A stretch of DNA of 24,506 nt from an uncultured bacterium (GTDB lineage: Bacteria > Actinomycetota > Thermoleophilia > BMS3ABIN01). The stretch spans positions 1-24,506 of the forward strand of contig CAJVWY010000001.1 of the NCBI GenBank assembly GCA_913009925.1. The letters are read 5' to 3'. The position numbers and the translations under genes were made by a program. Below the pieces are notes generated by a model. It was not told the origin of the DNA. It worked only from the letters and a program-made list of their open reading frames with translations, and searched no databases. Within the stretch, counting starts at the first letter, position 1, and each line of letters starts with the position of its first letter. Positions 1 through 24,506 of the stretch are shown in pieces.

Positions 1-829
1 GCATGCGCGCGAATACGCCCCAGCCCAGCTTGATGGTCTCCGAGGAGAAGGCGACGATGCCGATGGGCGTGGAGATATCCTCGATACCCTGTTTCGAGAA
101 CATGCCCCCGATAAATACGAAGATATCCTTGGTGATGAGCGGGATATCGAGGGCGGCGTGCCTGGCTGCCTGAGGGGCCGATATATCCATGGTGCCGACC
201 CGTACGGCCTTGAAGGCCACCCCCAGGATGCCGGCTCCCGTTTCTTCCTGTCTGCCGATGACGGCGGTCACCTGCTGCCGTTCTCCATCCCGTTCGATCA
301 ACAGGGTGACCTGCTGGCCGGGCCGGCTCTGCAGTTCATCCCGTATCACTCGCGGGTCGTCGGACACACTGCCGTCCACACCCAGCAGCTTATCGCCCGC
401 CTGGAGGCCGGCGTGCTCGGCACCGCTGCCGGCCTGCACCATGCCGATGGTATTGGTGCTCTCGTATTCCGGCACCGCCTGCCAGTAAAAGACGAAAAAC
501 AGGACGAAGGCCAGCAGCAGGTTCATGGCGGCGCCGGCGGAAACGACGATTATCCGTTTCCAGACCGGTTTGGAGTAAAAAGCGCCCGATCTCAGATTCT
601 CCGGCACCTTCTCTTCACGGGTCATGCCGGAGATCTTCACATAACCGCCCAGGGGGATGACGCCGATGCCGTACTCCGTATCACCGAACTTCCTCTTCAG
701 GGCGGCCGGGGGAAAGCCGATGTAGAATTTCTCGGCGCGCATGCCGAAGGCCTTGGCGGCCAGGAAATGGCCGAGTTCATGTACGAAGATGAGAAACCCT
801 ATGCCCAGGATGGCGATGACGATAAACAT
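1..829 (-). CDS. rseP: RIP/site-2 metalloprotease RseP (M50 family), 3' end runs off the window
   Basis: Not in the ORF track. Manual translation from ATG at 829 gives MFIVIAILGIGFLIFVHELGHFLAAKAFGMRAEKFYIGF...IPLGGYVKISGM (HExxH zinc motif and GGYV motif). It follows dxr as in the canonical operon. Confidence 0.95.
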   Translation of the reverse strand, partial: MFIVIAILGIGFLIFVHELGHFLAAKAFGMRAEKFYIGFPPAALKRKFGDTEYGIGVIPLGGYVKISGMTREEKVPENLRSGAFYSKPVWKRIIVVSAGAAMNLLLAFVLFFVFYWQAVPEYESTNTIGMVQAGSGAEHAGLQAGDKLLGVDGSVSDDPRVIRDELQSRPGQQVTLLIERDGERQQVTAVIGRQEETGAGILGVAFKAVRVGTMDISAPQAARHAALDIPLITKDIFVFIGGMFSKQGIEDISTPIGIVAFSSETIKLGWGVFARM

Positions 830-833
830 TAGG

Positions 834-1982
834 TTAACCGATGAGCGTCCCGGCCCGCCGGCGGGCTTCGGTGTCGATCCCCTGTATCTGCCCCAGACTG
901 GACAGGGTGGACGGTAACGAGGCCTCCATCTCCAGCATGGTGTCCGCCACGACTCTGGCTATATCCAGGAAGGCGATGGAGCCGGCGAGGAAGGCGTCCA
1001 CGGCTATCTCGTTGGCGGCGTTCAGGGCGATGGGGGCGCCTCCGCCTCTCTCTCCCGCCTCGCGTGCCAGCCTCAGGCAGGGAAAAGCTTCGATGTCGGG
1101 CCTGAGGAAGGTGAGCTCGCCGACGGCGGGCAGGTCCAGCTGAGGCATGGACACCGGCTGGCGTTCGGGATAATTCAGCGCGTAGGCGATGGGCAGTTTC
1201 ATGCTGGGAAGTCCCATCTGCGCCAGCACCGAGCCGTCTCCGAACCTGACCATGGAGTGCACGATAGATTGGGGATGGATCACTACTTCAATGTCCTCGT
1301 ATGCTGTTTCGAAAAGATAGTGGGCCTCGATTATCTCAAGCCCCTTATTCATCAGGGTAGCAGAATCGATGGTGATCTTGCTGCCCATCTCCCAGCGGGG
1401 GTGCCTCAGGGCGTCGTCACGGCTGACGTTCTTCAGCTGGTTCCTGCTCATTCCCAGGAACGGGCCGCCGGAAGCGGTGAGGAAGATACGCTCGGCTCTG
1501 GCCGGCCGTGACCCCTGGAGGCACTGGAATATGGCGCTGTGCTCGCTGTCGACGGGAAGCAGCCGCACCTCCGCCGCCGCCGCCATGCGCATCACCAGCT
1601 CCCCTCCCACCACCAGACTCTCCTTGTTGGCCAGGGCAAGGTCCACACCCTTCTCCAGGGTCGCCATGGTCGCCTCCAGCCCGGCGGCGCCGACTATGGC
1701 GTTAAGCACCAGGTCGCAATCCACTGCCTCGATAAGGCCGCGGATGCCGTCCGGACCGGTAAAGACCCGGCACTCCGGCAGGGCAGCGGCTACTTTCTCC
1801 CCCGACCGTTCGTCGATGATGGCCACGTCGGCGACCTCGAATAGGGAGGCCTGCTCGATGAGGGGACCGTGGCGGCTCCCCGCAGCCAGGCCGACGGCTT
1901 CCAGGCCCGGGCTCTCTGATATGACTTCCAGCGCCTGGACACCGACTGAGCCGGTAGAGCCCAGTATCAATACCCGCTTCAT
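834..1982 (-). CDS. dxr: 1-deoxy-D-xylulose 5-phosphate reductoisomerase
   Basis: Motifs LGSTGSVG, LALANKESLV, PVDSEHSAIFQ, LTASGGPF, HPRWEMGSKITIDSATLMNKGLEIIEAHYLF. Confidence 0.98.
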   Translation of the reverse strand: MKRVLILGSTGSVGVQALEVISESPGLEAVGLAAGSRHGPLIEQASLFEVADVAIIDERSGEKVAAALPECRVFTGPDGIRGLIEAVDCDLVLNAIVGAAGLEATMATLEKGVDLALANKESLVVGGELVMRMAAAAEVRLLPVDSEHSAIFQCLQGSRPARAERIFLTASGGPFLGMSRNQLKNVSRDDALRHPRWEMGSKITIDSATLMNKGLEIIEAHYLFETAYEDIEVVIHPQSIVHSMVRFGDGSVLAQMGLPSMKLPIAYALNYPERQPVSMPQLDLPAVGELTFLRPDIEAFPCLRLAREAGERGGGAPIALNAANEIAVDAFLAGSIAFLDIARVVADTMLEMEASLPSTLSSLGQIQGIDTEARRRAGTLIG

Positions 1983-1984
1983 TC

Positions 1985-2776
1985 TCAGCCGTTGCCTATC
2001 ATCGCTGTCACCACAAAGAAGGCGGCGGCGGCGGCGAACAGGAGGGAGTCGAAACGGTCAAGGATGCCGCCATGCCCGGGGATGATGGTGCCGGCATCCT
2101 TAACGTGTGTGGCTCTTTTCAGGTAGGACTCAAACAGGTCTCCCACCGGCGCGGCGATGGCGATGGTGAGTCCCAGCACGACAGACTGCCACGCTTCCAT
2201 CCAGCCCAGGGATTTCCCCGCCACCAGCACAATCAGGATGGTGCCGATGAAACCCGCCGCCGTTCCTTCAAGGGTCTTGTTGGGCGACGCCACCGGTGTG
2301 ATGGGGCGATGCCCGTAGAAGTGGCCTACCGCGTACGCCACCGTGTCCGAAGTCCAGGTGGCCAGCAGGACGACGATAGCCAGGCTGATGCCGTAGGCCG
2401 GGCTTCTAAGTAACAGCACGAACGCGAAACCAACGCTGATGTAGAAAGAACCGAAAAAGGTTACCGCCATCTCGCTGACCATATCCGATCTGAGGCCGCG
2501 GACGGCGTGCAAGATAAAAGTGAGGACGAACAGGTAGACCACTCCCCGCAGCACTCCTTCCAGCTGTGAAGCGTAAGCACCGTAGAGGATAAGGATAGCG
2601 CCGAGATAGCCTGCCAGCAGGTTGGGTCTGTAGGCCCTGGTCATGCGGTAGAACTCATGGAGGCCCAGCAGACTCAACAGGATGAGCGAGACCAGCAGAG
2701 GGATGCCGCCGGTATAGATGACCAGGATGGCCAGGGGGACACCCAGCAGGCCGACCAATGCGCGAGTAAGCAGCAT
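1985..2776 (-). CDS. cdsA: Phosphatidate cytidylyltransferase
   Basis: Hydrophobic protein with SPNKTLEG and GDLFESYLKR...KDAGTIIPGHGGILDRFDS signature; lies between uppS and dxr. Confidence 0.96.
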   Translation of the reverse strand: MLLTRALVGLLGVPLAILVIYTGGIPLLVSLILLSLLGLHEFYRMTRAYRPNLLAGYLGAILILYGAYASQLEGVLRGVVYLFVLTFILHAVRGLRSDMVSEMAVTFFGSFYISVGFAFVLLLRSPAYGISLAIVVLLATWTSDTVAYAVGHFYGHRPITPVASPNKTLEGTAAGFIGTILIVLVAGKSLGWMEAWQSVVLGLTIAIAAPVGDLFESYLKRATHVKDAGTIIPGHGGILDRFDSLLFAAAAAFFVVTAMIGNG

Positions 2777-2787
2777 GGACCCCCTGC

Positions 2788-3537
2788 CTACCTTGCACCG
2801 AACCGCCGGCGGCGGCGGTTGAATTCATTAAAAGCTTCCAACAGGTCGTGCTCCTCGAATGCAGGCCACAGCTTGTGAGAGAAATAGAGTTCGGAATAAG
2901 CGCACTGCCAGAGCAGGAAGTTGCTCAGGCGCTGCTCGCCACTGGTACGGATGAGCAGCTCCGGATCGTGCATCTCCGGTGCATAAAGGTACTGGTGGAA
3001 CTCCTCCTCGCTGCCGGAAAAGCCGTTATCAGCAGCGGCCGTGACCGCATCCGCGATCTCGGCGCGCCCACCGTAATTGAAAGCCACGAACAGGGTCATG
3101 GCCGAATTGCCGTCGGTGAGCCGCTCCGATTCGTCTATCTGCCGGCGCAGGGTATCCGAAAGCCCCTGGCGGCGCCCAATGAACCTCATCCGGACGCTCT
3201 CATGGTTCAGCTCGGGGGTCTCCCTTTCGATAAGCTCACCGAACATCTTCATCAGGTCATCTATCTCCTCGCGGGGACGGCGCCAGTTCTCGGTGGAAAA
3301 GGCGAATACCGTCAATTCGAGGACGCCGGCCCGGCGCGAAGCGCGGACGATCTTCTTCAGCGCGCGGGCGCCCTCGCGATGCCCGGCGATGGCCGGCAGG
3401 TGCCGTTCTGCGGCCCATCTGCCGTTGCCATCCATGATTATGGCCACATATGCGGGTGCCTCGCCGCCTTGCAATAAAAAATCTTCGCGTTCCTTCTTTT
3501 TACGGCGAAGATTACCAGGGAGAGAAAGAAGTTTCAC
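2788..3537 (-). CDS. uppS: Polyprenyl diphosphate synthase (cis-prenyltransferase)
   Basis: Motifs AIIMDGNGRWA, FAFSTENWRRP, FNYGGRAEI, LIRTSGEQRLSNFLLWQ. Start moved to GTG at 3537, which has GGAGG 6 nt upstream inside the last frr codons; the track start overlaps frr. Confidence 0.96.
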   Translation of the reverse strand: MKLLSLPGNLRRKKKEREDFLLQGGEAPAYVAIIMDGNGRWAAERHLPAIAGHREGARALKKIVRASRRAGVLELTVFAFSTENWRRPREEIDDLMKMFGELIERETPELNHESVRMRFIGRRQGLSDTLRRQIDESERLTDGNSAMTLFVAFNYGGRAEIADAVTAAADNGFSGSEEEFHQYLYAPEMHDPELLIRTSGEQRLSNFLLWQCAYSELYFSHKLWPAFEEHDLLEAFNEFNRRRRRFGAR

Positions 3538-3538
3538 G

Positions 3539-4105
3539 CTAAACCTCCAGGATCTCCTCCTCTTTGTGCTGCAGCATGACATCGATCTTGTCCGTGTGCT
3601 TGTCGGTTACCTTTTGCAGCTCGTCCTCGGCCCAGTGCAGTTCGTCCTCGGAGATCTCCCCCTCCTTCTTCAATTCCTTGATATCGTGCATGACCTGGCG
3701 CCTGATGTTGCGGATGGCGACCCGGCCGTTTTCCGCCATGCCCCGTACGATCTTGACTATCTCCTGACGGCGCTCTTCCGTCAACTCCGGGATCGATAGG
3801 CGGATGATGTTGCCGTCGTTGCTGGGGTTGAGCCCCAGCTCGGATTCCTGGATGGCATGTTCGATATTCTTGATGGCTGATTTGTCGTATGGGGTAACTA
3901 CCAGCATCCGGGGCTCGGGAGTGCTGATGTTGGCCAGCTGGTTAAGCGGCGTCCGGGTGCCGTAGTAGTCCACTACTATGCGGTCCAGCAAGGATATGGA
4001 GGCGCGACCCGTCCTCACCGTGTTGAACTCGTTTCGGCAGGCGGTGACCGCCTTGTCCATCCGCTCGCTGCCGTCTGTGAAGAGCTCTTCGACCAGTTCG
4101 TTCAT
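3539..4105 (-). CDS. frr: Ribosome recycling factor
   Basis: Motifs VRTGRAS, VDYYG...PLNQLA, LGLNPSNDG, IPELTEERR; position after pyrH. Confidence 0.98.
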   Translation of the reverse strand: MNELVEELFTDGSERMDKAVTACRNEFNTVRTGRASISLLDRIVVDYYGTRTPLNQLANISTPEPRMLVVTPYDKSAIKNIEHAIQESELGLNPSNDGNIIRLSIPELTEERRQEIVKIVRGMAENGRVAIRNIRRQVMHDIKELKKEGEISEDELHWAEDELQKVTDKHTDKIDVMLQHKEEEILEV

Positions 4106-4146
4106 GATGACTGAATCCTCAGGTTCTCTTGGCCTGACAATGCCTG

Positions 4147-4176
4147 ATTCTATACTATCCGGCGAATCATTGTCAG
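4147..4176 (-). promoter_or_regulatory. Candidate internal housekeeping-sigma promoter for frr-uppS-cdsA-dxr-rseP
   Basis: Minus strand reads CTGACA (4176-4171), N18, TAGAAT (4152-4147), each 5/6 to consensus, in the 117-bp pyrH-frr gap. Confidence 0.55.
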
Positions 4177-4222
4177 ATGCCGCCGGTGATGAAATCCATT
4201 CCCGATAGCCGGGCGCTGCTGC

Positions 4223-4984
4223 TCAGCTTTTGACGATAGTGCCGGCCTTTTTCCCCGAAAGCACCAGTTGTAAGTTCTGCTCGTCGTTCATGTTAAACAC
4301 ATGGATGGGCAGGTTGTTGTCCATGCACAGGGACAGGGCAGTGGTATCCATGACCCTGAGGCCTCTTTCGATGGCCTCCAGGTGGGTGACCTCCGGCAGG
4401 AATACGGCATCCGGGTTCTGGTCCGGATCCGAGTCGAACACACCGTTGTACTTGCGCTTGGCCATGAGAATGGTTTCGGCGCCTATCTCCAGCGCCCGGA
4501 GTGCCGCTGCCGTATCGGTAGTGAAATAGGGGTTGCCGGTCCCCGCGGCGAATATAACCACTCTGTGTTTCTCCAGATGGCGTATGGCGCGCCTGCGGAT
4601 GTAGGGCTCCGCCACTTCCTGCATCTCGATGGCGGATTGTACGCGGGTCTCGAGGCCGAGCTTCTCCATGCCATCCTGCAGTGCCAGCGCGTTCAGCACG
4701 GTGGCGATCATGCCCATGTAGTCGCCGGTGGCGCGGTCCATCCCCCGGGTGCTGCCGGCGACGCCGCGAAATATGTTGCCGGCGCCGACGACGATGGCTA
4801 TCTCCACGTCGCGGTCCCAGGCGCCCAATATCTGTGAGGAGATGGCCTTGATGCGGGCAGGGTCGATGGTATGTTGTTTCTCGTCCTGGAGCGCTTGTCC
4901 CGACAGCTTTATCAGGACCCGTTTGAATACGGCGGGCTCACCGGCCGCCGGTTCCCGGCCGCCTGTATTCTTGCCTGCGGTCAA
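4223..4984 (-). CDS. pyrH: UMP kinase
   Basis: Motifs IKLSGQAL, GNIFRG, DYMGMIATVLNALALQD, AGTGNPYFTTDTAAALRA, VMDTTA. The TTG start overlaps the tsf stop (TTGA). Confidence 0.96.
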   Translation of the reverse strand: MTAGKNTGGREPAAGEPAVFKRVLIKLSGQALQDEKQHTIDPARIKAISSQILGAWDRDVEIAIVVGAGNIFRGVAGSTRGMDRATGDYMGMIATVLNALALQDGMEKLGLETRVQSAIEMQEVAEPYIRRRAIRHLEKHRVVIFAAGTGNPYFTTDTAAALRALEIGAETILMAKRKYNGVFDSDPDQNPDAVFLPEVTHLEAIERGLRVMDTTALSLCMDNNLPIHVFNMNDEQNLQLVLSGKKAGTIVKS

Positions 4985-5580
4985 TTTTCCTTGCCCAATT
5001 CGAAGCGGGCGAAACGTTTTATCTCGATGTTCTCGCCGATCCTGCTCACAAGTTCACCCATGAGCTGCTCGATGGTCATCTTGTCGTCCTTGACGAAAGG
5101 CTGCTCCATCAGGCATACCTGCTGGTAGTATTTCTCCATCTTGCCCGAGGCGATCTTGTCCAGGATATCATCGGGCTTGCCGGTGGCTTTGGCCTGCTCA
5201 CGGTAGATGGCCATCTCCGATTCCGCTTCGGCCCCGGGCACGTCTTCACGTTTGATATAAAGGGGCGCGGAGGCGGCCACATGCATGGCCAGATCGTGCA
5301 CAAAGCTCCGGAAGTCCTCGTTTCGCGCCACAAAATCGGTCTCACAACCCACCTCGATGAGCACACCGATCTTGCCGCCGGCGTGAATGTAACTTTCGAT
5401 AAGTCCTTCGGTGGTGGCGCGGCCGCTGCGTTTGACGGCCTCGGCCAGCCCCTGTGTTCTCAGAAGTTTTACCGCTTCCCCCAGGTCTCCCTCGACCTGG
5501 GAGAGTGCCTTTTTGCAGTCCATCATGCCCGCGCCCGTCTGCTCGCGGAGCTCCTTGACGTCCTTGGCGCTAATTGCCAC
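4981..5580 (-). CDS. tsf: Translation elongation factor Ts (short, ~199 aa form)
   Basis: Motifs [45 protein letters not shown]. Start is GTG at 5580 after GAGGTGG; the track's extension to 5865 is the alternate frame of the rpsB tail. Confidence 0.96.
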
Positions 5581-6601
5581 TTTCCACCTCGCTGGTCTTG
5601 CCTGCTGCATCTGTCTTTGCCTTTTCTGCGCCGGTAGTGCCGGCGCCGGCCTTTTTCTGTTCAGCGGCCGGAGCGCCCGCTTCCTTGGCCGCTTTCTTCT
5701 TGGCGGCCGAGGCGGCTGCAACCTTGGTTTCCTTCTTTTTAGGCGCGGCCTGTTCACCGTCACCGGCCTTCTTATTTTCCTCGTCGCCGGCCTTCTTCTT
5801 CTCATCGGCTTCGGCCTGTTTGCGCGCCTCGTCTGCGGCCTTCTTCTTCTCATCGGCTTCGGCATGTTTGCGCGCCTCTTCGGCGGCCGCCCGGCCCGCT
5901 GCCAATTCCTTTTCAGTCAGAAGCTGTTTGCCTTCTACGACGGCGTCGGCCATGGCGCGGATTATCACGCCGCAGGAACGGATGGCGTCGTCGTTCCCCG
6001 GGATGACGTAATCGACCTCGTCAGGGTCGCAATTGGTATCAACCAGAGCGATGATGGGGATACCCAGCTTGCGCGCTTCGCGGATGACGATGGTCTCGCG
6101 CTTGGTATCGATCACCAGGACCGCCTGGGGCAATTTGTCCATGTCGGCCACCCCCCCCAGGTTGGTCTCCAGCTTTTTGAGCTCGGCTAGCATGTTCATC
6201 TGCTCACGGGTCGGCAGCAGATCCAGTTTACCGTCCTCCTTGAGCCGCCGCAGCTCATGAAGACGCTTGATGCGCTTGGAGATCGTGTTGTAATTGGTCA
6301 GCAGGCCGCCTAGCCACCGGTGTGAGACATAGGGCATGCCGGCGCGTTCAGCCTCCTCGGCGATGGTGTCCTGGCACTGCTTCTTGGTGCCGACGAACAG
6401 CACCTTCTTGCCGTTCTCAGCCAGGTTCTTGATGAAATCATAAGCCTTATCGATGAGCTTGGTGGTCTTCTGCAGGTCGATGATGTAGATGCCGCCCCGC
6501 TCGGTGAAGATGTAGGGTTTCATTCTGGGGTTCCAACGGCGGGTCTGGTGTCCGAAGTGAACTCCGGACTCAAGCAGCTCTTTCATGGTTACAGCACTCA
6601 A
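5570..6601 (-). CDS. rpsB: 30S ribosomal protein S2 with a long Lys/Ala/Glu-rich C-terminal tail
   Basis: Motifs [38 protein letters not shown]...[10 protein letters not shown]. Likely start TTG at 6601 with AAGGA 7 nt upstream. Confidence 0.98.
5789..5884. repeat. Tandem duplication, 2 x 48 bp, in the rpsB 3' tail
   Basis: Units 5789-5836 and 5837-5884 match at 45/48 positions and encode [16 protein letters not shown] / [16 protein letters not shown]. Confidence 0.9.
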
Positions 6602-6640
6602 ACCGAGATCCTTTCTCTCGAGTTTTATAATTGCCGCTTC

Positions 6641-6729
6641 TGGCCTCATTCCCCGGGCAGCGGCAGGTTCGGGGAACGGTCGGATTCCATTATCCAGGCC
6701 ACAGATCCTGCCTGTAGCCCGAGCGAATG
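6641..6729 (-). ncRNA. Structured rpsB 5' leader (S2/t44-like autoregulatory element, putative)
   Basis: Nested complementary pairs on the minus strand: CATTC/GAATG (6729-6725 with 6651-6647), CGGGC/GCCCG (6721-6717 with 6658-6654), GGCAGG/CCTGCC (6712-6707 with 6667-6662), GGAT/ATCC. A loop TGGCCT (6701-6696) is complementary to downstream AGGCCA (6646-6641), giving pseudoknot topology. Lies between a -10 box and rpsB. Confidence 0.6.
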
Positions 6730-6730
6730 T

Positions 6731-6739
6731 ATTTTAGCA
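6731..6739 (-). promoter_or_regulatory. Extended -10 promoter element for the rpsB operon
   Basis: Minus strand reads TG-C-TAAAAT immediately upstream of the structured leader; no convincing -35 found. Confidence 0.55.
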
Positions 6740-6811
6740 AAAAAAAGGGCATGGTTGGTAGAAAAACAGCCGGCGGCGACCATGCAGCCGGTTTATGATA
6801 CCCTCTGGCGG

Positions 6812-7219
6812 ATGGACAGGGAAAGTGAAAAGATCGCGCGGATACTGCGGCGGGCGCAGGTCATTGCCGTAGTGGGCGCCTCTCCCCGGCCGGAACGACC
6901 CAGTAACATGGTCGCCCGCTACCTTATCGAACAGGGGTTCAGGGTCATACCTGTGCGCCCCAAGGTCAGCGAGGTGCTGGACAGGCGCTGTTACCCCCGC
7001 CTGGAGGACATTCCGGAAAGCGTGGATATCGTCGACGTGTTCCGCCGTCCGGAGGCCTGCCCCGACGTGGCCCGCAGCGCCGTGGCCATCGGCGCCCGCG
7101 TCCTCTGGTTGCAGCAGGGTATAGTCAGTGATGAAGCGGCGGAAATCGCCGCCGCTGCCGGCCTGGACGTAGTTATGGACCGCTGCATCAAGGTGGCCCA
7201 TCAGGAGATGACAAGGTAG
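6812..7219 (+). CDS. CoA-binding domain protein (YccU-like Rossmann fold)
   Basis: Motifs IAVVGASPRPERPSNMVARYL, VDIVDVFRRPE, VLWLQQGI, VVMDRCIKV. Start uncertain (ATG 6782 or 6812); the track start at 6548 overlaps rpsB and is rejected. Confidence 0.88.
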   Translation: MDRESEKIARILRRAQVIAVVGASPRPERPSNMVARYLIEQGFRVIPVRPKVSEVLDRRCYPRLEDIPESVDIVDVFRRPEACPDVARSAVAIGARVLWLQQGIVSDEAAEIAAAAGLDVVMDRCIKVAHQEMTR

Positions 7220-7236
7220 GGACGGGAGATATCAGG

Positions 7237-7890
7237 ATGTGGATATTACCATTGATTGCGGCGCTGGTCAGCGGCTTTTATTCGGGAGTCGTCATCAGAC
7301 TGCATTCGCCTGGTTCCGGTCTCTCTTTCATCTGGTGGTCCATCGCTTTACTGGGGCTGGCCGTGGCGTCGGCATGCCTGTTCATAGGCAGCTTGAGCGG
7401 CTGGAGCCCGTTCATCGCCCGGACTTATTATCTATTCGGCACGGTTACCCTGGTTGCTTTCTTCAGCGTCGGTATCACTTACCTGCTGGCACCCCGTCCC
7501 GTGGCCCATATGTGGGCCCTGCTGGTGGTGGTTGTGACGGCGCTGGCGGCATTCATCCTGGCGGGAGCGGATGTGGACCACGATGTGTTTGCCGTAGCGG
7601 GGGAGCCTGGCTGGAAGGCCATCGACCGTTCCCAGTTGCTGATGGGACTTACTTCGGCGCTGGGGAACCTGGGCATCCTGGTGCTGATAACAGCAGCGGT
7701 GTTCGCTTATGTCTACCGGCGCTTCGCCCTGCCCGCGGGGCTCATCGCCACGGGCTCGCTGATTTTATTCTACGGCGGCAACATCATAGCCGCCCTGGGC
7801 GGCTATGGATACGTTTCTCTGGGATACCTGCTGGGGTCTACGGTCATCGTCGCCGGCATCATGATGACAGCCGGCGACGGCACCGGTTAA
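7237..7890 (+). CDS. Uncharacterised polytopic membrane protein (about 6-7 hydrophobic segments)
   Basis: 217 aa with repeated hydrophobic stretches, a GGGAGA RBS-like sequence, 17 bp after the CoA-binding gene. Confidence 0.75.
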   Translation: MWILPLIAALVSGFYSGVVIRLHSPGSGLSFIWWSIALLGLAVASACLFIGSLSGWSPFIARTYYLFGTVTLVAFFSVGITYLLAPRPVAHMWALLVVVVTALAAFILAGADVDHDVFAVAGEPGWKAIDRSQLLMGLTSALGNLGILVLITAAVFAYVYRRFALPAGLIATGSLILFYGGNIIAALGGYGYVSLGYLLGSTVIVAGIMMTAGDGTG

Positions 7891-8303
7891 TCTATCTCGT
7901 CTTCCAGCATCCAGCATTCCAGAACTCCTGGATGGCATTCCTCTTCATCGGCTGCGCTGGCTCCCTCGGGGTGTTCCGGCTCCGCCTGAGTCGTATGTGG
8001 ATAGCGGGTGCACTTGCCCTGATGGCGGTCGCGGCAGTCGATCTGCTGGTCACTGATGTCGAGGATATCCGCTTCCTGGCGACCAGACTCCTGTTCGCGG
8101 TTGAGCTTGTTCGTCAGGCTCTTTATCCCCGCCAGGGTGGCCGATCTCTTCCTGCCCTCCGGGCTCAGGTCGGGCGTTTTGCCTTCCCCGGTGGTGGCGA
8201 CCCAGACTATGCGGTCTTCCGGCACAACGATAAGGTATTTGGCCGTGCGGCCGTCGTCTTCCTTTCCTCTGATAACCGCGCAAGTGATCTGGCGTGCAGA
8301 CAT
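7887..8303 (-). CDS. Hypothetical protein with acidic Cys/His-containing C-terminus
   Basis: GC3-rich codons and GGGAGGGAG upstream (GTG 8312 or ATG 8303). Shares a TTAA stop overlap with the convergent membrane-protein gene. No family recognised. Confidence 0.6.
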   Translation of the reverse strand: MSARQITCAVIRGKEDDGRTAKYLIVVPEDRIVWVATTGEGKTPDLSPEGRKRSATLAGIKSLTNKLNREQESGRQEADILDISDQQIDCRDRHQGKCTRYPHTTQAEPEHPEGASAADEEECHPGVLECWMLEDEID

Positions 8304-8463
8304 GACCGTCACTCCCTCCCAAGCGTCATAATGAAACGGCGCGTTTCAATTAAACAACCCTGGACAAATGCGGCGTCGAATCCTTGCCGCGAGAAGCAAT
8401 AACCTTTTCGGTATTTAGACGAAGGAACCTGAGGAGAGTTTCGGAAAATATATTAAGGTGAGG

Positions 8464-9105
8464 TTAAGCTCCGCCGGCTTTCTTCAGGCATTCCAGCACC
8501 TCTTCATCGGATACCTGGGCGAAGTTGCGATAAAACTCGCCCACGGCGCCGAAATAGGAGGGGGCGGACCAGCATTCCACGCGGTCGGCGAGCTCCTTCA
8601 ATTTGTTGAGCACCCGGGGAGAGGCTACCGGCACCGCGCAGACGATGCTGTCAGCGCCGCTTTTACGTATGGACTGGAGCGCCGCCATCATGGTGTATCC
8701 GGTGGCCACACCATCGTCGACGACGATGATGGCCTTGCCCGACACGTCGGGAGCGCTCTCGGAGCCGCGATAAACCTGGTAACGCCGCTTGATCTCCTCC
8801 GTCTGAAGGTTGACCTCTTCCCGTATATAGCGGTCACTGATCTCATAAAGCCTGGCGGCGCTCTCGTCCAGAAGCAGGTTACCGTTGGAATCCACTGAGC
8901 CGATCGCCAGCTCCGGGTTGAACGGAGCGCTGATCTTGCGTGTCACCCAGACATCGAGAGGCAGCCCCAGGGCCAGCGACACCTCCATGGCGACTACTAC
9001 CCCGCCACGCGGCAGTCCCAGTACCAGTGTATTGTCGGCGCCGCTGAAGTCCGCCAACAGGGGCACCAACTGTCTTCCGGCGTCATTTCGGTCTTCAAAG
9101 AACAT
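8464..9105 (-). CDS. Type I phosphoribosyltransferase family protein, substrate unknown
   Basis: N-terminal FEDRNDAGRQL, LGLPRGGVVVA, RKISAPFNPELAIG, and PRPP-binding IIVVDDGVATGYT. Confidence 0.9.
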   Translation of the reverse strand: MFFEDRNDAGRQLVPLLADFSGADNTLVLGLPRGGVVVAMEVSLALGLPLDVWVTRKISAPFNPELAIGSVDSNGNLLLDESAARLYEISDRYIREEVNLQTEEIKRRYQVYRGSESAPDVSGKAIIVVDDGVATGYTMMAALQSIRKSGADSIVCAVPVASPRVLNKLKELADRVECWSAPSYFGAVGEFYRNFAQVSDEEVLECLKKAGGA

Positions 9106-9157
9106 TCCTGTCTCCCGGTCGCATGTTTATCCATCCACTCTATAACAGTCAAGTTCT

Positions 9158-9176
9158 GGAAACGGTTCCCGTTCCC
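9158..9176 (-). terminator. Hairpin just downstream of tsaD (possible terminator or processing site)
   Basis: Minus strand GGGAACGG-GAA-CCGTTTCC, an 8-bp stem with one G-U pair; no U-tract on this strand. Confidence 0.3.
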
Positions 9177-9190
9177 TTTTGCCTTTACAC

Positions 9191-10213
9191 CTATCGATGG
9201 TTCCCATCCCCGCCGTCGGGCAAACCCCCCGAGGCTGTGGCTCCCAGGGAAAGGTACGCGGGAAAGGACAGGGACGGCAGAAAGCGCGCGGCGCTGGCGA
9301 TCATGCCCGCATTGTCCGTACAGAGGTCGGGCGGCGGTATGCGCAGCGGTATCCCCTGCCCTTCGCAAGCGGCTGCCAGCCGGCGCCTCAGTTCCGAATT
9401 GGCGCTGACACCGCCGGACAGGCAGACCCGCCGGCAGCCCCGGGTCCTGGTAGCGGCCATCGTCTTTTTTACCAGGGCGTTGACCACAGCGGACTGATAG
9501 CTGGCGGCGATATGGGCGCGCGACCGCTTCACCTGTTCGGCGCCGGCGTCCCTGAGATAATAGTAAAGGGCGGTCTTGACTCCGCTGAAGCTAAAATCGA
9601 GATTATCGGGCCGGTCCAGTCCCACGGGGAAAGAGATGAAGCTGCTGTCTCCATCCGCGGCGAGCCGGTCCAGCTCAGCTCCCCCCGGATAGCTCAGGCC
9701 CAGCAGCCGCGCTCCCTTGTCCAGAGCCTCTCCGGCGGCATCGTCCAGGGTCCGCCCCAGTACCTGATGGGAACGGTGACCGGTGACATGGACCAGCGAT
9801 GTATGTCCGCCGGAAGCCACCAGACAGATGAAGGGCGGTGCGAAAGGGTCCGGCTCCAGGTAGTTGGCGGCGATATGCCCTTCCAGGTGGTTGACCGCCA
9901 CCAGCTCCTTTCCTGAGGCGTATGCCAGGGATTTGGCCGTGGCTACTCCCACCAGGAGCGCGCCGATGAGCCCGGGGCTGGTGGTGACGGCCACCAGTTT
10001 GATCCTGCCCAGGTCTACCGACGCGCCGCTGAGCGCCTCGGCCACTACGGAATTGACCAGGCGCAGGTGCTGCCTCGATGCAACTTCGGGAACCACCCCG
10101 CCGTAGCGGGCGTGGAACTCGTCCTGGGAGGAGACCACGTTGGACAGCAGTTTGCCGTCTTCCAGGACAGCGGCGCAGGTATCGTCACAGGATGTCTCGA
10201 TCGCCAGGATCAA
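9191..10213 (-). CDS. tsaD: tRNA N6-adenosine threonylcarbamoyltransferase
   Basis: Motifs LAIETSCDDT, YGGVVPEVASRQH, VNHLEGH, SGGHT, DDAAGEALDK, FSFSGVKT, CTDNAGMIA. TTG start at 10213 overlaps the rimI stop, with a GAGGA RBS. Confidence 0.97.
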   Translation of the reverse strand: MILAIETSCDDTCAAVLEDGKLLSNVVSSQDEFHARYGGVVPEVASRQHLRLVNSVVAEALSGASVDLGRIKLVAVTTSPGLIGALLVGVATAKSLAYASGKELVAVNHLEGHIAANYLEPDPFAPPFICLVASGGHTSLVHVTGHRSHQVLGRTLDDAAGEALDKGARLLGLSYPGGAELDRLAADGDSSFISFPVGLDRPDNLDFSFSGVKTALYYYLRDAGAEQVKRSRAHIAASYQSAVVNALVKKTMAATRTRGCRRVCLSGGVSANSELRRRLAAACEGQGIPLRIPPPDLCTDNAGMIASAARFLPSLSFPAYLSLGATASGGLPDGGDGNHR

Positions 10214-10668
10214 GCCAGCATGTCCTCGGAATCCCGCCACATGATGAGCGCGTCCTCACCGTTGTCGTTGTAATATCCCTTGCGGATACCGGAACAGATA
10301 AAACCGAAACTCTCGTACATCTTGATGGCGCCGCGGTTGGATTTCCTGACCTCCAGGCAATAGCCGCGATGAGGCTCGCGCCCGGAAAGGTCGAAGAAAT
10401 ATTCCAGCAGGTCGGTGGCGATGTAGTGCCTTTGGAAATCCTGGTGGACCGCCAGGTCCAGAATGTGCCATACGCCCACGAACTGGGTGACCACCAGGTA
10501 GCCGACGACCCGCTCGGGCTTTTTCGCCACCGCCACCAGGCAGATGCTGGCGTCGTTGGCCAGCTGGGAGATGAAAGCGTTGAGCGACCATGGCTTGGGG
10601 AAAGCCGTCTCCTCGATCTCGATCACCGCCTTGAGGTCGGACATGCGCATCCGCCTTATGTCAACCAT
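10210..10668 (-). CDS. rimI: RimI-family GNAT N-acetyltransferase
   Basis: IEETAFPKPWS, LEVRKSNRGAIKMYESFGF, RKGYYNDNGEDALIMW; canonical position between tsaB and tsaD. Confidence 0.93.
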   Translation of the reverse strand: MVDIRRMRMSDLKAVIEIEETAFPKPWSLNAFISQLANDASICLVAVAKKPERVVGYLVVTQFVGVWHILDLAVHQDFQRHYIATDLLEYFFDLSGREPHRGYCLEVRKSNRGAIKMYESFGFICSGIRKGYYNDNGEDALIMWRDSEDMLA

Positions 10669-11390
10669 GGCAGCCTCTTCCTCAGGAGGATGGTCCGGTC
10701 CGCGTCCGGCTCGCGAATATATACAGGCAGGGCGGTGTCCATGCCCTGGTGGTGCTCGGCTCCCCCAGGCCCGGTGAGCCTTATATGGCAGGAGGCGTTG
10801 ATGATGTTGCGCGGGTCGTCAGCCGCCAGCAGGCGCAACCGTCCGCCGACATCGTCCAGGCGTTGGTGGTATGCCAGGGCGCCGTCGCCCCCTGCCAGCA
10901 ACCGGCCCGTCACCTCCGTTGCCCACAGCCTGCCGATATGCTCAGGGCCGAGGCAGGCGATGTCGGAGGCGGGTTCCGGGATGTCGCCGTCACCCAGGCG
11001 GTACAGGCGCGTGAATACCTGGCCGCGCCGGGCGTCGATGAGCGGCAACAGTCCGTCCTCCCCCTCCGCCAGCGCCGGCGCCATTCTCAGGGCCAGCGCC
11101 TGGAGAGAGCTCGAGCCGGAGATGGGGATGTCCAGCGCCTGGGCCAGCGCCCGCCCGGTGGAGATACCCACCCTGAGCCCGCTGAAAGTACCCGGGCCGG
11201 TGCCGACGACGATATGGTCCACGTCCCTGATCCGGAGTGAGCAACGGCCCAGCAGGAGTTCGATCTCGGGCAGCAGAAGTTCCAGGTGCGCCCTGCCGGC
11301 CTTCATGCCGCCATCAGCCAGGATATGGTTACCCTCCCCCAGGGCGACGCTCAGGGTTTCCGTGGCGGTGTCAATGGCCAGTGTCGGCAA
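10656..11390 (-). CDS. tsaB: t6A biosynthesis protein TsaB
   Basis: Motifs LAIDTATE, H-E-LLPEI, GTGPGTFSGLRVG, IDARRGQVF. Confidence 0.95.
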   Translation of the reverse strand: MPTLAIDTATETLSVALGEGNHILADGGMKAGRAHLELLLPEIELLLGRCSLRIRDVDHIVVGTGPGTFSGLRVGISTGRALAQALDIPISGSSSLQALALRMAPALAEGEDGLLPLIDARRGQVFTRLYRLGDGDIPEPASDIACLGPEHIGRLWATEVTGRLLAGGDGALAYHQRLDDVGGRLRLLAADDPRNIINASCHIRLTGPGGAEHHQGMDTALPVYIREPDADRTILLRKRLPWLT

Positions 11391-11829
11391 ACGATTCCTC
11401 GATAACGGTTTTCAGATCGCCGCTGCCGGTGATGCTGATGGAGCGGCTGTTGCGTGAGACATGCCCCATATGGACCTCCACGTCGGGTCGGAACGAGCCT
11501 GCGAGCGGCTCCGGCCATTCCACAAAGGTTATGGCTTCAGGTTCGAAATAAGGCTCCAGGTCCGCGGCGTCATCGCGGCCGAAAGCGGACAGCCGGTACA
11601 GATCCAGGTGGTGCACGGTGACCTCCCCCTTATAGCTTTGCGCCAGAGTGAAACTGGGGCTGGTGACGGGCTCCCTCACCCCCAGCTCCCGGGCCGCGGC
11701 GCGGATGAAAAAAGTCTTGCCGGCGCCCAGCTGGCCGGAAAGGAAGACGATATCGCCTGGTGTGAGCCGGCGCGCCAGTCTGGCGGCGATGGCGGCGGTC
11801 TGTTCTTCGGAGCGGGAGATGGTTTGCAC
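11371..11829 (-). CDS. tsaE: t6A biosynthesis ATPase TsaE
   Basis: Walker A GQLGAGKT, VTSPSFTL, HLDLYRL, FVEWPE. Confidence 0.96.
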   Translation of the reverse strand: MQTISRSEEQTAAIAARLARRLTPGDIVFLSGQLGAGKTFFIRAAARELGVREPVTSPSFTLAQSYKGEVTVHHLDLYRLSAFGRDDAADLEPYFEPEAITFVEWPEPLAGSFRPDVEVHMGHVSRNSRSISITGSGDLKTVIEESFADTGH

Positions 11830-11834
11830 GGCCG

Positions 11835-12515
11835 CTAGAACAGGTCGAGTTGTTCCGGCTCGGATGGGGCCTCCGGGGCCGGTGGCGGCTGCTGCGACTC
11901 GTCCATGGCAGCACCAGGCGGGGGGCTATCCGCCTTACCGTCCAGAAGCTGTGGCAGATGATCGAAGTCCTCTTCCAGGATCCTCAGGTTGGCAGCGGTA
12001 TAAAGGGCGGCCGCCGGATGGAGCACGGGGAACAGGGTGATGCGGCCGCCGGAGCCGGGCAAGGGCTGCGGCACCCCATGAACCCGGGTGATGCCGTCGG
12101 GCTTGCCGCTTAGAAGCTTGGTGGAAAAATTGCCCAGGGTGCATATGACCAGGGGCTCGATGATGGCGATCTGCCGTTCCAGGTAGACGCGGCATTCATC
12201 GATCTCCTCCAGCAGCGGGTCGCGGTTCCCCGGGGGACGGCATTTGAGGACATTGGCGATGTAGACATCGCCACGGGTCAGCCCGATGCGTCCCAGCAGC
12301 TTTTCCAGCAGCTTTCCCGCCTGCCCTACGAAAGGTTGTCCCTGCTGATCCTCGTGATAACCGGGCGCTTCGCCGACGAACATGAGCAGTGCATCGGGAT
12401 TGCCTGAGCCGAACACGATATTGGTACGGCTCCGGGAAAGGGCGCAGCGCCGGCACTGCCCCACCTCGGCACGCAACTCTTCCAGCGCTGTCTTGCTGTC
12501 CCCCACCTCAGCCAC
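11835..12515 (-). CDS. Family-4 (4Fe-4S type) uracil-DNA glycosylase with Pro-rich tail ending QLDLF
   Basis: CRRC, VFGSG, FVGEAPG, PFVGQAG, NVLKCRPPGNRDP, HPAAAL. Start GTG at 12515 or 12506, coupled to the upstream small gene's stop. Confidence 0.93.
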   Translation of the reverse strand: MAEVGDSKTALEELRAEVGQCRRCALSRSRTNIVFGSGNPDALLMFVGEAPGYHEDQQGQPFVGQAGKLLEKLLGRIGLTRGDVYIANVLKCRPPGNRDPLLEEIDECRVYLERQIAIIEPLVICTLGNFSTKLLSGKPDGITRVHGVPQPLPGSGGRITLFPVLHPAAALYTAANLRILEEDFDHLPQLLDGKADSPPPGAAMDESQQPPPAPEAPSEPEQLDLF

Positions 12516-12732
12516 AGGATGAACAGGACGATTTGGAGCAGGAACCGCAGCTGTCGGCACCGGCGCTGGCAGGGGTGTTACCGGAATCGGACTTGAAAGA
12601 AAAGCTGGAGATGATCCTCTCCACATCATGAGAGTCGCAGTGACAGCAGGCGATCCCGTCACTTTCGCTGGCGCGGACCAGCTCTTCGAAACGCTTGCCG
12701 CATGATTTGCATGTAAATTCGTAGATAGGCAT
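12508..12732 (-). CDS. FmdB-family zinc ribbon protein with extra Cys-rich tail
   Basis: MPIYEFTCKSCGKRFEELV...CCHCDS...CGSCSKSSCSSCG; GAGGGGG RBS. Confidence 0.88.
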   Translation of the reverse strand: MPIYEFTCKSCGKRFEELVRASESDGIACCHCDSHDVERIISSFSFKSDSGNTPASAGADSCGSCSKSSCSSCG

Positions 12733-12754
12733 GTGCTGGTTCCCCCTCGGGAAA

Positions 12755-12806
12755 ACTCTAAATTAAGCAAAACAGCTTTGCAAGACATCGCCGCCGCTGC
12801 TATCCT
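12755..12806. promoter_or_regulatory. Candidate bidirectional promoter with a shared palindromic -35 (TTGCAA)
   Basis: TTGCAA at 12778-12783. Plus strand: N17 then TG-c-TATCCT (12801-12806). Minus strand: N17 then TAGAGT (12760-12755). Confidence 0.55.
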
Positions 12807-12948
12807 CATAATCTCCAGTATATATGTATGCAGCCGGGAGGCAATGACCGTTTTACGGTTGCCGGCGCCGATGTCTGGTATCCCCCGGGGAACTGGAACG
12901 GAGGTAGAGAACCTGTCTGTTCAAGCTGATGACATCCGCAGTCAAAGC

Positions 12949-13800
12949 GTGGTGGTAGCCCGCTACATCCGTGACGCGCGCCGGCTGGTGGAGGCGGCCA
13001 GGGCCGCTGGCGCCACCGTAGGGCTGGTGCCCACCATGGGGTTCTTCCACGAAGGCCATCTGAGCCTGATGCGCGCGGCCCGCGACGAATGCGGCTACTC
13101 GGTCGTCAGCATCTTCGTAAACCCCACCCAGTTCGGCGACGGTGAAGACCTGGGGTCATATCCGCGCGATATGGAGCATGACCTGGAGCTGGCAGCCGCT
13201 GAAGGCATGGACCTGGTATTCGCCCCGTCCGCAGCCGAGATGTACGGCGGCGGTCAGGGAACCATGGTGGAGCCGGGCCGGGTGGCGGCAGGACTTTGTG
13301 GCCGCTCTCGCCCCGGGCATTTCCGTGGCGTGGCCACAGTGGTCGCCAAGCTGTTCAACATCATCGGGCCCGATGCGGCCTATTTCGGGCAGAAGGACGC
13401 GCAACAGGCGGCGGTGGTCAGGGCGATGGCGGACGACCTGGACTTCCATACGCGGATCAGGGTCATGCCCACCGTGCGCGAGCCGGACGGGCTGGCCATG
13501 AGCTCCCGCAACAGTTATCTTTCCACGGACGAACGGCGGCAGGCGGCCGTGCTTTACCAGGCTCTCACCCGGGTCCGCCAGGCGGCGCTAGCCGGTGAGT
13601 GTAGCGCGTCGGCCCTGGTCCAGTCGCTGGAGCGGGAAATCGGCGAGCAGCCGGCGGTGGAGCTGGAATACGCCCAGGTGGTCGATCCGGACACCATGCA
13701 GCCGGTGGCACAACTGGGGAAGCGGGCGCTGGCTGTAGTGGCGGCCCGCGTGGGACCGGCGCGGCTGATAGACAATATATTAATCAAGAGGCGGGATTAG
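12949..13800 (+). CDS. panC: Pantoate--beta-alanine ligase
   Basis: VPTMGFFHEGHLSL, SIFVNPTQF, RPGHFRGVATVVAKLFNI, YFGQKDAQQ, REPDGLAMSSRN, RLIDN. Start uncertain (GTG 12949; ATG 12871 or 12844 possible). Confidence 0.95.
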   Translation: MVVARYIRDARRLVEAARAAGATVGLVPTMGFFHEGHLSLMRAARDECGYSVVSIFVNPTQFGDGEDLGSYPRDMEHDLELAAAEGMDLVFAPSAAEMYGGGQGTMVEPGRVAAGLCGRSRPGHFRGVATVVAKLFNIIGPDAAYFGQKDAQQAAVVRAMADDLDFHTRIRVMPTVREPDGLAMSSRNSYLSTDERRQAAVLYQALTRVRQAALAGECSASALVQSLEREIGEQPAVELEYAQVVDPDTMQPVAQLGKRALAVVAARVGPARLIDNILIKRRD

Positions 13801-13801
13801 G

Positions 13802-14206
13802 ATGAGACGCACCATGATGAAGAGCAAGATCCACCGGGCCACGGTGACGGCTGCCAGTATCGACTACCAGGGCAGTATCACCGTGGATTCCAACCTTCTT
13901 AAGGCGGCGGACATCCGACAATATGAGCAGGTACATGTATTCGACATCACCAATGGCGCCCGCCTGGTCACTTACGCCATTCCCGGAGACGAAGGCGAGG
14001 TCTGCGTGAACGGCGCCGCCGCCCGGAAGGTGGATGTGGGTGACATGGTGATCATTCTCTCCTTCGGCGCTTACTCGCCGGCGGAGCTTACCGGTTTCCA
14101 GCCGCGCATAGTCAAGGTCGACAACCGCAACCGCATCACCGGGCACATGCTGCCGGACAGCGACGTATCCGGGGCGCGGACGGGGCAGGTGAACGCCAAT
14201 GAGTAG
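13802..14206 (+). CDS. panD: Aspartate 1-decarboxylase
   Basis: MMKSKIHRATVT, self-cleavage site G-S in YQGSITVD, TYAI, VNGAAAR. Confidence 0.97.
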   Translation: MRRTMMKSKIHRATVTAASIDYQGSITVDSNLLKAADIRQYEQVHVFDITNGARLVTYAIPGDEGEVCVNGAAARKVDVGDMVIILSFGAYSPAELTGFQPRIVKVDNRNRITGHMLPDSDVSGARTGQVNANE

Positions 14207-14657
14207 GGAGAAGGAGACGGGGCCGGCGGTGACTCCGGTTTCCGTATACAGCATTGAACTGGAATTCGCCATGGAACAGGAGCTGGATATCCGCGACATC
14301 ACCGGTGAGTTTACCGCCGCCATCAGGGATTCGGGCCTGAAGGATGGTACCGCCACCGTCTTCGTGCCCGGCGCCACCGGCGCCGTCACCTGTCTGGAAT
14401 ACGAGCCGGGGGTCATAGCCGATTTTCAGGCGGCTATTGAGAGGATTGCACCCCGCGACATGCACTACCAGCACAATGTCAACCTGTCCGACGGCAACGG
14501 CCACGGCCATGTACGGGCGGGGCTGCTGGGTCCATCCCTGTCCATTCCCTTTGCCGGTGGTGAGCCCGTACTGGGTGTATGGCAGCAGGTGGCGTTGGTG
14601 AACTTTGACAACCGCAGCCGTTCCCGCCGGGTAGTCATACAGGCGGTCGGCGCCTGA
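14199..14657 (+). CDS. YjbQ/UPF0047 family protein (secondary thiamine-phosphate synthase-like)
   Basis: VFVPGATGAV, YQHN...NGHGHVRAGLLGPS, LGVWQQV; overlaps the panD stop by 8 bp. Confidence 0.9.
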   Translation: MSREKETGPAVTPVSVYSIELEFAMEQELDIRDITGEFTAAIRDSGLKDGTATVFVPGATGAVTCLEYEPGVIADFQAAIERIAPRDMHYQHNVNLSDGNGHGHVRAGLLGPSLSIPFAGGEPVLGVWQQVALVNFDNRSRSRRVVIQAVGA

Positions 14658-14677
14658 GCGCCCGCCCGGGAGAGACC

Positions 14678-15964
14678 TTGTCCCCGATCCTGCAGATAGC
14701 CCTGGACTTTCTGGATCTTCCCCGCGCCCTGGCGGTGGCCGAAGAGGCCATCAGGGGTGGCGTGGACTGGGTCGAGGCGGGCACCCCCCTGATAAAGAGC
14801 GAAGGGCTGGACTCGGTACGCCGGATGAAGCAGCGCTGGCCGGACAGGGTTATCGTCGCCGACCTGAAGACCATGGACGCCGGACGATTCGAGATGGAAT
14901 CCGCCGCCAAGGCCGGGGCCGGGATCGCCGGCGTGCTGGGGGCCGCCGCCGACGCCACCATCAGTGAATGTATCGAGGTAGCAGGAAACTACGGCCTGAA
15001 AGTTGTTGTGGACATGATTGAAGTGCCGGATCCGGTGGAAAGGGCAAGGCAGGTGGAGGCTATGGGGGCAGACTACATCGGTATCCACACGGCAATCGAC
15101 CAGCAGATGCAGGGCAAGGCCCCTCTGGAGACCCTGGAGCTGGTAAAGGCGGCGGTGGAGATGCCGGTGGCCGTTGCCGGGGGCATCAATTCGGAAACAG
15201 CCGCTGACGCCGTGAATGCCGGAGCGGATATCGTTATCGTAGGCGGGGCCATCATCAAGGCGGCCGACGCCGAGGCGGCGGCGCGCCGGATAAGGCAGGC
15301 AATGGATACCGGGACCGCCATCAACACCAGGCTTTATAAAAGGGCCACCGGCGCCGGTATCCGGTCCGTCCTGGAAATGGTCTCAACCGCTAACATCTCC
15401 GATGCCATGCATCGCAGCGGTGACATTTCCGGCGTCACCCCGGTTTTCCCCGGCCTGAGAATGGCGGGGCCGGCCGTGACCGTGCGCACCTCTCCGGGGG
15501 ACTGGGCCAAGCCGGTGGAGGCTATCGATCAGGCCGGCGAGGGTGATGTGGTGGTCATCGACGCCGGTGGCGCCGGACCGGCGGTATGGGGCGAACTGGC
15601 GACCCACAGCTCTCGAAAGAGGGGCCTGGCGGGTGTAGTAGTCCATGGAGCAGTCAGGGACGTGGCTGATATCAGGGATATGCAATTCCCGGTGTTCGCG
15701 GGAGAGATCACGCCGACGGCGGGCGAGCCCAAGGGGTTCGGCGAGATAGGCGTGCCGGTCACCATCTCCCGGGTAAGGATCCATCCTGGCGACTGGATGG
15801 TAGGTGATGACGACGGCGTCGTAGTCATTCCCGGAGGCAGGGCCGCCGAGGTGGCCAACCGCGCCATGGATGTGATGGAACGGGAGAACCGTCTCAGGAG
15901 GGAGATCGAGGACGGGAGCACTCTTAGCCAGGTGGCCTATCTGCAGAAATGGGAGAAAACCTGA
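14678..15964 (+). CDS. Fusion of 3-hexulose-6-phosphate synthase-like (OMPDC/HPS barrel) and RraA/HMG-aldolase-like domains
   Basis: N-terminal LQIALD, EAGTPLI, ADLKTMDAG (DxKxxD), YIGIHTAID, VAVAGGIN. C-terminal STANISDAM, AGPAVTV, AVWGEL, GAVRD, PGDWMVGDDDGVVVIP. TTG start after GGGAGAG. Confidence 0.9.
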   Translation: MSPILQIALDFLDLPRALAVAEEAIRGGVDWVEAGTPLIKSEGLDSVRRMKQRWPDRVIVADLKTMDAGRFEMESAAKAGAGIAGVLGAAADATISECIEVAGNYGLKVVVDMIEVPDPVERARQVEAMGADYIGIHTAIDQQMQGKAPLETLELVKAAVEMPVAVAGGINSETAADAVNAGADIVIVGGAIIKAADAEAAARRIRQAMDTGTAINTRLYKRATGAGIRSVLEMVSTANISDAMHRSGDISGVTPVFPGLRMAGPAVTVRTSPGDWAKPVEAIDQAGEGDVVVIDAGGAGPAVWGELATHSSRKRGLAGVVVHGAVRDVADIRDMQFPVFAGEITPTAGEPKGFGEIGVPVTISRVRIHPGDWMVGDDDGVVVIPGGRAAEVANRAMDVMERENRLRREIEDGSTLSQVAYLQKWEKT

Positions 15965-15972
15965 CCGGGGGA

Positions 15973-16221
15973 TCAGGAGCCGCCGTCGTGGTCACGCGAA
16001 CTCTCGATGCTGATGACACGGTGTAGCCTGGTGCGTACCTCACCCGGCATCACTTTCGGGGGCAGGGAATGATAGAGGGTTACGGTCTTGCGCAGGGTGT
16101 TCACTACGATGCGACAGTTCTGGCAATGGTCCAGATGTCTCTGGATCTCGTTGCAGGTACTCGTGGACAGGTCCTCGTCGATGAACTCCGATAAGGCTTC
16201 GAAGATTTCCCGGCAGTTCAC
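15973..16221 (-). CDS. Soluble zinc-binding anti-sigma factor (zf-HC2/ZAS)
   Basis: C3-x25-H29-x3-C33-x2-C36 (HLDHCQNC). No hydrophobic segment. GTG start overlaps the sigma stop (GTGA). Confidence 0.9.
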   Translation of the reverse strand: MNCREIFEALSEFIDEDLSTSTCNEIQRHLDHCQNCRIVVNTLRKTVTLYHSLPPKVMPGEVRTRLHRVISIESSRDHDGGS

Positions 16222-16829
16222 TGTGCCACCCCTTCCTCGCTGAAGTATCCGGAGAGTTCGTTGCGCAGGTATACACGAGCCCGGTGCAGCCGGGATTTCA
16301 CAGCCGCTTTGGAGAGGTCCAGGACATCCGCCACCTCTGCGGTGGACAACTCCTCTATATCTCGGAGGACGAATACCGCCCGGTAGATCTCGGGCATCTC
16401 TTCTATCGCCTGGTTCATGATCTGCATCGCTTCATCGTCGAGCAGTTCCCTGACCGGGTTGTTTGACCAATCGGAGAGTTTCTCGCCGGACCGGGCGGCC
16501 TGCTGGACAGCGTAGACATTATCAAGGAACTCATCCTCGCCCTTCACCTTCCTGCCCTGTTTCCTCAACCGGGTCAGGGCGGTGTTGGCCGCTATCCGGT
16601 ACAGCCAGGTTGAGAAACTGGATCTTCCCTGAAAACGGTCCAGGGCACGGATGACGTTGATGAAGGTATCCTGGAGCACATCCTCGGCGTCCTCACGGCT
16701 CCCCACCATACGGTAGGCAAGATTATAAACCCTGTCCTCATACCTTGATATCAGTTCCTCGAGCAACCCGGTCTCTCCGGCATTGATACGCTCGATCAAC
16801 TGGTTATCGGTAGGAACTGTTTTTCCCAT
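16218..16829 (-). CDS. ECF RNA polymerase sigma-70 factor
   Basis: Region 2 DAEDVLQDTF...FSTWLYRIAAN and region 4 VFVLRDIEELSTAEVADVL...AVKSRLHRAR; no region 3. Confidence 0.94.
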   Translation of the reverse strand: MGKTVPTDNQLIERINAGETGLLEELISRYEDRVYNLAYRMVGSREDAEDVLQDTFINVIRALDRFQGRSSFSTWLYRIAANTALTRLRKQGRKVKGEDEFLDNVYAVQQAARSGEKLSDWSNNPVRELLDDEAMQIMNQAIEEMPEIYRAVFVLRDIEELSTAEVADVLDLSKAAVKSRLHRARVYLRNELSGYFSEEGVAQ

Positions 16830-16832
16830 TTG

Positions 16833-16861
16833 TTAGACTATTGCCCATGTTAAAGGATTCA
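16833..16861 (-). promoter_or_regulatory. Putative ECF-type promoter in front of the sigma gene
   Basis: Minus strand TGAATCCTTT (16861-16852), N13, GTCTAA (16838-16833). The -35 part overlaps palindrome AAGGAT-tc-ATCCTT (16853-16866). Confidence 0.5.
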
Positions 16862-16896
16862 TCCTTCCGAGAACTTTATCATTCTGGAGAGGAAAT

Positions 16897-16925
16897 TGAA
16901 TCCTTTTCCAGAGAGCGGCATCAAA
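16897..16925 (+). promoter_or_regulatory. Putative ECF-type promoter for the zinc ribbon-ferredoxin-trxA operon
   Basis: TGAATCCTTT (16897-16906), N13, ATCAAA (16920-16925): the same 10-mer and spacing as the minus-strand copy. Confidence 0.55.
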
Positions 16926-16987
16926 AATACAGTCAGTTCAATCGGCCCGGCCGATTCGCCGGGCTTTTGCGGAGGTGAAAACAACAG

Positions 16988-17191
16988 ATGGCTATTTATG
17001 ATCTCAAGTGCGACGAATGCGGGCACCAGTTCGAGAAGTATGTATCCGGGTTCCTCTCGGAAGATGACAAGGTATGCCCCGAGTGTGGCGGCCTCAGGAT
17101 TTCCCAGAAGTTCACCAGTTTCTTCGGCAGCTGTACCACGGGCGGTGGCAGCGGTGGCTGCGCTCCACCTGCTACCGGTGGCTTCGGCTGA
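16988..17191 (+). CDS. FmdB-family zinc ribbon protein
   Basis: MAIYDLKCDECGHQFE...VCPECG; strong GGAGGTG RBS at 16971-16977. Confidence 0.88.
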   Translation: MAIYDLKCDECGHQFEKYVSGFLSEDDKVCPECGGLRISQKFTSFFGSCTTGGGSGGCAPPATGGFG

Positions 17192-17242
17192 GCCTGATCC
17201 GGCGGCCAGTTTGGCTGTACGAATAAACGGAAGTGTGCTTAA

Positions 17243-17437
17243 ATGCAGCTTGCGCGTGTCAATGTGGGAGAATGTGCAGGGCATGAAAAGTGCCATGCCC
17301 GTAAGGTATGCCCTACCAAGGCGGTTGTGCAACTTGATCCGGGCGAGACGGCCATGGTATTGAGCGATCTGTGCCAGGGGTGCGGGGATTGTGTAGCCGC
17401 CTGTCCCCATAAAGCCATCGAGCTCAGGCAGTCATGA
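17243..17437 (+). CDS. Small Fe-S ferredoxin-like protein
   Basis: Canonical CQGCGDCVAACP plus an atypical first motif CAGHEKCHARKVCP; 64 aa. Confidence 0.85.
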   Translation: MQLARVNVGECAGHEKCHARKVCPTKAVVQLDPGETAMVLSDLCQGCGDCVAACPHKAIELRQS

Positions 17438-17487
17438 GCCGGTCGGGTCTGATGTTGCTCTCAAATGATTCCAGAAAGGAGACCATT

Positions 17488-17811
17488 TTGTCAGGTAAAG
17501 ATGTTATCGAGGTCAATGACTCCAGCTTCCAGGATGAGGTACTGAAATCAGACATGCCGGTTATTGTCGATTTCTGGGCGGCGTGGTGTGGTCCCTGCCG
17601 CATGGTAGGCCCTATCGTCGAGGAGATAGCCAGCGAGTATGCCGGCAAGGTAAAGGTAGCCAAGCTCAATGTGGACGATAACAAGGAGACTGCCACCAAG
17701 TACGGTATCATGAGCATCCCCACCATCCTCAAGTTCGAAGCGGGTTCGGTGGCCAAACAGATAGTCGGGGCAATGCCCAAGACCGCCCTGATCAAGGAAT
17801 TGGATATCTAG
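17488..17811 (+). CDS. trxA: Thioredoxin
   Basis: VDFWAAWCGPCRM, KLNVDDN, IMSIPT. TTG start at 17488 after AAAGGAG. Confidence 0.96.
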   Translation: MSGKDVIEVNDSSFQDEVLKSDMPVIVDFWAAWCGPCRMVGPIVEEIASEYAGKVKVAKLNVDDNKETATKYGIMSIPTILKFEAGSVAKQIVGAMPKTALIKELDI

Positions 17812-17828
17812 GCTCCCGGCCGGGAGTC
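17811..17828. terminator. Palindromic hairpin between convergent trxA and the L,D-transpeptidase gene
   Basis: CTCCCGGCCGGGAG (17813-17826) is a perfect 14-bp palindrome; no U-tract on either side. Confidence 0.35.
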
Positions 17829-17850
17829 AGCTTCGTCGATCCCGGTTCAC

Positions 17851-19239
17851 CTAATAATGGATCGACACTATGGTCCCTATGGGGGCCCAGTTGTACAGGA
17901 ATTCGGCATCCGGCACCGGCAGGCCAACGCATCCGTGACTGCTGGGTACACCGAAGGTCGTAGCCCAATAGTTGCCGTGAATAGTGTAGTCACCGTTGAA
18001 CATCAGCACCCAGGGTACGTCGGGGGCACTGTAGCCCTCCCCCTCCATGTCCAGCTTCTCCGCCTTGGCGTATACCGCATAGGTTCCCGTCAGGCTGGGG
18101 GTCGCTTTGGATCCGCTTGAACATATCATGGTCCTGACCTGCTGGTCGTGTTCGTAGAGGGTCACTGTTTGCGCCGACAGGTTCACATCGATGAACTTGG
18201 ACGGCTTGATGGTAAAGGTGCTCTGTACGTCTTCTCGCAGGTAGCTGCCGCTTACACCCCTGAGGCCCTCGGTGCCGCCCTTGAGGCTTATGGTGACCTG
18301 TGCTCCTTCCGTCCAGGTATCCAGCGGCCTGAACTCCAGGGTGTCGGCAGCGATCCACTCCCATGAACCCAGCGTCGACGGCTCAACGGCCAGTATCGAA
18401 TCCGCGATCTCCGGATTACGGATATCCTCAGTAAAGGTCAGAGTCGGCCGGGCGCCGCGGCTCACAGCTGACTCGCCGTCACCGGGTACGAATATGACTT
18501 TTAGCGGATCGGTGGTTACTATAGCCTGGGAATAGGGCTGTTTGAGCGTAGCGCCGTTCTCGGCGGTGGCGGCCGTGAAGGCCAGGGTATATGACTGGCC
18601 CTGTTCGTATCCCTCGAAGGAGATGAGCACCCGCGTGTGGTTTTCCTTGTCGATGGTTGCCGTGGAAGGGACCTCCGGCGTCAGGGTATAGTCGAATTCC
18701 TCGATGGGTGTATTGAACTCCACCACGATAGGGGTACCAATCTCCACTGCCTGGGCGGTCTCGGTTACCAGGGGCGCCGGGGTCACCACCGTATGGAAGG
18801 TGACCTTCTCGATGACCTGCTCAGTGTCAAAACCAGTGAGGGACAGCTGCCTCAGGTCGGCGTTGACCGTGATCTCATAGCGGGCGTCCGGCTTAAGCAG
18901 CGGGCCTCTGTCCGGCATGAATACGCCGCCCTCCAGGCGGCCGCTGAGTCTTTCTTCCGAGACCGGCGTCCCCATGGGGTCCAGCAGCGTCTCCTTGACC
19001 TCGACGCTGTTGATGCTGCCGCGGAAGCGGCTGGCGGATATCTTCAGCAGGGTATCCACGGGGACTTCCCTGCTACCCGTAGCCGGGCTTATCTTCACCG
19101 CGGGGGGGAATATGGCGCTAAGTGTAAGCGCGCCCACCAGGCTGAACACGGCGATTACCAGCGAGATGCCGATGATCGACCGCCGCCGTGAGGATGCCCT
19201 GTTCAAGCTTTGTTGTGGTATCGGTGTAACCCGATTCAT
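17851..19239 (-). CDS. L,D-transpeptidase (YkuD-type catalytic domain) with N-terminal membrane anchor and probable Ig-like repeats
   Basis: C-terminal IDVNLSAQTVTLYE, SSGS...G, IHGNYWATTFGVPSSHGCV (H...SHGC catalytic motif). N-terminal basic plus hydrophobic segment. Middle contains PTLTF..I / P...G.W.W...TLEFRP repeats. Confidence 0.9.
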   Translation of the reverse strand: MNRVTPIPQQSLNRASSRRRSIIGISLVIAVFSLVGALTLSAIFPPAVKISPATGSREVPVDTLLKISASRFRGSINSVEVKETLLDPMGTPVSEERLSGRLEGGVFMPDRGPLLKPDARYEITVNADLRQLSLTGFDTEQVIEKVTFHTVVTPAPLVTETAQAVEIGTPIVVEFNTPIEEFDYTLTPEVPSTATIDKENHTRVLISFEGYEQGQSYTLAFTAATAENGATLKQPYSQAIVTTDPLKVIFVPGDGESAVSRGARPTLTFTEDIRNPEIADSILAVEPSTLGSWEWIAADTLEFRPLDTWTEGAQVTISLKGGTEGLRGVSGSYLREDVQSTFTIKPSKFIDVNLSAQTVTLYEHDQQVRTMICSSGSKATPSLTGTYAVYAKAEKLDMEGEGYSAPDVPWVLMFNGDYTIHGNYWATTFGVPSSHGCVGLPVPDAEFLYNWAPIGTIVSIHY

Positions 19240-19271
19240 ATTCGGATTTCTCTCAGATGCTTGTTAAAAAC

Positions 19272-19300
19272 ATTATAACTGTGTAGTACCCGCATGGGAA
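19272..19300 (-). promoter_or_regulatory. Candidate housekeeping promoter for the L,D-transpeptidase gene
   Basis: Minus strand TTCCCA (19300-19295), N17, perfect TATAAT (19277-19272), 32 nt upstream of the ATG. Confidence 0.6.
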
Positions 19301-19397
19301 CGGTCCTAAAAACGACAACATTATCAATGATGATCCTGGATGCCGAGAGCGGGCGCTGATTAATGCTGGCAACCGTGAGAACCGATTAATAGATTAG

Positions 19398-19480
19398 GAA
19401 CGATAAAGGCAAACCCATCGCGAGGTGGGGGCGCAAAGCTAGGGGTCTTCCCCAAAGGAAGACAGCCCGGCTGCCGAAGC
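19398..19480 (+). ncRNA. Cyclic di-GMP-I (GEMM-I) riboswitch aptamer
   Basis: GGCAAACC-CATC-GCGA-GGTGGG-GGCGCAAAGC...GTCTTCC-ccaaa-GGAAGAC-AGC...GCTGCCGAAG matches the class-I pattern, with a GNRA loop at 19420-19423. The G20-equivalent is G19408 and the C92-equivalent is C19475, by manual alignment to the Vc2 aptamer. Confidence 0.9.
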
Positions 19481-19617
19481 AGAAAGCTGCCACTGGCAGC
19501 GTTGACGTGTTACGCGACAGCTCATTTGCTTGGACATGTTGGGCGAAAGAGCTTTAGCTATGCCCCCACCTGGGTGCCTGGCGCAGGCGACGAGGTTTGC
19601 TCACGGGACAGGTTGAG

Positions 19618-19995
19618 ATGAGCAGGCGCAAGCAACACCGGTGGCACAGCATGAAGGTGACAGTAGCGGTAGTGGCATTCATCGCCTGTACCTGGTATAT
19701 ACCCGCCGGGGCGGCATTAGCGGAATCTGCATCCAGCAGCAGCACCGTGAGGGTCACCGTGCTGGACTCCATCGCTATCGGCGGAAACGCTCGGGAAATT
19801 TACGGCGCACATCGGCAACACTCACCCCAGTACCAAACAAGAATAGTCACACGGGCGGCATCGTCGATCCTGGGCCGGATAGAGGCGGCGGACGACGGCC
19901 CCGGATTCCCCTCGGGCCCGGGAGGCAATGAAGACGGGTTCGACGGTGTCCCCTGGAGTGGTATAATTCTGGTCATAACGGCGACCCATCTATGA
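19618..19995 (+). CDS. Small hypothetical protein with a Sec-type signal peptide
   Basis: Basic N-region MSRRKQHRWHS, hydrophobic VTVAVVAFIACTWYIPAG, AxA cleavage site ALA|ES. It is the only plausible gene downstream of the riboswitch. Start could also be ATG 19651. Confidence 0.55.
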   Translation: MSRRKQHRWHSMKVTVAVVAFIACTWYIPAGAALAESASSSSTVRVTVLDSIAIGGNAREIYGAHRQHSPQYQTRIVTRAASSILGRIEAADDGPGFPSGPGGNEDGFDGVPWSGIILVITATHL

Positions 19996-20019
19996 CAGAA
20001 GGCAGCCCCGCCGGTATTG

Positions 20020-20066
20020 ACCAGCATCCGGATCCCTTTCCGGAGAGCCCGGACGCTGGTTCGTTT
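20020..20066 (+). terminator. Possible terminator after the riboswitch-controlled ORF
   Basis: ACCAGC-A-TCCGG (20020-20031) pairs with CCGGA-C-GCTGGT (20049-20060), followed by TCGTTTCTCGTT. Confidence 0.35.
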
Positions 20067-20211
20067 CTCGTTCCGGCAAGAGCCTCGCATGCCGGGTGAT
20101 AGCAGGAAAGTCTCCCGGTGATGTAGAAAGAAAAAACAGTGGTATCAGGCATGCCTGTTGTGGCATGCCGTCTTCGTGACAGCTGTTAACCGTTGACAGA
20201 AGAGGAGATCG

Positions 20212-20781
20212 ATGGACATTCAGGAGTTAGTGGAAAACCGGATTGCCGAACTGAAAGCGCGGACAGGACCCCCATCCTCTATGGAGGCGGATCTGGATGA
20301 GCAGCCTCCGCCACGCGAGCGCCGGACGGACGCCGGCGCCGGAGAGCGGCGGCGGGCAGAGCCCTCCGGGTCTCCCGAGCCATCCGGAGGAGCTGCAATG
20401 CAGGAGCGAGTCGCGGCACCGGCTGAAATCAGGGTCGATGTCAGCGAGTCGATCGATGAGAAGCTTGCGGAGGTATCCCTGCGTATTCTGGAGATCACGG
20501 AGAAGGTCTCCATCGATTGCAACCGCATGGAACAGAACCTGCTCAGGTCGCGCCTGGAAGTGCTTCAGAGCGCCGAGGCCGTCCTCGATATAGCCATGTC
20601 GCTCCGGCGTCAGCTGGCGGGGATGAAAAGATATGACCTGCAGGAACCAGGGCTTTCCGGCGGATCGAGCCCGTCGGGGATGGATACCGGTATGTCCAGG
20701 GATCACGACATCCTGGGTACCGGTGACGGCAGGGCCAGCATGAAGGACTACGGTGTAGCCAACCTTTTTCGCAGGACCTGA
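20212..20781 (+). CDS. Hypothetical protein with a disordered Arg-containing linker and probable helical/coiled-coil core
   Basis: GAGGAG RBS at 20202-20207, GC3-rich codons, 189 aa, no family recognised. Confidence 0.7.
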   Translation: MDIQELVENRIAELKARTGPPSSMEADLDEQPPPRERRTDAGAGERRRAEPSGSPEPSGGAAMQERVAAPAEIRVDVSESIDEKLAEVSLRILEITEKVSIDCNRMEQNLLRSRLEVLQSAEAVLDIAMSLRRQLAGMKRYDLQEPGLSGGSSPSGMDTGMSRDHDILGTGDGRASMKDYGVANLFRRT

Positions 20782-20824
20782 GCGTATGGACGGCTATGGG
20801 CCGAGGGGCCTGCCGGGAGGCTGA

Positions 20825-21871
20825 TTGGACTACGAAGAGATCAACAATCTGGACCGACGGGCTGAAGAGGGCGGCAAGGACCGCCGCGGGGGACTGACCG
20901 GCAACGGGCTGGCGGTCATCGCCGCCAAGGCCAGCGGCTCGCTCAAGGCCCGCGAGGAAGAGGTCACGAGAAAATGGCTCAAGGCGGTCATCGACGAGCT
21001 GGGCCTGGAATCGCTCAAGAACTTTCCCACCAGTGAGCTGGCCGAGGGGTTCCCCCGGCTTGTCAGGTCACTTGCTGACGCTATCGATGATCCTGCCAAT
21101 CGGGAGCAGATCGCCGCCAACCTGAGAGAGGTAGCCGTCAGCCTGGCGTCTCTAAGGCAGGAGCGGCCCTCCCTCGGCAGGATGATCGACGATTACGCCA
21201 TGCTTAAGCGCATGTTGCTGGAAGCGGCCGCCCGCGACCTGCGCCGATCGGATCTGCCGGTACTGGCTATATCACAGCGTCTGGATGACGGTTTTCTTAG
21301 CTTCTTCAAGATGGGGCTGGAAGCTTACATCGAGAGCAATTCGCGTGAGCTGGAATACATGGCCAACACCGACGCCCTTACCGGGCTCTATAATGTGCGC
21401 TATTTTCGCAGGCAGCTGCACCAGAACCTGGAGATGTACAAGCGTTACCGCATACCCTTCTCACTGATGATGCTGGATCTGGACGAACTCAAGGAAATGA
21501 ACGACACTTTCGGTCATGATGCCGGCGACCGCGCCATCAGGAATCTGGCCGCCATCATGAAGAAAGAGAAGCGCGAAACCGATGTGGCTGTGCGCTACGG
21601 CGGCGATGAGTTCTTCCTGCTGCTGCCAAGCACCGCCATGGATGAAGCGGAGAAACTGGCGAACCGCATCAATAACAGCGCCCGCAGGTTGAACCTGAAC
21701 AGCGGCGGGCGCGAGATGACCTCGACCTCCATCGGCCTGGCCACCTGCCCCACTCACGGAACGGATGTCGGATCGCTCCGGGCCAAGGCGGACCGGGCGC
21801 TGTACCTGGCCAAGTCTCTTGGCGGCGGCACGGTGGCCGTATACCGCGATTTTAAAGTAATGGTCTCCTGA
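20825..21871 (+). CDS. Diguanylate cyclase (GGDEF) with an N-terminal all-helical RsbRD_N-like domain
   Basis: TDALTGLYN, DLDELKEMNDTFGHDAGD, RYGGDEF, SIGLA, ADRALYLAK; I-site RETD five residues before GGDEF. The N-terminal domain call is from resemblance only. Confidence 0.92.
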   Translation: MDYEEINNLDRRAEEGGKDRRGGLTGNGLAVIAAKASGSLKAREEEVTRKWLKAVIDELGLESLKNFPTSELAEGFPRLVRSLADAIDDPANREQIAANLREVAVSLASLRQERPSLGRMIDDYAMLKRMLLEAAARDLRRSDLPVLAISQRLDDGFLSFFKMGLEAYIESNSRELEYMANTDALTGLYNVRYFRRQLHQNLEMYKRYRIPFSLMMLDLDELKEMNDTFGHDAGDRAIRNLAAIMKKEKRETDVAVRYGGDEFFLLLPSTAMDEAEKLANRINNSARRLNLNSGGREMTSTSIGLATCPTHGTDVGSLRAKADRALYLAKSLGGGTVAVYRDFKVMVS

Positions 21872-21904
21872 AGTCAGCGGCGGCCTGAGTCCAGGCGGAG
21901 ATGG

Positions 21905-22729
21905 TCACAGCTTCTGGCAGTGGGGGCAAAAATAGGTGCTCCTGCCTCCGACCTTGATCTTCTCGATTACATGGCCGCAGCGTGGACAGGGTTTACCCTG
22001 GCGCCGGTGAACCTGGAATGTCTCCTGAAAACCGCCCCTCTCCCCTCTGGCGTTCACGTAGGAATCGATGGAGCTTCCCTCAAGCTCGATCGCCTTTTTC
22101 AGCGTTTTTCTGATGGATGCGTGCAGCCGGGTGATCTCGCTTTGGGTGAGCTTGCCCGCCGGCCGACGCGGGTCGATGCCGGCGTCGAACAGGGCTTCGT
22201 CGGCGTAGATATTGCCGATGCCGGCTATGGCAGACTGGTCCATGAGCAGGGTCTTGATCTGCCGGTCTCGGCCGGCGGTTATTTTCGCCAGTCTGGCCGG
22301 TGTGAAGGAGCGCCCCAGGGGCTCAGGACCGAGTTTTTGCCAATAGGTCCTGGATTCACCGGCGGGAATGAGGAAGGCCTTTCCCAGACGTCGTGTGTCA
22401 TGAAAAGCGATAAAACCGTCGTCAAGATGAAACAGCAGGCGCAGGTGACGCCTACTGTCGCCGCTGGGGCGACGTTTCAGGTGCGTCAGGCGGCCGGTCA
22501 TGCGTAGATGGATCACCAGTGTATCGCCGTCTTCGAACTCGAAACGAAGATACTTTCCCCGACGCGTCAGTTGTTTTATGCGTTTGCCGCTGGTCGCGCG
22601 GCGGAAGCGGGCTGCGGACCAGGGGGCGGCGACAGTGGGATCGGGGATTTCGACGCGTCTGATGGTGCGGCCCCGCACCAGCGGGTCCAGCTGTCTGCGG
22701 ATGGTCTCTACTTCAGGAAGTTCCGGCAA
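21905..22729 (-). CDS. mutM: Formamidopyrimidine-DNA glycosylase / AP lyase
   Basis: N-terminal PELPEVET, RRGKYL, HLRMTG, GIGNIYADE, zinc finger CPRC...CPHCQ. TTG start at 22729 after GAGGAGGAG. Confidence 0.97.
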   Translation of the reverse strand: MPELPEVETIRRQLDPLVRGRTIRRVEIPDPTVAAPWSAARFRRATSGKRIKQLTRRGKYLRFEFEDGDTLVIHLRMTGRLTHLKRRPSGDSRRHLRLLFHLDDGFIAFHDTRRLGKAFLIPAGESRTYWQKLGPEPLGRSFTPARLAKITAGRDRQIKTLLMDQSAIAGIGNIYADEALFDAGIDPRRPAGKLTQSEITRLHASIRKTLKKAIELEGSSIDSYVNARGERGGFQETFQVHRRQGKPCPRCGHVIEKIKVGGRSTYFCPHCQKL

Positions 22730-22761
22730 GGCTCCTCCTCTCACTTCCCCTTTCAGCCGGA

Positions 22762-24030
22762 TTATGACAGATTCCCGTCCCTGTTATCGCCGGATATCAT
22801 GACATCCGTTTGATTGTTTGTCTTGAAGTAGCGTTTCAGGGGCCGGTTGAGTAGCAGCGCCAAACCTGCCGTCCCCAGCAGGATGAGGAAATTTATTCCC
22901 ATGGGTGTATCAAGACTGAAGTTGAGCCATACCAACGGCACCAACAGGCTGCTGCCGATGATGCTGCCCCATTCGGCGAAGGAGCCGATGAAACCGGATA
23001 CCGCCCCCCTCTCCTCGCGCAGGGTCATATCGCCGATGAGCGAGAAGAATGAGTTGAAATACGCGGGCGTGCCGGCGCCGCCGATGATGAACCCGGCGTA
23101 GGTCAGGGCGGTGCCGGGATGGAAGAATATCATCAACGCCTCGAAAGCCATGAAGCACAGGCCGCCGGCCATAACCAGCATTCGTGACCCCTTGCGGTCC
23201 GAGAGGCGGCCGAGGAAGGGGCTGGAGATAACGGCGGCGCCGCCGCTGAGGCCCATGGCTACGGCGATCTCGGTGGCGCTCCAGGAGAGGAGCTTGGCGG
23301 TTATCAGCGGCGCCGCCGTAAGCATGATGGCCAGGCTCATCATCTGGAGAAAATGCACGAGGGAGAGAGACAGGGCGGGAAAGTTCAGCACTGAGGAAAC
23401 GAGGCCGCGCATCTTGTCTCCTCCGGGAGCCAGGGAGCGCCAGCCGCCGAAAGGCTTGTGGACCGACACCGGCGGTATTGTCAGGCTAAGCAACAAACAG
23501 AGGCCGCCCAGCGCCGCTCCGGCCCAGAACGGCGTGGTTATCTCGTACCGCTGGGAAAGGATGCCGCCCAGCAGCGGGCCGACGATGACGCCGGCGTTAA
23601 TGGCGCTGCTGTTGATGCCGTGGGCCAGTCCCCGCAGCTCTGTGGGGGTACGGTCATTGACATAAGCCTGGAAGCCGACCACGAAGCCCGCCGAAGCGAC
23701 CCCCTGCAGCACGCGCAGGGCGATCATCAGGGTGGAGCCGGTGGTCAGGGCGAAGCCGGCGGTGGTGACGGTAAACAGCAGCAGCGACCCCACCATGACC
23801 CACTTGCGGCCTACGTGGTCTGAAAGAACGCCCAGGGGGAACTGGGAGACCACCCTGCCGATAAAGAACGCCGCCACCAGCATGCCGATGATGAATTCAT
23901 TGAAGCCCAGTTGCGCCGCGTAACCGGGAAGCAGCGGCACCATCATCATGAAACCGGCCATGATAACGCCGCTGGCCAGGGAGAGTACGTATATGCTCCA
24001 GTGAAGCAGCTTCAGAGACTCCGGTATCAC
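22762..24030 (-). CDS. Major facilitator superfamily transporter
   Basis: About 12 hydrophobic segments; motif A in both halves (GVLSDHVGRK, GRLSDRKGSR); substrate not inferable. Confidence 0.92.
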   Translation of the reverse strand: MIPESLKLLHWSIYVLSLASGVIMAGFMMMVPLLPGYAAQLGFNEFIIGMLVAAFFIGRVVSQFPLGVLSDHVGRKWVMVGSLLLFTVTTAGFALTTGSTLMIALRVLQGVASAGFVVGFQAYVNDRTPTELRGLAHGINSSAINAGVIVGPLLGGILSQRYEITTPFWAGAALGGLCLLLSLTIPPVSVHKPFGGWRSLAPGGDKMRGLVSSVLNFPALSLSLVHFLQMMSLAIMLTAAPLITAKLLSWSATEIAVAMGLSGGAAVISSPFLGRLSDRKGSRMLVMAGGLCFMAFEALMIFFHPGTALTYAGFIIGGAGTPAYFNSFFSLIGDMTLREERGAVSGFIGSFAEWGSIIGSSLLVPLVWLNFSLDTPMGINFLILLGTAGLALLLNRPLKRYFKTNNQTDVMISGDNRDGNLS

Positions 24031-24033
24031 TGT

Positions 24034-24506
24034 TCACATGCTTTCCGGCGAACTCACACCTGTGAGTCCGAGGCTGGCGCGGATCACGTTCCTGGTCAAC
24101 AGGCAAAGGGACAGGCGGAAAGCAGCCAGGCCGTCGGGGGCCCTGATCACAGGACAGTTGTGGTAAAAGACGTGAAACGACGCCGCCAGTTCACGGTCGT
24201 AAGCGGTAAGGCGATGGGGGGCGCGGGTCTGGGCGGCTGTGCGTACCGTGCCCGGGAACTCCAGGAGCTTCAGGATCAGCTGCCGTTCCTGTTCCTCCAG
24301 TTCCACGCCGGCACCGGCGGGTCCCGCCGCCAGCCCCGCCTCGTCCGCCTTGCCGATGATACTGCAGATGCGGGCATGGGCGTACTGGACATAGTAGACC
24401 GGGTTCTCCTCCGATTTGAGCTTGGCCTTCTCCAGATCCAGATCCAGGGTACTGTCATGGCTGCGGTCCACCAGGAAGAACCTGGCGGCATCCACGCCGA
24501 TGCTGT
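24034..24506 (-). CDS. argS: Arginine--tRNA ligase, 3' part (anticodon-binding domain); 5' part outside the window
   Basis: DAARFF, LDLDL, NPVYYVQYAHARICSI, FHVFY, terminal PESM. Confidence 0.96.
   Translation of the reverse strand, partial: SIGVDAARFFLVDRSHDSTLDLDLEKAKLKSEENPVYYVQYAHARICSIIGKADEAGLAAGPAGAGVELEEQERQLILKLLEFPGTVRTAAQTRAPHRLTAYDRELAASFHVFYHNCPVIRAPDGLAAFRLSLCLLTRNVIRASLGLTGVSSPESM

Follow-up and report, generated by a model that had tools for sequence, protein, structure and literature searches.

The window, that is, the whole stretch of 24,506 nucleotides that was analysed, belongs to the draft genome of an uncultured bacterium of the class Thermoleophilia (Actinomycetota). 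It carries a gene for a family-4 (Fe-S) uracil-DNA glycosylase (UDG) on the minus strand at 11835..12515, recognised from its translation and from Pfam and NCBIfam matches. The gene comprises 226 codons followed by a TAG stop codon at 11835-11837. The start is most likely the GTG codon at 12515, which was preferred because the resulting 226 aa equal the length of the closest database homologues; a database protein 99% identical to the UDG is also 226 aa long. The longest open reading frame at the locus (324 aa from an ATG at 12809, or 361 aa from stop to stop) was rejected as an artefact, as its first ~100 codons overlap an FmdB-type zinc-ribbon gene in another frame.

This FmdB-type gene (Zn_ribbon_8, 74 aa; 12508-12732, minus strand) lies upstream of the UDG and was identified by Pfam PF09723 at 9e-15. 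The zinc-ribbon stop codon and the probable GTG start of the UDG overlap by 8 nt, and the two genes are translationally coupled. In many Thermoleophilia loci, an FmdB-type gene likewise precedes the UDG; it is context and lies outside the tethering device discussed below. The panC gene is also located upstream, in divergent orientation. Downstream, and likewise on the minus strand, are tsaE (11371-11829; Pfam TsaE), the co-directional tsaB (10656-11390), rimI (10210-10668; Pfam GNAT) and tsaD (9191-10240; Pfam TsaD). The start of tsaE, a GTG at 11829, lies 5 nt past the UDG stop codon, and the gene order UDG-tsaE-tsaB-rimI-tsaD is kept across Actinomycetota loci. In E. coli, holD overlaps rimI, and the rimI neighbourhood was the only feature common to the HolD protein (psi) and the UDG. 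The idea that E. coli psi descended from a family-4 UDG was not supported by a quick test, as the UDG4 profile, aligned by hhalign to one E. coli psi sequence, returned a probability of 0.2%.

The protein scored 204 bits against the NCBIfam model of family-4 UDGs (TIGR00758, cut-off 125.3) and matched the Pfam UDG domain (PF03167) at 1e-32, with 113.6 bits against a cut-off of 24.3. Its score for the archaeal equivalog NF040953 was 209 bits, and as the cut-off of that model is 250, the UDG was not filed under it. A Pfam search of the protein at E-values up to 10 returned UDG alone and no other domain. The catalytic domain was assigned to residues 1-191 (11943..12515, minus strand) on the basis of alignments, an AF2 model and solved relatives. 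In two homologue alignments, A1 and A2, of 32 and 103 sequences, the cysteines C21, C24, C92 and C108 were invariant or at least 90% conserved; we take them to be the 4Fe-4S cluster ligands, from established knowledge of T. thermophilus UDGA. Motif A, GEAPG (G48, E49, P51, G52), and motif B, HPAA (H166, P167), formed invariant columns in both alignments.

The AF2 model, which was built on the 103-sequence alignment, had a mean pLDDT of 91 and a pTM of 0.83. Its strands and helices alternate, as modelled for an alpha/beta UDG fold, with block means of pLDDT of at least 94 across residues 11-190 and a final helix that stops at residue 191. The best solved relatives were S. tokodaii UDG (4ZBX, 9e-49), T. 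maritima TM0511 (1L9G/1VK2) and T. thermophilus UDGA (1UI0), and these matched query residues 10-190 only, with E-values from 9e-49 to 2e-38. Judged by its sequence, the protein is thus active-looking as a family-4 Fe-S UDG. The solved enzymes share its catalytic domain, Fe-S cysteines, GEAPG and HPAA; however, they are 192-205 aa long and stop at the end of the domain, whereas the present UDG alone continues into a linker and a QLxLF tip.

The linker is rich in Pro, Glu and Ala and spans residues 192-221 (LDGKADSPPPGAAMDESQQPPPAPEAPSEPE; 11853..11942, minus strand). It was modelled as coil and contained no conserved columns. The tip, QLDLF, comprises residues 222-226 (11838..11852, minus strand), ends in a free carboxylate and is predicted from sequence and conservation to be a beta-clamp (DnaN) binding motif. 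On the minus strand, the 3' end of the gene reads GAG CCG GAA CAA CTC GAC CTG TTC TAG. Residues 192-226 were without secondary structure in the model, with pLDDT values of 58-72, and the linker is probably disordered on this basis. An earlier note, made from the letters of this DNA alone, had described a family-4 UDG with a Pro-rich linker that runs into QLDLF and a stop codon, with the motif at 11838-11852, and had called QL[S/D]LF a consensus clamp-binding motif placed at a flexible terminus. The family assignment agrees with the model scores above, the minus-strand reading gives exactly these positions, the translation contains the preceding peptide as quoted (GKADSPPPGAAMDESQQPPPAPEAPSEPE), and the tip is the extreme C-terminus of a segment modelled as coil, next to a domain with pLDDT of at least 94. 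The tail contained no PIP box (Qxx[LIM]xx[FY][FY]), and the organism has DnaN, not PCNA.

The clamp motif has been defined as Q-aliphatic-x-[L/M]-[F/L], frequently located on flexible termini (PMC11139829), and QLDLF fits this definition. QLDLF is also the strongest consensus clamp-binding peptide; position 3 of the motif is free, while the Gln, Leu4 and Phe5 weigh most, and acidic neighbours or a free C-terminal carboxylate favour binding (PMC11139829). For E. coli Pol II, whose C-terminus ends in QLGLF, a peptide Kd of 1.7 uM and a crystal structure have been reported (PMC11139829).

The first check suggested for the tip was its conservation in orthologues. It proved to be near-universal in the orthologous group of Thermoleophilia, Acidimicrobiia and Chloroflexota, next to a hypervariable linker. 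The 120 closest homologues (57-99% identity; the best 120 among 5.8 billion proteins) ended in Q[LM]xLF in 118 cases, and the remaining two appear truncated; the 30-40 residues before the tip were unalignable among them. Linker length varied from ~10 to >200 residues among homologues, with no column conserved. In alignment A2, Q222, L225 and F226 each reached at least 90% conservation, a level that none of the linker columns attained. Within the class, the sample consisted of 40 genomes (7 families, 21 genera), or 41 with the window's own. A family-4 match above the cut-off was present in 39 of the 41, and all 30 of the best-scoring family-4 loci fetched from the 40 genomes encoded a protein ending in QLxLF or QLxLW. 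The QLxLW form was restricted to one family of the class sample (f5, three genomes). A second family-4 paralogue of the same class, of the …HPAFILRRGG…KKLVWEDMK type, had no tail.

At greater distance, 50%-identity clusters were sampled through their 150 best representatives, a set that includes many fragments. The strict motif ended 33 of these, and ~10 further representatives carried the motif followed by 1-3 trailing residues (for example, QLDLFG). When distinct tails were pooled (n = 362), the motif lay no more than three residues from the end in 222 and exactly at the end in 206. The commonest tips among the motif-bearing tails were QLGLF (142), QLDLF (27) and QLSLF (13). Across the 222 tails, position 1 was Q without exception, position 2 was L in 202 and M in 19, position 3 was occupied by twelve different residues, position 4 was L in 219, and position 5 was F in 211 and W in seven. 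The UDG tails therefore match validated clamp binders both in sequence and in the variation that is tolerated (Q fixed, L/M, any residue, L, F).

The ends of other open reading frames were scanned in the window's draft genome (1.23 Mb, ~70% complete). Among 6638 stop-to-stop reading frames of at least 80 aa, an end of the form Q[LM]x[LM][FW] was unique to the UDG. Internal QLxLF-like motifs in other long reading frames of this ~70%-complete genome numbered eight, and none of these was obviously in a replication protein. A chance origin of QLDLF was ruled out by the conservation among homologues together with this genome-wide scan.

The tail was present in 17/17 Thermoleophilia sampled, which included Gaiellaceae, Solirubrobacterales and the cultured Conexibacter stalactiti KCTC 39840, and in other Actinomycetota MAGs. 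Acidimicrobiia tips included QLDLFS, QMELFG and QLDLFQ. The tail was also present in many Chloroflexota (Chloroflexia, Anaerolineales, Dehalococcoidia, Tepidiformaceae and the cultured Thermomicrobium sp. CFH 73360) and in one Gracilibacteria MAG. The motif was absent from the sampled Collinsella, Eggerthellaceae, Bifidobacteriaceae, Saccharibacteria, delta- and gamma-proteobacteria, Phycisphaerae, Binatia and archaeal sequences. In the syntenic Coriobacteriia orthologues (Collinsella, Eggerthellaceae), the motif was lost or degraded with UDG-tsaE-tsaB-rimI-tsaD intact, and it is therefore dispensable in some lineages.

On a tree of 73 rows, built by a quick method from catalytic domains only, the tail trait was strongly clustered, requiring 10 changes compared with 24.5 when labels were shuffled (0/500 shuffles gave so few). 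Thermoleophilia and Chloroflexota were joined in a well-supported clade of 34 rows, and 30 of its members carry the motif; three of the four exceptions have degenerate tips (QLALL, QIRLFD) or a probable frameshift. The motif was gained or lost at least 5-10 times on this tree.

The predicted partner is encoded in the same draft genome, where dnaN lies on contig C21 at 8904-10004 (292 bits). The residues lining the pocket of the E. coli clamp were taken by us to be R152, L155, T172, D173, R176, L177, P242, N320, M362, P363, R365 and L366. In the DnaN of the draft genome, all 12 of these residues are identical to those of E. coli. Across 40 aligned class clamps, the residues other than N320 were identical in at least 38, and N320 in 39; in the draft-genome DnaN and these 40 clamps, the assumed pocket-lining residues were identical or conservatively replaced. 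The lineage with QLxLW tips, which consists of three genomes only, had no lineage-specific change at 28 DnaN pocket positions. A Trp at the last motif position weakened binding in the internal motif of E. coli Pol III alpha (PMC11139829), and as no compensating pocket change was seen, this lineage is slightly awkward for the clamp reading.

Taken as a whole, we explain the locus as encoding an active-looking UDG which would be tethered to DnaN through a flexible linker and the QLDLF tip, and we place the probability of this explanation at roughly 80%. Tethering to the replication clamp itself is judged very probable from the sequences, as the textbook tip is retained by hundreds of relatives, which come from two or more phyla. 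The tethering put forward in the earlier note is supported in this respect.

The alternative that survives best, and which we nevertheless regard as unlikely, is that the acidic tail with its hydrophobic tip docks on another partner, either as an SSB-tail-like mimic that binds SSB-interacting proteins or on an AP endonuclease, a ligase or RNA polymerase. SSB C-terminal tips superficially resemble the acidic UDG tail, which is acidic before the tip, with E most frequent at positions -1 and -3. However, the five fixed positions are those of the clamp motif and include an invariant Gln that is absent from SSB tips, and the commonest tips are identical to experimentally validated clamp binders. 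The acidity does not separate the two readings, since acidic neighbours and a free carboxylate themselves favour clamp binding (PMC11139829).

It is less likely still, and in our view improbable, that the C-terminal peptide acts as a signal for degradation or localisation (a degron, or a membrane or condensate tag) and sets the abundance of the UDG. Hydrophobic C-terminal ends can serve as protease tags in bacteria, and a second role for the tail is compatible with the present data. The tip is nonetheless unlike known tags such as the ssrA-type LAA ends, and the clamp pocket selects for just such a strict Q-L-x-L-F, in which the third position is free to vary. The tip was also unique to the UDG in the draft genome, which would be odd for a general degron. 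The weakest candidate, that conservation of the tip is a DNA-level by-product of the tsaE translation-initiation region or reflects shared ancestry without function, could draw on the start of tsaE 5 nt after the UDG stop and on a UDG-tsaE junction kept in Actinomycetota, but was rejected as very improbable. The motif is kept without tsaE downstream at eleven loci of Chloroflexota, Conexibacter and Gracilibacteria, and is lost in Coriobacteriia although tsaE follows. It is the amino acids that are conserved, between genomes that differ widely in composition, and the fully diverged adjacent linker means that ancestry alone cannot explain the tip.

The clamp-tethering reading also bears on how uracil is handled in these organisms. 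Family-1 Ung was not found in 40 of the 41 class genomes (33 of the 34 of high quality), nor was it found in three other carriers of the tail, namely Thermomicrobium, Conexibacter and an Anaerolineales MAG. Outside the class, the comparison of Ung with the motif covered five genomes and is anecdotal: Collinsella (no motif) has Ung, Gordonibacter (no motif) is without it, and so are three carriers. As family-1 Ung was not found in these class genomes and carriers, organisms with the tailed family-4 enzyme probably rely on it as their main uracil glycosylase. We infer that such an enzyme would fit a replication-coupled role like that of UNG2.

In the proposed mechanism, QLDLF would occupy the hydrophobic pocket that lies between domain II and domain III of the beta clamp. 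Clamps at the replication fork, behind it or remaining on DNA would thereby anchor the glycosylase by its tail, and the local concentration of the UDG on the newly made duplex would rise. Misincorporated dUMP and deaminated cytosine would be excised on this new duplex, and the abasic site could then be passed to other clamp-bound repair enzymes. The post-replicative timing and the handover to other base excision repair (BER) enzymes are pure inference on our part. In a lineage that seems to lack Ung, the UDG would fill the role of PCNA-bound UNG2 in eukaryotes and of the PCNA-bound family-4 UDG in archaea.

Sliding clamps organise replication-coupled repair, and uracil removal is clamp-coupled in eukaryotes and archaea. 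Human UNG2 binds PCNA via a PIP box. In archaea, the family-4 UDG1 of S. solfataricus binds PCNA3 (Dionne and Bell 2005, cited in PMC1636371). The logic would be the same in all of these enzymes, in that a glycosylase is coupled to a sliding clamp by a short terminal peptide; the PCNA-tethered enzymes use PCNA and a PIP box, whereas the present UDG has QLxLF, with binding to DnaN predicted. By analogy, it would work like the PCNA-interacting UDGs, but it is not a member of that group. A well-supported prediction from the sequences is that it corresponds in bacteria to PCNA-tethered UNG2 and archaeal UDG, with a bacterial clamp peptide.

Among bacterial proteins, C-terminal clamp motifs are established in the E. 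coli polymerases Pol II (…QLGLF), Pol IV (…QLVLGL) and Pol V UmuC (QLNLF) (PMC11139829). An identical pentapeptide, QLGLF or QLDLF, at a flexible extreme C-terminus is shared between polymerase motifs and the UDG tails; the client here, in contrast, is a DNA glycosylase, a class absent from the beta-clamp partners listed in reviews of 2022 and 2024. The actinobacterial EndoMS/NucS binds DnaN by its last five residues, [E/K]-[L/Y]-[T/R]-L-F, while archaeal NucS uses a PIP box (PMC8228993, PMC6159521). Like the UDG, NucS is a repair enzyme common to archaea with a C-terminal beta-clamp peptide in Actinomycetota. It differs in being a mismatch endonuclease with a motif that has no leading Gln, and both biochemistry and genetics have established that NucS depends on the clamp, whereas for the UDG this is predicted. 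The mycobacterial BER factors Nei2, XthA and LigA are reported to work through the beta clamp (PMC9690074, PMC7530888), and Nei2 contacts clamp subsites I and II, with no terminal QLxLF reported in the 2022 review. These are Actinomycetota BER enzymes that work with DnaN, as proposed for the UDG, but none of them is a uracil glycosylase.

The bacterial clamp clients listed in reviews were polymerases, MutS/MutL, Hda, ligase, NucS and a few mycobacterial BER factors, with no uracil glycosylase among them. In the 2024 beta-clamp review (PMC11139829), the words glycosylase and uracil do not occur, and in the 2022 review the only bacterial BER clients are mycobacterial Nei2, XthA and LigA. Full-text searches found no paper that describes a UDG of bacteria as a client of the beta clamp; subscription-only papers lay outside the scope of this search, and a prior mention in them is possible. 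In the earlier note, the clamp link was taken as not known to have been characterised for bacterial family-4 enzymes, and this agrees with the searchable literature and with the absence of a UDG client from both reviews.

A broader proposal concerns the Terrabacteria without Ung (Thermoleophilia, Acidimicrobiia, Chloroflexota and allies). Their family-4 UDG would be a constitutive part of the replisome that rides on the clamp, and a true bacterial analogue of UNG2, whose activity or choice of strand or timing would depend on DnaN as in NucS. In this proposal, the enzyme would have been tied to replication since before the bacterial phyla split, and a PIP box would have been swapped for QLxLF when the gene crossed domains. 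We consider this broader proposal possible but speculative, and on balance doubtful. Other routes of tethering may exist elsewhere.

As a predicted clamp-binding peptide, the conserved QLxLF tail on what is probably the main UDG of large and mostly uncultured lineages would add a new class of beta-clamp client. It would also be the second example, after NucS, of an enzyme common to archaea which carries a beta-clamp peptide in bacteria in place of the archaeal PIP box. Cultured carriers of the tail exist in Conexibacter and Thermomicrobium. Inhibitors of the clamp pocket would, in such bacteria, also disconnect uracil repair, and the tail suggests how organisms without Ung may handle dUMP misincorporation and cytosine deamination at the fork.

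The apparent 100-codon N-terminal extension of the family-4 uracil-DNA glycosylase (UDG; window 11835-12515, minus strand) was rejected as an artefact of high-GC open reading frame calling. Within that stretch (12508-12809, minus strand) lies an FmdB-type gene in another frame. This zinc-ribbon gene (12508-12732, minus strand) has a TGA stop codon that overlaps the GTG start of the UDG (GTGGCTGA), and the FmdB-UDG pairing is repeated at many Thermoleophilia loci.

The gene order UDG-tsaE-tsaB-rimI-tsaD (window 9191-12515, minus strand; loci L032-L111) is kept across the Actinomycetota, in Thermoleophilia, Acidimicrobiia, Coriobacteriia and Bifidobacteriaceae, both with and without the C-terminal clamp motif (QLxLF). 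At three loci of the Anaerolineales, the UDG is directly preceded by tsaE-tsaB-rimI. In E. coli, rimI is overlapped by holD, which encodes psi; the E. coli psi protein was not detected by the UDG4 profile (hhalign probability of 0.2%).

In many genomes of the class there is a second paralogue of the family-4 UDG (131-173 bits; loci L112-L124 in relatives G003, G005-G007, G009, G011, G012, G014, G017-G019, G029 and G038), which lacks the linker and the clamp motif and has the C-terminus …HPAFILRRGG…KKLVWEDMK…. This type was the only family-4 UDG found in G005. Family-1 Ung (TIGR00628) was detected in only 1 of the 41 whole genomes of the class (G000, the window's own draft genome, and 40 relatives). 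A further, distant UDG-superfamily reading frame of 224 aa in the draft genome (G000:C168:2072-2380; L125) scored 43.7 bits against TIGR00758, below the cut-off of 125.3 bits, and had no clamp motif.

In one lineage, the …LF ending is replaced by QLPLW or QLKLW (L007, L010 and L026, from genomes G032, G027 and G037 of family f5; also L052 and L055); no matching change was seen at the DnaN pocket positions checked. The degenerate tips VQGTLFED, TPRLFDPK, EQSHLL, EQPELFA, TSLELFG and QQMDLYS (L053, L058, L056, L057, L060 and L051), carried by basal Coriobacteriia, some Acidimicrobiaceae and a Nitrospiraceae MAG, look like a clamp motif that is in decay or has been relaxed. An archaeal family-4 UDG ending in …GRSLLDYF (L104, from an Acidilobaceae archaeon MAG) was grouped with the bacterial Chloroflexota/Thermoleophilia clade, as a single sequence and with an SH-aLRT of only 93; its PIP-like aromatic pair looks like a clamp-peptide swap that would have followed inter-domain transfer.

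Follow-up and report, generated by a model that had tools for sequence, protein, structure and literature searches.

PanB (EC 2.1.2.11, PF02548) makes ketopantoate by adding a one-carbon unit from 5,10-methylene-tetrahydrofolate to the enolate of 2-ketoisovalerate on a divalent metal, and its gene lies beside panC and panD or beside a DUF2520 gene. A second activity on the same compound, ketopantoaldolase (EC 4.1.2.12; 2-dehydropantoate = 3-methyl-2-oxobutanoate + formaldehyde), was described in the 1950s and is, to our knowledge, an orphan to which no gene has ever been assigned. Free formaldehyde can also serve as a substrate for certain variants of PanB, which provides a precedent for its condensation with ketoisovalerate by a metal enzyme (PMC7073904).

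Several natural fusions of HPS (3-hexulose-6-phosphate synthase) have been described. In the archaeal HPS-PHI and the already published Fae-HPS proteins, a cleaving HPS is joined either to a feeder (the hexulose isomerase PHI) or to a formaldehyde taker (Fae, a likely formaldehyde sink), and Fae-HPS passes formaldehyde onto tetrahydromethanopterin. Another catalogued family, NF005442/PRK07028, bears the name 'bifunctional hexulose-6-phosphate synthase/ribonuclease regulator'. Its member Mhun0647 from M. hungatei has a measured HPS activity of 0.21 μmol/min/mg, about 30-fold lower than that of Fae-HPS, and the publication gives the function of the second domain of this 'HPS-MenG' protein as unknown and assigns it to carbon metabolism linked to pentoses and RuBisCO, with no link to pantothenate (PMC5241800). 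The RraA-like class II 4-hydroxy-2-oxoacid aldolases form a further point of comparison; among them, HMG/CHA aldolase (3NOJ) uses pyruvate or oxaloacetate as nucleophile.

Here we describe a pantothenate operon in a 24,506-nucleotide stretch of DNA (the window) from a Thermoleophilia MAG that is 70% complete. We consider it probable that an unrelated module, a small YjbQ protein together with an HPS::RraA fusion, has taken over the place of PanB in this operon and makes ketopantoate from sugar-derived formaldehyde, independently of folate.

Organization of the operon

Four genes, panC, panD, yjbQ and the gene for the HPS/RraA fusion, lie head-to-tail with gaps of 1, -8 and 20 bp, as read directly from the open reading frames and their junctions.

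12949..13800, + strand: panC, pantoate-beta-alanine ligase (TIGR00018, 312.8 bits, cut-off 212.75; PF02569, 345 bits); stop codon TAG at 13798-13800
13802..14206, + strand: panD, aspartate 1-decarboxylase, the source of beta-alanine (TIGR00223, 140.2 bits, cut-off 106; PF02261, 154 bits); ATG at 13802, 1 base after panC; stop codon TAG at 14204-14206
14199..14657, + strand: yjbQ (UPF0047), clade II (PF01894, 105.6 bits, cut-off 27; TIGR00149, 80.9 bits, cut-off 67.75); ATG at 14199, overlapping panD by 8 bases; stop codon TGA at 14655-14657
14678..15322, + strand: N-terminal half of the fusion, HPS domain (TIGR03128, 233.9 bits, cut-off 200)
15386..15964, + strand: C-terminal half of the fusion, RraA-like class II (metal-dependent) 2-oxoacid aldolase domain (PF03737, 161.4 bits, cut-off 24.5); residues 237-428, including a C-terminal helical tail

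The fusion gene runs from a TTG at 14678 to 15964, and the 20-base gap before it contains the ribosome-binding site GGGAGAG. For panC, a longer reading frame from a GTG at 12733 is possible, but counted from the start at 12949, homology sets in at residue 4.

The original prediction had described this gene order and spacing, a window without panB, panE or a hexulose-phosphate isomerase gene, and catalytic-type motifs in both domains of the fusion. The reading frames and junctions agree with the first of these points, profiles for PanB, PanE, DUF2520 and SIS/PHI gave no match within the window, and the motifs are present and conserved in an alignment of 14 fusion-family sequences (A1).

Domains of the fusion protein

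Over its full length the protein shares the two-domain architecture of NF005442, which it matches with 593.7 bits (barely over the cut-off of 593; residues 2-427 against positions 3-428 of 430), and its relatives score 560-602 bits. The motifs D62-x-K64-x-x-D67, H137, W-G305-E-L and R327-D328 are conserved in A1. In the HPS half, E33, D62, K64, D67, D112 and H137 are invariant, and the solved structures nearest to it are HPS entries (9LJ9, 3F4W and 3AJX) rather than KGPDC; the top match, 9LJ9 (E = 1.2e-64), is deposited as 3-hexulose-6-phosphate synthase, and its 426-residue chain has a length consistent with an HPS-PHI fusion.

The RraA-like half matches 3K4I and 3NOJ in the PDB. It shares the fold family and the Arg-Asp pair of HMG/CHA aldolase, with R327-D328 aligning with the catalytic R123-D124 of 3NOJ and both residues invariant in A1, and E306, which is Gly in some members of the fusion family, stands at the position of a metal-linked Asp of that enzyme. 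Against the HMG/CHA aldolase equivalog models the scores lie below the cut-offs (TIGR02798, 111 bits against 304.5; NF006731, 120.5 against 179), as do those against the RNase E regulator models (NF006875, 77.7 bits against 136; TIGR02998, 42.7 against 241.25). To judge from these matches, the RraA-like half is of the fold and chemistry type of HMG/CHA aldolase but is no orthologue of it. Both halves look catalytically competent.

Homology to PanB (PF02548) was found neither in the window nor in the genome. The module would resemble PanB by functional analogy and not by family membership, and the two differ in their number of catalytic units, one in PanB and two or three in the module. Another natural fusion partner of HPS is aldehyde:ferredoxin oxidoreductase, also a likely formaldehyde sink; among ten long HPS-containing proteins, none joined HPS to YjbQ or to a pantoate enzyme.

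Scarcity of panB in genomes that carry the fusion

We found no panB in the source genome (70% complete) or in 23 genomes of the same family, many of which reach a completeness of 97% or more. Within Thermoleophilia, panB was detected in 1 of 29 fusion-positive compared with 10 of 12 fusion-negative genomes (Fisher p = 6e-7, uncorrected for phylogeny). In Desulfobacteria panB is the rule (57 of 61 genomes); only 4 lack it, and these include each of the 3 that carry the fusion (p = 1e-4). One archaeal class has the fusion in 61/61 genomes and panB in 0/61, and among the control genomes Methanosarcina acetivorans gave a match to the fusion family and none to panB.

When fusion genomes were sampled across many phyla, only 5/50 gave a panB match, and several of these copies are decayed. 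One (in genome G043) is a pseudogene that has a frameshift and lacks ~85 internal residues, one (G054) is scrambled over ~30 residues, and one (G064) is internally deleted; an apparently intact panB accompanies the fusion in two to three genomes (G056, G090 and perhaps G064). By the state of these copies, panB is decaying in genomes that carry the fusion. Most of the genomes are MAGs, so individual gene absences are soft, and related genomes are non-independent samples. The panC gene is retained in 39/41 Thermoleophilia and in panB-less Desulfobacteria and Jettenia genomes, one closed chromosome among them, which argues that the gap at the pantoate step is real.

The fusion in the position of PanB

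Families encoded around the fusion were detected in all six-frame open reading frames. Within Thermoleophilia, a PanC-PanD-PanB locus (L004) parallels the PanC-PanD-YjbQ-fusion order of the source operon, and DUF2520-PanC-PanB loci (L001-L003) parallel DUF2520-PanC-YjbQ-fusion loci (L034, L043, L054 and L058). YjbQ and the fusion together therefore occupy the exact position of PanB in two operon layouts of this class. Elsewhere, PanE is encoded directly downstream of the fusion at nine loci in Archaea and Bacteria, PanC or DUF2520 is found near it in Actinomycetota and two other lineages, and flanking by PanE, PanC or DUF2520 recurs in at least six lineages. At about two-thirds of the 80 fusion loci the neighborhood is free of pantoate genes; it holds PHI alone, a PTPS-like gene, genes for acetyl-CoA synthase or pterin binding, FolD, or genes of unrelated kinds. 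The conserved unit in Desulfobacterota is phi-fusion, with no adjoining pantoate gene.

A proposed route to ketopantoate

In the route that we propose, fructose-6-P would be converted to D-arabino-3-hexulose-6-P, possibly by YjbQ in the source operon and, in other lineages, by a canonical PHI whose gene lies immediately upstream of that for the fusion. The HPS half, working in the cleavage direction, would release ribulose-5-P and formaldehyde, and the RraA-type aldolase half would add this formaldehyde to the enolate of 2-ketoisovalerate, yielding ketopantoate. Reduction by IlvC in the source lineage, or by PanE or DUF2520 in others, would follow, and PanC would couple the reduced product to beta-alanine derived from PanD. 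Gene order, the identity of the domains, the conserved catalytic residues and the phyletic patterns are observed, and HPS activity is published for a homologue; the direction of HPS, the aldolase nucleophile, the passage of formaldehyde from one half to the other and the part played by YjbQ we infer.

Compared with PanB, the module would share the product, the acceptor and the operon position, with formaldehyde from a sugar phosphate as C1 donor in place of 5,10-methylene-tetrahydrofolate. As in the Fae-HPS and HPS-PHI proteins, a cleaving HPS would be coupled to a feeder or a taker, but because the fusion partner is an RraA-type aldolase, formaldehyde would be built into a vitamin precursor through a carbon-carbon bond and would not end on tetrahydromethanopterin. 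Ketopantoate is a 4-hydroxy-2-oxoacid, so the proposed reaction would be chemistry of the aldolase family with a different substrate pair. The proposed nucleophile, ketoisovalerate with its tertiary carbon, and the linkage to HPS set the fusion apart from HMG/CHA aldolase. The reaction proposed for the aldolase half is exactly that of EC 4.1.2.12.

A folate-independent replacement of PanB, with an RraA domain using HPS-derived formaldehyde, was the suggestion of the original prediction, which also proposed a search of the genome for panB, a test for anti-correlation of panB and the fusion, and a look for pan linkage in other taxa. The function is inferred; its support comes from the absence of panB in the source genome and its same-family relatives, from the anti-correlation, seen in three separately sampled classes and one cross-phylum set, and from pantoate or pantothenate genes near the fusion in both domains of life. 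The positional swap in two layouts, the decayed panB copies and the apparent competence of both halves also speak for it. Against it stand the many fusion loci free of pantoate genes, the two to three apparently intact panB copies, the lack of PHI in Thermoleophilia, the low HPS activity of Mhun0647 and the Gly that some family members have in place of E306. A loss of panB for want of folate C1 units was considered and rejected for the source lineage, in which SHMT is present, so that the swap was not forced by a lack of folate.

The fusion might instead run the ribulose-monophosphate route in reverse, to make pentoses or to deal with formaldehyde; the aldolase half would then detoxify or assimilate formaldehyde by joining it to pyruvate to give 4-hydroxy-2-oxobutanoate, and the pantothenate link would be incidental. 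Archaeal HPS-PHI and Fae-HPS fusions do serve pentose synthesis (PMC5241800), characterised RraA-family aldolases take pyruvate-type nucleophiles (3NOJ), pyruvate had already been named as an alternative acceptor in the original prediction, and the Desulfobacterota unit is phi-fusion alone. We regard this as unlikely, since it leaves unexplained the absence of panB alongside the fusion in three separate classes, the panB pseudogenes in fusion genomes, the module in the place of PanB in two layouts and the adjacency of PanE repeated in both domains of life. Moreover, with zwf and transketolase present in the source genus, pentose synthesis there does not require the fusion, and a need for it in that role was rejected for this genus.

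Salvage of pantoate or ketopantoate, with only panC and panD kept and the fusion feeding formaldehyde C1 units to folate or pterin metabolism or serving some other role, seems to us quite unlikely. Neither a ketopantoate reductase gene in the operon of the fusion in many lineages nor the exact positional replacement of PanB is predicted by salvage, and a role in C1 supply gives no reason for losing panB, because PanB draws on the same C1 pool; SHMT is present. It would fit with the small genomes of the same family (1.6-2.5 Mb) and with the pterin-binding and CdhD genes, PTPS-like gene or FolD that adjoin the fusion in several lineages. Pantoate auxotrophy with panC kept is known in other bacteria and counts in favor of salvage. 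In a different reading, the RraA half would be a non-catalytic regulatory or protein-binding domain modulating the HPS half, as E. coli RraA is for RNase E. The curated name of NF005442 still says 'ribonuclease regulator', and the fusion from M. hungatei shows little HPS activity (PMC5241800), but the scores against the RraA regulator models fall far under their cut-offs, the domain is closer to aldolase-type members, its catalytic Arg-Asp pair is invariant, and its identity of 67-84% across Thermoleophilia is typical of an enzyme; we judge a purely regulatory domain very improbable.

Coenzyme A is universal, and yet PanB is missing from many archaea and several bacterial phyla that do possess enzymes which consume pantoate. 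If the replacement of PanB by the module is correct, a gene for the ketopantoate step would close a gap of long standing in metabolic reconstructions and in predicting the auxotrophies of uncultured microbes, a sequence could be attached to the orphan EC 4.1.2.12, and an explanation could be given for the second domain, so far called 'unknown', of a fusion family whose database name, unlike our reading, holds no link to pantothenate. A sugar phosphate would then deliberately be turned into formaldehyde to serve biosynthesis as a C1 donor without recourse to folate, and the module would have practical appeal for making pantothenate independently of folate and for synthetic pathways based on formaldehyde. 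A literature search, with most subscription journals outside its coverage, returned no paper linking the fusion to ketopantoate or to missing panB.

YjbQ and the missing isomerase

PHI is absent from all 41 Thermoleophilia genomes, and without it the supply of substrate to the HPS half needs YjbQ or another enzyme. Among the 50 fusion genomes, YjbQ is encoded upstream of and adjacent to the fusion in 10/14 that lack PHI and in 0/36 that bear it, and clade II YjbQ is carried by 13/14 and 19/36, respectively; in Desulfobacterota the slot directly upstream of the fusion holds PHI. In a tree of 61 YjbQ sequences the fusion-linked proteins form a distinct deep clade (support 100/99) with its own signature, and in Thermoleophilia the linked copy is strictly co-inherited with the fusion. 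This strict co-occurrence supports the earlier suggestion that YjbQ is part of the pathway. YjbQ of any kind is found in 48/50 fusion genomes, which makes presence of the family at large uninformative, and the signal lies only in clade and position.

A clade II YjbQ fills the PHI slot only in genomes that lack PHI and may therefore be a PHI analogue. YjbQ gave no SIS match in comparison with PHI (TIGR03127, SIS fold), and any PHI-like role would be one of analogy, not homology. We offer as a tentative and rather doubtful prediction that the fusion-linked clade is a non-homologous 6-phospho-3-hexuloisomerase. Were this so, yjbQ and the fusion would form a self-contained module of three activities that converts fructose-6-P and 2-ketoisovalerate to ribulose-5-P and ketopantoate, and a large protein family with no assigned role, to which nine orphan crystal structures found in our PDB search belong, would gain its first native activity. 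The lack of PHI in the 41 Thermoleophilia genomes and the YjbQ clade in the PHI slot of PHI-less genomes are new here.

A PTPS-like protein was also considered as a substitute for PHI and rejected, as the genomes with a PTPS-like gene in the upstream slot have a canonical PHI elsewhere. The YjbQ/PHI pattern comes from about three independent lineages only, and many genomes with PHI carry a clade II YjbQ as well. Away from the fusion, the neighbors of clade II YjbQ genes (PhoH, an HD-domain receptor, MFS and Cas4) are uninformative, with the exception of a phosphofructokinase gene beside a non-adjacent clade II copy in one PHI-less Clostridia genome.

Organization of the operon

The operon of the window consists of four genes, with coordinates taken from the ORF list and the junctions read directly.

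12949-13800, + strand, panC
13802-14206, + strand, panD
14199-14657, + strand, yjbQ
14678-15964, + strand, HPS/RraA fusion

The coordinates, the junctions and scores above curated cut-offs for all four products bear out the tightly packed operon of the original prediction. The panC stop codon (TAG) is followed by one base and the ATG of panD, the ATG of yjbQ lies 8 bases inside panD, and the fusion starts with TTG after a 20-base spacer carrying a GGGAGAG ribosome-binding site. The fusion matched NCBIfam NF005442 over its full length with 593.7 bits (cut-off 593), its HPS domain scoring 233.9 against TIGR03128 (cut-off 200) and its RraA-like domain 161.4 bits against PF03737. The operon's neighbors are a divergent family-4 uracil-DNA glycosylase gene on the upstream side and, downstream, a convergent ECF sigma gene; a terminator-like hairpin, called on the opposite strand, lies at the fusion stop. 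An HMM search of the window found no PanB, PanE, DUF2520 or SIS/PHI gene, confirming that panB, panE and a hexulose isomerase gene are missing from it. The panC frame extends without a stop from as far upstream as the GTG at 12733, 72 codons 5' of the start used (window 12733-12948), but PanC homology begins only at 12958, and the panC start used is therefore tentative.

YjbQ and the Fusion Occupy the Operon Position of panB

The window's genome, a 1.23-Mb MAG in 205 contigs, gave no match to PanB (PF02548), but because absence from a single MAG that is 69.8% complete proves little alone, we examined its relatives. The closest homologues of the fusion occur in MAGs named Thermoleophilia or Gaiellales. 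The search for panB that the original prediction had proposed for this genome remained negative when extended to 23 same-family genomes, many of them 97–100% complete. Ten genomes from four other families of Thermoleophilia do have panB, and across the class the fusion shows the opposite distribution, with panB in 1 of 29 fusion-positive versus 10 of 12 fusion-negative genomes (Fisher p = 6e-7, uncorrected for relatedness). Two same-family genomes without fusion and panB also lack panC, and therefore the whole operon was probably missed by assembly there.

By its coordinates, every panB of Thermoleophilia directly adjoins panC. HMM annotation gives two panB-type layouts, PanC-PanD-PanB (locus L004) and DUF2520-PanC-PanB (L001-L003), and two layouts with the fusion, PanC-PanD-YjbQ-fusion (the window and L005-L018) and DUF2520-PanC-YjbQ-fusion (L034, L043, L054, L058). 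The same position is thus held by PanB and by YjbQ plus fusion in two different layouts, which is the strongest single argument for replacement of PanB and implies that YjbQ is part of the replacing unit. In Thermoleophilia, homologues of this YjbQ at ≥49% identity were found only in fusion carriers, always directly 5' of the fusion, and in none of the 10 panB-type genomes; the adjacency is kept even in a family with panC outside that operon. Co-inheritance with the fusion and the shared PanB position support the earlier suggestion that YjbQ takes part in the pathway.

In two panB-type loci of Thermoleophilia, neighboring genes share one stop-free reading frame: DUF2520, PanC and PanB in L001:1414-3777 (-), and PanC and PanB in L003:553-2328 (+). 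These frames may encode fused polypeptides, or high GC content may simply have left the spacers without stops; were DUF2520, PanC and PanB truly fused, DUF2520 would gain support as the ketopantoate reductase of panB-type Thermoleophilia.

Exclusion of panB beyond Thermoleophilia

Scanning one genome per species by alignment yielded >590 fusion loci. The best 80 of these, which we analyzed, come from Actinomycetota, Desulfobacterota, Planctomycetota (including anammox genera), Omnitrophota, Aerophobetes, Clostridia and many archaeal groups. Any match to panB was found in 5 of 50 fusion genomes from these 80 loci versus 11 of 14 control genomes. Of 61 evenly sampled Desulfobacteria genomes, 57 have panB, and the four that lack it include all three fusion carriers (p = 1e-4); in the archaeal class around genome G081, the fusion occurs in 61 of 61 genomes and panB in none. 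Carriers without panB retain panC, including a closed Desulfobacterales chromosome, and the panB gap in fusion carriers is real. The anti-correlation that the original prediction proposed to look for is therefore seen in Thermoleophilia, in Desulfobacteria, in the archaeal class and in the cross-phylum set of 50 genomes.

Several of the panB matches in fusion genomes are damaged. G043 (L195:1536-2094) has a pseudogene: its two ends match a relative's PanB at ~90% identity, but the middle has lost ~85 residues, among them the conserved VGD-PF, KLE and GH-GLTPQ blocks of the PanB alignment, and the reading frame shifts where the ends meet. In G054 (L196:1497-2330), ~30 residues are scrambled and the correct ones are readable in another frame, although both G043 and G054 are long-read MAGs in which small indels could be sequencing errors. 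Of two copies in G064, one, located at a contig end (L197:1021-1392), has lost an internal segment in frame, and the other is cut by a contig end. These remnants in fusion-bearing Actinomycetota may represent stages of decay after displacement. The fusion genomes G056 and G090 carry an intact-looking panB.

Gene Neighborhoods and Alternative Roles

All ORFs around the fusion at the 80 loci were clustered first, and Pfam names were given to the clusters afterwards. PanE/ApbA lies directly 3' of the fusion in 9 of these best 80 of >590 loci, the bacterial cases being one deltaproteobacterium and three candidate-phylum lineages and the archaeal ones Nitrososphaerota, an Asgard archaeon, Hecatellales and Nezhaarchaeales. 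Actinomycetota encode PanC, PanD or DUF2520 near the fusion, and one locus each of Planctomycetota and Desulfobacterales has DUF2520 close by. In all, ~25 of the 80 loci, from six or more lineages, have a pantoate-gene neighbor, so the pan linkage on which the original prediction was built recurs in other taxa. The remaining loci have PHI alone, a PTPS-like gene, CdhD with a pterin-binding protein, FolD, DUF362/ferredoxin or unrelated genes.

That pantoate linkage is not universal among the 80 loci is the main evidence keeping other readings alive. The fusion might serve pentose synthesis, a reading weakened in this lineage by zwf, present in the window's genome and its genus, and transketolase, present in the genus, which together make the pentose supply independent of the fusion. 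Alternatively, panB might have been replaced for want of folate C1 units; near-complete same-family relatives encode SHMT, however, and therefore methylene-tetrahydrofolate should be available and the exchange was not forced by a lack of folate. These relatives also have a weak ApbA-like gene and IlvC, an enzyme able to take the place of ketopantoate reductase.

At L031, L038, L048 and L050, the genes for CdhD (acetyl-CoA synthase delta subunit) and a pterin-binding methyltransferase-like protein are followed by yjbQ and the fusion, physically linking the module with Wood-Ljungdahl methyl-branch genes; the hosts are Omnitrophota and one 1.3-Mb genome labelled Planctomycetia. In three Thermoplasmata loci (L077, L081, L089), a DUF362 protein with a 4Fe-4S ferredoxin insert is encoded directly 3' of the fusion on the same strand.

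The Two Halves of the Fusion

Among solved structures, the HPS half matched best to 9LJ9 (E = 1.2e-64), whose 426-residue chain is deposited as 3-hexulose-6-phosphate synthase; the HPS structures 3F4W and 3AJX came next, with KGPDC well behind. The metal and catalytic residues of this half are invariant in a 14-sequence alignment of the fusion family with identity down to 39%. The Methanospirillum hungatei member HPS-MenG (Mhun0647) has been purified and had an HPS activity of 0.21 μmol/min/mg, compared with 6.05 μmol/min/mg for Fae-HPS; the function of its second domain was stated to be unknown (Kono et al., PMC5241800). The RraA half is nearest to 3K4I, an uncharacterised protein, and 3NOJ, an HMG/CHA aldolase. 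Arg-327 and Asp-328 of the fusion align with the catalytic Arg-123 and Asp-124 of 3NOJ, and the position of Asp-102 is Glu in the window's fusion and Gly in some orthologues. This half fell below the equivalog models for both HMG/CHA aldolase and the RNase E regulator RraA, and it is therefore related to both by fold but orthologous to neither.

We consider it fairly probable that the module makes ketopantoate in PanB's place: the HPS half would release formaldehyde, which the RraA-type half would add to ketoisovalerate. As far as comparative genomics reaches, the data support this interpretation, already put forward in the original prediction. Ketopantoate belongs to the 4-hydroxy-2-oxoacids, the substrate class of HMG/CHA-type aldolases, and some PanB variants are documented to condense free formaldehyde with ketoisovalerate (PMC7073904, citing Sugantino 2003). 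No paper linking the fusion to ketopantoate was found in the searchable literature, which mostly excludes subscription journals; the collinearity of the two layouts, the Desulfobacteria and archaeal replicates, the panB pseudogenes in fusion carriers and the complementarity of YjbQ and PHI are new evidence.

In a representative search, HPS was also found fused with PHI, ribose-5-P isomerase and aldehyde:ferredoxin oxidoreductases, and its joining to the latter makes HPS plus a likely formaldehyde consumer a recurring design. Individual HPS-domain fusions (P0147, P0216, P0182, P0262, P0236) involve aldehyde:ferredoxin oxidoreductase (three proteins), ribose-5-phosphate isomerase A and STAS; those with the oxidoreductase look like another disposal path for HPS-released formaldehyde.

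YjbQ and the Missing Isomerase

Canonical PHI (TIGR03127, E ≤ 1e-10), which would supply hexulose-6-P, was found in 0 of 41 Thermoleophilia genomes. Among the best 80 of >590 loci, the same-strand slot directly 5' of the fusion holds YjbQ in Actinomycetota, Omnitrophota and one Planctomycetia, a SIS protein in Desulfobacterota, which is canonical PHI above the curated cut-off, and a PTPS-like protein in anammox bacteria and Aerophobetes. PHI is present in 36 of the 50 fusion genomes and absent from 14. YjbQ fills the slot in 10 genomes, none of which has PHI, so that slot YjbQ occurs in 10 of 14 PHI-less versus 0 of 36 PHI-bearing genomes (Fisher p = 1e-7, with only ~three independent lineages). 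The YjbQ family is represented in 48 of the 50 genomes by 1–3 copies each, and a tree of 61 sequences has two deep clades (support 100/99), with all slot copies in clade II. Counting all copies, clade II occurs in 13 of 14 PHI-less versus 19 of 36 PHI-bearing genomes. It always has Gly where clade I has a 96%-conserved His, and is further marked by fixed Glu-to-Asp and Lys-to-Arg switches and one invariant Glu.

All nine PDB matches of YjbQ are labelled hypothetical. In Escherichia coli, overexpression of yjbQ compensates for a pdxB deletion, and the inferred route yields a phosphorylated α-ketol, 2-oxo-3-hydroxy-4-phosphobutanoate (PMC3010111); this physiological clue is compatible with ketol isomerase chemistry of YjbQ but falls short of demonstrating it. 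We regard clade II YjbQ as a possible, though less than likely, PHI analogue; considerably more probable is that, in this lineage, YjbQ works as a component of the PanB-replacing module.

The PTPS-like (6-pyruvoyl-tetrahydropterin-synthase-like) slot gene encodes ~120 amino acids (L044, L052, L055, L056, L057, L064, L069, L084, L085), and at the anammox loci UVR-motif (mcsA-like), mcsB-like and clpC-like genes lie downstream. It was rejected as a PHI substitute because its genomes carry PHI elsewhere.

A distant YjbQ paralogue (27–28% identity) lies ~1.1–1.3 kb from zwf, the glucose-6-P dehydrogenase gene, in the window's genome (G000:C11:9322-9756, with an in-frame TAG) and in a same-genus relative (G001:C36:8135-8545), a hint that the family may act on sugar phosphates. 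In a single case, the PHI-less, fusion-bearing Clostridia MAG G082 (L145:4326-5837), a clade II YjbQ gene away from the fusion directly follows a co-oriented phosphofructokinase gene.

Follow-up and report, generated by a model that had tools for sequence, protein, structure and literature searches.

A putative two-operon stress switch with an ECF sigma factor, a zinc-binding anti-sigma factor and twin promoters in the Thermoleophilia family BMS3ABIN01

The window analysed here, a 24,506-nt stretch of DNA from an uncultured bacterium of the Thermoleophilia family BMS3ABIN01, probably carries a two-operon stress switch made up of a sigmaE- and SigW-related ECF sigma factor, a soluble zinc anti-sigma factor and a pair of promoters facing away from each other. 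The evidence gives good support to viewing this module as a new and rather ordinary case of a familiar type; only the transcription start of the sigma gene is odd. BMS3ABIN01, an uncultured branch of the Actinomycetota, gains from comparative genomics alone a defined stress sigma factor, a promoter motif and a predicted regulon.

Twin promoters and their conservation

A gap of 158 bp separates the sigma ATG (16829) from that of the divergent zinc-ribbon gene (16988). A preliminary description of this DNA had noticed an identical 10-mer on each strand of the gap, and it is found at 16897-16906 on the forward strand and 16852-16861 on the reverse strand as TGAATCCTTT; these two copies are the only ones within the window, even with one mismatch allowed. 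The -10-like hexamers described 13 bp beyond each copy are in place as well. After 13 nt the forward copy is followed by ATCAAA (16920-16925), and together they form a predicted ECF-type promoter (16897..16925, forward strand) that points toward the zinc-ribbon/ferredoxin/trxA operon and is the top-scoring site of the bacterium's own genome in a weight-matrix scan. The predicted ECF-type promoter of the sigma gene (16833..16861, reverse strand) has TGAATCCTTT as its -35 box (16861-16852), a 13-nt spacer and the -10 box GTCTAA (16838-16833), followed by CAA and the ATG.

Both promoters are conserved. In a set of 22 orthologous sigma genes from the family (62-95% identity), all 22 are preceded by (T/C)GAAYCYTTT-N13/14-GTCTAA, the spacer being 13 nt long in 19 and 14 nt in 3 and varying in sequence, so that the conservation on which the preliminary description had made its proposal depend is complete. 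Such a bipartite motif, upstream of the sigma factor's own gene with a fixed -35/-10 spacing and kept in orthologs, is one mark of an autoregulated ECF promoter. GAAYCYTTT-N13-ATC(A/C)(A/T)A stands before the divergent operon in 20 of the 22 orthologous loci, again with variable spacer sequences, and the order zinc ribbon, ferredoxin, trxA is kept in 20 loci.

Between the two -35 boxes lies an extended -10-like element, TGATAAAGT (TGnTAnnnT; 16873..16881, reverse strand), which points toward the sigma gene. The corresponding TGNTANNNT is present between both boxes in 20 of 22 orthologs, where the T-A-x-x-x-T positions are kept and the inner bases vary. From its sequence, this element is probably a housekeeping-sigma promoter for basal sigma expression; the SigA-dependent promoters of sigH in C. 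glutamicum have the same hexamers, TAAAGT and TAGAGT (PMC3489674). The conserved GTTAGACT in this interval might be taken for an ECF -10 in reverse, a reading that was rejected because TAnnnT is kept there and GTC is not, the window and several orthologs having TAAAGT, TAAACT or TATATT.

The genome scan for TGAATCC-N16-RTCWAA proposed in the preliminary description returned four matches in the bacterium's own genome (1.23 Mb), against about 0.05 expected, given 112 occurrences of TGAATCC in a genome of this base composition. A relaxed pattern gave 101 matches in 24 BMS3ABIN01-family genomes, compared with 2 for the pattern read backwards. Beyond this locus there are at least 2-3 sites in the genome itself and about 60 across the family, and because these precede genes for rhodaneses, SQR-like proteins, YeeE, TusA, DUF302, chaperones and others, the module is not self-contained as had been supposed. 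Of the 61 family sites outside the sigma locus, about 51 stand a short distance before genes of recurrent families and point the same way as the gene: a selenoprotein candidate (16), rhodaneses (11, with three kinds of rhodanese among the family-wide regulon genes), Hsp20 (9), SQR-like proteins (6), YeeE (3), DnaK (2), Cu-ATPase (2), ClpB (1) and a second zinc ribbon (1). The selenoprotein candidate (CSGGU), the commonest target in relatives, matches no family in Pfam or NCBIfam. In the genome itself, sites outside the locus include those of the C5 rhodanese and the C94 TusA, to which the weight-matrix scan added only weak or uninterpretable sites, such as C6:7898 with GTCAGA and no ORF within about 300 nt. 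No site was found for trxB with the strict pattern. The motif with its targets, the selenoprotein candidate included, offers a directly testable prediction, (T/C)GAAYCYTTT-N13-RTCWAA.

The sigma factor, the anti-sigma factor and their neighbours

The sigma gene (16218..16829, reverse strand) encodes 203 aa comprising regions 2 and 4 only (Pfam Sigma70_r2, 85.9 bits; r4_2, 63 bits), and its score of 124.3 bits against the sigma70-ECF model TIGR02937 (cut-off 42.9) places it in the ECF (group 4) family. Its nearest solved relatives are sigmaE, AlgU and SigW (E. coli sigmaE 111 bits, SigW 102 bits, Mtb SigH 66 bits). It had been likened to SigR/SigH, but against the SigH_actino model TIGR02947 it reaches 89.4 bits where the cut-off is 251.55, a threshold that C. 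glutamicum exceeds as a control, and it stands closer to sigmaE and SigW than to the SigR/SigH group (ECF12); the RpoE equivalog model TIGR02939 likewise gives 133.8 bits, below its cut-off of 236.15. No BMS3ABIN01-family genome contains a SigH/SigR or RsrA above the curated cut-offs, and this module is the best match to both models, which suggests that the lineage uses a sigmaE-like sigma and an RsrA-like anti-sigma where other actinomycetes use SigR/SigH.

The promoter motif agrees with this placement. The spacing is that of the ECF12 promoter (GGAAT-N18-GTT, here TGAAT-N18-GTC), but the conserved -10 box is RTC(W)AA with an invariant C. The -35 box GAATCC had been thought unlike the familiar types; in orthologs it alternates between GAATCC and GAACCC and reads as an ordinary AAC-type box, and the motif as a whole is sigmaE-like, resembling GGAACTT/GTC of E. 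coli sigmaE (PMC6648896) and the -10 box CGTCTAAH of Neisseria sigmaE (PMC2893595). The earlier proposal that the motif is the recognition sequence of the adjacent sigma has gained in strength: its presence before 22 of 22 sigma genes and before the divergent operon, with variable spacers and genome-wide enrichment, gives good support to its behaving as the cognate promoter of this ECF sigma.

The anti-sigma gene (15973..16221, reverse strand) starts in overlap with the sigma stop codon and is preceded, in all 22 orthologs, by a Shine-Dalgarno-like motif of its own that falls within the 3' end of the sigma gene. The predicted 82-aa protein matches Pfam zf-HC2 (39.3 bits, cut-off 22.2) and, with H-x3-C-x2-C beside an ECF sigma, is of the zinc-binding ZAS type. 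Its description as a soluble protein with a canonical C-x25-H-x3-C-x2-C site holds: the translation reads C3-x25-H29-x3-C33-x2-C36, and a maximal 19-residue Kyte-Doolittle hydropathy of 0.29 (at most 0.65 in all orthologs) implies that it lacks a membrane segment. C3, C23, H29, C33 and C36 are invariant in the 22 orthologs. Presumably, an equivalent of RsrA C31 is also present.

The further claim, that this is a disulfide sensor of the RsrA/RshA type, stands only in part. Cys/His spacing, including the RsrA-type extra N-terminal Cys 25 residues before the His, and solubility speak for it. The RsrA model TIGR03988 aligns over the full length (residues 2-71 onto 1-71 of 77), but scores 38.3 bits against a cut-off of 62.5, with a family-wide best of 40.5, and the residues that determine redox sensitivity in RsrA (E39, E40, L45 and E46; PMC3177212) are not kept, the orthologs having D/E/K/T/A, H/G/D/T, R/Q and I/V in their place. 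The surroundings of the zinc motif, HLDHCQNCRIV (HLETC in orthologs; pattern HL(D/E)xCxNCR), resemble in sequence the redox-insensitive RsiW (HLETCEKCRK) rather than RsrA (PMC3177212), and disulfide sensing is therefore only inferred.

The divergent operon opens with a 5' leader (16926..16987, forward strand) holding a GC-rich hairpin (16944-16965) and then the Shine-Dalgarno GGAGGTG; most orthologs have a GC hairpin of differing sequence followed by the conserved GGAGGTG. No riboswitch or attenuator is claimed here, as GC hairpins are common and fold energies in the 17 orthologs folded are not clearly below those of shuffles (z -2.1 to +1.7). The first gene, in this position in 20 of 22 loci, encodes an FmdB-family zinc-ribbon protein of 67 aa with a Gly/Cys-rich tail (16988..17191; Zn_ribbon_8 48 bits, cut-off 34.4; TIGR02605 41.8, cut-off 31.3). 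It is followed by a small 4Fe-4S ferredoxin of 64 aa (17243..17437), above the cut-offs of several Pfam Fer4 families (LdpA_Fe-S-bd 37.8 vs 27.6; Fer4 30.3 vs 21.1) and kept in position in 20 loci, and by trxA (17434..17811), whose product has the WCGPC active site and exceeds the thioredoxin equivalog cut-off (TIGR01068, 130.4 bits, cut-off 96.8). All three genes are on the forward strand. The true trxA start is probably the TTG at 17488, judging from an AGGAG 6 nt before it and from the L002 ortholog, which begins at the equivalent TTG. At the other end of the locus, a consensus scan marks a terminator-like hairpin with a T-run (15960..15977, reverse strand) at the end of the sigma/anti-sigma operon. 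The gene upstream, on the forward strand, is convergent with this operon and ends at 15964.

The proposed switch and its alternatives

The data show the motif itself, its conservation and enrichment, and the families to which the genes belong; from these we infer recognition of the motif by this sigma, sigma binding and thiol sensing by the anti-sigma, and feedback through thioredoxin. The extended -10 of housekeeping type between the boxes would probably supply basal sigma expression, and the cotranscribed anti-sigma would keep the sigma inactive until a thiol-reactive insult (oxidants, electrophiles, reactive sulfur species or possibly copper) damages its zinc-thiolate site. The freed sigma would take RNA polymerase to (T/C)GAAYCYTTT-N13-RTC(W)AA promoters. 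Of the two back-to-back promoters in the 158-bp gap, one would serve the sigma/anti-sigma operon and the other the zinc-ribbon/ferredoxin/thioredoxin operon, and copies elsewhere in the genome would turn on sulfur-trafficking genes (rhodanese, DUF302, TusA), joined in relatives by those for the SQR-like flavoprotein, YeeE, Hsp20, DnaK, ClpB, the Cu-ATPase and the selenoprotein candidate. Induced thioredoxin would then re-reduce the anti-sigma and close the loop.

The TGAATCCTTT pair is also a perfect 10-nt inverted repeat with its arms 35 nt apart, such as might form an RNA/DNA hairpin or bind a dimeric repressor as its operator; such a role in place of a promoter pair is very improbable, since the arms stand anywhere from 37 to 90 nt apart among orthologs, a -10-like hexamer accompanies each of them at a constant 13 nt, and the about 60 further copies are single and face a downstream gene. 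It is improbable, too, if less so, that another alternative sigma, encoded elsewhere, recognises the motif and that the copy before this sigma gene marks a cascade. The pairing of sigma and motif rests on position and analogy. The family genomes hold a few other ECF sigmas (2-5 ECF-like matches per genome), and two genomes, G060 (92% complete) and G132 (78% complete), have motif sites without a match to this sigma. These two assemblies are incomplete, however; wherever a genome has this sigma gene, the best-conserved and top-scoring copies are the two that flank it, and autoregulation is the rule for ECF sigmas. A more serious challenge to the switch as proposed, which we regard as possible but doubtful, is that the anti-sigma is no thiol or redox sensor and answers to another cue (zinc or copper status, unfolded proteins or heat, proteolysis or a partner protein), thioredoxin and the sulfur genes being outputs only. 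The flanks of the zinc motif, like those of redox-insensitive RsiW and unlike those of RsrA (PMC3177212), fit this reading, as does the presence of Hsp20, DnaK, ClpB and the Cu-ATPase in the regulon, and oxidants left sigmaE expression of the Neisseria analogue unchanged (PMC2893595). On the other hand, HOCl and H2O2 induce the H. influenzae analogue (PMC7907618), the four Cys are invariant and include the equivalent of RsrA C11, which is needed for the anti-sigma activity of RsrA and NMB2145 (PMC2893595), thioredoxin and sulfur-transfer enzymes make up the conserved core of the targets, and in a soluble protein RsiW-type membrane proteolysis cannot apply.

The preliminary description had cautioned that the sigma -10 box lies only 3 nt from the ATG, and this caveat is real and becomes sharper here. 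The ATG (16829-16827) begins 3 nt past GTCTAA, a distance kept in 21 of 22 orthologs (4 nt in the other), and is the only in-frame sigma start; the adjoining VPTD codons vary synonymously among orthologs, and alternative start codons within the first 30 codons were dismissed, none being conserved. By canonical numbering, the A of the ATG falls at -3, and with the flipped C of GTC counted as -10 (PMC7776599, PMC6648896), +1 falls at 16826, just past the start codon, so simple positive autoregulation is not assured. A literature search found no ECF promoters with a very short -10-to-start distance. Should transcription start canonically, at the last base of the ATG or the base right after it, stress transcripts would lack the sigma start codon; they would yield the anti-sigma alone, translated from a ribosome-binding site of its own, the sigma would come from the housekeeping-type promoter, and feedback would be negative instead of positive. 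We hold this unlikely, yet deserving of weight. In canonical ECF geometry, +1 lies nine to ten nt beyond the flipped C of GTC (PMC7776599, PMC6648896), and the mapped Neisseria start is the sixth nucleotide after CGTCTAAH (PMC2893595), a spacing that gives 16827 or 16826 here. The +1 base is a purine in 21 of 22 orthologs, the anti-sigma has its own Shine-Dalgarno in 22 of 22 and the extended -10 lies upstream in 20 of 22; C. glutamicum, moreover, sets a precedent: there, SigA promoters serve sigH, and a SigH promoter serves rshA (PMC3489674). Against a canonical start, about 600 nt of untranslated sigma ORF on the transcript would invite Rho-dependent termination, the strict 3-nt distance without a Shine-Dalgarno before the sigma ATG has the look of a leaderless gene, and mere exclusion of the AUG would tolerate 0 to 5 nt, yet exactly 3 are kept in 21 of 22. 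With the -10 box held 3 nt from the sigma ATG, either the mRNA would be leaderless with unusually little room between -10 and start, or the anti-sigma alone would be induced.

Relation to known systems

The closest characterised analogues found are sigmaE/NMB2145 (MseR) of Neisseria meningitidis and RpoE2/HrsE of H. influenzae, in which, as here, a sigmaE-like ECF sigma is paired with a cotranscribed small cytoplasmic ZAS protein (PMC2893595, PMC7907618). The N-terminal Cys and H-x3-C-x2-C spacing are the same (NMB2145 C4/H30/C34/C37); the -10 box is CGTCTAAH and the operon is autoregulated (PMC2893595, PMC7907618), and the output is msrAB, whose product has a thioredoxin domain and repairs oxidised sulfur amino acids. 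Their -35 box, GTMAGBWTT, is unlike that of the module, and their regulons are small and MsrAB-centred, whereas here trxA, ferredoxin, rhodaneses, SQR-like proteins, YeeE/TusA and chaperones are included, the host is an anaerobic actinomycete lineage and the sigma gene seems to lack a leader.

SigR/RsrA of Streptomyces and SigH/RshA of Mycobacterium and Corynebacterium (ECF12) share with the module a soluble ZAS protein with the same spacing (C11/H37/C41/C44), thioredoxin as a target, DnaK and ClpB in the regulon, the host phylum and the N18 promoter spacing. They differ in the -10 box (GTT, here GTCTAA), in a sigma to which the module comes no closer than 89 bits against a 251-bit cut-off, being nearer sigmaE and SigW, and in an anti-sigma whose curated cut-off and redox-determinant residues the module lacks. 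In C. glutamicum sigH-rshA, housekeeping-type -10 boxes (TAAAGT, TAGAGT) drive sigH and the cognate ECF promoter raises the anti-sigma; that promoter lies inside sigH, 62-66 nt before rshA (PMC3489674), while the module's abuts the sigma start codon. The promoters of E. coli sigmaE (RpoE), the closest solved sigma even though the equivalog score falls short (134 vs 236), have an AAC-type -35 followed by T-rich bases and a GTC-containing -10 (GTCAAA/TCTAA) in a similar geometry (PMC6648896). In E. coli, the membrane protein RseA restrains sigmaE until proteolysis on envelope stress frees it; the module, in contrast, has a cytoplasmic zinc protein as its anti-sigma and a regulon of cytoplasmic thiol, sulfur and chaperone genes.

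The family-wide regulon is mostly one of sulfur trafficking (SQR-like proteins, rhodaneses, YeeE, TusA, DUF302, thioredoxin and the CSGGU selenoprotein candidate), and the BMS3ABIN01 host lineage is probably sulfate-reducing. Tentatively, the module might serve to detect reactive sulfur species (persulfide or polysulfide), with an ECF sigma and a zinc-thiolate anti-sigma as its two parts. The persulfide sensors known to us (CstR, SqrR/BigR and FisR) all belong to other regulator families, and sensing by a sigma and its anti-sigma would thus represent a new architecture, to which the ATG 3 nt from the -10 box could add an unusual feedback design. A group of sigma factors from soil metagenomes, about 52% identical to this one, likewise has a 90-aa zf-HC2 protein as its partner and GAACCGGCT-N13-ATCAAA upstream.

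Predicted twin promoters between the sigma gene and the thioredoxin operon

The 158 bp between the sigma gene (16218-16829, minus strand) and the zinc-ribbon gene (16988-17191, plus strand) hold the window's only two copies of TGAATCCTTT, at 16852-16861 (minus) and 16897-16906 (plus), each followed 13 nt on by a -10 hexamer, GTCTAA (16838-16833) and ATCAAA (16920-16925), respectively. The preliminary description of the motif pair, the gap and the anti-sigma pattern agrees with the sequence. The source genome, 1.23 Mb in size and 70% complete, has the window as its contig 1. It belongs to BMS3ABIN01, placed in the literature as a Thermoleophilia (Actinomycetota) order and family without cultured members and with predicted sulfate reduction (PMC13503563); among public records, "bacterium BMS3Abin01" and an uncultured "Gaiellales" bin are closely related to it. 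Sigma orthologs (62-95% identity) were present in 21 of the 23 other family genomes and, at this level of identity, absent from all other families of the class.

All 22 sigma genes, the window's own included, are preceded by (T/C)GAAYCYTTT-N13-GTCTAA, then CAA or CAG (GCAA in one genome) and the ATG, with spacers of unrelated sequence that are 14 nt long in three cases. On the opposite strand, 20 of 22 loci carry GAAYCYTTT-N13-ATC(A/C)(A/T)A, a leader of ~50-90 nt, GGAGGTG and the zinc-ribbon gene, with ferredoxin and trxA following in unchanged order. Depending on the locus, the two -35 boxes stand 37 to 90 nt apart, which favors two independent promoters and disfavors reading the inverted repeat as a palindromic operator or hairpin. 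GAAYCYTT-N14-RTCHWA matched 101 times in the 24 family genomes, as compared to two matches for the reversed pattern, and TGAATCC-N16-RTCWAA matched four times in the window's own genome against ~0.05 expected. Phylogenetic footprinting and regulon content lend good support to the proposal that the motif is recognized by the adjacent sigma factor, and to the core interpretation of an ECF sigma/ZAS anti-sigma pair whose predicted cognate promoters drive a thioredoxin operon. On contig 6 of the window's own genome (~7868-7898, minus), a strong -35 match, TGAATCCTTT, with GTCAGA as -10 has no ORF start within ~300 nt downstream and may mark a small RNA or be a chance site.

Family models identify the operon products as an FmdB-type zinc ribbon, a small 4Fe-4S ferredoxin and a true thioredoxin. 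The longest trxA ORF (17434-17811) has ATG 17434 as its start, overlapping the stop codon of the ferredoxin gene. AGGAG stands before TTG 17488, which, together with the ortholog's start, suggests a 107-residue thioredoxin probably initiated at that TTG. In the operon's 5' leader, a GC-rich hairpin followed by TTTT (16944-16965) recurs with differing sequence in most orthologs; the T-run is not kept, and fold energies of the orthologs were not significantly below those of shuffles. Directly past the trxA stop, the perfect palindrome CTCCCGGCCGGGAG (17812-17830) separates trxA from a convergent L,D-transpeptidase gene (17851-19239, minus) and may be a bidirectional terminator lacking a T-run.

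Relationship to known systems and possible thiol sensing

The sigma factor contains regions 2 and 4 only and scores above the cut-off of the ECF superfamily model. Among curated and solved proteins, sigmaE, AlgU and SigW come closest (102-111 bits), as compared to 66 bits for Mycobacterium tuberculosis SigH. Initially described as unlike familiar types, the -35 is in fact not unusual: it alternates between GAATCC and GAACCC among orthologs, an AAC-type box followed by T's that resembles E. coli sigmaE GGAACTT/GTC (PMC6648896). The -10 agrees with CGTCTAAH, the sigmaE box of Neisseria (PMC2893595). A ~52% identical sigma group from soil metagenomes has a 90-residue zf-HC2 partner (C4/H30/C34/C37) and the promoter GAACCGGCT-N13-ATCAAA with an ordinary 18-nt Shine-Dalgarno (SD) leader. 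This group, the pair studied in Neisseria (NMB2145; PMC2893595) and that of Haemophilus (RpoE2/HrsE, HOCl- and H2O2-inducible; PMC7907618) indicate that small cytoplasmic ZAS proteins are widely paired with sigmaE-like sigmas, and the present system is a family-specific example.

The 82-residue anti-sigma (15973-16221) contains C3-x25-H29-x3-C33-x2-C36 and passes Pfam zf-HC2. The RsrA model aligns end to end but scores 38 against a cut-off of 62.5, and the sigma factor reaches 89 of the 251 bits required by the actinobacterial SigH model. The analogy to SigR/RsrA is one of function only, not of family membership. Hydropathy revealed no hydrophobic segment, and the solubility of the protein excludes RsiW-type proteolysis. 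Thiol sensing is further favored by the histidine and four cysteines, invariant in 22 orthologs and with the spacing of RsrA and NMB2145, whose activity depends on these cysteines (PMC2893595), and by the absence of a canonical SigR/RsrA pair from the family genomes. Against it, other residues occupy the positions conferring redox sensitivity on RsrA (E39, E40, L45 and E46; PMC3177212), the surrounding sequence, HL(D/E)xCxNCR, is like that of redox-insensitive RsiW, and Neisseria sigmaE gave no response to oxidants (PMC2893595). On balance, the evidence leans modestly toward an anti-sigma that would sense thiol-reactive stress.

Outside the window, a ~512-residue open frame on contig 15 of the same genome (~1048-1674, minus) has a sigma region-2 match near its N-terminus and a ZAS/RsrA-model match directly after. 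Equivalents occur in at least 10 other family genomes, and it may encode a fused sigma-like/anti-sigma protein.

Start of the sigma gene

Synonymous variation in the VPTD codons after ATG 16829, and the lack of any other start in the first 30 codons of many orthologs, mark this ATG as the sole usable start. It has no SD, while the anti-sigma SD is present in every ortholog, and the abutting -10 suggests a leaderless mRNA. In canonical ECF geometry, however, the flipped C of GTC is counted as -10 (PMC7776599), the 12-bp bubble begins at -10 (PMC6648896) and the mapped Neisseria start lies six nt past CGTCTAAH (PMC2893595), which would place +1 at 16826 and the A of the ATG at -3. Induced transcripts would then be without the AUG and yield the anti-sigma alone, as C. 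glutamicum sigH-rshA is wired (PMC3489674), with sigma made from an upstream promoter. The candidate for this promoter is an extended -10-like element, TGnTAnnnT (16881-16873), conserved between the -35 boxes in 20 of 22 orthologs. Because the 3-nt distance between -10 and ATG is kept in 21 of 22, initiation 2-3 nt earlier than usual, giving a perfect leaderless mRNA, is slightly favored over this arrangement. The start site is one interesting detail of the system.

Across all contigs of the window's genome, TANNNT ends exactly 7 nt before candidate ATG/GTG starts about twice as often as at neighboring distances (45 vs ~20), indicating a modest set of putative leaderless genes of the housekeeping type.

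Predicted regulon and a selenoprotein candidate

Although the module was first thought to be self-contained, further sites in its own genome precede genes for a membrane rhodanese (contig 5), a DUF302 protein (contig 33) and, with a spacer one base longer, a TusA protein (contig 94). Outside the sigma locus, the 24 genomes contain ~61 sites, ~51 of which lie directly upstream of and face recurrent gene families: a selenoprotein candidate (16), three types of rhodanese proteins (11), Hsp20 (9), an SQR-like flavoprotein (6), a YeeE-type sulfur transporter (3), DnaK (2), a copper ATPase (2), ClpB (1) and a second zinc ribbon (1). The module is thus not self-contained but the hub of a predicted regulon. 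With thioredoxin, sulfur transfer and chaperones among its targets, this regulon is in keeping with a response to thiol, sulfur and proteotoxic stress. Hsp20 promoters at seven related loci (L037, L049, L063, L080, L089, L092 and L098) have a doubled -10, (A)TCTAAGTCTAA, comprising two overlapping RTCTAA boxes six nt apart, with a conserved "atttcct" downstream.

The selenoprotein candidate, a side discovery in the relatives, lies downstream of the promoter motif in 16 family genomes and belongs to no Pfam or NCBIfam family; no copy turned up in the genome of the window, which is 70% complete. It is ~106-122 residues long (one called at 136), with an in-frame TGA within the conserved FGSRYLDSCSGGUGPSWSLEE and a conserved hairpin-forming stretch past the TGA; examples are L065:236-580 (+), L084:1356-1697 (-) and L071:1384-1749 (-).
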